Below, one piece after another: positions 1 to 64,000 of a DNA stretch of 64,000 nucleotides; the stretch's first letter is position 1; each line of letters opens with the position of its first letter. A program made the position numbers and the translations under genes. Under the pieces are notes generated by a model. It did not search any database, was not told where the DNA came from, and was given only the letters and a program-made list of their open reading frames with translations. Source of the stretch: Ophelia neglecta (lineage: Eukaryota); NCBI GenBank assembly GCA_965285935.1, contig OZ260666.1:30318001-30382000 (forward strand), in the 5' to 3' direction.

Positions 1-271
1 TCCCCAAATTGAGATTAGGGAACATGGTCTCTGTTCTAAGGTCAAAATAAAAGCCAAGGCATGGGACTACATTGGGTCACCCTGTACAGTAAACATGGGA
101 TGCTCCACAAAAATGGGAAATGGGGCACCACATGGTGCATCATTTTTCATTATATGAGATACTTGCCTCTGATTGGCTAGCCAACTGGGGTGTACCTGCC
201 AGTATGCCATGGTTTGAATTTATATGTTTTGGCAACTTAAGTACGAGCTGCTTGTGATATAGGTGTATGGA

Positions 272-449
272 CATTGAAACCTGTAAATTAAGACCACCAA
301 CGGGACTGGAGAATACTGGTCTGATTTTGGAGGTGGTTTGTTAAGACCGGTTATTTAACCGTGAAATTATATAGCACAATCCTCATGTTGGTGGTCTGAA
401 TTGACAGGTGGTCTGATTATAGAGGTGGTCTTTAAGGCAGGTTTCACTG
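272..449. mobile_element. Small Tc1/mariner-pogo-like MITE (~178 bp)
   Basis: Termini CATTGAAACCTG (272-283) and CAGGTTTCACTG (438-449) are inverted repeats with 1 mismatch, extending to AAGACCACC/GGTGGTCTT. There are internal GGTGGTCT repeats, TA follows the right end, and the left flank is GA (decayed TA TSD). Confidence 0.6.
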
Positions 450-3400
450 TATATCATAAAACCATAACACTATGCTTGAACCCAGTACATGGTGGGCCTT
501 GATCAAGTAAAGGCATCTGCTTCAGGAAAAAAAAGTATGCTGGTGTTACTGCAGATTTTAAAAATTTGAACTTTTTTTGTAAATGGTCTGCTTAATGACT
601 ATTTGGGAAACACTCCAATACAGACAACACCATGTGAGTGAGGACAAGGAGCAAATCAATGGCGATCGAGCTGCTGCACATCTGAATGTGTCCCTATTAA
701 AGATTATCTAGTGAAGACCGTGTGCAGACAATATATACATATATTAGGCACCACTATGATCATCAATACACAAAACACAAAGACAAACTGTGCCTGGCAT
801 CCTACTTGTCTAGACATTAGCATGTACTAACCACAAACTGCCCTTAATTTATAGGGTAGAAAATGTCATTAATTTTTCCTACATGTATTATTAAGTTTCA
901 TGTAAATTGTAAAAACATCCACTTTGAAATTGGGGTGACATTAATTTGTTATCAATTATCAAGTCATATAACTGACAGAGAAAAAAATAACTTCAGCAAT
1001 TATTTTTGTCTTTTGGCCCAGAAGCTAGTGACCCCCCTCTAGGAAGCCATAATTACGTCTAGCAGCATGGTAGCAGTAGTAATGGGTATTACACATTAAA
1101 ACTTTTAAGTTAAGTTCAACCATTGTGAAATTACTCATGTAAACCATAAATATTAATCATAATATCCTGTGCAGATAATGCTTACCATATTCACTGCATA
1201 AATATTCATTTCCTGTGACATCCCTGCACTAACAACTGACCCCTATATATTTTTGTACTAAAGTACCATTCACCTGATTGGTTAATAATTGACCTGTTTT
1301 ATCCATAATAACACCTAACAGATAATTTAGACCTATATTATCCTGATTATAGTGAATTGAAATCCGGCATTCAAATGCATAAAAAGGGCAGTTCTCAGGG
1401 TAGGTAAGAGACAATGCAATAGGATCTCGACCTCATCATGATACCAGGCCATACATCTGACAGTTTATGATAGGTTCCTTGGAAAATCAATTGAAAATCA
1501 CTTTCCATGCCAAATCATTCAGATTTCCATTGCAGCACAATCGTTTCGTTTTTATCTCATGACTATTTTCTAATAGAATGTACATCAAGTACACTTACAG
1601 TTTACAGAAATTTCTCTGAAAATGTGCCAAATGCAGAGATATCAACCATTGCCCATTATCAAAGGATGATAACCCTTGTTTTTAAGTACCTTGTGCATGC
1701 GTATTTAGGTACTCTACCATGAGTATAGTATGGGAGGCCAAAATAGAAACTGTGCTGAGAGATATATCACGAAGTCTGATAATGAAGAAAGTAGGAAGGT
1801 GTTTGCTATCATTCTAGGTGAAGAACTACGTAGCATTCGGTGGTCTGGAAAATTATTCATCCTTTCTACTGCGGCACCAACTACAAAGCATTATCAACCT
1901 ATCAAATTCTGAATCACATATCTTGGGCTTAGAAGAAAAAAACTGTACAGATCAACTTCTTGTTTGTCTGCTGAGCACCAGGAGTTTGATAGCCAAGTTT
2001 TGTATCTGACAAACACTGAAATGCCATTATGGTAGATTTTGTCGAAACAATGGATTTACACTCATAATTGACAAGCGAGATTTGTTAGAAGGTGATACAG
2101 GGAGGACAACATTCACAATTTACACATGCATCATGGCTGACAAGTTGCCATCAGCAGAAGAAGTGCTTCAGACATGAAGACAAACATTCAATCTACCAAT
2201 GTGGTGGAAGCAAGTCTGCTTAGAGTTTTTTTCATTTTCCCCTTTGCTGTGTCTACAAACTCACTGAACTGAACTGCCAAAATCTTGCTACAATTATAAT
2301 GGATTCTCCTGTTCATAACGACGGCTTTGCTGTCATTTAACCCATGCATTCATTACCGCTCACGAACTGGGACATGATCATTTTCATGTATACTTTCTCC
2401 ATGGAAGTATTAACATAAATAGTGCTTGGATAATAATAGACGTGACAGAATTATGAACATTTATACAATAAAATGAATAGGTGCTGTTAAACGTGGTAAT
2501 CAATTTATGTCAGTGATAATTTATTGAAGAGATAAATTTGGTGCAAGTCCTTCCAAGCCATTGTTGAGAGTTAACACGATAGAGGAAAGATATATATGTA
2601 GATATATCTACGAGTCCTATAAGCTATGAACAGGATATTAAACGCCAGAAAATACATAAGGAATGCTGGTATGATCCTTGGGATGGCTATGTAGTTGGAC
2701 CCTCAACACTGGAGACAGAAACCAAGATGGTGGCCGCCATAAGACTGGCGGCAAACCTGGCCAGTGTCGGCCAGCCACAGCATCTCACATGAGAGCATGT
2801 GAGAAGGACAAGTACTGCTGCACCAAGGACCAACCCATGGCTAGGCAATAGGGAAAGGCTTAGGGAATAAAACATGGCAGGCAGCCATGATCCAGGCTGA
2901 AATGCTCCGGCTACACACTTCCAACGTAAACAGCCAGCCTCATTGTCAACACAGATTTATTACCTACTGCCTCAGCCTGTCATTGATGGGTCATGGTTAA
3001 TTAACTGTACTCCGTCTATCTTTATATTCATGGGTGATATTCTGCCTCATGATATTCTCCAACTTTCTGATACTGTCAACAGAAACATTACCAACTACCA
3101 CTTAGAAGTGTGCTCTAACCAAGTATACATGTAAAGTACCAGAATCAAATGCGTTAAGAACTCTTTGTAATTAGCACAAAAATTAAACACATAAATGCAA
3201 GCCATAAACTGTTCACTTAGTTTAAATAGTTTTTTTTCACAATTTTGCTAAATGATTATCACTCTAAGCAAACCTATCATACTGTTAATTGATTTATTGT
3301 GTTAGAGAATTTAAACAGATGAAAAGCCAATGTCTCCAATCTGTTGTAATAGTGCATGATGTAGGATAGTGACTGGAATATAGGCACAATTTACTTCACC

Positions 3401-6400
3401 CTACAATTAAAAAGTTTTATTCCCGATCAACTAAGATACCATTATAGATGTATGTCTCCACACATTACGAAGCAGCCACTGGGAGCAGCAGTCTACCATT
3501 AATATGATAATTGCGGTGCTCCATTCCTGCTGCCGGGCAGTAACATGAATTTAAATCTATATGATAAGCGGTGCATTTATGAAATCACAAAAGGTATCGT
3601 CATAAGTAGGGCAAAGTTTATCAACCCACTATAGCATAAGAAATGGCAATATATTTCCTAATGTCAAATTCACATTGATTTCTGATTTTACTACCATTGT
3701 GGGAGCCTCTTTTTACTTAATATATCACTAGTAGTCTCTCTCTCTCCTTGTTCATCCAATGACTAGCACTGGCTCAGGTGTGCTAACTATAATATAATTA
3801 GGGCAGTGACCTTGATCCAAGCAAGTAGGCAAGCTGTGTCCATAAAATTATTTCTAACTAACTATTCTTTTCCTGATAAAGTCTCATGTGAACAGACAGC
3901 AATAATTGACATGACAATATATGCCCAAATGATAATCTTTTTCATTTCTTCTGTAGCTCACCTGCTGTCCCAAAAGTGGATTTTGTGAGCATGTACATGT
4001 ATATTAATTCATATCACAGACATTATCTAGGTCAGCCTGGAGTTTATAGATCTACAATTTACAACTGTACATATTGTATTGAACTAGTAAATATCTATAT
4101 GGTGGAATGTAGAAAATATATACATGTATATATACCTATATATCTCGCAAAATCATTTTATTGGTTAAACAGCTGGTGTCTCCAATTGTTTGTTTAGCTC
4201 TGAATCTATCAATTAGAAGAAAGAATGGCTTTATAAGGCAACCAGGTAAAACCAGGTAGTGAACAAACTCACCATAATAAGCCACCGAGGCAGATGATGT
4301 AAGCTGGTTGCAAACCTGACATTACAATAGGCTAGCTGAAGAGGAATGCGATGTAACACAACAGAAACATGCTCAGTATCCTTCAAGTACAGTTTAACAA
4401 TTGTGCCACCAAATTTGTCATAAAAAAACGGACCAGATAAACGAACAAGTTTTGTAGCATGAAATTTTTGGCTACAAGTATAAAGCTCAATTAGGCATTA
4501 AAGGTAGATAAAGAATAAATGATTCTTAATTTTCACAGCTTTCGTCCTGCAAAATATACGGAAAATGAAGTGCATGGAAAAAGGTGTGATTGTTTTATAT
4601 TGCATGGTTTATATGGTTTTGATTGGACACCAGTTCAAGTCCTTTGCAAGCTGTGAACAGGTTGCCTAAGGGCCAGCCAGCATTTCCATTAGTAAAACTT
4701 ATCACCAGCAGAAAATCTGTTTGTAAAATGTGCCAGCACATGAAATGGGCAAATTATACAAGAGGCACATTCATTATGGTGTGAGATTGGAGAAATCCCC
4801 TATCATCTCCAGGTAGGATTCCCGTGTCATAATAATCACTGTTCTTGAAATGTGTATGATTATACAGGCTCAAAATGCCATTACTATATAATCATAGTTG
4901 GAGGCCATAAAAGTTAGCTTAGAACACTGGGCAGACCTGGATGATGATGCTAATAATTCTGCTTCAATGCTTGACTGCCCACAATGTGCTGAAATTTGCA
5001 TCATTTTATTCTCCTGCTTACTAGAAAAGTATCACTTGGACTCGGCACATATAATAGAAAATGGAAATATGCTTCCTCCCTCTGTTGAGATCTGAGTTTA
5101 CAATTGATTGAGTCTTATACAGTTAAGATATTATTTACAAATCAAGAGCCATCAGCATTGCATGTACATGTAGGAGGGTGAACATTTCATAAGTTAGAAT
5201 GGGCTAAATCTTACTCAGAAGTTACTCAACACATCTCAAATCCCAATGTTATGTAAACTGATTTTGGAATAAAAGGGTAAGATAACCCTGTGTTTACAAG
5301 GTTTCTTGCTCGCATCATATGTGTATTTACCCTTGGGTTATCATTCAATTTTCTTGAGGTTCCTCAAGGTAGTTTGGTTTCAGATAAGTTGACTTTATAT
5401 CTGCCAAAAAGCCACAATTTTGTGATGTGTCAGCTTATTTTCCCCCAGGTTATAACACCATCTGAGCTAATTGTGTTGACTTGCCTTTATCACAAATGAA
5501 GCAGGCATCCAAATATCAAATTGACAAATCAAAAATGCTACTTCCTATAGTGTGAGGTTCAGCTGTCACAGTTTGTTGAAAGCATATAGGAAATCATAAG
5601 CTGCACGTCCAAGGACGCCAAGGGGCCAATGGTTTTCTTGTCAATCTCAAACCGGAATGAAATTTGGAAAAAGTTGTTGCATTTAAGTTAATTTCATGTA
5701 CAATTAAGAAAAAGAAATAGAAACCCTCCTCATTTTGTATATGGACCATGTTTTTATTTAGAAAGTTGTTTTTTCCTTGGAGGGATGCATAAATTATCAA
5801 AGGTTTTTACAGTTACAACTATATATACATGTATATTATAAAGAGCATGTAAGAAATGATGTACTGCTATTGGAATACTTTTGTCAGATTTGACCTTGAC
5901 CTATTTGTTTTAGATCAAACAAGACTGGCTCTTACTATCAAATTTGATACTTTGCATTTCTGAAAAGCCTTGAAAAAAACGTTTCATTAAATTTGTCAAT
6001 ATTCTATCATGCCTTTAAAATATATTTGAATGCCGCATTGACATTTACATTTAAATTTAAGTTCATTGGATATTTGAAAACTCTCTAAATGGCAAAGTGC
6101 ATAATAAACAAGTGTTCTTGGAGAAGTAAATTGCGAGGCAATTGCCTGCTGGGACTACTCTGCCATTGTCTGGCTTGGGAAATTCATGAAATTTCCAATA
6201 TACTGAGAATGGTAAATCACTTAACTTGCCAACAATTTAACACTGTAAGTTTAGCAAACCAATTGGAATCAATGGAACCTAACACAGTTATAAGACCTGT
6301 TTACTCCTCATGTAGCAGTTGTTTCTGTTACTTGTTACTAATATCAACTAGGGCAATACACTTGAATTTTCTAATGTAATTCTTTCAACACACTATATAT

Positions 6401-9400
6401 CCAATCATCAAGTGAAGTCAAATACCAGGTATTTGTTTCATTAAACTTAATTTCTAAATTTTTTTAGCTCTCCAAGGCACAAATATGTATAATTCAGCCA
6501 TAAAATTTTCACCGTGGTTCATATGGGTGATAGTGTATTCACATCTAAAATTCTCACATTAGGCAACTAAAGATATTCATGTGATAGAGTCTTGACAATT
6601 ATGTAAAAAAAAATTTCGAGTTCTTAAAAGCATTTCTGTGGAAAACAATTTCTTCAGGCCTAACCATAGCCAGCTACAACATTTCAAATGGCGGATGTGG
6701 TGTTAGCATGAGACCGAGGCTATTCTGTATTATCACACATTTTTCTTGGGGAAAGGTGAGTGGATAGTGTATTTGCAAAAAAAGGTTTTAGCTGGCAGAG
6801 GTTCAAATGCCTTTGTCTTTTTTCATAGACTAGGTACAAGGCCCTGGTACTTAGTATATGGCAACTTTCCTTGACTAGGTACATCTTTATGGGGGGTATC
6901 TGTATGTAAGCCCCAATTTTTATGGTCAATTGACTATTACAGAAAATATTGAAAAGCAATTACAATAGCTTATTGCTGGAATAAAGCCTCTTGATGCTAG
7001 CATAATAAGAGGGTTAAGAACCCCTGTTGGACTGATCTCAGATGAAATCCTACAGATAAGCCAACTCGATTGGTTTCATACAATTTTTAATCTTTGTTGA
7101 CTTTCCTTTCATTTCCTAACACATTCTTGCTAAATGGGATAAGCTCTGCCTGTCAGATTTTAAATGCTATGTAATTATTTTTAAGCCTGGTTTGTTTGTT
7201 ACATAGATATACAAAACAGGAGTTCTTGACTGTACAGGGAGAGTTCATTTAATGAATCAAAATCTACCACAGCTACATAAATGTGATTAAAGATTACATG
7301 AACAACCTGTAAAGCAAACTTTTGACTTTGCAGCAATTTAGTAGGCCTTGCAGTATGTAAATGTTCCTTTTAAATCAGTAGAAACATAATAAATAACACC
7401 AAAAATTGGTCTTATATAAGGGTGGTCTCTCATTGGTGTCGGAAAGGGATATCCATGAACGCATACTCAACAGCGGACACTTGAACTCAAACAGGACATC
7501 CAAGCTTAAAAATTGTGATGAAAAACACTTTATAAATTCATTAGACATGTGCATGTACACATTCCACAAAAACTTTCATTTTCAATGACCTGCAAGTTTC
7601 TGTTATTTAGGCATGATAAATTTTTCTTAACAAAATCTTTGGCAGATTTCTGCATCACTGCTGTTTGTTTAAGAATGTCTGCTTTGAGAACTTTGAAAGT
7701 AATTACACTTATAAAATAATGAAACCTCTTGTCTATTATTTTCAAGAAACATCAGGCCTTACGACCAACAGTCTGCTATCAATTTTGCAGTATAACAGCT
7801 AATATCTTATACTTTTTTTTTATTCAATATGGCACTTAATGTTTCAAAAAATGTATTAAAATTGAAAACATAAAGCCAAATTCAAGATGATGAGGTTGGT
7901 GATGGAATGTTGAGGTGTACAGAAGTAGGGGTGCGTTGGGGGAGAGGATGATGGGGGTTAAGTTTATAAGGCATATTAATCTTTAACATCCAGTGCAGGC
8001 GGGCCTGGGGCGGGGTAGAGAAGGGGGTGCAAGGACAAAGGACGATGGCTGGCGAGTGTTGGGGGAGGGTATATTGCCGAGGAAACAATGGTTCTTGCCA
8101 AAGAAAAACACAATAGTTGGGGATTTTTATTCCATTTTGAGCCCAAAGCATTCAAAGCAATGACAACATACCAACTGCATGTAAATCACTATTATTTCTA
8201 CCCATGTCCGTTATGCACCCAAGTTCTTGGAAAAATATCTAACCATGCATTTTTTTTACTCTAGCATGCGCCCTTTTATCACTATAAGCACACCCCCCTC
8301 CCAGTGGCTCCATCTAGGATTTTGAGCACTATATGTTTTCTCTAACATGTTGCTCTCACCTACAGTGGTGATATTAAATACCCGCCAGAGCCACTCAAAT
8401 GGACAAACTCCTTGAATAAATTTCCAATCTGCATAATCTGTACCATACGACCTTAACATTTCATGAAGCGATATGTAATAAGAAGTAATTTTTTAGCAGT
8501 CTGTGCCATGGTGGCATGGGAGTTTCACCAATCCACCTATCTTAGAACCTAAACTGCTGTTTATTTTATTCTCTCTGTCAATATTACACTCTCTGCAAGT
8601 TAACTGGTGTAATACACTATATGCAAAGGCCAATTTGTGTATCTTATGAATTAAGACTGAAGAATGAAAAGTGAACCTCTGTACCAAAATAAATATTGTT
8701 AAAGGATTACCCATATATATTTTGCATATCAATGACCAGATCTTTTAATCCTAATATTGGTTGATTTGCTATACACTGTTTACTATACCTGTATATTAGG
8801 TACATCATAATAAACCTGATTGTATAATCCATTCATAATCACCAAAGCTTATTCTAATGCAAGGTGCATAATTAAACATAGCAACTGTAAATACTGTTTT
8901 AACTATTACAGGATGGCCGTACGATTCAAAAACAACAAGAAGACCAAATATAATTACTCGTTGTTATTATGATTATATACTTTTGGGAATGGGAGAAAAA
9001 AGTGTCCAGGTATAATCCAGGCCAAACAGACTCCTTGTACAAGTACATCACTTCATGGTGATATTTAAGTAACCACATCTGTCAGGCAAATCCTGCATCA
9101 TAATGACATCAAAACCATTGAAAGGCCATTTACCCTGCTTGACCTTGAATAGAGGTCAAGGTCAAATCAATTAAACCAATAGATTCAAATTCCTATTAGC
9201 AGCTATGAGTAAAAATAAATAGGCCTGACTGTGTTATCATGGGCAATAACGCTGGACCTTTTACATGGCGATCAATCTAGACCATTTACAAGGCAAAGAC
9301 CCTCTATGTATAGTGCAAGGGGACCCCAATGTACTCCAGGAAAATCATTGATAATTGTTCAATGTGATTTTTAAACAAGAAGTCAAGCACAAAATTAAGG

Positions 9401-9536
9401 TCACCAGTACACTCCTTATAATCAACTTCCTATTAGTAGACAATACACCTGATAGTTCTACCTTGCCTTGTTAAAAATCACAAGCCATTTCTCAATATAA
9501 AGAAAGAGGTAAAAGTCAAATTCAATGTTTCTATTA

Positions 9537-9860
9537 TAGTCCGGGAGTCAAATGCCGATATTTAGCTGAACCTGGAAATGCCGGATGAACTTTTTTTTTC
9601 TGCTGTTTTCAATAATCTTGGGGGTCCTCATCAAGATCAAAGAGGGTGCCCGGTGATATCCCTTGAGCATTTCTCTATATATGCTAATTAAGTCCGCCAT
9701 TACTGAAAATCCGTTATTTGGCCATATGTCAATTAGTATGCATCTTACCATGATGAAATTGGTGTCTATACCCAGGTTATCAGGGTCTACGAACATGATA
9801 AACCGATCATTCCAGGAATAAAATGTTTAGGACATATGCAACTTATGCAAATGAGGTCGG
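9537..9860 (+). repeat. Left imperfect terminal inverted repeat of the Academ element
   Basis: Shares blocks such as GGAAATGCCGGATGAA, GGGTGCCCGGTGATATCCCTTGAGCATTTC and ATATGCTAATTAAGTCCGCCATTACTGAAA with the reverse complement of the right end. The inner boundary is approximate. Confidence 0.85.
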
Positions 9861-10573
9861 CCGTTACCGAATTTCCGGTTTTTTTTGTAATTATATTTAA
9901 GTTCTTTGTATTTCAGTTCATGTGCTGCCATATTTTAGTTGCTTGATATACTAATTTATCATATGCCTAACAAGTATCCTTGTCACTGATGAATATAAAC
10001 CTGTCGCGGGCTGAGCGCAATACTGTTCTATCTGCATTTTTTTCATAACAATTTTATTTATGAAAAGTTGTATACATAACTAACTCATGACTAGATTTGT
10101 TAAAGATGTATTTGCATACGATTAATATTTTCTGAATTATGAGAAAAATAGTAACAATTTCAATGCCATAATATTATATGTGCATTTTCGGACCATTGGC
10201 AATTATTTGTTGTCAGCGCAATACTAGTGTATCTGATAAAATTCAACCAATCAGAAGCCAGGATTTGAATAATAGAACAGTATTGCGCTGAGACTTTGTG
10301 AAACCATATTGGTTTATGTGAACTTTCTGCCAAACCATCACTTTTACTGGAAATGTGAATGCATGGCAAGATCATGGCAAAATATAAACATTGCATAAAA
10401 AAATCAAAATCAGAATGTTTGTCATAATGAAAAAAAATAGTTTTCTGGCCCTCCTGAAAAATTGTGCAAAATGCAGCTAGAACAGTAATGCGCTCAACCC
10501 TCGCTGTATTCACCAGATGAAATCCACATTATTCAGTTCATTTGAATCGAAGGTTGGAGAGGAATCCTTTAAA

Positions 10574-10617
10574 TGACGTCATAACACATTATGACGTCAT
10601 AACCTATTGTGACGTCA
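10574..10617. promoter_or_regulatory. Three CRE/ATF palindromes (TGACGTCA) at 18-bp spacing upstream of the transposase
   Basis: TGACGTCA at 10574, 10592 and 10610, 150-200 bp before the ATG at 10769. Function is inferred. Confidence 0.55.
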
Positions 10618-10768
10618 TTATATAGTTTTCAACAACTGCAGTTTTAAAATATACAAATGATCAAAATACTTTAAAAGTGTAATGGACTATTTGTTACTCA
10701 TTCAAGAAAATATTGTTATAATCAACTGGAAGCCTTGGTAAGTCCATTATTCTTCCACGTTGTTAATC

Positions 10769-13700
10769 ATGGAGCCTGATCCTGAAGAATGTTTCTTCAA
10801 TTGGAAGTTCAACTGCCAGCACAAGAAGGAATCTTTCATTGCTGCAACAGCTGTCCGTATAACAAACATAATACGCTGTAGCAAGTTATATGGTGATGAT
10901 AAACATTTTGAGCTTCAGAATGCATTAGACAAGAACACAGAAATAACTTTAAAATGTCACAAAAGCTGTGTATCATCCTACACTTCAAAGTCCCATACTG
11001 AACGCCACAAACGTCATAGGAGCGATGATCAAACTGAATTCACTCATCAAAAGGTAACTAGGCGTTCCTTGTCAACTGACAGGGCCAAAACATTCCAATT
11101 TCGAGAGCACTGTGTCTTTTGTGGTGATGAGTGTATAGTTGAGAAGGACAAGAAGAACCCTTCCAGATGGAGGGCTGCATTCTTGTTTCGAGAGATTGAC
11201 AAAAAACGGTACATATTAGAATTCTGTGAAAAGAGAAACGATAATGTTGCCGAAATTGTGCGCCGCCGTGTCTCGGCTGCGCTGAGTGACCTGCATGCTG
11301 AAGATGCCCGGTACCACCTTGACTGTCGGAAGAGATTCTTCTCCTCTAGGTCACTACCTGGGGAGACTGTGAGTCAAAAAGGTAGCACGGAAAAAAGTGC
11401 TGACCCAGCCCTTGAATCTGTTGTTGATATCCTGAGTAATGACAGATCAAGAATGTGGAATTCCGTTGAACTTTTCGAAGCCTACATAGACTTTGATGGA
11501 GACAAGACACTTTGCCGCAAAACTCTCGTGTCCAAACTTCAAGTTAGATTCGGAAATGAACTTCTTGTGTTGTCATCGCCTGGCATTGCGAGTATAATAG
11601 CTTTGCGCAGTTTTGCCGCGCAGACACTCCGGCTTGTCAATGATGAGGATGATGAAGTGGAAATAATAGCAACAAGAGCTAGCAAGAAAATTGTCCAGGA
11701 GGTTACCGGTATCAACATGGACAAGAAACATTATGACATAAGCATCAATACGAACATTGTAAAAGAATCGATCAGTAAATTCCTATTACTGTTGTTATCA
11801 AAGGTGTCCCCAAAGCTTGATAATACCTTGCCTGCATTGCTTATAGGTTCAATCATAACAAGTGTTGTAAAAAATCATGCCACCAGTTTGCAGGTAGATA
11901 TTGCAGGAAAAATGGGCGAATCCAAAAAGCTTATCAATAGTTTGTATTCGTACAAGGTTACGTGTTCTTACAGCGAGTTCCGACGTTTCAAAAAGTCATG
12001 TGCACGTGCGGCTGTCGAAGACATCAAGTTGTCAGGGATATCTAAAGCTGATCATGGTTTAGTCCAGGTCATTGTTGACAATTTCGATGCTGACATAAGC
12101 TCACAGAATGGGAAGCAATCAATCCACTCACTGGCTGTCCTCCTGACACAATCACAGACAATCACAGTGCAGGAAGGGACTCCTGAAAATGACAAGATCC
12201 AACGAATCCACAAGGATGACATGTCCAAGGAAGTCCCTTATGATGTGAACATTCATCGCTACCAAGGGGTGAAACAACCGGCAATGCCGCAGGAGGGAGC
12301 TACTAAGGCAGTCTTCTCTCTCAAAGCACTAGCACATCAGGCCATCGTAATGAAGAGAGCATCCGAGATGGATTTCGGATTTATGCAAGATGTCCTGAGG
12401 AATGAAGATTGTCCAGAGTTTCACGGCTACAACACCAAAGAAAGTAGAGACAAAGGCCACAAGGAGGATGTCAAGACAAGGGCTGTATACGTACCACTTA
12501 TTGACATGAAAACGTCGGACCCCGATACTATGATGACGGCGATGGTGAGGGCGCAGGAACTAACATTTGCTACTGGTCAAAGTTTCACAATTCTGACTTG
12601 TGACCAACAGCTCTACAGGGTTGCAGTACAAGTCCTTTGGGCGCATCCTGACAGGTTCAACGATATGTACTTGCGACTTGGGGGCATGCATGCTCTCATT
12701 AGTTTTGTAGGAGCTATAGGCACACTAATGGCTGACAGTGGGTTGTCTGATGTTTTGACGGAAGTGTTTGGAGGTGTCCAAAAGATGCTGAGTGGAAAGA
12801 AGTTTCCACAAAACGTGCGTGCACTCCGGCTGCTTGCTGAAGAGGTTCTGCGGAGCATTATCACGGATAATGAATTCGAGAAAGCTGATGATTTGATGAA
12901 AGCTTTGGAGGAGAGAGCAAGGCAAAGCAAGACAGTGAAACTGTGGGTTGATGTCTTAATAAAGCCAGTGTTTCTTATGATGTCTTACGTTAGGGCAGAA
13001 CGTGAGGGTGACTGACTTCTCCACCTTGCCACATTCAAGCAAATGCTCTCGTACTACTTCGCTTCCAGTCATGTTCACTACGCTAGGTATGGACTATACT
13101 ATCTCCGCACTATGGAGAAACTCCCGCCTCATGTTTTGAGCCATTTCATGCAAGGAGAGCATGTGACTCGTCACGTTCGAGGCATTTGGAATGGGATTTG
13201 GAGTGACCAATTCATAGAGTCCACCTTTATGAGGTATGGTCATGGTTCTGGAGGAATCATAGGAATCACACTATAGGAAGAAACTCTGAAGGTTTGGGCA
13301 CTTAGCCGTCATTTATGCTGCAAGATTGAATCCGAACTGGAAGAGATGGAGGAGGGTGAGACACTACACACCAGTCACCTCTGCCATAAAGAAGAAGGTA
13401 AAGCTCGAATTCAAGCTGATGGCAAAGATAGGGCTGGGATCCGTCAGAAGTTGGAAGCATATATCGATCCATTAGACCCAAAGGAACATCCGGATGGAAT
13501 AGTGAACATTGCCAGTGGCAGGGTTACTATACCTGCAGTGAATGTGCACGATGCAATATCCATTGGAGAAACGATGCTTGCGAGCTTTGAGAAGGACTTG
13601 CCCAGTGGCTTCTACAACACCATATCAAAACAGGTTACATATATGGCCACAGTGGACAAATCTCAACAGGTTGACACAAAAGCATATGATCTCAATTCGA

Positions 13701-15147
13701 TATTTGCTAGGGTTATTGCCTTGCTGGCAAGTGACCGCGACGTAGACATAAACGATGTCCTTTCTTATGAACTTGCCCCAATGCCAACCTCAATGTTCAA
13801 TAAAGATGGGATGCGAATTGCAAAAGGCAAATCAGCTCTGAAGAAGTCCCTGCAAGTGGAGGTGTCCAGCAGGAATGCTGGAGATGCAGACGTAACCGTG
13901 ATCGATGGTTCAGCGCTATTATGGACAATTCATTGGCCGGCCGATGGTACTGTGACAGATTATGTCGGCAACGTCAAGAAACGAGTTGCCTCATACCTTG
14001 TGAAAGTGACGTCTATCTGATATTCGATAGATACAATGAGTACAGTACAAAATCTGTCACAAGGGATGGCAGGGAGAGTGGCGTCAGCCGCATACATCAC
14101 TTGGGGCTGACAACAAAACTACCTGCCCAAAAGGTTGTCTTGTCAAATGTTGAGAACAAAAAACAGTTGATTAGGATCATCTGTAGGGATCTAACTGACG
14201 ATAGATTGTTCCACAACCGCAGCACTGAGAAACACAAGTTAGTTGTCACTGGAGAAGACCCATGCCCCACTGAAATCAAGAATGAAGACATCAGGGTCAG
14301 ATATGATCTGGAGACGTATCACGAAGAAGCCGATATCATTATTGTGCAGCAGGCCTTGAAGGGTGCCAGTGAAGCCAGGAGACTTGCTGTGGTATCAGAT
14401 GACACAGATGTGTTTGTCCTGTTGGTCCACCACTATGAGGAGGCAAAGCTGAACCTACCAATGACGATGGAATCACCTAGTAAAGGGAGGGCAGTGATAG
14501 ACATACAGCAGACAGTCAAAAAGCATCGCGACATCGTGAAGCACCTCCTTCCTGCACATGCCATTTCTGGTTGCGACACTGTGGCATGTTGCTTTGGAGT
14601 TGGAAAGGGCTCTGTTGTCAAATCGCTGAGGGCTGGATATAACCTAAACACTGTTGGGATCGTAGATGCATCCTTCAATGATGTTATACACCAAGCTACC
14701 GCTTTCATGTCTGCCTGTTATGGTGTGAAGGACGCAACAGACATGTCACAAACCAGGCTGTATGTATGGGGGAAAAAGAATGGAAAAGGGCATACAACCA
14801 CACCGAGCCTGTCTGCCCTTCCACCTACGAGAGAGGCATTTGCAGAGAACGTGAAGAGGGCTCATTATCAAGCAATCCTGTGGCGTACTCTCGACACAAA
14901 AGATTTACCAGAACTGAACACGGAGGACTACGGATGGAAAAAAGATATCAGAAACAAGTCACTGACACCATCTGCCATTCCGGATGGTGTTAAGCTTGCC
15001 CCTGATTACATCATGCAGATGATCCGATGTGGCTGCAAGAGCAACAACCCTTGCAGTTCAAAGAGGTGTAGTTGCACAGCCGGTCATGGCTCAGAGTGTA
15101 CTATCTTTTGTGCATGTTACTCAATAGGATGCGCTAGAGTAAAGTAG
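10769..15147 (+). pseudogene. Disrupted Academ transposase - XPG/FEN1-like (PIN-fold) nuclease - Cys-rich zinc-finger protein (~1459 aa if repaired)
   Basis: ORFs 10760, 13043 and 13346 share one frame, separated by single stops (TGA 13013-15 in GD*LLHL; TAG 13274-76). A 1-bp deletion near 14000 shifts into ORF 13921. Transposase-like acidic motifs: VDNFD, TCDQQLY, LGGMH, SDQFIE. XPG/FEN1-like motifs: VIDGSAL, LIFDRY, HEEAD, SDDTDVF, SGCDT..FGVGK. C-terminus CGCKSNNPCSSKRCSC...CTIFCAC. Confidence 0.88.
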
Positions 15148-15329
15148 TTTCACCATTTGCCATAGCAGCATTACCTCATATGGCATCTTAATCACCTTAA
15201 GAATGCAATTAATACTGTAATCGTATTATATGAAAGACAGTCTTTGACGATCTAGGAATGGACATTTACATCATGACATTAGGTCAAATATTTCCAGTGG
15301 TTTTCCAAATAAGCTAGATTTTATCACTG

Positions 15330-15653
15330 ATCCGACCTTATTAGCATACTTGATGTAATTAGTCGAGTATGAGTCATTAAAATGCAAAACTGATGTGCTT
15401 ATGATGTTCTTGGACCCTGAAAACATAGGTGTGGACACCATTTTTAGAAGGTTACCATGTATAATAAATGTGTTACAGCCAATAAACGGAATTTCAGTAA
15501 TGGCGGACTTAATTAGCATATTTTGGGAAATGCTCAAGGGATATCACCGGGCACCCTGTTGAATCCCTGTTAAGGACCCCCTAGACTATTGAAAACTGCA
15601 GAAAAAAAACTTCATCCGGCATTTCCACGTTTGACCCCTTGACTCCCGGACTA
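15330..15653 (-). repeat. Right imperfect terminal inverted repeat of the Academ element
   Basis: Reverse complement aligns by eye with 9537-9860. The inner boundary is approximate. Confidence 0.85.
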
Positions 15654-18600
15654 TTAGATTTCCCATAGATGTACATGATTTCCTAGTAGCATGCAATACA
15701 TGTACAGTACCTGTAATGTGGCTATAGTGCAATGATTGGTCATTGAGAAATAACATACTCTATCAGAAATTTGAATCTGTTGCAATTTAGTCAATAACTG
15801 TCCAATAATTAATGTTTTTATACAGGTGAAGCTGTGCTCTGCTAAGATGAGTAGGTAAAGGGAGTTGCCATAGTCATCTTGGTACAAATAAATAAACAAA
15901 GCTGAATTTAAAGCAGAATTTTGCATGTATGGCCAGGTACATGTATATGGTAAAATATGCCACAGTGACCTACTTTATAATAATCTGAGAGAGAAAAGAT
16001 TATACCAGCATTTGTAGACATTAAAGTGTAGGGCTTAGGTTTTTTGAGGGCAAGAATGCATCAACTGGGGCTGATGTATCAATGGATGCATGGACAACCA
16101 ACAGATGGCAATACGATTTGCAAGCCTGAGCTAAAAATCATCACCCACCTAAAGTAGAGGAACATGTACATACACTCTGTGCTCTAACAAAAAAATGATG
16201 GTGGCAAAGGACACGGAAATATTTCCGTACATGACTATTATATTGCAAGGGTCTGAGAAATCTTTGAAGTTTTTTGAATACTTGCTGTACTATTGTTTGG
16301 AATAGACAAATTAGTCTTAATCATAATTATTAATCTCCTGCCTTACCAAGTTTTGACTTTTGAGACCTGAGGAGCATTTACATACAGAACAAAAGGCTGA
16401 TTGAAATGGAATAAACTGGGGCACCAATATGTGCAGTGAATCTATTACATGTTTAGGCAAAAATCCTCAGTAAATAAGTAAATAATCATTGAACAAATAC
16501 ATCTACCTGGGAGTAGAGTGAACTATTCCCATTCTCAGGTCATTTACCCTAGTCTTTTTATTATAAGTTTCTATTAAAGTGGCACTTACAGTGATACAGT
16601 CTAGTGATTGGTACACAAAGTTCAGCAAAAACAAGCACAAGTGTACAAGATGGTGCCACAGGGAATAAAAATGTGTTTCATGTTAAATACTACTATCAGG
16701 TATCAAAACACTTAATTTATATCAACAACATTTACGCAACAATATATTGAGACACATTTTTGTGGCATTTAATTCCCACAATTTTGGTAAATCTGCGATA
16801 TTCGCAAACTGTAAAATAAAAGGCTTATATTATCAGAAAAGTCCAAAAGCTTGGAACATCTTTATCAATATTTTACAAACATGTACAAAGAAAAACTATT
16901 TCTGCAGGATTAATTTGGAACTCATTCAAAACAAAAATAAAAATTCCCATCAGGATCAATCCATATAAGACATCCCATTGATCATCTAGTATAATATTTA
17001 TTTATTTGTATCTGCTTTCTATTAAAGGGTAATATAAAACTTGATTAAATGAAAGTAAGCAGCTAAAAAGTGTGCAATGCTGTTAACAAGTTTACACAAT
17101 ATCTAATGATATTCTCTCAAAATAATTTCAATTATATATCAGGTACTGTGAGCCCATTTATGTTCACTATTTACTAGCATACATTGCATTTGTACACATT
17201 TATTTTTCTATTTTATTCCCTGTTGTGCACTAAATGGATCCATTAAACAGATAGTCATTTCGTTTAGCTTTGGAATCTTAGGGCTCCTATCCAGGGTCTT
17301 GAAAAAAGTGGAATATTTACTCTGTTTACAGTATCCAATATAGGTTGATCCTAGTTGGAGCTTTCATGTATTCTTAGGTAAGAGGTTATTTAAAAAAGTA
17401 TCAGTGTATACTGTACATGTCCATGTACATGTATGTTGCAACCACAGTCTTATGCATGTAGTGTTCAAGGACAGTTTATCATCTTAATAAAGGGCAAGTT
17501 TGTTTCATCATGGTAATCCAGTTTTCAGTTACTGAGCTGTCATACTTGTAAATACTAAGTATAGTTATCATTCATCGTAACCAATTCGCTAAATTGACAT
17601 ATTTATGTAAACATAAATGGGGCAATTACTTTTATATTTGCCTGATGTCAATCACCTTACTGGCTGTTCAGTAGGATTTGCCAACTCGGTGAATCTAGAA
17701 AGAATATATTTAGCACCTGAATAACTAACATTAGAACCTCAGAAGCATGGACAGCCATTGACAGCCACGCAGACCCATTGCCAAGGGGAGAGAAAATAAC
17801 ACAGCTCACTTCAAACACGTGGAAACTGGGCCACAGGTATTCTTTCCTAATAAATTGATATTGAAATTAGGATGCTTCATAGAGTAATTATACAATTTCA
17901 ATTTCCCACTAACTGATTATCAAAGCCCTGATTAGGGTTAGAAATTAAAACTTTTTCTGCTACTGGGTATTAACTATTTGTAGTTGAAATTTTTGCACTA
18001 GCAAACGGGTTGCTTGGACCAGCAAATAACATGTTCATGATCATGTACAATGTAGGCACAATAAATCTGGTAGTAGGTAATTGTTTCCTTAAACAACTTT
18101 TATAAGGGCAATTCATCATTGATGCAAACAAATTAAGTCCTGATGCATGACACAGTACAACTATTATGCACAATAATTGATCTACAATCTAGAAGGAGCA
18201 ATCTACATGAAAAATCCAACTAGTAACACTTTGCCAGTTCAAAAATATCCAGCATTTGGCTAGTTCCCTACTATTTGCTGGGAGCCCTGCTTATATGACT
18301 TACAACTATGCTAGAATACAAGGAAGCCGGATGCATGAACATGAAGGTTGCATTTTTTCTTCACAATAGGAGAAAGACACTGTTCTCTCTATACTTTTGC
18401 TCATTGCTTAATGTGCACTGGCAAAGCAATACAGTCAAACATGAATCTACCAGCAGGTAATTTACATATAGGAAGCATGTATGTCATCCTTCTCCAGGGA
18501 TGCTGAAACTACACGAATACTCAGTACTCAAATAATCTGCTCTTACTGTGCAAATAGCAACTTGTATAACCAATGGGCTATAATGTTCTCGTTGCCATGG

Positions 18601-21600
18601 AGCCACTATATGAAAGAGACAATAGAAGCTTAATAAAGGACCGTTTTATATACATACAGTGGATGCACAGTCCTCTTAACAATTGTTTCAAAATGTTGGT
18701 CAATTTTCCGTAGTTCAAAGTTGATTGCCAGTAAAATCATACATAATATACAATTATCTAAAACTATTGAATTAAGACTGTGGTTACAACTGCCAGTTTA
18801 AAACATGGCAAGCAGATTAAATGCCATAAATAAAAGTAATAGGATTTATTTCCAAACTAATGCTTAAGCATCTCTTGAACAGGTTAAAGTAATAAATGGC
18901 CATAGCAAAAATCAGTGAATCCATTGTTATTATTTCATTCAACAATCAAAATTAACCTATTGTTATTATTTCAAACATGATTCTGAAGAGATTTGTCAAT
19001 TAGATTGCAACGTCACAGCTGGCATAAAGATCAGTTGTATCCAGGATTTTTGATGAGTTTGGAGAAATTGAGAGACTCTGCCAATAAGGTGCTTAGAACA
19101 TTCCATGCCTAAAGTATCCAATCACATTTTATATTAATTAGTACTAGTTCCGAGTATGACAATCAAATAATCTGCCAAGCACAATGAAATAAATGTCAAA
19201 CTGTGAGATAATTAGGAAATAAACATGACAAGTTGTAACACAGTCCTGAAAAAGATATGGTGGTTGTGGTTTCCGATTGCACTGAGGCTGATAATCACGC
19301 CCAACTCTAGAAAATCTAATGGTATAACAAGGTATTGTGTATGCATAGTCATTGGCCTTCATATGCAATGGCTTTCTTTCAGGCCAAATGGACATTTATG
19401 ACCAGTCATCATGAAATGAGCTCTGTAATTTGCCAATATTGCACTCAATTAAACAATGATGACCATACTATATATGGTACAAATCTTGTCTTGTGATAGA
19501 ATATTCATAAAAAAATTCTTTCCTATCTGTCTAAACTAATATTAAAATCAAAGTAACAGGAATCACACATTAATTCTGTTGATAGGCTGGAGGTTAAAGT
19601 AAAACTAACATAGTTTACGACACAATGTGACAGCTACCGTCTAGAAGACAGCCCGAGGCTAGACATGGCTAGAGTTACTATCTCAGTTCAAATTAGTAAA
19701 CAAATTAGATAAAAGCCTTTAACAGGTGACTGGAATACTTAGTCTCTTCAAAATTTGGCAGAGTCTAGTAAATGTTCATGGCTTTATAGACATGATGATG
19801 TATGTAGGACATATTGTTATACTAGTGGGTTCAACATACCCAAAAATTGGCTCAGTTTCTAGAAGAAATTAATTTCAAAGGCTGAAATATCGAATATGTG
19901 GTTTTAATAACACATTTTTCAGCTTTTTGTAGAAGTGGGTCCAGGGCAGTTTAATATTGGCGAATATCACTTTGCGTTCTATTGACCGGATGTACTTTTG
20001 TTTGAAATAAGAGAGCATGTACCTTGGCCTGTTTCCAGAGAGATTGGGATAAAATGTGTTTCAGCACATGTCACATTTGACTTCTGCATTAGCATCTTTG
20101 TTACATTCTATCAGGGTTTTATGGGTGAAATATGACACTTTTATAGTTAGTATCAAATTAAAGATATATGTGATATAATAATTCATTAGTATTTAAAGAT
20201 ATTACAGTTATATGTAATTGCAAATCATATTAGTAATATATATTACATAACAATGAGAACAAAATGAAATCCTACCTGTATTTTCCAGCGTTCACCCAAC
20301 AGCATCCAACAAATAACAAAAGATGCACAAGGTGTGTGCTGTTGATCACTATCAAGCCATCTGTGTCCATTGAATGTCATCATGGTAGTCCACAAATGAA
20401 ACAAATGATTGTGCATGATTTATCGATGTCATGTATTGCAACAGGTATCAGTCTCAGCAACAGTGCATGTCAGTGCACATGATAGTGTAAAATCCAAGTG
20501 TCTTTAAGGATACCAATGCCACAGTTGACTGGTCGATATTTCACAGCAGAAATAAATATAAGTTAAGTGGTCATCTGATAGTTGACTAAAAACAGAGCAT
20601 CCAGTTGATAAATGAGTTTGTTAATGACTGTGTAATTATGTTGACCAGGTCAATAAAGTATATAGGCTACATGAGAGTGGCCAGATGTCTTGGCCCATTC
20701 CAGCCTGGACATACTTCATCCATCTCTCTCTTGGCAGCTTCCAATGATCAACAAATCCAGTTGATTATTCCAATGCACCAATCTGCTCAACTGCTTGGTC
20801 TCTGCTGCAGTCCATGTATCATTACAATACAATTTAACATTTACATGTATATTGTCATATAATGTGCTTATTTTAAGCCTGTCTCTCACTTAGCCCCTGT
20901 CTTTATTATTTAGTCAACATATGTTTCACAAATGGAAAAATCTCCTTAGTCTGGTTGATATAACAAGCAAATACACAGCAGATATTTAGCAAGGGCTGTG
21001 ATAGGCTTGGACCTTCAATACACTGGAAATACATTGCCTGCTGCCACCTGACAAACTCAATTTTTCATATTAAAGCGCCTTCTCCACTCCCAACTCGACC
21101 TACAAGCCTGTTGCATGCCAAACACACAGATCTGGATGCATTGCTATCTTTCACTAAATTTATGAGCTAAGTTTTTGTTCCACCAGTGAACAGTTTTAAA
21201 CAGATAAGTCTTATATCATTAAACTTTTTGCCATCAAGCCATTTGATCTAGCAATTTACTAGTACATAAGTTTTTTTTTTAAATGCATGGCTACATGTAT
21301 AGCAATTATGGTATTACCTCATTTTCTTTACAACACACAGCCCAGGATAATATTCCAAGCTTGAATGAAAAAAGGCTTTAATCAAACATAATGGGTATGA
21401 TTTAGTAACTGAAGAGTTGGCTAAGCCTGTATGCTATTGATTTCTAGTTTCTCCACACACTCACACAGCATTACCACAAACATGCACAAATGACTGAACA
21501 GGGATGAAAGATTGATGTGAGATATGCTAGTAACATACAGCGTGGCTTGCAAGGACAGAAACAGTGATCAGAAACTCTGAGCAGGACTGTACATGAACTT

Positions 21601-22724
21601 CAGGGGATTACAGAATCATCTATATACAATTTGTAGAACTGTATGTGCAAGAAAGAATAATTTACAATGAATATGATGACATACTTCCTATTACAAAGGA
21701 AACCATGTTTTAATAATAATTTACGTTATAATTACAACAATGTCAAGCAGAGATATTAGCTAGTTTCCCTAGAGACTTTGAGTGGACCTGGACAATGAGC
21801 ATTTCATGATGTCTCTACCTCTTGATTTGAGAGCCGTTCTTTTTACTTGAAGCATCTACAATTGTTTTACACATTATCAACATCAGCCAGAAGGAATATT
21901 TGTTACAGCTATCATGGGTTATAAACTAGGAGCAGTATTCTGCCAAAAAAGTCGCAATGAATTGAAGATCTGAGATGAGAAACTGTACAGAATATATATA
22001 CATACAATAGTACTACATGAATAATTATGCACATTTTACAAGCTAGTTTGGATAAAATGCACAATTATTTATTTTAGTTCTGCAGGTGTCGCATTAATTG
22101 TTAGAGGAGCATTTCTGCTTTACACTGGTTAAAAAACAATGGTAATTCCTGACCCTAGTTTGTTTTTATAATAGACATAAATCTGTTTTATGACCTCACT
22201 GCTAAAATTGCCGCCTTTCATATTCATCACCAAGACAATATTTTGTGCTTTAATTTGCCATTCTACCATTTAACAATACAACATTTGCTATCTTTTAATC
22301 ATCCATACTGACAGACCAGATCTCTGGATATGTTTACATGGCACAGGACATCTTCTAGGAATACACCATATCACAACTACATAATTGGAACAAATGTGTT
22401 TGACAATGGCTGTACCACAATCCTAGTTGCCATTCATACCATGCATACTATCTGTGACTATCTACATCGAGATCAAGTGGCGAATTCAGTAGCATGTCAT
22501 TTCACCCCAAAATGCACTTCAGGTTTTAAAATGAAGGGTAATTCACCACAAGGTTTTTGTCGACTCTTAATTCTGGATTCTATCAGCAGGATACTCAAAA
22601 GTTATGCATTTTGGTAGTTGTATGTTCACCATGCTTTTGTAGCATGTAGTATTAGATGTAGTTTTAGTTGGTAGCCGAGAATGAACCAAGCCTGCAGTCA
22701 AAGCTACAGAGCTTCCCCTTCTAG

Positions 22725-24293
22725 TCATACATCTGTCTCTATGCTGATGTTGTTTAAGCTAGTGGGGTTGTTGGACTTGGTATGATTCTGCTTGTGCGAG
22801 GGGTCTCCACCTGGGTTGAGGCTGACACCTTCTTCCATCTCCATTATATCAGAGCAGCTGTCGGAAGCGATTGAGCCTTTCTTTCCACCGCGGGGGAAGT
22901 TCGGACAACTTTGCACGTGGACGTAGCTTTGCTTGTCCTCATTGTCCGTCTCGCGATGGTAGAAGTAGTTGAAGTTTGACACGATTACAGGAACTGGCAG
23001 GGCAATGGTGAGCACGCCGGCGATGGCGCACAGCGACCCTACCAGCTTCCCCCACACTCCGATTGGCCGCATGTCTCCATATCCAACCGTCGTCATGGTC
23101 ACCACAGCCCACCAAAACGCGTCCGGAATACTCTTGAAGTGCGACTTTTTAGAGTCCGCCTCAGCAAAGTACACAGCGCTGGAGAATAATATCACGCCGA
23201 TAAAAAGGAAGAAGATGAGCAACCCAAGTTCTCGCATACTGGCTTTGAGAGTCTGTCCGAGGATTTGTAAACCTTTTGAATGTCTGGATAGCTTGAATAT
23301 CCTGAACACTCGCACTAATCGGATGACCCTCAGAATGGCAAGCGACATTGCCTGGTTATTTGACCTACCTTCATCTGCGATCACTGTACCCAGAGTGATG
23401 AAATAGGGAATGATGGCAACTATATCAATGAGGTTCATAATGTTCTTGAAGAAAACTAGCTTATCAGGGCAGGAGGCAAATCGAACCAGTAACTCCGAGG
23501 TAAACCATATTATACATGCAGTCTCTATGATAAAAAATGGTTCATTAAATTTTGGTATATCATCCTCCTCCATAGCTGGATCTGTCCCATTTTGTGTACT
23601 GTTCACAACACGATAAGTCTTAAATTCTGGAAGAGTCTCCAAACAGAAAATCACAATGGAAAGTAAGATGACAGTAACTGAAAATATTGCGATAAGACGA
23701 GCCGCCATGGAACTTTCGGGGTATTCGAACAGCAGCCAAACTCGCTTTTGGAATTCATTTTCTGGTAACGGCTTCACCTCCTCTTTTATGAAGCCCTCGT
23801 CCTCACGGTATTTTTCTATAATTTCCTCACTAAGTTCATAAAATTTTATCTCCTCCGAGAAAACGTCCAACGGCACATTGACAGGTCGCCGTAACCTGCC
23901 TCCACTCTGGTAATAATATAATATTGCATCAAAACTAGGTCTATTCCGATCGAAGAAATACTCATTTCGAAGAGGATCGTAGTACCTGTTCCTCCTTTGA
24001 GGGTCCCCGAGCAGGGTATCCGGGAACTGATTGAGTGTTTTGAGCTGGGTCTCGAACCTTAATCCGCTGACATTGATCACCACCCTCTCTGAGCACTCAA
24101 ATTCATTGCCTCCAACTCCAGGGCCTTCGTCCAGATTGGTGGCAGTGTGCTGATCCTCTTCTGTCAGCTTTGGGAAGGACCTGGAAAGAGGAAGGGTGGA
24201 TCGGAGGTTAGGATTCAGCATCGGATGCTGGTTCATGTACGCCGGTGGGATTGGGCCCCCGTTCCCCTCCAGACCTGCCATAGCCGCTTCCAT
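22725..24293 (-). CDS. KCNA (Shaker): Shaker/Kv1 voltage-gated potassium channel alpha subunit, single-exon isoform (522 aa)
   Basis: T1 domain [14 protein letters not shown]...[11 protein letters not shown]4 [23 protein letters not shown], filter TTVGYGD, S6 PVP, C-terminal PDZ ligand ETDV. The first ATG is at 24293 (the ORF-track start at 24332 is TTG). The N-terminus resembles the Aplysia Kv1 inactivation peptide. Confidence 0.98.
24175..24212 (-). other. Internal 3' splice acceptor within the Shaker CDS (common exon would start at 24180, phase 2)
   Basis: Minus strand reads CCTAACCTCCGATCCACCCTTCCTCTTTCCAG|GTCCTT: branch motif CTAAC (branch A at 24208), pyrimidine tract and CAG|G, splitting Arg38 just before SFPKL. 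Confidence 0.8.
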
Positions 24294-24299
24294 CCTGCT

Positions 24300-24870
24300 G
24301 TCTTGGAGGTTCGGTCGGAGCACGGGGGTCAACCCCCACTTCTCTACAAACTCTAATTTCGAAATTTTGGCTGGCGGCTGTTCTATGCTATTGTATGTTG
24401 CATTAATGCTAATACTCCTACAATATGGCGGCTAGCAGAATGAAAGCAGATCCCGGATGGAAATTGAACTCGGTTGACGTCACGACACAATTCATGTTAT
24501 AGTAAACAGGCAAAGGGATTCGTCCACGATCATTTCGATCAATTGGACCCCAGTTTCCCAGTTCGCCGCCATGAATCGATGACAGTCTCTAAAGGCAACG
24601 TGCATAGTGAGTCCAGCGCAGTCAAGCATGTCATGTACGGCCATTTGACAACAATTCGAGCGCAGTAATATCTAAACAGTTCGAGCATCTCCCTATTATA
24701 CATACAGCCCGCTGGCTACCATTCTTAACGCAGGAACAAGTAGCCATGGATAACTATTCGACGAGCTACGCAGCCATGTTTGCGTATGTCATTCCCTCGC
24801 GTGGGGCCCGGAAACATGAATAGAATGGACACAAAACCCGCACACGAAGCCTCGTGAAAAAAGACTTATG
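24300..24870 (-). promoter_or_regulatory. CpG-enriched proximal 5' region/promoter of Shaker, with one CRE palindrome at 24475-24482
   Basis: Local CpG enrichment against a CpG-poor background. TGACGTCA at 24475. TSS not determinable. Confidence 0.45.
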
Positions 24871-26824
24871 ATTGGGTCACAGCCCGGGTAAAGAATATGT
24901 AAACATTGGAAGAAAATTCTTTATAAATTATCATTCTATTTATTTCGTTTGCATAATCTTTCTTTAGTTGCAACATATATAAAACAAGTGCAATAATTAA
25001 AGTGACCAGCTAATGTTATGCCCTAAAATACAGTTGACAGCATGAAAATTAGCTCGAATACATGAAATCGCGTTGGCCAATAAGACCCCTTGTTACTATT
25101 ATAATTAGGCAGTGGAGGCTACGTCTTCCGCGAAAGGTTGTGAATCGGTCACCAACTCACACAAATCGTACAGATATCTGTGGATTACAGGTGCACAATC
25201 CTATGAGACTGGGGCATATTTTAATGTTTACTTCTAGGCATTATATCAGGTGGATTTATGTGTTAGTTAAAGGCTAGGTAGAACCTCTATGAGGCCTAGA
25301 AGTGGTGCGCAAAAGAGACGACTAATGGCGGATGAAGACGGCACACCTTATTTCAAACGGTACGGCAGTGAAGGCACCTGCTGGATATAGTGCGGGGGGC
25401 GCTCCCGACGGGGATGTGTTATTTCACATACTATGACACTTATCAATCCTATTCGGTTGGGATGCGCCTATCTACAAGTACTTATACTCAAGTGGCATGT
25501 TATAAGTATACAAATGGCATTTGAACACGTACACTAGATGCGGTGCATTCATTTGCACCTCACAGTGACTTCAGGCGCTATTACCAATGTACGTTTGCAC
25601 GCATGTGAGACATGTACCTGAAGAATTACTTGTACATACGAGTAATTTCATCAGACAGTGTCGAGGTTATTAATATCCTATCAAAATAATATATCTACGT
25701 ATTTATTATATGAATTCTGTGTTTGAACTACAAGTATATATTATGTATCTTACGGTATGTAGGCCACCTAAATAAACAATGGAACTTTTAAAACATGACT
25801 AGATCTATTGGGCTTCAGTTTTTTGCTAGTGAACTAAAACTATTCAAGTAGCAAAATTTAATGCAGCTGAGTATTGCCAGACTTCAGGTTCCAAAGAGTT
25901 GTACAATTAAAATACACTTTCAAAAGTTCCACCCTAGAAAACAAAATCATGCTAAGTTAGCTGGGCTGAGATTGTGACATTGTTATTAACTATTAATTGG
26001 TCATGTGGGGTTATTGTGAAATGGGAACATCAAAACTGTGTAAAACATATTTAATGTTTCAGAAATGAAGTCTATAATATCACAACACCGCAATCTGCCT
26101 CAAAATAAACATCTCATTTCAAATTTCTAATAACGACCATGATGAAATGCACCCCTTGATTCTGTTTCGAATAAAGAAAATAAATCAGGCTGAGACCTGG
26201 GTGTTTCAATATCACTGTGGAGCACGTAGGGTTGCACTGTGACGATATCTTGAGGGGGTTCGACCCCGGGTTCGACAAATACTTGAGGTTACTTTCATGA
26301 GTATCAAATGCAAACATATAGGTATCCTGTAATTCTTGCACATTTTGACACAACCGTCTTGTCTAGCCTTTTTACTTACCGGGTAATTATGCACTAAGTC
26401 TTACAACGTTACAAATTTATTATCATTTTTGCCCATTTAAATTTCAAAATAAAAATAATGTTATTGACACTGATTTACAAATGCTTCACCAAATAGCTGG
26501 CTTTTCCTTCCCATGTTCCATAAACATTTTGTTGCTAATTTGAAATAGTATTTTTTACTGAGTACTAACTTCAAATTACACCTGTTTGCCTATATACTCC
26601 CCCATTTTGGTAGTCAAGATATTTCATAAGACCATTTATACAAATGGTTAATGTGGCTACAAAAACAACAATGATTTATGTGTCCTCATGTATGCATCTT
26701 ATACAGGTACAAAAAAATACAAAGAAAATGATTCCGGCAAACATATATTATTCCCATTCTAGATGATATTAAAAATTACTCGCATTTTGTATATTTTCCG
26801 ATTACACTTTTACAAACTATTTTT

Positions 26825-27071
26825 TTGCGGCACACCCCTACGTAGCGCTCGCTATTTGGAGTGGCCCCCACCGCCATTGGCTAGTTCTGCCGTGCACCAA
26901 GGAATGAGGAGAGAGCGTTGGCTGCACATGTCGGTGACTGGCTTGATATGGGCGATAAAAACACTAAATAGGCGCTGAAAATTACCCACTAAACAGACGA
27001 GTTGCTGACCACAAGACGACGAATTAACTCTACCACACTGAAGTATCAGGTAGAACGGTAAAAAACGCAAG
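26825..27071 (+). promoter_or_regulatory. CpG-enriched promoter/5'UTR of SNRNP70
   Basis: CpG-rich stretch directly before the ATG at 27072, with a YY1-like CCGCCAT at 26871. Confidence 0.5.
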
Positions 27072-27215
27072 ATGACGCAGTATTTGCCACCGAATTTGCT
27101 GGCGCTTTTCGCTCCAAGGGACCCGATGCCGTATATGCCTCCTACGGACAAGCTTCCACATGAGAAAAAGCAAGATACGTACATCGGTGTGGCCCAGTTT
27201 TTGAACCACTTTGAG
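27072..27215 (+). CDS. SNRNP70: U1 snRNP 70 kDa protein, coding exon 1
   Basis: [24 protein letters not shown]...FLNHFE is the conserved U1-70K N-terminus. Donor GAG|GTAAAG, phase 0. Confidence 0.97.
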
Positions 27216-27298
27216 GTAAAGTATAGGGCCCATTCAAGTTTTCTAGCGAACGTCCATGTTTGTTAAAAAAATTTACAAGTAAATGTAGGTTAACTTAC

Positions 27299-27345
27299 TT
27301 CACCCTTGGAAAACTTTCGAGCATGGCTGAAACAATAGTCGTCAT
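27299..27345 (-). CDS. Candidate short alternative Shaker first exon (MTTIVSAMLESFPRVK)
   Basis: 47 nt from ATG to the strong donor GAA|GTAAGT, phase 2. TATAAA lies ~45 nt upstream on the minus strand. Short, so chance is possible. Confidence 0.35.
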
Positions 27346-28383
27346 GATTAGCGACACCGGATGGGACAACACATGTAAAGCTGGTTTATAAAATGCCCTT
27401 CCGGGTTTTCAAATATCCAGTCAAATGTCCAGTTATAATCCAAATGCAATGTCAGGCTTTGGAGCCTTCAGAGAAGCGCCTTGCCTGCCAGGCCTTGGTC
27501 ACTGATGCTTAGCTCTCTGCTGACAATACAGTCGACCTGAATACACACTCGGGTCGTGATGTGTGATATGTTGTGTATTAATAATTTAGTTGTGTTGTGT
27601 GCATAATTTAATTTAGCCACGAGCTTGCAGCCAGCCTGACCTGTCACTAAGCCATTGTATACAGACAGTGTTTGACCAATGGTAGTTTTCAGCTTCGATG
27701 GCTATAGTCTCCTAGGTTTTATCAAATATGATGTGGTATTCAGCTTTACTCCAGTTAGATTCTACCTGTGTGAACCTGGGTTTTTAGATTATATCCAAGC
27801 CATAGTATAAAAGGTATAAGTGTGTCAGTTTTATATAGCACCTGGCTATTGCATTCACAGTCTTCATAAGAATAAATTATAATCAATCTTTTGGTAAATG
27901 TCTCTGGTTTAAAGCATGACAAAGGCCCTGTTTTAGATATTATGTAATTCCATATGCTACTAACACTGTATTCAGGAGCTCACAAATTTGATGTAACAGC
28001 AACTCTGATAACATATTATATTAAAACGATTATATCAGTAATAGTTTGTAGGGTTTTTAGACTTAAATATTAGCTATTCACTATTGATTAGTGCAATTGA
28101 TAGCTTTCGGTATAAATAAATTTGCACTGGTTATTAAATATTTGTGGATATTTTGATAAATTTGCTGAACATGCAATTGTACTACTATATAGCATGTACT
28201 TTAAAATCAATCATGAAAGACTAGGTCACTAAATATTGATGTGATATTTGGCTGTGGTCATTGTGTCAGTGTCAAACAGATATATTAATGTATGTTTGCA
28301 TTGTGAACCCTGCATGAGCATACCTCTCATCAGGTTATGGTTGGATGTGTAAAGTATAAACATGCCGGCATATGTATTCTTAC

Positions 28384-29030
28384 CTGTGCAGCGAGTCATC
28401 CTCTTCAGGGGTGATTTTTATATCCGGAATGGATTGTAATTTGGACGGTGATATCAACAGTGGGATTTGTGAACCCTCACTTTCTGACAGTTGCGGAAGA
28501 TCTGTGTTCCAGTGTAGAGCTCTTGGGGGCTGATACAGCCCTGTGTTAGGTGGCAGGCCTATGTCTGGTAGAACCTGCTGGCCATATCCTCCCATAGCTT
28601 CTTGAGGGGTACCTCCCCGGTTATGATTGCTGTCCCGTTCTCCCTCGCCTTCTTGGCCAATTGCTTGTACATTATTCTTATTTTCTAAGTCTTTCCTATG
28701 AAGCTTTTCATTCATACTGCTTGGCGTTGAATTCAACCATGTTGCTGGAGCTAGTGAACTCCTGCGCTTTTTGGCTGACGCCACTCCTGGGCGCGTGTTT
28801 TGTAAGCCTGATATACTTTTTTGAATTTGCTTCTGTCCAGTGTTATCCGTGCTAGAACGACGAGATCTGGGCCCCGTCATAGGATAGGCGTTCCTACGAA
28901 ACTGGGCCCGTAGCTGTGGATCGTATATTGGCATTAGGCTCCGAGTATACAAGTACAACTGCTTAATAAATGCTAAAATAGCAACCAATGGTGTAAGTAG
29001 CAAGCCTCCAGCCTTACTTTCTATTCCCAT
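28384..29030 (-). CDS. Antisense 215-codon exon in SNRNP70 intron 1; predicted long alternative Shaker N-terminus
   Basis: A 216-aa ATG ORF in AT-rich intron whose stop lies inside the near-consensus donor CAG|GTAAGA. 647 nt = phase 2, matching the Shaker acceptor at 24180 and giving ...DDSLHR-SFPKL (700 aa). Confidence 0.72.
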
Positions 29031-32000
29031 CTACCAAAGTTTTTAATACTGATAGGGAGCGATCCTTACATAAAACACTTCTATGTTCAGTATGTTGCGA
29101 AGTCATTTTGTCAGTGGTTTCTTCTCAGCAGCTCTAGTAGATATGAGGGTGGGCTGAAGCTGGGTGCTATTCTGCCCACCTAGGTGTATGTATGCTATCA
29201 CCAGTTCACCTGGCAGTCGGCTCTCTGACGGGCCAGGGAGGATGTAGCCTCAGTGGGCCGCCAAGGCAGACCATGTTTACTGTAGAGATTTCGCACTGGG
29301 CCAGCCCCTGCTATAGAGATCAAGGCGTCCTCAGTCTTGGAAACTTTGCCTATCAGTAAAGTCTGATCTATAATTGGCACTTGATTCTCACAGAAAATCG
29401 CTTTGGATAATGTTTTCGCCTTTTTGCTGCTCAGCTCTGTGCAATGATGCCTTGAGTTTATCAAGTGGTGAAATGTTTAGAACTTGGTCCCAAACTTGGC
29501 ACATGTATTGAAAGTGTTTTCTGCCGAGTTCACCCAATTTCTTAAGACTATTGGCACCCCAGTCTGATGCCTGCCAGTACCACGCTTGAAGCTGGCTGAT
29601 TGTCCATGGATAAGACTGGGAGCTCAGATTGCTATTTAATTTCTGGTAATGGGGCCCAGTTGTGGTAATCCTCTCTATATATTTGTTTGTGGCCCTGGTT
29701 CCAACTGCAAAACAGATGTTTCCTATTATTTCAGGAATATCATAAACCTGAGCAGAGTCAGTAATTAAAAGAAAGTCCTCTTTTATAGGTGTTCACTCCA
29801 GGTAGTTTACTTCTAGCCTTGCCATGCTAGACAGCTGTATTGTTTTGTATGCCATACAAATAATGGATACATGTACAGCACATGTCAAAGTAATTTATAA
29901 TCACTATATATAATAAATATACAGAACAGCTTGTGATGTGGAAGTCTGCTGCTGCCTCTGCCATTCACTCATGAATTCCCAGCATGCAATAAAGTAAGTT
30001 GTTACCAGACTTGTGTATCTATATTCATAAATCTAGCAAAGATGTATCCACTATATCATGGATATCACTGCCACTGTTGGGACACAGTGTAGTGCGTAAA
30101 TTCCACATTTCTTCAAAGCTACATCAGACATCTAGAGTATTGCCCAAGCTTCACAAGCTGCTTGTGCATAAAATTGTGATGATTGTTTTTCACAGATATC
30201 CTTTATATGTTTGTAGAAAGAATCTATTCCGTAACAGAAAAATGCAAGTTTACGCATACAGTCGTCCTTTCCACTTATTAATGATGGCGCATTTAAATGA
30301 AGTTATCAGAAGCCTTTGACAGTGCACTTGTTATCCGGGAGAGATAGTTCTGTAGCTGTGAGATTATCAGTGTGCCTGCTGTCAATAGAGAAGCAGTTAT
30401 GCCAACAGCAATATGGGACATAAATGTATTCTTAGTCTTTTTTTTTCTGCCGAGGTATTTGTAATATTCCTCACCGCGTTATGAGAGATTAGACACAGTT
30501 ACCAATAGTTTCCAGTTCAGACCCCACAGAAACTAAAAACTCACAGTGGAGAGTCAAATTCTCATATTTTTTTGATGTATTGATTTTGAATTAATATTTC
30601 CAGCATCAGAATGAGAGTCAATTATGCCTTGTGATTAATGGTAGGCAAATTGATTGTATCATGTAGGTCCATGGTACCATTATCAAGTATGTACAGTAAT
30701 TGCAGCTATTTTATGTGTACACATGACACACATGTAATGTATTAAAAGCTAAACTCTCCACTCTGATGTGTGGGTGAAATGAGATTGTGATGAGTCTGTG
30801 TCTATACTTTCCATGTTAATCCCATGCTAATGACTTCCTCTGCAATATGGTCATGTCTTTACCATATTTATGGCGTTCAAACAAAAAATCCAAATTTATC
30901 CTTGTGTTTTATGCTGGCAGAGTACTGGTTGCCATCTATTGTGTTACTAACACATGTATATTTTCCACTGAATTAGCTAGCTGCTTCCTGTGGTAGGAGT
31001 ATTAAGGAACTCATCATCATCTTCATTGCAAAATTGCCAGTTGAGGCCTCCCACCATACTCATGGTACTAGGGCAATTGTGTGGGTACAGAACAAAGTCA
31101 CAAGTGAAGGCAATTTACTTAAAGTAATTGCAGCTTTTCCTCAGAGTCCTTGATTAGTTTGAGCTGGCACCTGTTACCAACCAGAGTAGCTTTCTCTTGA
31201 CAAGTTATAAGTGGTCTCCATTGGGCTGTGTGTACAATGTACCTGCCCCGAGTCTCCTCCTGCAGGTAATATTGGATATAGATTGACCAAAGTGTAGTAC
31301 ATGTTTCCATAAATGTGGCTTCTCACTGTATATCCAAAGAGCGACAGCTCTCGGTAGAAAATGTAGTTTTAATATCTTGCTAGTCATCCAAGTGTTGGTT
31401 CGTCTGCCTTTTCCATTAGGCCATGAATGGGAATATGTTTGTAGCTAAAAGTTTTCAGAATAAAGAAATGGATGGAATGCCTTGAGACAGCTGTTGCTGG
31501 CTGAAGCGTGCTATGTAGGTACTCCCCCCTCCGGAGTCCTACACCCCTCTGTATAATAACTAGGAGCAAGGTTGGCTGGTATATTCAGCGTGTTTCAAAG
31601 CTGTGGAGAAAATGTCCACCCACAATGCTGGAACGTTTTCAAGAATCCAAATGGATGGCCATTAACACGCTGCTGACAGGGTTGACAAAACGCGAGTGAG
31701 ATATACAGAAGGTGTACACCCCCTCTCTTCTTTAAACATCATTTGGCGGCAGATCCTCAGCGAGAGCCATTAGACGGCTCACCGGAGAACAAATTAGCCT
31801 CCCAAGTCTCTCCTCCTCGCTACTCACCTTGCAGTCCCTACCCTGTACAGGCTGCGGCAGCCACTGCTCAGGAAACGCAGATGATTCCTTGATTCGCTCC
31901 CGGATCTGATTTGGCTGTATCGTCACACCTTGCCTTCCTGTTGATGTGAGCAATTATTTGTTGGAGAAAAATGTTTTTTCTTCTGACTTTGTGCTTCTTC

Positions 32001-33630
32001 TGTAAATTGCCTATACATGTATATGTATACATATTCAAGGAACTCAAATTGCTCTGTCAAAGGCACTTGAATGTGTGTGAATCATGGTATAAAATGTGGA
32101 CACATTTCTAGATAAAACTCAGAAGGTGAAATTGCCCTGTAATGTATTGTCTGCCAGACGGAGGCAGAGAACCGCTACATGTGTGTCTGGTGCTGTGAAA
32201 TTCAGCATACTGTGGAGATATATAAACAAGTTGACTTGTTTGTTCCAGGCAGTGTTAGGTTTAGGCTCCACCAGTCTGCCAATTAGGCTATGTAATAGAT
32301 TCATTACATCCTTGTTACATGAGCCTCTGCTGTCATCTTGAATTATTGCCTTTCATCACAGCTCTCTCCTGAGTCTCAAGTCTAGCAGGGACAGATTAAA
32401 AGCTTTTATTTGGCTTCATTGTATGCTCACTTTGAGAACGCCCAAGTGCAAATGAGAAAATATGTTACCCTTTTATGATTGGGTTCTATTTTCTATTGTC
32501 TAATGTAATACAATGTGTTGGCAGCTGTTTATAATATTATTGTAAAAGCACATACCGACATGTACAACTTACATTTATAATAATTTCTCTGGTTATCATA
32601 ACATACTACAATAATTATTGAATAATATAATGTATGCATTTACACTAGAAAAATAAAACAAGATATTACAAACTATATTCCACATTATAAAAAAAATCTA
32701 GAACATTGGCAAGCTTCTATTATTTCTACAAAACAGCTTAAATTGGAGAGTTGAGTGTCAGGAGCTAGGATTTATCAAACCTTAGGTGTGGCGTATTCCA
32801 GAAACCTTCTAACTGAAGTTATTAGTTAAAATGCTGTCATTATGATTGAGCAAATGGTGATCAAACATTGCAGCCTAGCTTTGTGAAGCCCTTAGTTTTC
32901 CTTTGCTGGTAATCAGGTGAAATCAGGCCAGAATATTATGGTAGATACAGCTATATGTATCTTCATGTACATCAATTCCATTACACCCAATTGCCTTAAA
33001 TAAATATTAAATAACTAGCTCTGCTCAGCTTCCTCTGAGGGATGAACCATGAGGGGGGGGGGGGGGATGGACTGACCTCAAAACTTAATGGGTGTGTGCT
33101 GCCAGAAGTTTCAAACTGTTACTATAGTACCCTTATTAATGCAGATTTTATGGCAGACATTTTCAAAAATTGGCAACATAGCCATTCATGCTGGCAGATG
33201 AATCGGTATTCAATCATCTGTCACTAGGGTTCACTATATTCGCAATTAATATCTTATTTGCTGTATAAATCAAAATTTCAGCAATATTTAGTAACAAGGT
33301 TAAGTTGAAAATATCAAAATTTCCAGATATTTTGGGGAAAAAACCGCCCTTAGCTTGATGAAAACAGACTCTGTATTCTCAAATCAACAACACTTTCTGG
33401 CAGTAAATATTTAGTATGGAGGGAAATGGAGGTGCCCCCTTCCTGTGCCTGGTGATTGACATGAAAAAACTGCTTTGCTGAAATTATGACATACAGATCT
33501 AGAGCACTTGTTTATGTTTTATTTTTCCCTGTTCATTGGCTCTCTGAGATATATATATTTCATGTGCATTAGCATCTGTTGTGTAGACTGAATAAACAAG
33601 TTAACTGAGGGCAAAATATGATCTTTTCAG

Positions 33631-33693
33631 GACCCAAAGGACACTCCCCCACCAACCCGTGTAGAAACCAAAGATGAACGCAAGGAAAGAAAG
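33631..33693 (+). CDS. SNRNP70: U1-70K coding exon 2 (DPKDTPPPTRVETKDERKERK)
   Basis: TTTTCAG| acceptor, 63 nt, AAG|GTAGGT donor. Continues the conserved U1-70K sequence. Confidence 0.95.
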
Positions 33694-36180
33694 GTAGGTT
33701 GTATTTCTGTATACAATGAGTAATGAAGTTTGTGAGTACAGAAAAAATGTAAGATCGCAGTCACATGATGATTTGTGCTTTCTGGAAAAGCTATCAGATA
33801 TCACATATATACTGCCTCTGATAGAACTACATAATCTAACTTTAAGATACATTTCTCATTCGAATTTGTTAGTAAACTTGGTTATTCAATACTCAGTGAA
33901 ATATTTTTATTCATCATATTGCCATAGACATTTCATATTAAACTCTTGACGATTTATTACTGTCTTGATTAGGTGATAAACAAAGTTTGTTACCAGTTAA
34001 ACAATGAATGTGTGGAGTAGAGGATGCTTTCCTTCTCTTCAGCCGCACCAGGTCTAATTTATGACCAGTATTGAGTACCCTTCTGATGTTGTTGGCCACA
34101 TTACTGCGCGATATTGAACCTGGTTGAAGGGCACACATGGGGCGCCCTGCATAATAGGTATCACTTGTGTCGCGTCTGTGGCGTGTTTTTTACTTTTTAT
34201 TGTGCTCTCCAATTTTTCGAGCTAATGTACAGCCCGTATCTATGGCCAAGTTGACTTTTGGTAATCATCGTTCCTGGAAGTTCATATATATCAATGCAAA
34301 TAATTATCATTTTAATTGTTTAATTGTTTTGTTTTAATAAACCAGAAAGCTTCTTGGGTCCTGTTCTCGAAAAAAATTTGGTCTGGAGATTCTGGGTTCA
34401 ATAATAGGCATGGTCATATACTTCTGTACATGTACCTATTGTCCTAGACAAGTAATTTAGAGATCAGGACAGGAAGAATAAGTATAGGACTGGTCCGTAT
34501 GACAAGTAGAATTTTTGGGACAATACAGCACAAATTCTTGATAAAATGCTTTTTAAGTAGTAAGTGGAGTGGACATGTTAGACTTCATAACAAAGGTTTT
34601 TTTTTGTTATTACGTTTGGTTACTATAAGGACTAAATAAGGACGAGATAAATTGGAAAGCTATTTTCAATATTATTTTAGCTAAGGCCACACATAAATCA
34701 AATGTTTCTGAGGCTTCAGCTCACCTCCTCTGCACCTGTCTCATCACTTTTTTTATCATTTTTTATCTTTAAGTGAAATATTTACATTGACTGTTGAAAT
34801 ATTACAACCTTTCATTTTGTTTTTAGGTCAGCCAATTGCTAACTTAGAAATGCCATTGGAACATCATTTTGTTATTAAAGTTTAATTCTACCTCTTTAAT
34901 AAATTGGCCCCTTAATCTATGAAGATGACTGTTCACTTGAGCTTCTATAGATGGCAACTAAATTCACAACAGAAATTTTTTATTTGTTTATTATGGAAAA
35001 GGGAATGTTTGTATATACTACAATGACTTTTTGTCAGCTGATTTGTTCACGATACCTCTGTGGTCTTGTTTACCAAATGCATCAAGTTGTTTTTAAGTAG
35101 ATTGGTTGATTTGTTTAAAGAAAAACCTGGTGGTTTTTTTTGAGAACTGCAGGTTTTTATGACTCCAAAATGTGCTGTGTACAAGTCCTAGTTTCCTTTC
35201 AGACACAACCTCGTTGCTTGCTCAGGCAGTGTGTGAATGTTATTGTTGGCCAGTGTTGTCTTGGAGCTTGGAAGCATTCATGCAGGGCTAGCTTGTAGCG
35301 AGAGATGAGAGGCTAAGCTAACATTTCAACACTCCTAGTGATATTTTGACGGTATACCCATCTGATTCTAATAGGGTGGAGAAACAGTGTTAAGAGGCCA
35401 CCTAGTGAATATTGGGGACACCAGAACTTTCTGTCAGCAGAGTAGTAGCTTAGCCAGCCTAGGAACTGTCATGATGACTGGGTTCAACTGGGAGTAGTAA
35501 AGTAAACTGTCTGCTAGCTCCAGTTAAGTTTGCAAGACACAAATACATCTTAATAGTAATTTAAAAACTTCCAATTGTGTATTGATTTTATACTAATGAA
35601 TGTGTAAGCCTACATGTAAACACAAAAAAATGCCATATATTCATGAAGAACCTGTAACAAAATCACTTTTGTTATGGATTCATAGAGGAGTTCAATCTGG
35701 TAGATGAGTTGAATCTAAAATATCAAGCTTCTCATTTGAATTTATCCTGGCTGTTTAGGCCATACAACAGTAATCAAACGTTTTCAGATGCCCCCCCCCC
35801 CCCCCCCCACCCTTTCAACATGCTGTCTTAGTATATTTATTTGTCCTTTTTTTTCTGCAGTATGTTCCTGCATAGCTTAATTTACACTGACCCAACAGAT
35901 CTTTAAGGGGAAATATATGCTGAGAAAGTCTTTCAGATCTTTGGTAAAAAATGCAAATCTTGCTTATGCCAAAATGTGCTGAGAAGTCAAAAGAGAGACC
36001 TGTGGTATTATTATCAATTATGCTTAGGACATATTTTGGAAATTTAATGAAACGTGCTGCGTTATTTTACAAAATAGAAATTGTCCAAGCCAATAGCATG
36101 TTCCAGTGTAGCATATTATATTATATATTACCCCGTAGGTGGTGGGGAATAAAGAGCTTGGGCTAACAGGTATTTCCTCC

Positions 36181-36503
36181 AACCCCACAGCATTATCTGG
36201 GGATAGCAGCAATTTTCTCCAACCCTCATTGTTCTCTGGGGCTAGCACCCATTTCCTCCACCCCCACAGCATTCCCGGCTGCTAGCAGCCATGTCCTCCA
36301 CCCCCACAGCATTCCCGGCTGCTAGCAGTCATGTCCTCCACCCCCACAGAATTCCCGGCTGCTAGCAGCCATGTCCTTCACCCCCACAGCAGTCCCGGCT
36401 GCTGGCAGCCATGTGCTCCAGCCCCACAGCATTCCCGGCTGCTAGCAGCCATGTCCTCCACCCCCACAGCATTCCCGGCTGCTAGCAGCCATGTCCTCCA
36501 CCC
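36181..36503. repeat. 40-bp minisatellite, ~6 near-perfect plus ~2 degenerate copies
   Basis: Unit CCCCCACAGCATTCCCGGCTGCTAGCAGCCATGTCCTCCA, containing the palindrome GGCTGCTAGCAGCC. Confidence 0.92.
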
Positions 36504-38703
36504 CTTCTGTGTGGTCTGTGGCAGGTAAAGGTTACCTAGCATCATGCAGAAATGCATATCAGGATGTTGCCATACAGAGACAAACAAGTCCAAAGTATGC
36601 AAATCCCACCGGACATGAAACATAATATTTGCAGATTGGCTGTGCTTCCAAAACGAACAAATCAAAGAATTTGCCGGTGGTTTGAGAAAGGTAGCTAGTC
36701 TGTATGGTGCCATGCAGAACCCTCAGTGGGCCCTGATCAGCTGAATATTGAGCAGCATCAATCCAGTTAGTCCTCTGACCTTGCAGTGGAAGGTTTGACC
36801 TATGAATACCCCACTCGCCCTTGTGACGTAGGCACCGAGGCCATGCCTGTAAGCCGTTGTCAACTCGCCTGTAGTATGCTTTACCTATTTTCCAATTTCC
36901 TCCATGTAGGTCATATATTTGGTTCAGACAGCTGTGTGATCTAAAAAGATTGATGTGATTGGTTCAGCCCCACTGACCCAGAAGCTGAGTGAACTACAGC
37001 TGTAGAGCTGTGTCGCACCCCTCATTTTGGATGGAGGCAAAGTCACATGTAATTTACGGCCATTAGCCACCCATTAAAATTCAGGTCACCAGTGATTAAT
37101 TGAATTATTGTCACAGTTTAGCTAAATCAAATGGTAACATGAAACCACTGAAATTGGTTATAAAACTCTTTTTGTTTGATTAGCTGACAACAGTAAGTGT
37201 GTACTGTAGAAGAATTTTTTTGGGCAGGGATTTAATTTTACGATTGCAGGAGTTACATGTGGCAAAAATTAACTCCTTCCTCCAAGTCCAGACCACTAAA
37301 AAATCTTGCAAACATGCTTTGAGTTTACATATAAAAATGATATGAAACAATTAAATTATGTACAATTCTCTTCTTTTTTTGCACAGTATAAAAGAGGTCA
37401 GCTTTTACAACCGAAATTGTGATATTGGTTTCTCAGCATTTCTCTGTTTAATTTGATTGAGAATGTGGAGCAAATTGAGCATGGAGCCAACACAGTGTGG
37501 CATCCTGAAAGATAACTTGTTTCTAAACTAATTTCAAATAGAACAACATTAGCACCACTCAGGTTTCTCTTTTTTCGACAAATTCTATCTGTGCTAGAAA
37601 TTGATAGAAAGATCCCCAGAGGTGACATCTTTGCATTGCTGATGCAACTTTTCTTTTATGGGATGACTTGGGACTTGATTAATTTCATCTTTTCCAGGGT
37701 GTTGTTTGCCAGAGTGATTTTGTAATGAGGAATCGGGGCTTCTTTAAATATTGTGCAATGGAAATCAGACTACATTGGTCTTGATTTCCTTTTCTGACGC
37801 AGAACAGGTCCTGTAGAAGCATGAGGCTTAATTCTGCCTGAGCATTATCTGGATGAAAATATCAATAGTCTGGATAAATGTTTTAAAGAACAATTTATTC
37901 CATAGAAAGCTTTTCTTATTTGGTTTTTGTTCATAAAAAAATAAAATACTAAGGTATTTCCTAAAGCACACAGTCTAGGCGTTAGTGGGTATAGAAATTG
38001 TATTTCTTTGCAAATTTCGAGCTTCATTGTACAAGGGGAAAAATCAGGTAAAAGATTTTAATGGAGTTTCTGTGCTGTGTAGATGCAGACACACAACCCA
38101 GTGGATCAGCCACTAGTGATTTTATATTGATTTGAGCTTTACCCAGAAGTGTTTGTTGATGGTAGAATGAGATTCTAAAGTTTACACAGTGCAGTCATAA
38201 TAAGTAGATGATAGTTCCATTGCTATTGAATGTCCTTATTAAAATTCATAGTTTGTTGTTAAGTCTTTTGCCTTAGCCTAAGGAAAGTAGCAAAGAAATA
38301 ATAATGTATGTTGAAGAGCGCATTGTCAATAGATTTCCCATTGTATTTATTTGCGAAAAGTACTTTCAGGAAATTCTGGGGACAAAATACTAAATGTTAG
38401 CAGCATAAACTATTGTTAATTTAAAACTGCATACATGTACGTGTACATTTATATAAAAGTTATATAGTACTTGTAATAAATGATCTTAAAAGCACTTGGA
38501 ATTCTAAAAATGCTCTAGATTATGAAATTGCTTAAATGTGGCAAATGTAAATTTCAACTAAAGATTGGTGTCTGTGCTCGATAAATACAGATGGGTTTTG
38601 ATTCATGATATGAATGCATTGAAAATAACCCGTGCGCTTGTCCATCTGTTAGGTATCTGTGTCAGTGACCGCCATGCAGTGTAGAGTATGTATTTTGTCT
38701 TAC

Positions 38704-38810
38704 TTGTTGCTATGAGAAGCAGCTGGGCGGTAGCCACCCCCTCCACCAGGGCGCTGGCCCTGTATATTAAAGAACTTGAGCAGATCAGTGAACTTCTTGT
38801 TCTGGGCCAT
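38704..38810 (-). CDS. Predicted alternative Shaker first coding exon in SNRNP70 intron 2 (MAQNKKFTDLLKFFNIQGQRPGGGGGYRPAASHSNK)
   Basis: Optimal Kozak CACCATGG, 107 nt (phase 2) to donor CAA|GTAAGA. Upstream acceptor CTTATTTTTGTAG|G defines an exon starting at 38939. GC-rich island in AT-rich intron. Confidence 0.62.
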
Positions 38811-38998
38811 GGTGATGACTCTGAGGACGACGCGTGTCAGGTCCTGGGCTATCGTGTTGGTGTTGGTTGGCACCAGCCGGTCATGGAGCAGTCCTGGCTG
38901 GAGTCACCACCCTACTCTCGGACTGCCGAAAGCCATCGCCTACAAAAATAAGTATTAAGGAATTGTCATTTCCTAAGTATATTTGAAAGAATACAGGT

Positions 38999-39248
38999 CA
39001 GGGGTCTACACTAACTTCTCTCAGCACTTGCCCAGGGGGTAAGTAGCACCAGGAAACTACTTGCCCGCATCATAGGCTTACTGTCCCAAAAATATTCGTA
39101 CATATAGAATATACAAGATATCCAACAATCGGTGATTTGGGGAATTTTAGCAGGTTGCCCGGCGGGAAGTTAGTAAATAAAACCTTTCTGCCCGCAAGCA
39201 GATTTGAGGTGCCCCGGGACGTCAGGCAATAGTTAGTGTAGACTCCTG
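38999..39248. mobile_element. 250-bp MITE with 17-bp TIRs
   Basis: CAGGGGTCTACACTAAC ... GTTAGTGTAGACTCCTG (1 mismatch), with CAGGT directly repeated on both flanks. Confidence 0.75.
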
Positions 39249-42200
39249 CAGGTGTTCAATAAATTGACTGTAGGATAGGAATGGTGAATTGGAATGTTTC
39301 ATTTCCAAAGCAGTTTCGTTGAACGGCCTCCATGTGTTAAATAATAAACATAATAAGCCAGGAAATAATTAATAAAGAAACATATTGCATGAGAGAAAAT
39401 ACAACACATTTTCTTTCTTTGTAAAATGGTCCCTCAACAAAGATGTAAATTGTTAGGATGGATTACTCAACTGAGGTTGGACATTTCTGGTCTAGACCAG
39501 GTGAGCTTTAAGCCTAGCTGTGGGTTAGTACTGAGCAAAAGAAATCTGTTAGGAACAATATAATCATGCACTGCATGAACAACTATTTATTTACATATAC
39601 ATTATGGGCAACGCCAGTGTGCCAAGAAATACTGTACATGAAGCAGAAGGACACATATACAATTATTGCATGTTGTGATACTTGAAGGTCCAGTAAATTG
39701 CCGAGACCCCAGAAGCCGTGACATTTGCCTTGTTTCATCCAGGCTGACGAGTCTAAAATCTGCAGTGTGCACCTCCTTGATAAGACTTTAACTGATTTGG
39801 GGAGACACAAATTGATCTGCCTGGGTGCTTATTTCCTGCGCTATCAAGGCGTCATTGTTTGGCTGTTGGTGTAGGACGTGTCTGGAATACAGAACAGCAT
39901 GGACCTGTTACTTTCACCCATCAGCAGTGATAATTGGATGAACAACAAGATTTTCAAAGTGCCAAAAAACCATATCTAAAAAGATGTAGTGTGCTTACCA
40001 TAGGAGAGAATGCTTGGCACAATGGCAGAGGCATATTTTCATTTATCTACCAATAACTTTAACTAACGTTAAACAACTATGAAGGAGGGTATTGTCCTGC
40101 TATGGAGTTCTTTCAAAAATGGGCATAAAGCAGTGAGGGCTTTTGATTTCTGCTTGTATGTCCTGATTATAAGTTTCCCATGTTTTTGAACATACATAAC
40201 TCAAGTTGCTTGGGATATATTAAAGTAAGAATGTAGCTGGTTGTGCCATCTAGTCTACCGACAGCTGCAACATGCAAGATGTCATTGGATAACTATTTGC
40301 AACTTTAACTGCAGGAAGTAACAGAATGGTGCTTGATAGGAAATCCATACCAATGCAAAACACAACAAAATAATGCACATTTTTTGCTAAGAAACCAAGC
40401 ATTAGTCTGTTTACCTGTATAAAGGCTGGTGCTAAATAGATATGAATTACAAGTACAGTGAAAGTTGCCTTGAAGACCTCCTTTATATTCAAACTATTTT
40501 TCAATTCAAACTATACGCCATATTTTATACAAAATCTAGAAGTATTGATTTTTTTCAAAACATTTTGACTTCCCTAACACCCCTTCACTCCTCGTCCCCC
40601 TCCCTCCCCCACCTTGTTTATATACTATAAACACAAGAATAGCCAGTGGTCATGCAAACTATAGATACCTCCGTTCCTTAAAATTTGGCTACATCCCTTG
40701 TAAGAGCAGTGGCTTGTTTTTACCGAGCCTAGGGTCTGTTGTCTTGACGGCAGAGACAATGAGCTAATTGCGAGCTCAGTTCCCTTCACCTGTACCCTTT
40801 TCAAAGCAGCATCCTGTCCCATGTCTGCCTGGGGGGTATGACCAAAATAACCACCATGTGTAATCCCAAATCCAGTTCAGATGTGATATAGATGCAAGGG
40901 GGAGGGGGGGGGGGGGTTAAGTAATCTTATATACAATGATGATTGCATTCAGTAAAACATACTTAAAATGACCATACTTTGAAGAATGGTTGAAGTGTAT
41001 GTATGACAAGTAAAAAGATTATTCTTTCCTGAGTAGGATTAAAATTGTAATTGAAACTAGGGAAGCCACATCAAATATGACTAAAAGGTCTTTGAAAGCC
41101 AAGCCTGCAGATTTAAGTGTACCTGCTCCATGCTCTGCAGCCTTCCACTTCTGAGGCAGCAGGCATGCGAATACAAGTTGCCACAAATGGATTGAAGAGT
41201 GGCACAAACCAGTATAACATGCCCCAGGGCAAGCCTCTCCTAGTGAAATGTTGTTTACAATTTCATTAAGAAATCGATCTGTCATGATAAATTCCGCCGG
41301 GCTGATAAACAGACAACTAGAGGGTCAGGCAAGGGAGTGGTTATGCCAAGGCCAAGTGCAGAGCCCTTCGAACTGATAAATTTCATATTAGCGTGTTTCA
41401 TATTAGCTGTTTCTGGTCTCAGTCACAATCTGATCAGTGGTGTTTAATTGCCTCTCTGATTCAACCATTTAATAAGCAAACAACTGTTGCCTTCTACATT
41501 AAAATGCTCCAACAAAATTGACAAAAAGATGACAGATGGTTTTGCCAACATACATCATATCAACATAATCAATTCAATGCATGCCACTCCATGCAAAAAA
41601 TTGAACGTTATAACTATTGATACTTTTTTCTAAATTTTTTTTTAATGAAATTCGATTCATCAAATGTTATATTGTCAGCACAGTCCAAATTTATGTAGTT
41701 AAACAAGCTGTGAGTCCAGAAATAGCAAGTTTTGCCTATATTAATTCTGACATCTGAGCTTGGTCCATGGCATCAAACCAGTGTGTTTGTTACAAACATC
41801 AATGAGACGTACACATATATGCTAAGGGTATATGACTGAGCCCCTTAAGCTGTCCCCTTCCACCTTTGTTTTGACCCTGGGTTCCATGTAGAGGACTTGT
41901 AAAATGTTCTTTGCAAGCTTAAACACTGTGTTATTAAGGTGCTCCATGAGATATGCACTCAGACTTGTATGAATGCTTGCAAGTCTCGCAGACTTGTGAA
42001 TAATGCCACCCAATAGGAAATTGCACTATGCAATTCACTTTGGTTTGCAGTGCAAAATCTCATCTTTGTAATTTTGTAAAAATCTCATAGAAAATTTCCA
42101 AGGGATAGTTAAGCCCGAACAGAATTTGGAGCCTCCAGGTCAGCCATGCATAACAATAGAAATCACCAGGACCAAACATTTCATTTGGCTTGGATTGACA

Positions 42201-42422
42201 TTATTCCGTCAAACGATTTGAAAGATATGGCAAAAAACCTAAAATTTCAATAATAAAACTGCACCTGGTGTCCAATTGGGATCCTCGTGGGCATTCATGC
42301 ATGACAAAATGAATCTTGAGATCAAGGGCCTTCATTAAGAATTAGTTTGCATTAATATGAACTGTACCTGCTCATACATGTAAGTCAATGCCTTGTTTTC
42401 TATATGCTGTTTTTGTTTTCAG

Positions 42423-42477
42423 AGAAAGGAGAGAGCAGAGCAGGTGGCGTACAAACTTGAACAAGACCTGGCCCTGT
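42423..42477 (+). CDS. SNRNP70: U1-70K coding exon 3 (RKERAEQVAYKLEQDLAL-W)
   Basis: TTTTGTTTTCAG| acceptor, 55 nt, |GTAAGT donor, phase 0 to 1, in frame with exons 2 and 4. Confidence 0.93.
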
Positions 42478-42735
42478 GTAAGTATATATGATACTTGTGT
42501 CTTCTATATCACCTCTGTGTAAATAGACATGATAACTATATTTTATATCACCTCTGTGTAAGTATAAATCATAAATCTGTATTTATTAACTGTTTAAGTA
42601 GACATAATAACTATTTTATACCTTACTCACCTCGGTGTAAGTAGAAATGATAACTGAATTTTACATAAACTCTGCAAGTAGACATAATAACTGTATTTTA
42701 TGTGTGTTACTTTTGTGTAAATATACATGATAACT
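42474..42735. repeat. Degenerate ~40-bp tandem repeat starting at the exon-3 donor
   Basis: Recurrent CTGTGTAAGTA..CATRATAACT..ATTTTATA units. Confidence 0.65.
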
Positions 42736-43769
42736 TGCAAAGTGCAATACATCAGTGTGATATTAAATACAGCTTATAATTTGCCCCTTTTTTCTGCTCA
42801 AGTTACCCCCTAACTTGTTTGTTTTTCACTCTGTAAAGGCCCAAGTTTTATGCCCTGTGTTTATTGTGTTTTTATCCAGATTGAGTTTGGGTGAGATTGA
42901 ATTCCAGGGTGGCCCCACCCCACCTAATATAGTTAGTGTGATGTGAAGCCCACTACCAGTGGTGAGCTGTTGTTTGACCCACAGCACCTTCCCTAATAAA
43001 GTTTGGGTTGATGCCTACCAATGGGGTTCCTCTCGGGTATTGATCTGCAGAGACTTGTTTGTCCAATGTGTCAATGTTAACAGGGCCTGATGTCCATTAG
43101 CTTGACGGCCATAATCTATTTGTCCAAAATCACCCCAGAACCATGATGTAAACTATTCTAAATGTCTTTAGCTGACAGTCAAGCAGGCATCTGACCATAA
43201 CTGGACCAGTCTGTGGCCTCATCTGAATGCCGGTCAGCTCAGACCTGATGTTATCAAAACAGCTACCCCCAGTCTTGTCAGGTCAGTGGATACATCAGGT
43301 CACTGGTCCCAAGTGGTTTCCCTGGCCGAGCTTGGCACAGCAAACTGTATTGTCCAGTGATTGTTACAACCTTGGTGACAATACATGTACATTAGTCAAG
43401 GTTTAAAAAAACTGCAAGGAGATCCTGCAGGTGTGTGTCTTGTCTTGGTATAAGCTCAACTTGACTGTTTTCAGCCCCTGTGGACATCATGACTCTCTGC
43501 ATACAATGTGTGGTCATGTTTTAGGATGTCTTTATGTGCTTTAAAACCATAAAATGGTTATTTTTCTGGTGTCAAATGCTGTTAGCAGGTGTATGTGCAC
43601 GTGGGCTGTGTCCCTTATTAGGCCAGATTTAGCTGTAGAGTTGCCTTCCATTTATTCCTCAATTTGTAATTTGCTGTCATTTTTTAAGCTTGTAATTAAT
43701 ATTTCTACCCTGGAGTCTTAAAGAGGAGACAAATCAGGACTTATCTAGGCCTAATCTCGACTGTTTTAT

Positions 43770-43916
43770 TGTCTTGAACCTTGGCCTGTTTTAAAGCTTG
43801 AACTTTAGTCTGTTTTAGGGATTTGAAGAATCTTGGCCTATTTTAAGGCTTGAATCTTGACCTGCTTTAGGACTTGAACCTTGATGGTTTAGGGCTTAGA
43901 CTTGGCATGTTTTAGG
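43770..43916. repeat. Degenerate ~24-bp tandem repeat
   Basis: About six copies of CTTGAACCTTGGCCTGTTTTAGGG-like units. Confidence 0.6.
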
Positions 43917-44534
43917 CACGTCTAAATGTATGGTACTTGCATTTGAGACAAACTTTACCAGCAGATGCCATATTCTTGTTGACACTTGACTGACTGCTCC
44001 GTGAGGGGGTGTGAGCGAGGGGAATCATGATTTCAGTGATTTGTCTGACTGGCTGGGCAGCTGTAGTGTCCTGTGAAGAGACTGCCTCCGGCCCTGTTTA
44101 CAGCCTGTATGAGGAACCTTGTCAGTAGGCCCGCACCTTGATGCCTGTATATTTCTTCATCTGTCTATTAGCACCCTATTTAGCCACCTGAACCATTCTA
44201 ATCACAACTCTCCTATCAATGCAGCAGTCTTGAAGGGCCCATTCTAACTACAGTGCCAAGGCTGTTCAGCTGAGTTGAATTGCTTGTTAGTTTTGAGACT
44301 GTGCACTCTAGGAGGCAGGCAGCCAGACCTTTCTCTGTTTAAGACGGGTAACCAACCCTTATTAGACCCCATAAGTATGACCAGAATACTATGTTGTCTT
44401 TCTCATTATTTGCACCATTGGAAGAATCAACTTTATGTCAAGCCGTCTTAGCACTTGTGGTGAGTTGGCCCTCAGAGGAGCTGATTGTTATTGAGAACCT
44501 GGCAACATGGTAGTTTATCAGTTCAGTGATGACC

Positions 44535-46340
44535 TGACTGATCTCTCTAGCCAGTCCCTCAGCCTCCTGTCCTGGTGGGACAGGTTACTGACACAGCACT
44601 CAAGGAGCTAGGTGACTGATCTCTCTAGCCAGTCCCTCAGCCTCCTGTCCTGGTGGGACAGGTTACTGACACAGCACTCAAGGAGCTAGGTGACTGATCT
44701 CTCTAGCCAGTCCCTCAGCACTCAAGGAGCTAGGTGACTGATCTCTCTAGCCAGTCCCTCAGCCTCCTGTCCTGGTGGGACAGGTTACTGACACAGCACT
44801 CAAGGAGCTAGGTGACTGATCTCTCTAGCCAGTCCCTCAGCCTCCTGTCCTGGTGGGACAGGTTACTGACACAGCACTCAAGGAGCTAGGTGACTGATCT
44901 CTCTAGCCAGTCCCTCAGCCTCCTGTCCTGGTGGGACAGGTTACTGACACAGCACTCAAGGAGCTAGGTGACTGATCTCTCTAGCCAGTCCCTCAGCCTC
45001 CTGTCCTGGTGGGACAGGTTACTGACACAGCACTCAAGGAGCTAGGTGACTGATCTCTCTAGCCAGTCCCTCAGCCTCCTGTCCTGGTGGGACAGGTTAC
45101 TGACACAGCACTCAAGGAGCTAGGTGACTGATCTCTCTAGCCAGTCCCTCAGCCTCCTGTCCTGGTGGGACAGGTTACTGACACAACACTCAAGGAGCTA
45201 GGTGACTGATCTCTCTAGCCAGTCCCTCAGTCTCCTGTCCTGGTGGGACAGGTTACTGACACAGCACTCAAGGAGCTAGGTGACTGATCTCTCTAGCCAG
45301 TCCCTCAGCCTCCTGTCCTGGTGGGACAGGTTACTGACACAGCACTCAAGGAGCTAGGTGACTGATCTCTCTAGCCAGTCCCTCAGCCTCCTGTCCTGGT
45401 GGGACAGGTTACTGACACAGCACTCAAGGAGCTAGGTGACTGATCTCTCTAGCCAGTCCCTCAGCACTCAAGGAGCTAGGTGACTGATCTCTCTAGCCAG
45501 TCCCTCAGCCTCCTGTCCTGGTGGGACAGGTTACTGACACAGCACTCAAGGAGCTAGGTGACTGATCTCTCTAGCCAGTCCCTCAGCCTCCTGTCCTGGT
45601 GGGACAGGTTACTGACACAGCACTCAAGGAGCTAGGTGACTGATCTCTCTAGCCAGTCCCTCAGCCTCCTGTCCTGGTGGGACAGGTTACTGACACAGCA
45701 CTCAAGGAGCTAGGTGACTGATCTCTCTAGCCAGTCCCTCAGCCTCCTGTCCTGGTGGGACAGGTTACTGACACAGCACTCAAGGAGCTAGGTGACTGAT
45801 CTCTCTAGCCAGTCCCTCAGCCTCCTGTCCTGGTGGGACAGGTTACTGACACAGCACTCAAGGAGCTAGGTGACTGATCTCTCTAGCCAGTCCCTCAGCC
45901 TCCTGTCCTGGTGGGACAGGTTACTGACACAGCACTCAAGGAGCTAGGTGACTGATCTCTCTAGCCAGTCCCTCAGCCTCCTGTCCTGGTGGGACAGGTT
46001 ACTGACACAACACTCAAGGAGCTAGGTGACTGATCTCTCTAGCCAGTCCCTCAGTCTCCTGTCCTGGTGGGACAGGTTACTGACACAGCACTCAAGGAGC
46101 TAGGTGACTGATCTCTCTAGCCAGTCCCTCAGCCTCCTGTCCTGGTGGGACAGGTTACTGACACAGCACTCAAGGAGCTAGGTGACTGATCTCTCTAGCC
46201 AGTCCCTCAGCCTCCTGTCCTGGTGGGACAGGTTACTGACACAGCACTCAAGGAGCTAGGTGACTGATCTCTCTAGCCAGTCCCTCAGCCTCCTGTCCTG
46301 GTGGGACAGGTTACTGACACAGCACTCAAGGAGCTAGGTG
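44535..46340. repeat. 78-bp tandem repeat array (22 full and 2 truncated 44-bp units)
   Basis: Unit TGACTGATCTCTCTAGCCAGTCCCTCAGCCTCCTGTCCTGGTGGGACAGGTTACTGACACAGCACTCAAGGAGCTAGG, near-identical copies. Short units at 44691 and 45437. Confidence 0.97.
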
Positions 46341-46985
46341 GTAGTTTATAGCCATGGGTGGTAGGCGGCATCACCCAGAATCTCCCCAACTCCATGGCAT
46401 GACCGTTTTATACCTCAGCCTTTGAAGTCAGAAGACTTTTCTAATATCAGCTTTTGAAGCTTACTTTTGTACAAATAGGACTCAAAGACCAAAAGATTTC
46501 TACTGGTGCTCACTTCCTATTCAGGATGCACCTCAAATACCAATGATCATTGATCAATCTACATCATCCGGTGTTTGTTTTTCGACCCGCTTTTGATAAG
46601 GTTGATCCTGATTTGTAAGCAGAGTGTGGTCTGCCTCCTGATTAGAGCGGTCTAACTTCTGAGAAGAAGTATACTCCACCTCTACTGGGGTCACCAGCTC
46701 AAACATCACTCTCTCCATAGCAAACCCAGCTAGGTGGCTTATTTCCCAATTCTTCCATGAATTCCTCCTTTCTGTTTCCGAAGTGAAGTGTGATTAAAAT
46801 CAAGAAGGGTGGTTTACATTTTAGCCCTTCTCTTTCTGTTTCAATTAATCTAATATTAATTAATGCTCTGTTTCACTACATTATTTAAGCTAAATGCAAA
46901 CCGAACTGTTTTCTTATGACTTGTAAAAAGGAAAGTAACTGCCTCGTCCCCCGTACCGATGTAGTATTATATAAATCGCACTTAC

Positions 46986-46996
46986 CCAGGAGGCAT
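46986..46996 (-). CDS. Candidate minimal alternative Shaker start (MPPG) within a 56-nt exon 47041-46986
   Basis: ATGCCTCCTGG|GTAAGT, phase 2, with upstream acceptor CTAATCATTTTTCGTTAG|. Very short. Confidence 0.3.
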
Positions 46997-49900
46997 AATG
47001 CCTATTTTGTGTACAATTCTATTGCTTTACATAATTATATGCTAACGAAAAATGATTAGAGACTATTCATAATGGTATATTAATGTCTGGGATTTCGTTG
47101 GCAGCCTAGTTTCAGGGATTTCATGTTTTTTTCAAGATTGCCTATTTTTTACAACATGGTAATGTTTGAAATGACAAAAGAGCCTTGTATGCCTCGCTTG
47201 CCTAAATCTTGGCCATTAATAACACTGAATTGTTCCTAATCTGCTAAATAATTGTCAAGTGACTTAATATATTCAATGACCACGACACAAGGCTGCTTTG
47301 ATTGTCACATTACCTTTGATTTGTGTTAGAAGTATTGTGAATTCCCACAGGAATGTGTGGTCAGGTGACTGCTGAGGCCATATGACCTTAACCCCACAGT
47401 GTGTGTGGAGGGGGTGGGGTGGGGGGGGGAGAGGGTAGAAAACTGTGAAAGTATTGCATTATAAACCGCTTTTCTTCTGAGGCTATCACCTGTCATTTTG
47501 AAGAGACCGCACTTCGACCTCGTTATGTGGGGAGCCCATTCCAAGTCCCATGTCAGTTCATTTCCCAATCCAATCATGTGCAATGCCCATCTGAAGGCAC
47601 ATGCAATGCTCAGCTTCTGGATTGTCAGCAGACACAAAAAATCAAATTAAACAAGTCATTGGAGGTGATCTAGTTTGCAAGCAAGTAATTATCATAGGCC
47701 TGGTTTAAAAAGTAGTCCTTGTTCATCATTCCAATTTGAGGCCTGGGCTTTGGGATGATACAAGTCATTGCACAAGTGACACAATGACTCATTTATAGTG
47801 ATGTGAAATATCTCCCCTTTTTTTGCTCAGACAGTTCACATTTTCTCAGCAGAAAGGAAAACTGTGACATCACACCACCGCGGCTATCAATTTCTAGAAC
47901 TCTAGAGAATGGTATGCGTGGTAGATGTCAGCATGAGAATAGAAATGCCACAATAGTTCTTGTTCATCCAAGGCATTTCTCTGGCTGGCCTTTGATGCCT
48001 GTCAGCCTGCCTACCAGTCTCTGGTGTATTCTACCATTAAAGTACATCATACATAACACGGTATGGTACACGCCAAGTCACCTGAATCAGATACTCAATA
48101 ACACATCGGTTGTTACTGTTTTTTGCTCTGTGTATCGTGTTATTTACTTGTTTAAAGAGGCATTAAGCCTACTGTGTTTCAATAATCCTTGGCATCTTAA
48201 CTTTTGCACCATCAGAAGTCATGTATTGAAGTGAGTTGCAGGTAAAGCTGTCACCATCTTTTTGCCTCAGACATTTGATGAACGCTGGTAGAGCTGCTTG
48301 CACACAGCTATTGATGCAATTCAAATCAGAATTTCGTCTGTCGAAAAATATCAAAATCATCTGTTAGCAAGTCTGTGCAATACTGGGATTTGGCATTAGC
48401 AAACTATTTTTAACATATTGTTAAAAGTTGTTATTTTCTCATGCCTTTTATTAATCAACATTGATTATTAATTAAATGTATACCGTTACAGTAGTAGACT
48501 AGTGTTACAGGAGAGACCTTGGGCGGGGAGGTAATGGTAGTGTCCTGACACCCATTTGTCATAGCCATGGCATGATGTGGATGCCGTCATTACAACCTTC
48601 AACATCCAGTGTTCTATTACCACCCATCATGCAAGCCAAATTACTCAACTGGCTATTGGCTCCCACAGAATGGGCTGGAACCTTTCTTTCTGTGGCACAT
48701 TTTTCTTTCTGTGGCACATTTCTGCATTGTTGTCATGGCTACAAATTGATTTACCGGTGGCCTGGGTTGTATTGTGAGTTGATTTGTTGTGTTTATGTTT
48801 TGCTAAGGGACCTTAAAAGTATTTGGCAACTCAACCACATTTTAATGTTGTGAGATATAAAAAATGAATGCATCACAGTCCGGTTTCTGCCTCCAATCAT
48901 CATTCAGTTGCTTTAATGGTAAATGGGTCTGGCATTGCTGTGCTGGTTTGTTATGTTGGAATTTAACCAGCGTGTGTGCTGTGCTGGTGGCCTGGCTGAC
49001 TTCTGTCACAACCACTCCTCGATGATGTCACTGGACCAATCTAACTGGAGGGCCTCCTAAAATGGACTGTTAGCTGTTGATTTCATAAAAGCAGAAAATT
49101 AATGAAGACATCATTGGCTCTGTGCGCCGCGCTACGGCCACCAATAATTAATGACTTGCTAGAGCATTGGTGTCTGTCTATTTCTTAAAACACTCTTCCC
49201 ATTTTAAGTCACTCTTCACATCATACAGTACATCAGAGTATTGTCCTAGCTAGGCATGGGTTCCAGCCATTTATTAGTAGCCATGGCTGGGTGGCTGTGC
49301 AGGCCAGGGGTGGTGTGGTGGAAAGTTGGACCCTTAAGTTTTTCACTTCAGTCTCTAGACAACAATGGGTTTTGCATACATACCTGTCTAAGACCCAACT
49401 CTAAGATATGACTGTGTCCAATACCCTTTGTTATTTACTGACTTTCAGTAAAAAACTGGAGTTAAGTCTCCAGTCTAATAGAACTCCACCCCAGATTCAT
49501 ACCAGGCACCACCAGTTATTAACATACTGAACAATGGCATGTAGCACAGCTATACACATTTGGCCATGATTAGATTCCATGTCCTTGATAACAGTCAGTT
49601 TGTACTCAGTCTTGGCATTCGCACTTCTAGGTTTGCCCTTCTATGATTTTCAATTGAGTTTTTATGATGTGCCAAGTTTTATAAGAACAAAGCTGTGCAC
49701 CGAGGAGAAAAATCATTAAAAAACCTACCAACGACTTGCTCTTTATATCCTACGGACTGGCTTTTATCTTTTATCTTTTACCAGCGATGTGTATCAATCT
49801 TTTTTCATGCCTATTGAGTCAATTATATTAGTACTACAACTATGCTAGTACTGACAGATGTGAATTACAACTGATATTATTCATAAGATTTAGGTCTTTT

Positions 49901-50444
49901 TTTTAAATAATGTAGATTGTACTTGAGTGATTGCTCCAAGCAGGTGTCCAATAGCCAGGTAATAGTTAAAACCTTGGTCTACCAGCCGCAATCTCCCCTT
50001 ATCTGGTACCAGACTGGTATTTACTGGAGTGAAGTTTTACGGCTCTCCTTCCTGAAACATGCCAACTGCCTAGTACCTAGTGGTGGTTTTACTCCTGAGC
50101 CCTGGACTGAATCTGTCTGGATGCTAGCAATAACTAGATTCTATTCCGGACGACAAGCCAAGCCGAGCAAACTGTCCACAGGATTCTTGACACACAAGGC
50201 AACAAGTACTCATGGCCAAGTTGTCACATCAGGTATACACAGGCTGTCCAGAAGCAACCAGATGAGGCACGTCCATGCAATTGCTTTCCAAATTCACACC
50301 ATATTGAATAAAACCCACCCGAATGCCTGATCCATTTATGGGAGAAAATGTCCTTCTGCCTCAAAGCTAGTAGATTACAGACCCTGACACACTTGCTGCT
50401 ATGGTTTCAATATATTCCTAAATCAAGTTTCTTGTTTTTTACAG

Positions 50445-50509
50445 GGGACCCGAACACCGATCCAAATGCTGGAGGAGACCCGTATAAGACTATGTTTGTG
50501 GCTCGGATT
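50445..50509 (+). CDS. SNRNP70: U1-70K coding exon 4 (W-DPNTDPNAGGDPYKTMFVARI)
   Basis: TTTTTTACAG| acceptor, 65 nt, |GTAAGT donor. Start of the RRM (RNP2). Confidence 0.96.
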
Positions 50510-51846
50510 GTAAGTACAGAGACAGCGTCAGATTAAACAATCAGTGATCTAGACATGGTGTTAACTGTGTAAGATACCTGAGCATTAAAAAGTCTTGTCA
50601 AATAATGCTGATTACTTGTAGAATGAATTAATAATTGATCAGTATGCAACAAATAACGGTTTAAATCTTTTGTGATCATTTGCTGAATGCTTTGTTTCCT
50701 GACCAGAATTGCTGGTTTGTGGTTGGAGGTAATGGTGTATTGTAAAAATAACTACTTTTCCTCAGCGGACTTAGAAGTCATTTTTTAAGTCATGAAGCCA
50801 ACTGGCATGGTTTTGACAAAATCACATCTTGTGTGCACCAATGTTATTCATCCCAATAAATAAATAGCGCAGAGAGAGCGGAGAATTGGCCGAGTGGGGT
50901 CAGGGCGGGATCCCGTAGAGTATCCTGCTCTAGGCAGGGATTGCGTGCTCTGGAGCCATTGCTGATAAAGCTCTCTGCTTGTTGCTGTCCTATAAAATCA
51001 CCACAGTTTCTGGCCTAGAATAGGTTTTTTGTCTCCCAGGCCGCAAATGAAGGGTCGATGTTTTCAAGCCAAAAACTCTGGACCAATTCGCCAGCCGGAG
51101 AGAATTGCCATTCCCTTTAATGCTGATTTGGTTTAGTGTGGCAGCAAATTATTGTAAACACTTTTTTTCCCCAAATAGGCTTTTACTTTTTGAATGGAGC
51201 TTCCTTCATGTAACTTTTAATAAATGACTTACAACAGGCTCTGAATAAGTTATCCTGTGAAAAACAAAAGTAAATTGGATCTACAAAATGATGAAGATAA
51301 AACATTTGTGCATGGGAACTGTTGTCATAATTTTGCTATAATGAGGGACAATGTCAGTCAAAGTGGTGCAACGGAATAATGTTTTTGGAGGTAATCTATC
51401 AAAATATTCATCATCATAATGCTGGAGTATTGATTGCTTTCTTCCTATTGAAGTGCAAAACCTTTAAGTGTATTTATTCATACAAAGAAAGCTTTTTTTG
51501 CCATATGCACTGCTTCCCACAGTAGGTACTGTTGGTAGGTGATTTGGCCTGAGAACCCTGACTGGGAGATGATGATGTTTGTCCTCCTAGCACATGTCAC
51601 TCCCTGCTGGTGGATACAATTGATGGGGTGCATTTGAAATGGTGACAGCACCTTCTTTCAACCGATGACTGTTCCCTGGAAATGTGTAGAATTTCCAATT
51701 AATTCTGACGTGTCACATCAAACATTATACGCCCGTCTGTAAGGGAGATATCCCTGATTGAAAGTCACTCGGTCTAACCTTTACACCCCCTCATGAAAAG
51801 ACCATGCCTGCTACTCAAATATTCAATTTCCTCTTTTCTTTTTCAG

Positions 51847-51909
51847 AATTATGACACAAGTGAGTCCAAGCTTAGAAGAGAATTTGAAGTTTATGGGCCT
51901 GTGAAAAGG
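51847..51909 (+). CDS. SNRNP70: U1-70K coding exon 5 ([21 protein letters not shown])
   Basis: Long pyrimidine tract + CAG|, 63 nt, AGG|GTAGGT donor. Conserved RRM helix. Confidence 0.97.
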
Positions 51910-53745
51910 GTAGGTATCCCCAGCAGAACACTTGAGCCTTTCTTCTTGCAGGCCTTATGGCAGGCCGTATGGCTGGCCGTATCGCTGGCCGTATGGATGG
52001 CCTGACTGCAGACTGTTTTCCTGAGGAGCTGGAGCTATATCAAGTGTGGTTATAGCATCTGGGGACTCCTCTCCAGATACGTGCGTGTACTGCAAGGTGT
52101 TGTCCTGGCCATCAGCCGCACTGACAGAGATCCTAGTCTGATTGCTACATGCTCCCTGAACTCAGTACACGACTAAATTGAGTCGAATAGGCAGATAATG
52201 TGTTAAATATTATGGACAGAATGTATTATGCCTTTAATGGGTAACTAAGGACTGTGTGTCAAACACAGTTGAAGTCGTCTTTAACATAAAAGAGATGGAC
52301 ATCTGCTAAATACATAACCGTATTGTTTGTAATAATGTAATTTAGGAGTCCGATTTTTACTTTAGGATGTGAAAGGACAATCATTATTGATCATATTGTG
52401 TGCTGCATAAAATGTCCATCCCAAGTGGATTAAGTAGATGCAGACTGGATACATGTTATGGAGAAAGACTTGATAAATTGCCTCACTTCTTTGCTTCGCA
52501 CCAGACAAACATCTATCAATTCTGGTGGTAGAAGACTAAACTCGCCAGTTTCTCTTGATATTCCGTCACCAATCTCTAATTCACAGAGGCAGGCCATCAA
52601 TCAGAAGAGGCCTGGGAATGATCCCCAAATAATAAACTATCCTAGTTACATGCTACAATAACGTTGTGATTTAACGTCCCCTCGTATACTACAGCCGGCA
52701 CATGTGTAATTGTCGAGGGTGTTTCTAGAAGAGGCCCTCGGCGGCCGCCCTGGTCGATACCGGTCGGTGGTGGCCTGCGGATGGTCCGCCCTGACAGACC
52801 TGCCAATACTTGCTGGGAAGGTGACAAGTGCCTCATTACAGCCCCCTATAAACACCGATAGCCTGATGGTTTTAATGCTCAACCTCTCCCAACTTGAGAC
52901 CATTTTCTGCCAAGCCCAAGTATTTGCCTGTCTTTTTTTGTGTTGTGAAAGACTTGTGGTTTTATAAAACCTTTCTCTGCACTGAACCCAAATGTGATGA
53001 TTAAGGGTTTTTTATGATCTGTTATTTTATCTCCTACAGTGGGTTGCCTGTACCTTGCTCTATTTTTGGTTGGGTGTGCATTTCACAGAGGCTTCCTTTG
53101 AAGTGGAATAACATTCGAAAATAAAAGCCGAGCAGGTCACAGTGAAAGGCATGTCCTTGGGGGACATGAAAGAAGGCAGTTAGAGTGCACTGCACAATGA
53201 CCGTCTCCAAGAAGGAAGTCATCCAACATTGGCAATCACAGCCATGCCAGAGGCTAGAACCATATCTCAGAGTGCAGGCCAACTCGGGCCACTATCCAAT
53301 TGCCAGCTACTTCCTGCAAGCTCATCATGCTCATGGCAGCCATGGACAATGACCGGGAAATTGGCTAGCCAACTCTTTTTGCTGCTATTTGTGGAAAGAT
53401 TTATGAAAGTGGCCGAAGTAGCCACAGCTAACAGCTCTATTACCCTAATTATGTTAATAATTACAGACCCATCTTCCTCCACTCAAATAAAAATGGGCAG
53501 ATGGTGCTGCTTGAAATTAGCTGTGTTGTCCATCATAAATCCACACACACTATCACTTGATAGATATAATACCTGTAAACTTTATTTTCTTTGCTTTAAT
53601 TAAGGTATGAAAATAAACAGTGTGGACTATAATATGTAACCAATAGCAGTTGTCTATGTGCTGATGTGGCTCAATTGTGTTTCTCTTTGTAGCATACGCT
53701 GTATGAGACTTGTCTTATAATGACAGGTAAAATGTCCTGCTTTAC

Positions 53746-53855
53746 CTAGCCAGACTAGTGTAATGAAGTGTACTGCTATGTAATGAAGTGGCCTTGCAGG
53801 TTCTGTTTCCTGCTTTACGCTCTGCTCTTGTGACCCAGTAGAAAACACAAATCAT
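53746..53855 (-). CDS. Candidate alternative Shaker first coding exon in SNRNP70 intron 5 (MICVFYWVTRAERKAGNRTCKATSLHSSTLHYTSLAR)
   Basis: GTCATGA start, 110 nt open (phase 2) to donor TAG|GTAAAG. Hydrophobic head followed by basic residues, like N-type inactivation peptides. Confidence 0.45.
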
Positions 53856-56800
53856 GACATAGGCAACAAGATTAGTAGTGGAACTCCACAGACAAATCCC
53901 CAGCATATTGGATCCCTAGCTGTAGCTGATGCCAGTAATGTGTGGAAAGCCTTCTCAATTATTGTGCAGGACTGGCAATCATGGCGGGCGGTTTGGGTGT
54001 GATGGATCGACCCATCCTTCCCTCGCAGTCCAGCATAGCAGACTCATTTCTTTTTTTGGTTCCCTTATTGGCCGACCTTCAATGCCTTGTGCGTTATACC
54101 CCCATCAGTTAAGATGACATGCCTCTGGCATACATTGCCCACACTCTATATGTATACCTTGGTGCTCATACATGTAGGCTGACAAGAAACATGGCTTTTG
54201 CTTTGCTCTGCACAATGATGATGAATGGCTTTTGAATGTTTAGTCTTGTGGGCGTCTTGATAGTCCAGAGAACAATGGAGAAAGGGCCAGGTATTTTGCC
54301 TGCGGCTCCCCATGATTTATCAACTGCTAGAATTCATGTCAGAATTTACTAGTCACCAGTAATTTTCCTCTGAAGGTTGATTGTGGGTTTTAGAGTTAAG
54401 ATTCAGCCCAGAACAATCTATCTCTGGCACCAGCCACTTGTTAATGTTGATGCCTGTTTTATCCTCAGTGAAGCAGCTGCCTTTGTGTAAGGTGACCAAG
54501 TACCCTGTCCACCGGTTGAGATAGGTGGTGACCGAGCAGTTTGTCAGGCTATACTCTGCACCCTCTGCCTTGAGGTGTAGACACAGGGCAGGGAAGGCAG
54601 GTCATTTCCTTACCATCGCTGGCCACAGTACACTGTATACCTACCTTCAGAGAGGGAGCTCTCTTTACCTGATGATATTTACCCGCTCTCGGCAAACCTC
54701 GATAAAAAGGTGTTGAAAACCTCACATTGCAGGCTCAAGGAAAAGATACTTGGCAAGTAGTACAAAAAAGTCGTTTAACCAGCACAGAAGTCATATCCAT
54801 TTCATAGGCAAGAAGTGCCAAAGTCGTCTGCTATTTATTCCGAGACTTTCATGTTAAGTATGGTCTGGTATTTTGTGTTTATTAATTCAGTGATTTCTGT
54901 TGGAATTCTGTTGTCAATGATATAAACATTAATGAAGTGGGGAAACAAAACCAGAATCCATATTCATGATATTGAATGAACATTTTTGATGTTATTTGAA
55001 CATATATTTGGAATAAAGCTAATCCCAGTTAAGAGCATGGATGGAAAACATTGAAGGGAAAGTTTGATTATTTAATGATATGTTTAAATTATGCAGAAAT
55101 TGATGGCTTCTATTCCACAAGATGCAATAAACAAGCCTTTATACATCATGTATGGAATCTATACCCATTGATCCAGCCATTCACCCGTTTATAAAGTGGG
55201 GCTCACTGAAAACCCAAAGTATTTATCAGGTTTGCCTTAAAACATACAAAAAATAGGTGCAACTGCAGGCATACATTAGCCTTTCTATTTACCAGAGTAG
55301 GATGAAGGGGAATCTGCAAAATGCCATCCCTTTTCTTATAGCATGGCATACTGAGCAGCCAGAGTGTTTGTACCATTTAGCGTGGTGCTCTTGTTAATGT
55401 GAGATGTTATATGAAGCAATATAAATATAGATTGTAGCAACGTAAACTTTGGCCAAATTGTTTATGCATTCCCCAAGTAAACGTAGATCCATACCAAACT
55501 CATTGTGTAGATTGCTAATTAACCAAGCAATTTAGACTGCATCCAAAATGGCCTATCATGGAAATGAGATATGTGTGATAGAAATGAGCATCAGCACCCA
55601 CCTGAGACTCCATATGTTAGTATGTTAGGAGCTGTGTCCGCCTTGGAGCTTCTAGAGAGCTACGCCATGGGCCAGGCCCTGTCATGTGGGCTGACCAATA
55701 CAGGTATCACGGATGTCACAGCAATCACAACACGTTTTATAATCCGAGGCTGAGAAGACCATGCACCACAGTCAACCTCTCACTTCCTTGTTAGGGATCC
55801 ATTAGGCATACAGTGCCACTTACAGGTACAGGTGCTGAGACTTGAACACACAAATAGGGAGATTGCTGCCAGGCTTGGTGAGGACAACTGTCGACAGCGT
55901 GCCAGTTAATGAACATACATGGGAAGGTTGATCCTGCCTGATTCACTTGCTGTGCTGCTGCATGTGGAAAGAGCGCTGCCTCTACTGGCGAGATCAATGT
56001 GCTCTGCCTCTCCCCAGTGTGCTTGCAGGATGTGTGTGCTCGTGTGTGCAGACTTGTATGTTAGGTGTGTACATTGGATGATGTGGACATCCCTCTCACC
56101 ACTGGCAGCTGAGGCAGCCTATTTCAGTCTCTTGTCCGTTCTTGACTGTCACCCACTGGCTCTTCACCTAGGTCTCCTTATATTGGCTAATTGTCTTTCT
56201 AGATGCTACTGCTTTGTTGTTTTAGGTATCTGCCTGTATAGAGTGGAGAGACTGGCCTATGTGTCCTGACACAGAAGGCCTGGCCTTTCTTTGTCTGTCT
56301 AGTCTAGCGGACAAGCTTGTTTTACAGATGGCTGGCCAGAACAAGATTTCCACCTTTAAAACAAGCTGACACTTGGCTGCTTGCTGCCTAATTAGGATCA
56401 AGTCAATCTCCAATAAGGCTCTCTGATACGCTCAATAGCCAGCTGTGTAAAGCCCAGTCCACGCGGCCATTTATTGATATTAAAACCACCGTCAGACACC
56501 CACATCTGTTGCTATCTGCCATGCTTTATTTTCTCCACAGCTCTAACTACGGTCTGATGTCTACCTATTTACGAGTGCTCTCCTCCGCTGTACAGGTAGG
56601 CAGTGCCCAGTAGAGCTGAATATCGAGAGGCCCACCTGATTACCACCACCTCTCACTGCTGAATTATATAGCTGAATGTTTGTGAAGAAACGACATGCAA
56701 AGGAGGTGTACACATTTAGTTAAAGTAGTTGATGAGCCATGTTTTGGTTTCAGTGTAAACTGTGATGGCAGCTGACAGTAAGGTAAACATAGTCATCAAC

Positions 56801-57939
56801 TGATACCATTATAGTAGTATCCTCAATATTTCCACCCGGAAATCAATTGTTTGCTAAGCAACGTTTTTTTAGTGATTGTTAGAATAACAACAAAATCGTG
56901 ACTAGAAGCTGTAACAAATATTGGCGAGTGGAGCTGGGAAATGAGGAATTGAATCAGACTAGCACGACCTCACTTGTCAGGCTCCAGTCAAGTTTTATCC
57001 CAATTTATTAGCCTTGATCAAGTTTATTGCACTCTATAGTGCATGCTCTGGCTGTATGTTAGACCATAGAGAGGATGAAATGGAGCAAAAACCAACATCT
57101 TTGGGATAAGTTGAAAATGTCAGCGTAAAAAGAACCTGCTAGTTCATCTGTCTTTTCATTCTAGATATTTATACATGAAAATCTTTCTGCAGTCTTTGCA
57201 GTGGACGCTCTGGACATAATCTAATTGTTTGCAAATTTTAGAGGAACTGGAAAAATGACAATTCAAGGTCCCTTGCCATTTAGGAATTGATTCTGAGATG
57301 GCACAATTGTGGGCGGCAGCTCTTTCCAGCTTCCTGAGCTGTTTCCAGAATTGGAGGTCTGATGAAGGGACTGATGCCTGACTCAGTTACTGATGGCAGG
57401 ATCGGTTGTCTAGCTAAAGGTCCCTCTCAGAGGTAGACAGGTTTGAATGCACGGGGCGAATCATTCATGTGCACTTCTCAAATAGTGTACTGCTGAAGTC
57501 TGTTTTATTGGTGATGCCTTCAAGGCTTGTTGATTCAGTTTGTCACATTTTTTGAATGTCTGTTAGCAGATTGTTACCTGACTAATAGTGTCTACAGTGC
57601 CCTTGTATTGGCAGCTTTGGTTGCTCCTTGTGACCCCAATCTTGTCAGCCAGATACCTCTCCAGCAGACTTAGCTTCCTGCCAATTGGCAGTGACCTATA
57701 AAGGTGTACTCAGGCTGGAGAGATATGGGGAGTTGCTGGAGAAAAGCATGTGAGCTGTTGGAGAGTACGGGAAAGAGCAAGGGAGCTGCTGGAGTGAGTT
57801 AGAAAGAGCAGGAGACCTGCTGGAATAAGCAATGAAGCTCCTGGAGAGAACTGGGGAACTGATGGGCAGATGCTGGGCAGATGGTGGAGATAGTTGGCCA
57901 ACTACTGGGCATGTGCTGGAGGGAGCTAGGGAACTGCTG

Positions 57940-58675
57940 GAGAGAGTAGGGAGCTGATTGGGGGAGTTGAGGAGCTGCTGGAGAGAGCTAGGGACCTGCC
58001 GGGGAGAGTTGAGGAGCTGCCTGGGGAGAGTTGAGGAGCTGCCGGGGAGAGTTGAGGAGCTGCGTTGAGGAGCTGCCGGGGAGAGTTGAGGAGCTGCGTT
58101 GAGGAGCTGCCGGGGAGAGTTGAGGAGCTGCCTGGGGAGAGTTGAGGAGCTGCCTGGGGAGAGTTGAGGAGCTTCGTTGAGGAGCTGCCGGGGAGTTGAG
58201 GAGCTGCCTGGGGAGAGTTGAGGAGCTGCCTGGGGAGAGTTGAGGAGCTGCCTGGGGAGAGTTGAGGAGCTGCGTTGAGGAGCTGCCTGGGGAGAGTTGA
58301 GGAGCTGCCTGGGGAGAGTTGAGGAGCTGCGTTGAGGAGCTGCCGGGGAGTTGAGGAGCTTCGTTGAGGAGCTGCCGAGGAGAGTTGAGGAGCTGCGTTG
58401 AGGAGCTGCTGGGGAGAGTTTAGGAGCTGCCGGGGAGAGTTTAGGAGCTGCCTGGGGAGAGTTGAGGAGCTGCCTGGGGAGAGTTGAGGAGCTGCGTTGA
58501 GGAGCTGCCGGGGAGAGTTGAGGAGCTGCCGGGGAGAGTTCAGGAGCTGCTGGGGAGAGTTGAGGAGCTGCCGGGGAGAGTTGAGGAGCTGCCTGGGGAG
58601 AGTTGAGGAGCTGCCGGGGAGAGTTGAGGAGCTGCGTTGAGGAGCTGCCGGGGAGAGTTGAGGAGCTGCTGGAGG
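57940..58675. repeat. Purine-rich 13-22-bp minisatellite
   Basis: Variable units of GGGGAGAGTTGAGGAGCTGCC(T) and GTTGAGGAGCTGC. Degenerate precursor copies from ~57715. Confidence 0.95.
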
Positions 58676-60310
58676 GACCTGGAGACCTGGAGCCCTGGGC
58701 TTATACAGAACTTTCGTATTGATATAATTGGCCTCTTATTGATGTTTTCCACCCTTATCATCAAAATCAATAAAAATATACCAGTAACCTTTTTATCCTT
58801 AACCTTTTTTGTCGTCATATGTGACAATAGTTGACATGATGCCCTAGGCGACTATTGTCATCTTTTTTTAAATGTGCAGGGTACCATTTGAGTTGCTACT
58901 CCTTAAACAACAGTGGAGAACATGAAGTGTGAACTACAGTCCCCTGTGGTGTTTAGCTATGTATGTCCTGTCCCCACTTAGACTTGCTAACCTTGACCCA
59001 ATAAAGGTTTTAACCTAAACCAAAAGACTTATAAACAATTAAGTGTTAAAACATAAAATAAATTATTTAAATACTCAATTCTGTAATATATGCAAAAGGT
59101 CAAATATTGGTGCTGAATGGGTTAATGAAACATGTACTAATTATTTGTGTCCACCTATGTCAGTTTCTAAAATAATATGCCTATAATGAAAGCTAATTTG
59201 TCTGTATTAGCAATATTAAAAGACGGCTGCTAGATAATGGTTTAATTGGTTTCCACAGTTGTGGTCTTCTCCCTACCCCCCCTCCCCCTCCCCCTACACA
59301 CACACACACCCCCCCCCCCCACACACACACCCACCCCCAATCTCCGTGCAGTTGGATCTGCCTCTGTTAAAATGACTACCATGGGAGCAAGGTGATTGGC
59401 ATGTGGGTGACTAGAGCCCTCTTATATTCCATTCCCTCCATGTTATTTGCAATTAGAACGAAGGGTGGATCAAGCCGGAAGAGATTGAGCTGAGGAGCTT
59501 AGCTCGGGCACTTGGCTGGATGCTTTGTGCTACGCCCCCAGCATCTACTCAGATGTCTCTAATTTTAGATAACAAGCTCATGCACACGGCTGCTTCTAAG
59601 TTAGTTGTGCTGCACACAAATTGGGATTTTGCCTGATATGCAAGTTACCATAAGTCGACATTAGCCTGCCTAGCAGTATTGCAGAATTCCTGCAGTATTT
59701 GGTTGTTGCTGCACAACAATTAGAAGTGGGCAGCCAGCTTTGAGATACTCAATATGGATATTAATGCGTCAATGCCTGCTATGTGCAGGATGTGCTATGA
59801 AATATGTGAAAAAGGCCAGGGGCTATTAAGGCATGCCTTAAGAAAAGCTGTGGATCACCTCTTGCGAGTTCATCTTGTGTGCACTCACCAGGCATCACAA
59901 TTTCTCTCGCCAGCTTCTGATGTAAAAGGATTTGTCAGCAAGAATCTTTGTAGAAGGTTGCAAATTCTTCTGGGAGTTAAAACAAGATAGTTAAGAAAAC
60001 AGCAAAATAAGTAAAGCCAGTGACTGTTATTGTCTGAATGAAACTTTGCTTTAAATAAAAATAAAAATGGATATGCATCTCAAAGATGATACAGGGTAGG
60101 TGAATAAAGATTCCACAAAAAAAGAAAATTAATGGCCCTTACATGTTGGGTGCTTTTCATTTGATAAATTTTGAAAGATTGCAGTTAACAGATTGTCTAG
60201 GGATTGAGTATTCCTGGCTAGGCTAGGATCTATTTGGCCTAGTTAAGTTTTAAAAGGCATTGACATCTACGTTTTGACTAGGTAAAGACTAGTTGGATAA
60301 AAAATTGCAT

Positions 60311-60377
60311 TAGAGTTCACAAGATACCCACGAGACAAGGAACTAGAGTTCACAAGATACCCACGAGACAAGGAACT
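60311..60377. repeat. Perfect 33-bp tandem duplication
   Basis: TAGAGTTCACAAGATACCCACGAGACAAGGAAC twice. Confidence 0.9.
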
Positions 60378-60960
60378 GGGAAAATACAAATCATTTGTTC
60401 AGTCTCTGTTGACCACATTTGTCTTTAGAAAGAAAGAAAATATTCTCGCTTTGAAGTGCAAAGTGCTTCCCTTTCAGTGGCACATTATACACCTCAATTT
60501 GAGATTATAAGCTCATTATTCAATGAAATACTGGGATGAAATTGAGCATTGAGTGTGAGGTTGTGTAGTTATTGGAATGCTTTGTCAAAGAAGTGCAAAC
60601 AGGGGTCTCTATTTTTATCTTGCTATGGTGTAACTGCCATTGTGTAACTGTTTGAGCAGATGAGCACTCCCTCTTCACTGCTCTTTGTCTATCTATCATC
60701 ATGGTCTGCATTGAATAATATATGAAACTGTGTTTCCACCCCTGATGTAGTTACTATATATGGAATCATGTACCTGGCTCCAATATCTCCTACCATAAGA
60801 TGTGTAGGGTCCTGACAAAGAAAGGACTGATCTAAATAACACCATCCTCTACTACTAGTATACCTCTCTCCTAGTCCTTATAACAGACTTGCCATCGTAT
60901 GGTATTGACCAGATATCTGTGGATTGAGGGGGGGGGGGGGGGGGGTCAGGGGGAGCAGGC

Positions 60961-61893
60961 GTACCTGCCTTGTCAGGGCAGTTGGGCTGGTCTCCTGACA
61001 TACCTGCCTTGTAAGGGCAGTTGGGCTGGTCTCCTGACATACCTGCCTTGTCAGGGCAGTTGGGCTGGTCTCCTGACATACCTGCATTGTAAGGGCAGTT
61101 GGGCTGGTCTCAGACATACATGTACCTGCCTTGTCAGGGCAGTTGGGCTGGTCTCAGACATACCTGCCTTGTAAGGGCAGTTGGGCTGGTCTCAGACATA
61201 CCTGCCTTGTAAGGGCAGTTGGGCTGGTCTCAGACATACCTGCCTTGTAAGGGCAGTTGGGCTGGTCTCCTGACATACCTGCCATGTCAGGGCAGTTGGG
61301 CTGGTCTCCTGACATACCTGCCTTGTAAGGGCAGTTGGGCTGGTCTCCTGACATACCTGCCTTGTCAGGGCAGTTGGGCTGGTCTCCTGTCATACCTGCC
61401 TTGTCAGGGCAGTTGGGCTGGTCTCCTGATATACCTGCCTTGTCAGGGCAGTTGGGCTGGTCTCAGACATACCTGCCTTGTAAGGGCAGTTGGGCTGGTC
61501 TCAGACATACCTGCCTTGTCAGGGCAGTTGGGCTGGTCTCCTGATATACCTGCCTTGTCAGGGCAGTTGGGCTGGTCTCCTGACATACCTGCCTTGTAAG
61601 GGCAGTTGGGCTGGTCTCAGACATACCTGCCTTGTAAGGGCAGTTGGGCTGGTCTCAGACATACCTGCCTTGTAAGGGCAGTTGGGCTGGTCTCCTGACA
61701 TACCTGCCTTGTCAGGGCAGTTGGGCTGGTCTCCTGATATACCTGCCTTGTCAGGGCAGTTGGGCTGGTCTCCTGACATACCTGCCTTGTCAGGGCAGTT
61801 GGGCTGGTCTCAGACATACCTGCCTTGTAAGGGCAGTTGGGCTGGTCTCCTGACATACCTGCCTTGTCAGGGCAGTTTGGCTGGTCTCCTGAC
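60961..61893. repeat. 38/39-bp minisatellite, about 24 copies
   Basis: Unit GACATACCTGCCTTGT(A/C)AGGGCAGTTGGGCTGGTCTC(CT/A). It accounts for the many repetitive ORFs in the track. Confidence 0.97.
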
Positions 61894-62684
61894 TGCATTT
61901 AAAGGAGTATTTGCATCTTCTGTGCTGCATTAATAAACAAGTGCTGCCAAGTCTCAGACACAACTAGCATAAGACATTTTCAGCTTTTTGCCTTCTCCAG
62001 CCATTGAGAGGCTCTTCTCTTGCATCTCAAGTGATATTTCCTGCATCTATGGCACATTTTCTTGATTTTAGAATACGGCATGTAATATGACCTTGATTGA
62101 GGTGATGGTTTCTACTAGACTATTTCTGAATTCCTACTAGACAACCCAGCCTAGGAAGATTCAAATGCCTGATTGTGCTTCAGAAAGACATCAATTGAGC
62201 ATTTGATTTTCTTCTGTTACACATAGTCTGGGACAGATAAGGGTTGCAGAAATAAGTGCTATAATCCAAAAAAAAACTTGGCCCTATTAATCTGTAAAGG
62301 GTCCCATTGTACAGAGCTGGGGAATGTCCTGCACATGTTTAATAATAACACAGCTGCCTCTATAGACTGAAGCAGGGTACCTCAATCAGCAGCCAATCTA
62401 ATAATGGCTAAAATAGTTTTAATTATTAAATGTTAATTTGATGGATTAACTTGTAAATTTTCTCTGCACAATTTAGTGCCATTTACAATTTAAGAAAGAT
62501 GTTTAACATATACAGTTATGAAGAACACCCTTTGGATCATGGTCTCCCTTTATTGTGTAGCAGATACTGACGCTCAGCAACCACTCTACATTACTGATAC
62601 CAAAAGGGCATTGATCATAGTAAATTTTAAGGGTTTTGTTGCAGTTACAATTATAGTGGGTGACCCTGGTAAAGTAGTCAGTCA

Positions 62685-62955
62685 GTTTATGCTAGGAGTG
62701 AACCAGGTTATGGTAGTAAAGAACCAGATGATGCTAGTAGTGAAGGCGGCATTGTTAGTAGATGAGTAGCGAACCAAGTTAAGGCCAGTAGAGAATCATG
62801 TAATGCTAGTAGACAAAGGTAATGGTAATAGAGAACCAAGTAATGTATGTAGACAGTTAGAGCACCCAGTTTTGCTAGTCGAGAACCAGGTTATGTATGT
62901 GGACTAGGTGTGATCTGGGTTATGCCAGTAGAGAACCAGGTAGTACCAGTGGTGA
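62685..62955. repeat. Degenerate ~22-bp tandem repeat
   Basis: Recurrent GAGAACCAGGTTATGCTAGTA-like units. Confidence 0.55.
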
Positions 62956-63855
62956 CCTGTAGTACTGTTAAGATCCTTTGTCATGTGACATTCATCCTGA
63001 TAACTAGTGGCTTCCTAGATGAAGTGCCACAGTTTCACTTGAAGCCTTTCAATCAGGTTGCAGTTAAAAATTGTTGCTTTATTTTAAGTCTGCCTTGAAA
63101 CGCGAATGGCATTGGAGAGTGGTGATGGAGCCATGTCAATTGATTTGCTGGCAGCCTGGATTCAGAACATGCCCCAATCCTGTCAGCGCCTCCTTCCTTT
63201 ATCACAGCCGGTGGGCCTAATCTGGTAATGGCTGGGATCGGAGGGATAAAGAACGCATGTCACCAAACTGATAAATGGACATTTTATTGGCCATGTAGAA
63301 TGATAAATAACTAGTTTTAGACAGAACATGCTGTCTGGAGAAAGAACCTGTGTGGAAAAGAAAAATAAATCTATGAATAAATATCTGTTTGTCAGTATTA
63401 TGTACGGGTAAATAATTTAATCTCGCCCTTAAATAAATAATGAAATAGGTTTCCATTTCTCTTACTTTCTTTTTTGTTGTTGAAAAATAGTTGTTCTATC
63501 TGAATTTGTGCCCACTACTTTACGGTTGTGTTGAGTGTTGCCGTCTCTCAAGATGATCAGCGTTACGTCGTGGCCGTGAATAGTGCTTCTAGACTCTACT
63601 ACTGATAATCACATTAATGTTGTTTGTTGTGTATCCTGAAATGACACCATGACAATGTATGTTGTTTTATCAATGTAACAAATATCCTATGAATAGTTGA
63701 TTAAGCCTTATTATATACTTTGATTGGCATACATATAATGTCTTACTGAGAAGTAAATGTCCGGCTATGTTGGCCATAAGCCAGTGATATTACTTGTGCC
63801 TTAGGGCAGTATTTGATATCAACATTAATATCTTGTTTTCTGTTTATTATTGCAG

Positions 63856-63937
63856 ATCAATTTGGTTGTAAACAAAAAAACTGGAAAGCCCCGAGGGTAT
63901 GCGTTCGTTGAGTATGAACACGAGAGGGACATGCATT
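63856..63937 (+). CDS. SNRNP70: U1-70K coding exon 6 ([28 protein letters not shown]); gene continues beyond the window
   Basis: TTGCAG| acceptor, 82 nt, |GTAAGT donor. RNP1 motif RGYAFVEY. Confidence 0.97.
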
Positions 63938-64000
63938 GTAAGTATCTAGACTCGGCAACCACCTTCATCAATTTCTGGGCTGTTTTGGCCAATAATGAGA

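Follow-up and report, generated by a model that had tools for sequence, protein, structure and literature searches.

Within the first 38 codons of a Kv1/Shaker channel gene of Ophelia neglecta, a phase-2 YAG/G (the slash marks the splice point) likely works as a 3' splice site that lets first exons from upstream take the place of the ancestral inactivation peptide. The nucleotide and protein evidence laid out below makes it very likely that this splice acceptor inside the Kv1 coding exon is real, and the in-exon acceptor system is probably a protostome-wide feature. The gene lies in a 64,000-nucleotide stretch of DNA, analysed as a whole and referred to here as the window; the features under discussion are collected in Table 1.

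The Kv1 open reading frame encodes a T1 domain (BTB_2) and a six-transmembrane pore domain (Ion_trans), as defined in Pfam, and its nearest family is Kv1/Shaker. The best named full-length match to the protein comes from Capitella teleta (85%), with which it was grouped weakly in a quick tree (a tree of weak support that left out P0120, P0063 and the paralogues from the same genome), pointing to a probable annelid rather than a mollusc. The N-terminus is of the Kv1AnID type, which the available text of PMC3634772 defines by an acidic residue at both position 2 and position 9 as well as by similarity up to T1; here, E2 and E9 of MEAAMAGLE are acidic, and the alignment shows similarity up to T1. 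In Aplysia Kv1 (AKv1), the delta2-61 deletion causes the loss of N-type inactivation, according to the accessible part of PMC11639194. The segment that encodes this N-terminus is likely the end of an intron when the upstream exons serve. The same genome holds four intron-free Kv1-like paralogues (G000 C1, L002-L005) with 41-60% identity, one match having an internal stop, and 54 Kv matches in total, many of them clustered on C12, which suggests an expanded Kv family.

Kv1 codons 28-38 read CCT AAC CTC CGA TCC ACC CTT CCT CTT TCC AGG. As the original prediction had it, these channel codons also spell out a CTAAC, a 14-nt pyrimidine run and CAG/G, so that YAG and a pyrimidine tract, the elements of a U2-type 3' splice site, are found at 24181/24180. 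The predicted 28-nt spacing of CTAAC holds when measured to the splice point, not to the pyrimidine run as had been worded. With 17 pyrimidines in 20 positions, the site is the most pyrimidine-rich among the 111 AG dinucleotides of the coding sequence (the runner-up has 15). When YAG, at least 17/20 pyrimidines and yTrAy at -18 to -40 were combined into a joint criterion, it was passed by two of the 4095 minus-strand AGs of the window, the acceptor itself and one on a poly-C run. For an estimate of the chance level, the peptide was recoded synonymously (200,000 draws with each of three codon tables, the observed values serving as thresholds). At least 17/20 pyrimidines arose with p=0.007-0.011, YAG with p=0.22-0.28, the CTRAY branch motif with p=0.25-0.28, and all three jointly with p=0.0006-0.0009. 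Thus, the pyrimidine tract is beyond chance, and the branch motif alone is at chance. Among 12 other acceptors of the genome, inferred from homology, the tract scores range from 10 to 18 out of 20, which places the Kv1 acceptor in the upper range, with a tract that is C-rich rather than T-rich; strict CTRAY occurs in none of these 12 and yTnAy in eight. The strength of the tract is due in part to a Leu codon (CTT) just ahead of Ser-Arg, where 65 of the 78 read-through homologues carry Asn and none carries Leu; judged from this sequence comparison, this tract-lengthening codon is a local feature.

Table 1. Features of the Kv1 locus and its U1-70K neighbourhood in the window
Feature	Position	Strand	Remarks
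Kv1/Shaker ORF, 522 aa, read-through isoform	22725..24293	-	frame intact throughout, intron-free
Constant core exon, T1 and S1-S6 to stop	22725..24180	-	opens G/TCC TTC CCA AAG (SFPK)
Phase-2 acceptor CAG/G, Ser37 and Arg38 codons	24180..24183	-	AG at 24182-24181, first exon base G24180
Kv1AnID-type N-terminus, codons 1-37 + 2 nt	24181..24293	-	coding if read through
14-nt pyrimidine run, codons Thr-Leu-Pro-Leu-Ser	24183..24196	-	
Candidate branch point CTAAC	24207..24211	-	A at 24208, -28 from splice point
Candidate 24-codon extension from ATT (AUU), WGLTPV motif	24294..24365	-	frame without ATG
U1-70K (SNRNP70) first coding exon	27072..27215	+	PF12220, E=1.2e-16; antisense within both predicted Kv1 introns
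U1-70K intron 1	27216..33630	+	GT..AG joint seen in run X2 (a contig); the two upstream exons of Kv1 sit in it on the minus strand
Predicted short upstream exon, MTTIVSAMLESFPRV + AA	27299..27345	-	donor GTAAGT 27298-27293, phase 2
Predicted long upstream exon, 215 open codons + AG	28384..29030	-	donor GTAAGA 28383-28378, phase 2; 5' end uncertain

Both candidate partner exons end in donors of phase 2, the phase of the acceptor, and are in frame with it. The short exon resembles the short first exon of molluscs and a nemertean: in a six-frame scan of the window, it was the sole clear match for each of three homologous short first exons, and its BLOSUM score against a mollusc short first exon is 35, compared with 31 or less in shuffled windows (n=40). 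A phase-0 join of this exon to AAG at 24167 was dismissed, given that its consensus donor, GTAAGT, has phase 2. At its end, the short exon encodes SFPR (27315-27304, minus strand), an echo of the SFPK of the core that is not found in the mollusc or nemertean short exons; the predicted isoform would hold the motif twice. For the long exon, no significant homologue was detected among 1951 database candidates or in Pfam, and the best of 14 tests gave p=0.035. When 11 homologue N-termini were compared with the window by tblastn, none matched at the long exon, the best hit (E=0.035) lying elsewhere and on the wrong strand. Two more ATG-led short frames with phase-2 donors are present on the minus strand (34759-34725, GAG/GTGAGC; 29274-29210, CAG/GTGAAC), and these are possible extra first exons or chance occurrences. 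Outside the Kv1 locus, three overlapping or adjacent long open reading frames (10769-15147, plus strand; 748, 224 and 408 aa, the C-terminus being rich in Cys) likely represent a DNA transposon, judged by eye, and tandem arrays, whose units measure about 78 nt and 39 nt, occupy approximately 44560-46330 and 61000-61930.

The U1-70K gene (27072-63920, plus strand) is interleaved head-to-head with Kv1, and a similar spacing is seen at a metagenomic locus, L017 (3342-3196, minus strand). In human, KCNA7 presumably adjoins SNRNP70. L017 was obtained in a search for orthologous DNA, in which a metagenome scan yielded two loci from 42 pattern matches; no orthologous DNA was found in 13 viral contigs or in 238 prokaryotic genomes. 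The two loci, L016 and L017, are identical in sequence there and hence amount to one independent observation of orthologous DNA. L017 is bivalve-like and is placed beside Mactra in the quick tree. Its order is a long exon ending CA/GTAAGT, a short exon MATLVSAILET ending TT/GTAAGT, U1-70K exon 1 in antisense and an AUG-started core with TCC AG/G. This repeats the order and the phases of the window, with the long exon at the matching position and 77 nt between the end of U1-70K exon 1 and the short exon, compared with 83 nt in the window. The junction residues predicted by the L017 donors are Gln and Leu, as in bivalve isoform models. TCC AG/G is identical in L016, L017 and the window, and at the L017 acceptor 12 of 20 positions are pyrimidines, the longest run is 4, and both CTRAY and yTnAy are absent at -18 to -40. 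Accordingly, the view of the branch point and tract as conserved, codon-built elements is not supported. Of the AG and the pyrimidine bias that had been expected in orthologues, the AG is kept at this single locus and the bias is weak. Probably, only the Ser-Arg that forms YAG/G is constrained across species, with variable tract strength and branch motif.

Protein isoforms place a switch at the same column. Among the retrieved homologues, unrelated N-termini stop right before S[FY]P[KR] in gastropods, bivalves, a chiton, Lingula, Lineus and Macrostomum, and arthropod N-termini (insects, crustaceans, myriapods and chelicerates) switch right before SLPKL, which in Drosophila Shaker is aligned with SFPKL. 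Alternative N-termini of the Shaker type are thus found at the protein level, the DNA phase being seen in the window and L017. Read-through and swapped forms coexist within one species in Mytilus trossulus, Mizuhopecten, Pomacea, Biomphalaria and Macrostomum, and the Logan pair P0041/P0217 combines identical cores with one read-through and one swapped form. In P0147, the sister of the read-through protein P0002 and close to the protein of the window, Met immediately precedes SFPK, which fits AT/G. Ser-Arg occupies the junction in 76 of the 78 distinct read-through contexts. The junction residue of swapped proteins is never N, D, H, Y, F or C (39/39 non-arthropod and 62/62 arthropod rows; background, 19-21%), as expected if the core exon contributes a purine third base. 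Removal of six misfiled or ambiguous rows (P0029, P0032, P0217, P0053, P0059 and P0068) makes the non-arthropod count 33/33. Because of the kinship among the rows, p-values for the junction residue are nominal. The named isoforms are for the most part predictions of gene models and not verified transcripts. Together, the phase-2 upstream exons, the layout of L017 and the isoforms that switch at this column support both the proposed working acceptor within coding sequence and the proposal that the Aplysia-like N-terminus is exonic in one isoform and intronic in the others.

Five sequencing runs matched the window, one recorded as RNA and one guessed to be RNA, both with small shares; the other three (X3-X5) are DNA-like and unbroken across introns. 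Neither of the two RNA or RNA-like runs (X1 and X2) reaches the junction region (24082-24328), a lack of cover that is uninformative; use of the acceptor in O. neglecta is thus a prediction. A repeat of about 250 bp at 38999-39248 has a very high copy number, the depth of the X3 contig exceeding 30,000.

We propose the following mechanism. A transcript that starts just 5' of 24293 reads through the acceptor and, by its sequence, would retain the Kv1AnID N-terminus. Promoters 3-5 kb upstream would supply either the short exon or the long exon; both break off after the second base of a codon, ahead of a GTAAG donor, and could join G24180 in frame. By analogy with the AKv1 work, read-through channels would show N-type inactivation as Aplysia Kv1 does, and swapped channels, devoid of the inactivation peptide, would have altered gating. 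The swap at codon 38 would deprive the channel of its ball peptide and, in the case of the short exon, put a hydrophobic segment in its place. One lophotrochozoan Kv1 gene is therefore predicted to give rise to fast-inactivating and differently gating channels via promoter choice.

A further N-terminal variant may start upstream of the ATG. The Kv1 frame is open for 46 codons 5' of the ATG and free of further ATGs, and the conserved, ATG-less in-frame motif suggests a putative AUU start of a Kv1 extension. The motif is present in 19 retrieved proteins, many of them close relatives of each other, and conservation starts at an Ile, encoded here by ATT with A at -3. Close matches lie ahead of AnID in other, worm-like homologues (in P0317 at a distance of about 130 codons, all Met-free) and ahead of SLPKL in a spider model (P0109, WGVTPVLRP..EGNG..LPSR), in a Drosophila model and in beetle-type proteins (P0283 and P0286, in which a WGLTPV segment is joined to SLPKL). 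Genomic read-through as the origin of the two beetle-type proteins was rejected, both being full-length and probably cDNA-derived. The FlyBase table of non-AUG genes includes Sh with AUU (PMC4528330, Table S3), and this AUU may be the codon equivalent to the ATT of the window. In L017, the motif was not found and the upstream frame is closed. A database query with the N-terminal 40 residues of the extended frame gave no scoring match; phmmer with representatives gave three matches, two carrying the extension motif and one unrelated. A start-enhancing hairpin 3' of the ATT was rejected (z=0.27), and the mammalian NAT1 motif GCCGCCRNNXXXG was discarded as the ATT context, not being an exact match.

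The original prediction read the acceptor as a route from multi-exon Shaker to single-exon KCNA genes. The available parts of three sources speak against this polarity. Shaker open reading frames are intronless in 14 of the 18 complete Nematostella genes, in the sea-urchin gene and in seven of eight mammalian genes (PMC3519636); amphioxus genes are single-exon, and KCNA is inferred to derive from an intronless ancestor (PMC1978502); and the single-exon AnID gene is described as ancestral and lost in ecdysozoans (PMC3634772). With the intronless ancestor indicated in these texts, there is no retroposition to explain. The direction was probably the opposite, and the acceptor more likely illustrates how an intronless Kv1 became multi-exon Shaker. 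Because the acceptor coincides with the N-terminus junction of arthropod Shaker, it was likely added to intronless Kv1 in a protostome ancestor; arthropods would afterwards have lost AnID and retained exon swapping. On balance, we favor the scenario in which the Shaker N-terminus system and the lophotrochozoan acceptor are one protostome invention on an intronless Kv1. Ser-Arg would have become the acceptor, and first exons would have been recruited in antisense within U1-70K intron 1. In arthropods, the first segment of the ancestral gene would survive as an AUU-started WGLTPV exon without the inactivation peptide. If so, Aplysia Kv1 and its kin would have predicted non-AnID and AUU-extended isoforms.

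Three other explanations bear on this evidence. The junction could be real and the lophotrochozoan and arthropod systems convergent, with AG/G at Arg38 serving as a ready proto-splice site; the upstream exons of the two groups indeed have no clear common sequence except the WGLTPV segment. We regard such convergence as unlikely, given that the column is identical and the phase compatible in both groups, that the spider protein P0109 retains the extension-like segment ahead of SLPKL, and that P0283 and P0286 link the WGLTPV segment to it. Somewhat less likely still is that the bilaterian ancestor already possessed the upstream exons and the acceptor, and that deuterostomes dropped the exons, leaving single-coding-exon KCNA. 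Loss of upstream exons needs no retroposition, and the Kv1 sample contained no named invertebrate deuterostome; against this stand the intronless Nematostella, urchin and mammalian genes (available text of PMC3519636) and the single-exon amphioxus genes with KCNA derived from an intronless ancestor (PMC1978502, likewise as available), and even then the coding body was never multi-exon. That the acceptor is an unused by-product of protein constraint on Ser-Arg-Ser-Phe-Pro, next to decayed or spurious upstream exons, fits the lack of spliced reads and RNA cover at 24082-24328 in O. neglecta, the YAG in 22-28% of synonymous recodings and the SHSR-SF[SNG][KR]L homologues (P0097, P0101, P0120 and P0267-P0275), which keep Ser-Arg with none listed as swapped, but is very improbable in view of the intact short exon with its consensus phase-2 donor, the 215 open codons of the long exon, the agreement of the layout with L017 and a tract that exceeds chance.

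Alternative first exons, hybrid exons and N-terminal splicing of Shaker are already known, and the lophotrochozoan isoforms are known as automatic annotations: Kv1 RefSeq models of molluscs, a brachiopod and a nemertean show long and short alternative N-termini. In a literature search that covered few subscription papers, we found no paper describing the lophotrochozoan isoforms, the in-exon acceptor or the identity of the junction with that of Shaker, and the in-exon acceptor was not found in the available text of a 2025 bioRxiv Kv phylogeny. Prince and Pfaffinger (2013; PMC3634772), in the text available, treat Kv1AnID genes as structurally simple and describe no internal acceptor.

Like Aplysia AKv1 (NP_001191634, P0255), the Kv1 gene of the window has a MEAAMAGLE start, a single coding exon and LPxSR-SFPKL before T1; AKv1 itself has the read-through N-terminus. 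As in Drosophila and other arthropod Shaker genes, in which variable N-termini meet the constant region at x/SLPKL, the switch falls at the equivalent column, x/SFPKL, in a compatible phase. Unlike in arthropod Shaker, a single exon makes up the constant region as far as the stop, and an AUG-started coding N-terminus occupies the DNA just before the acceptor; most arthropod Shaker forms lack AnID (PMC3634772, available part). The arrangement is also akin to hybrid first-internal exons, which are first in some transcripts and internal, or spliced to, in others, as far as the accessible texts of PMC11797052 and bioRxiv 10.1101/2021.05.27.446076 go. In contrast to the exons in those texts, the Kv1 acceptor lies 113 nt into the coding part, the skipped segment is a predicted functional peptide, and the arrangement appears to be common to several phyla. 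Such an acceptor would show in concrete terms how a gene without introns can acquire alternative first exons with its original reading frame unbroken, and would connect the textbook N-terminal variants of Shaker with the single-exon Kv1 of molluscs and annelids, which is supposed to be simple.
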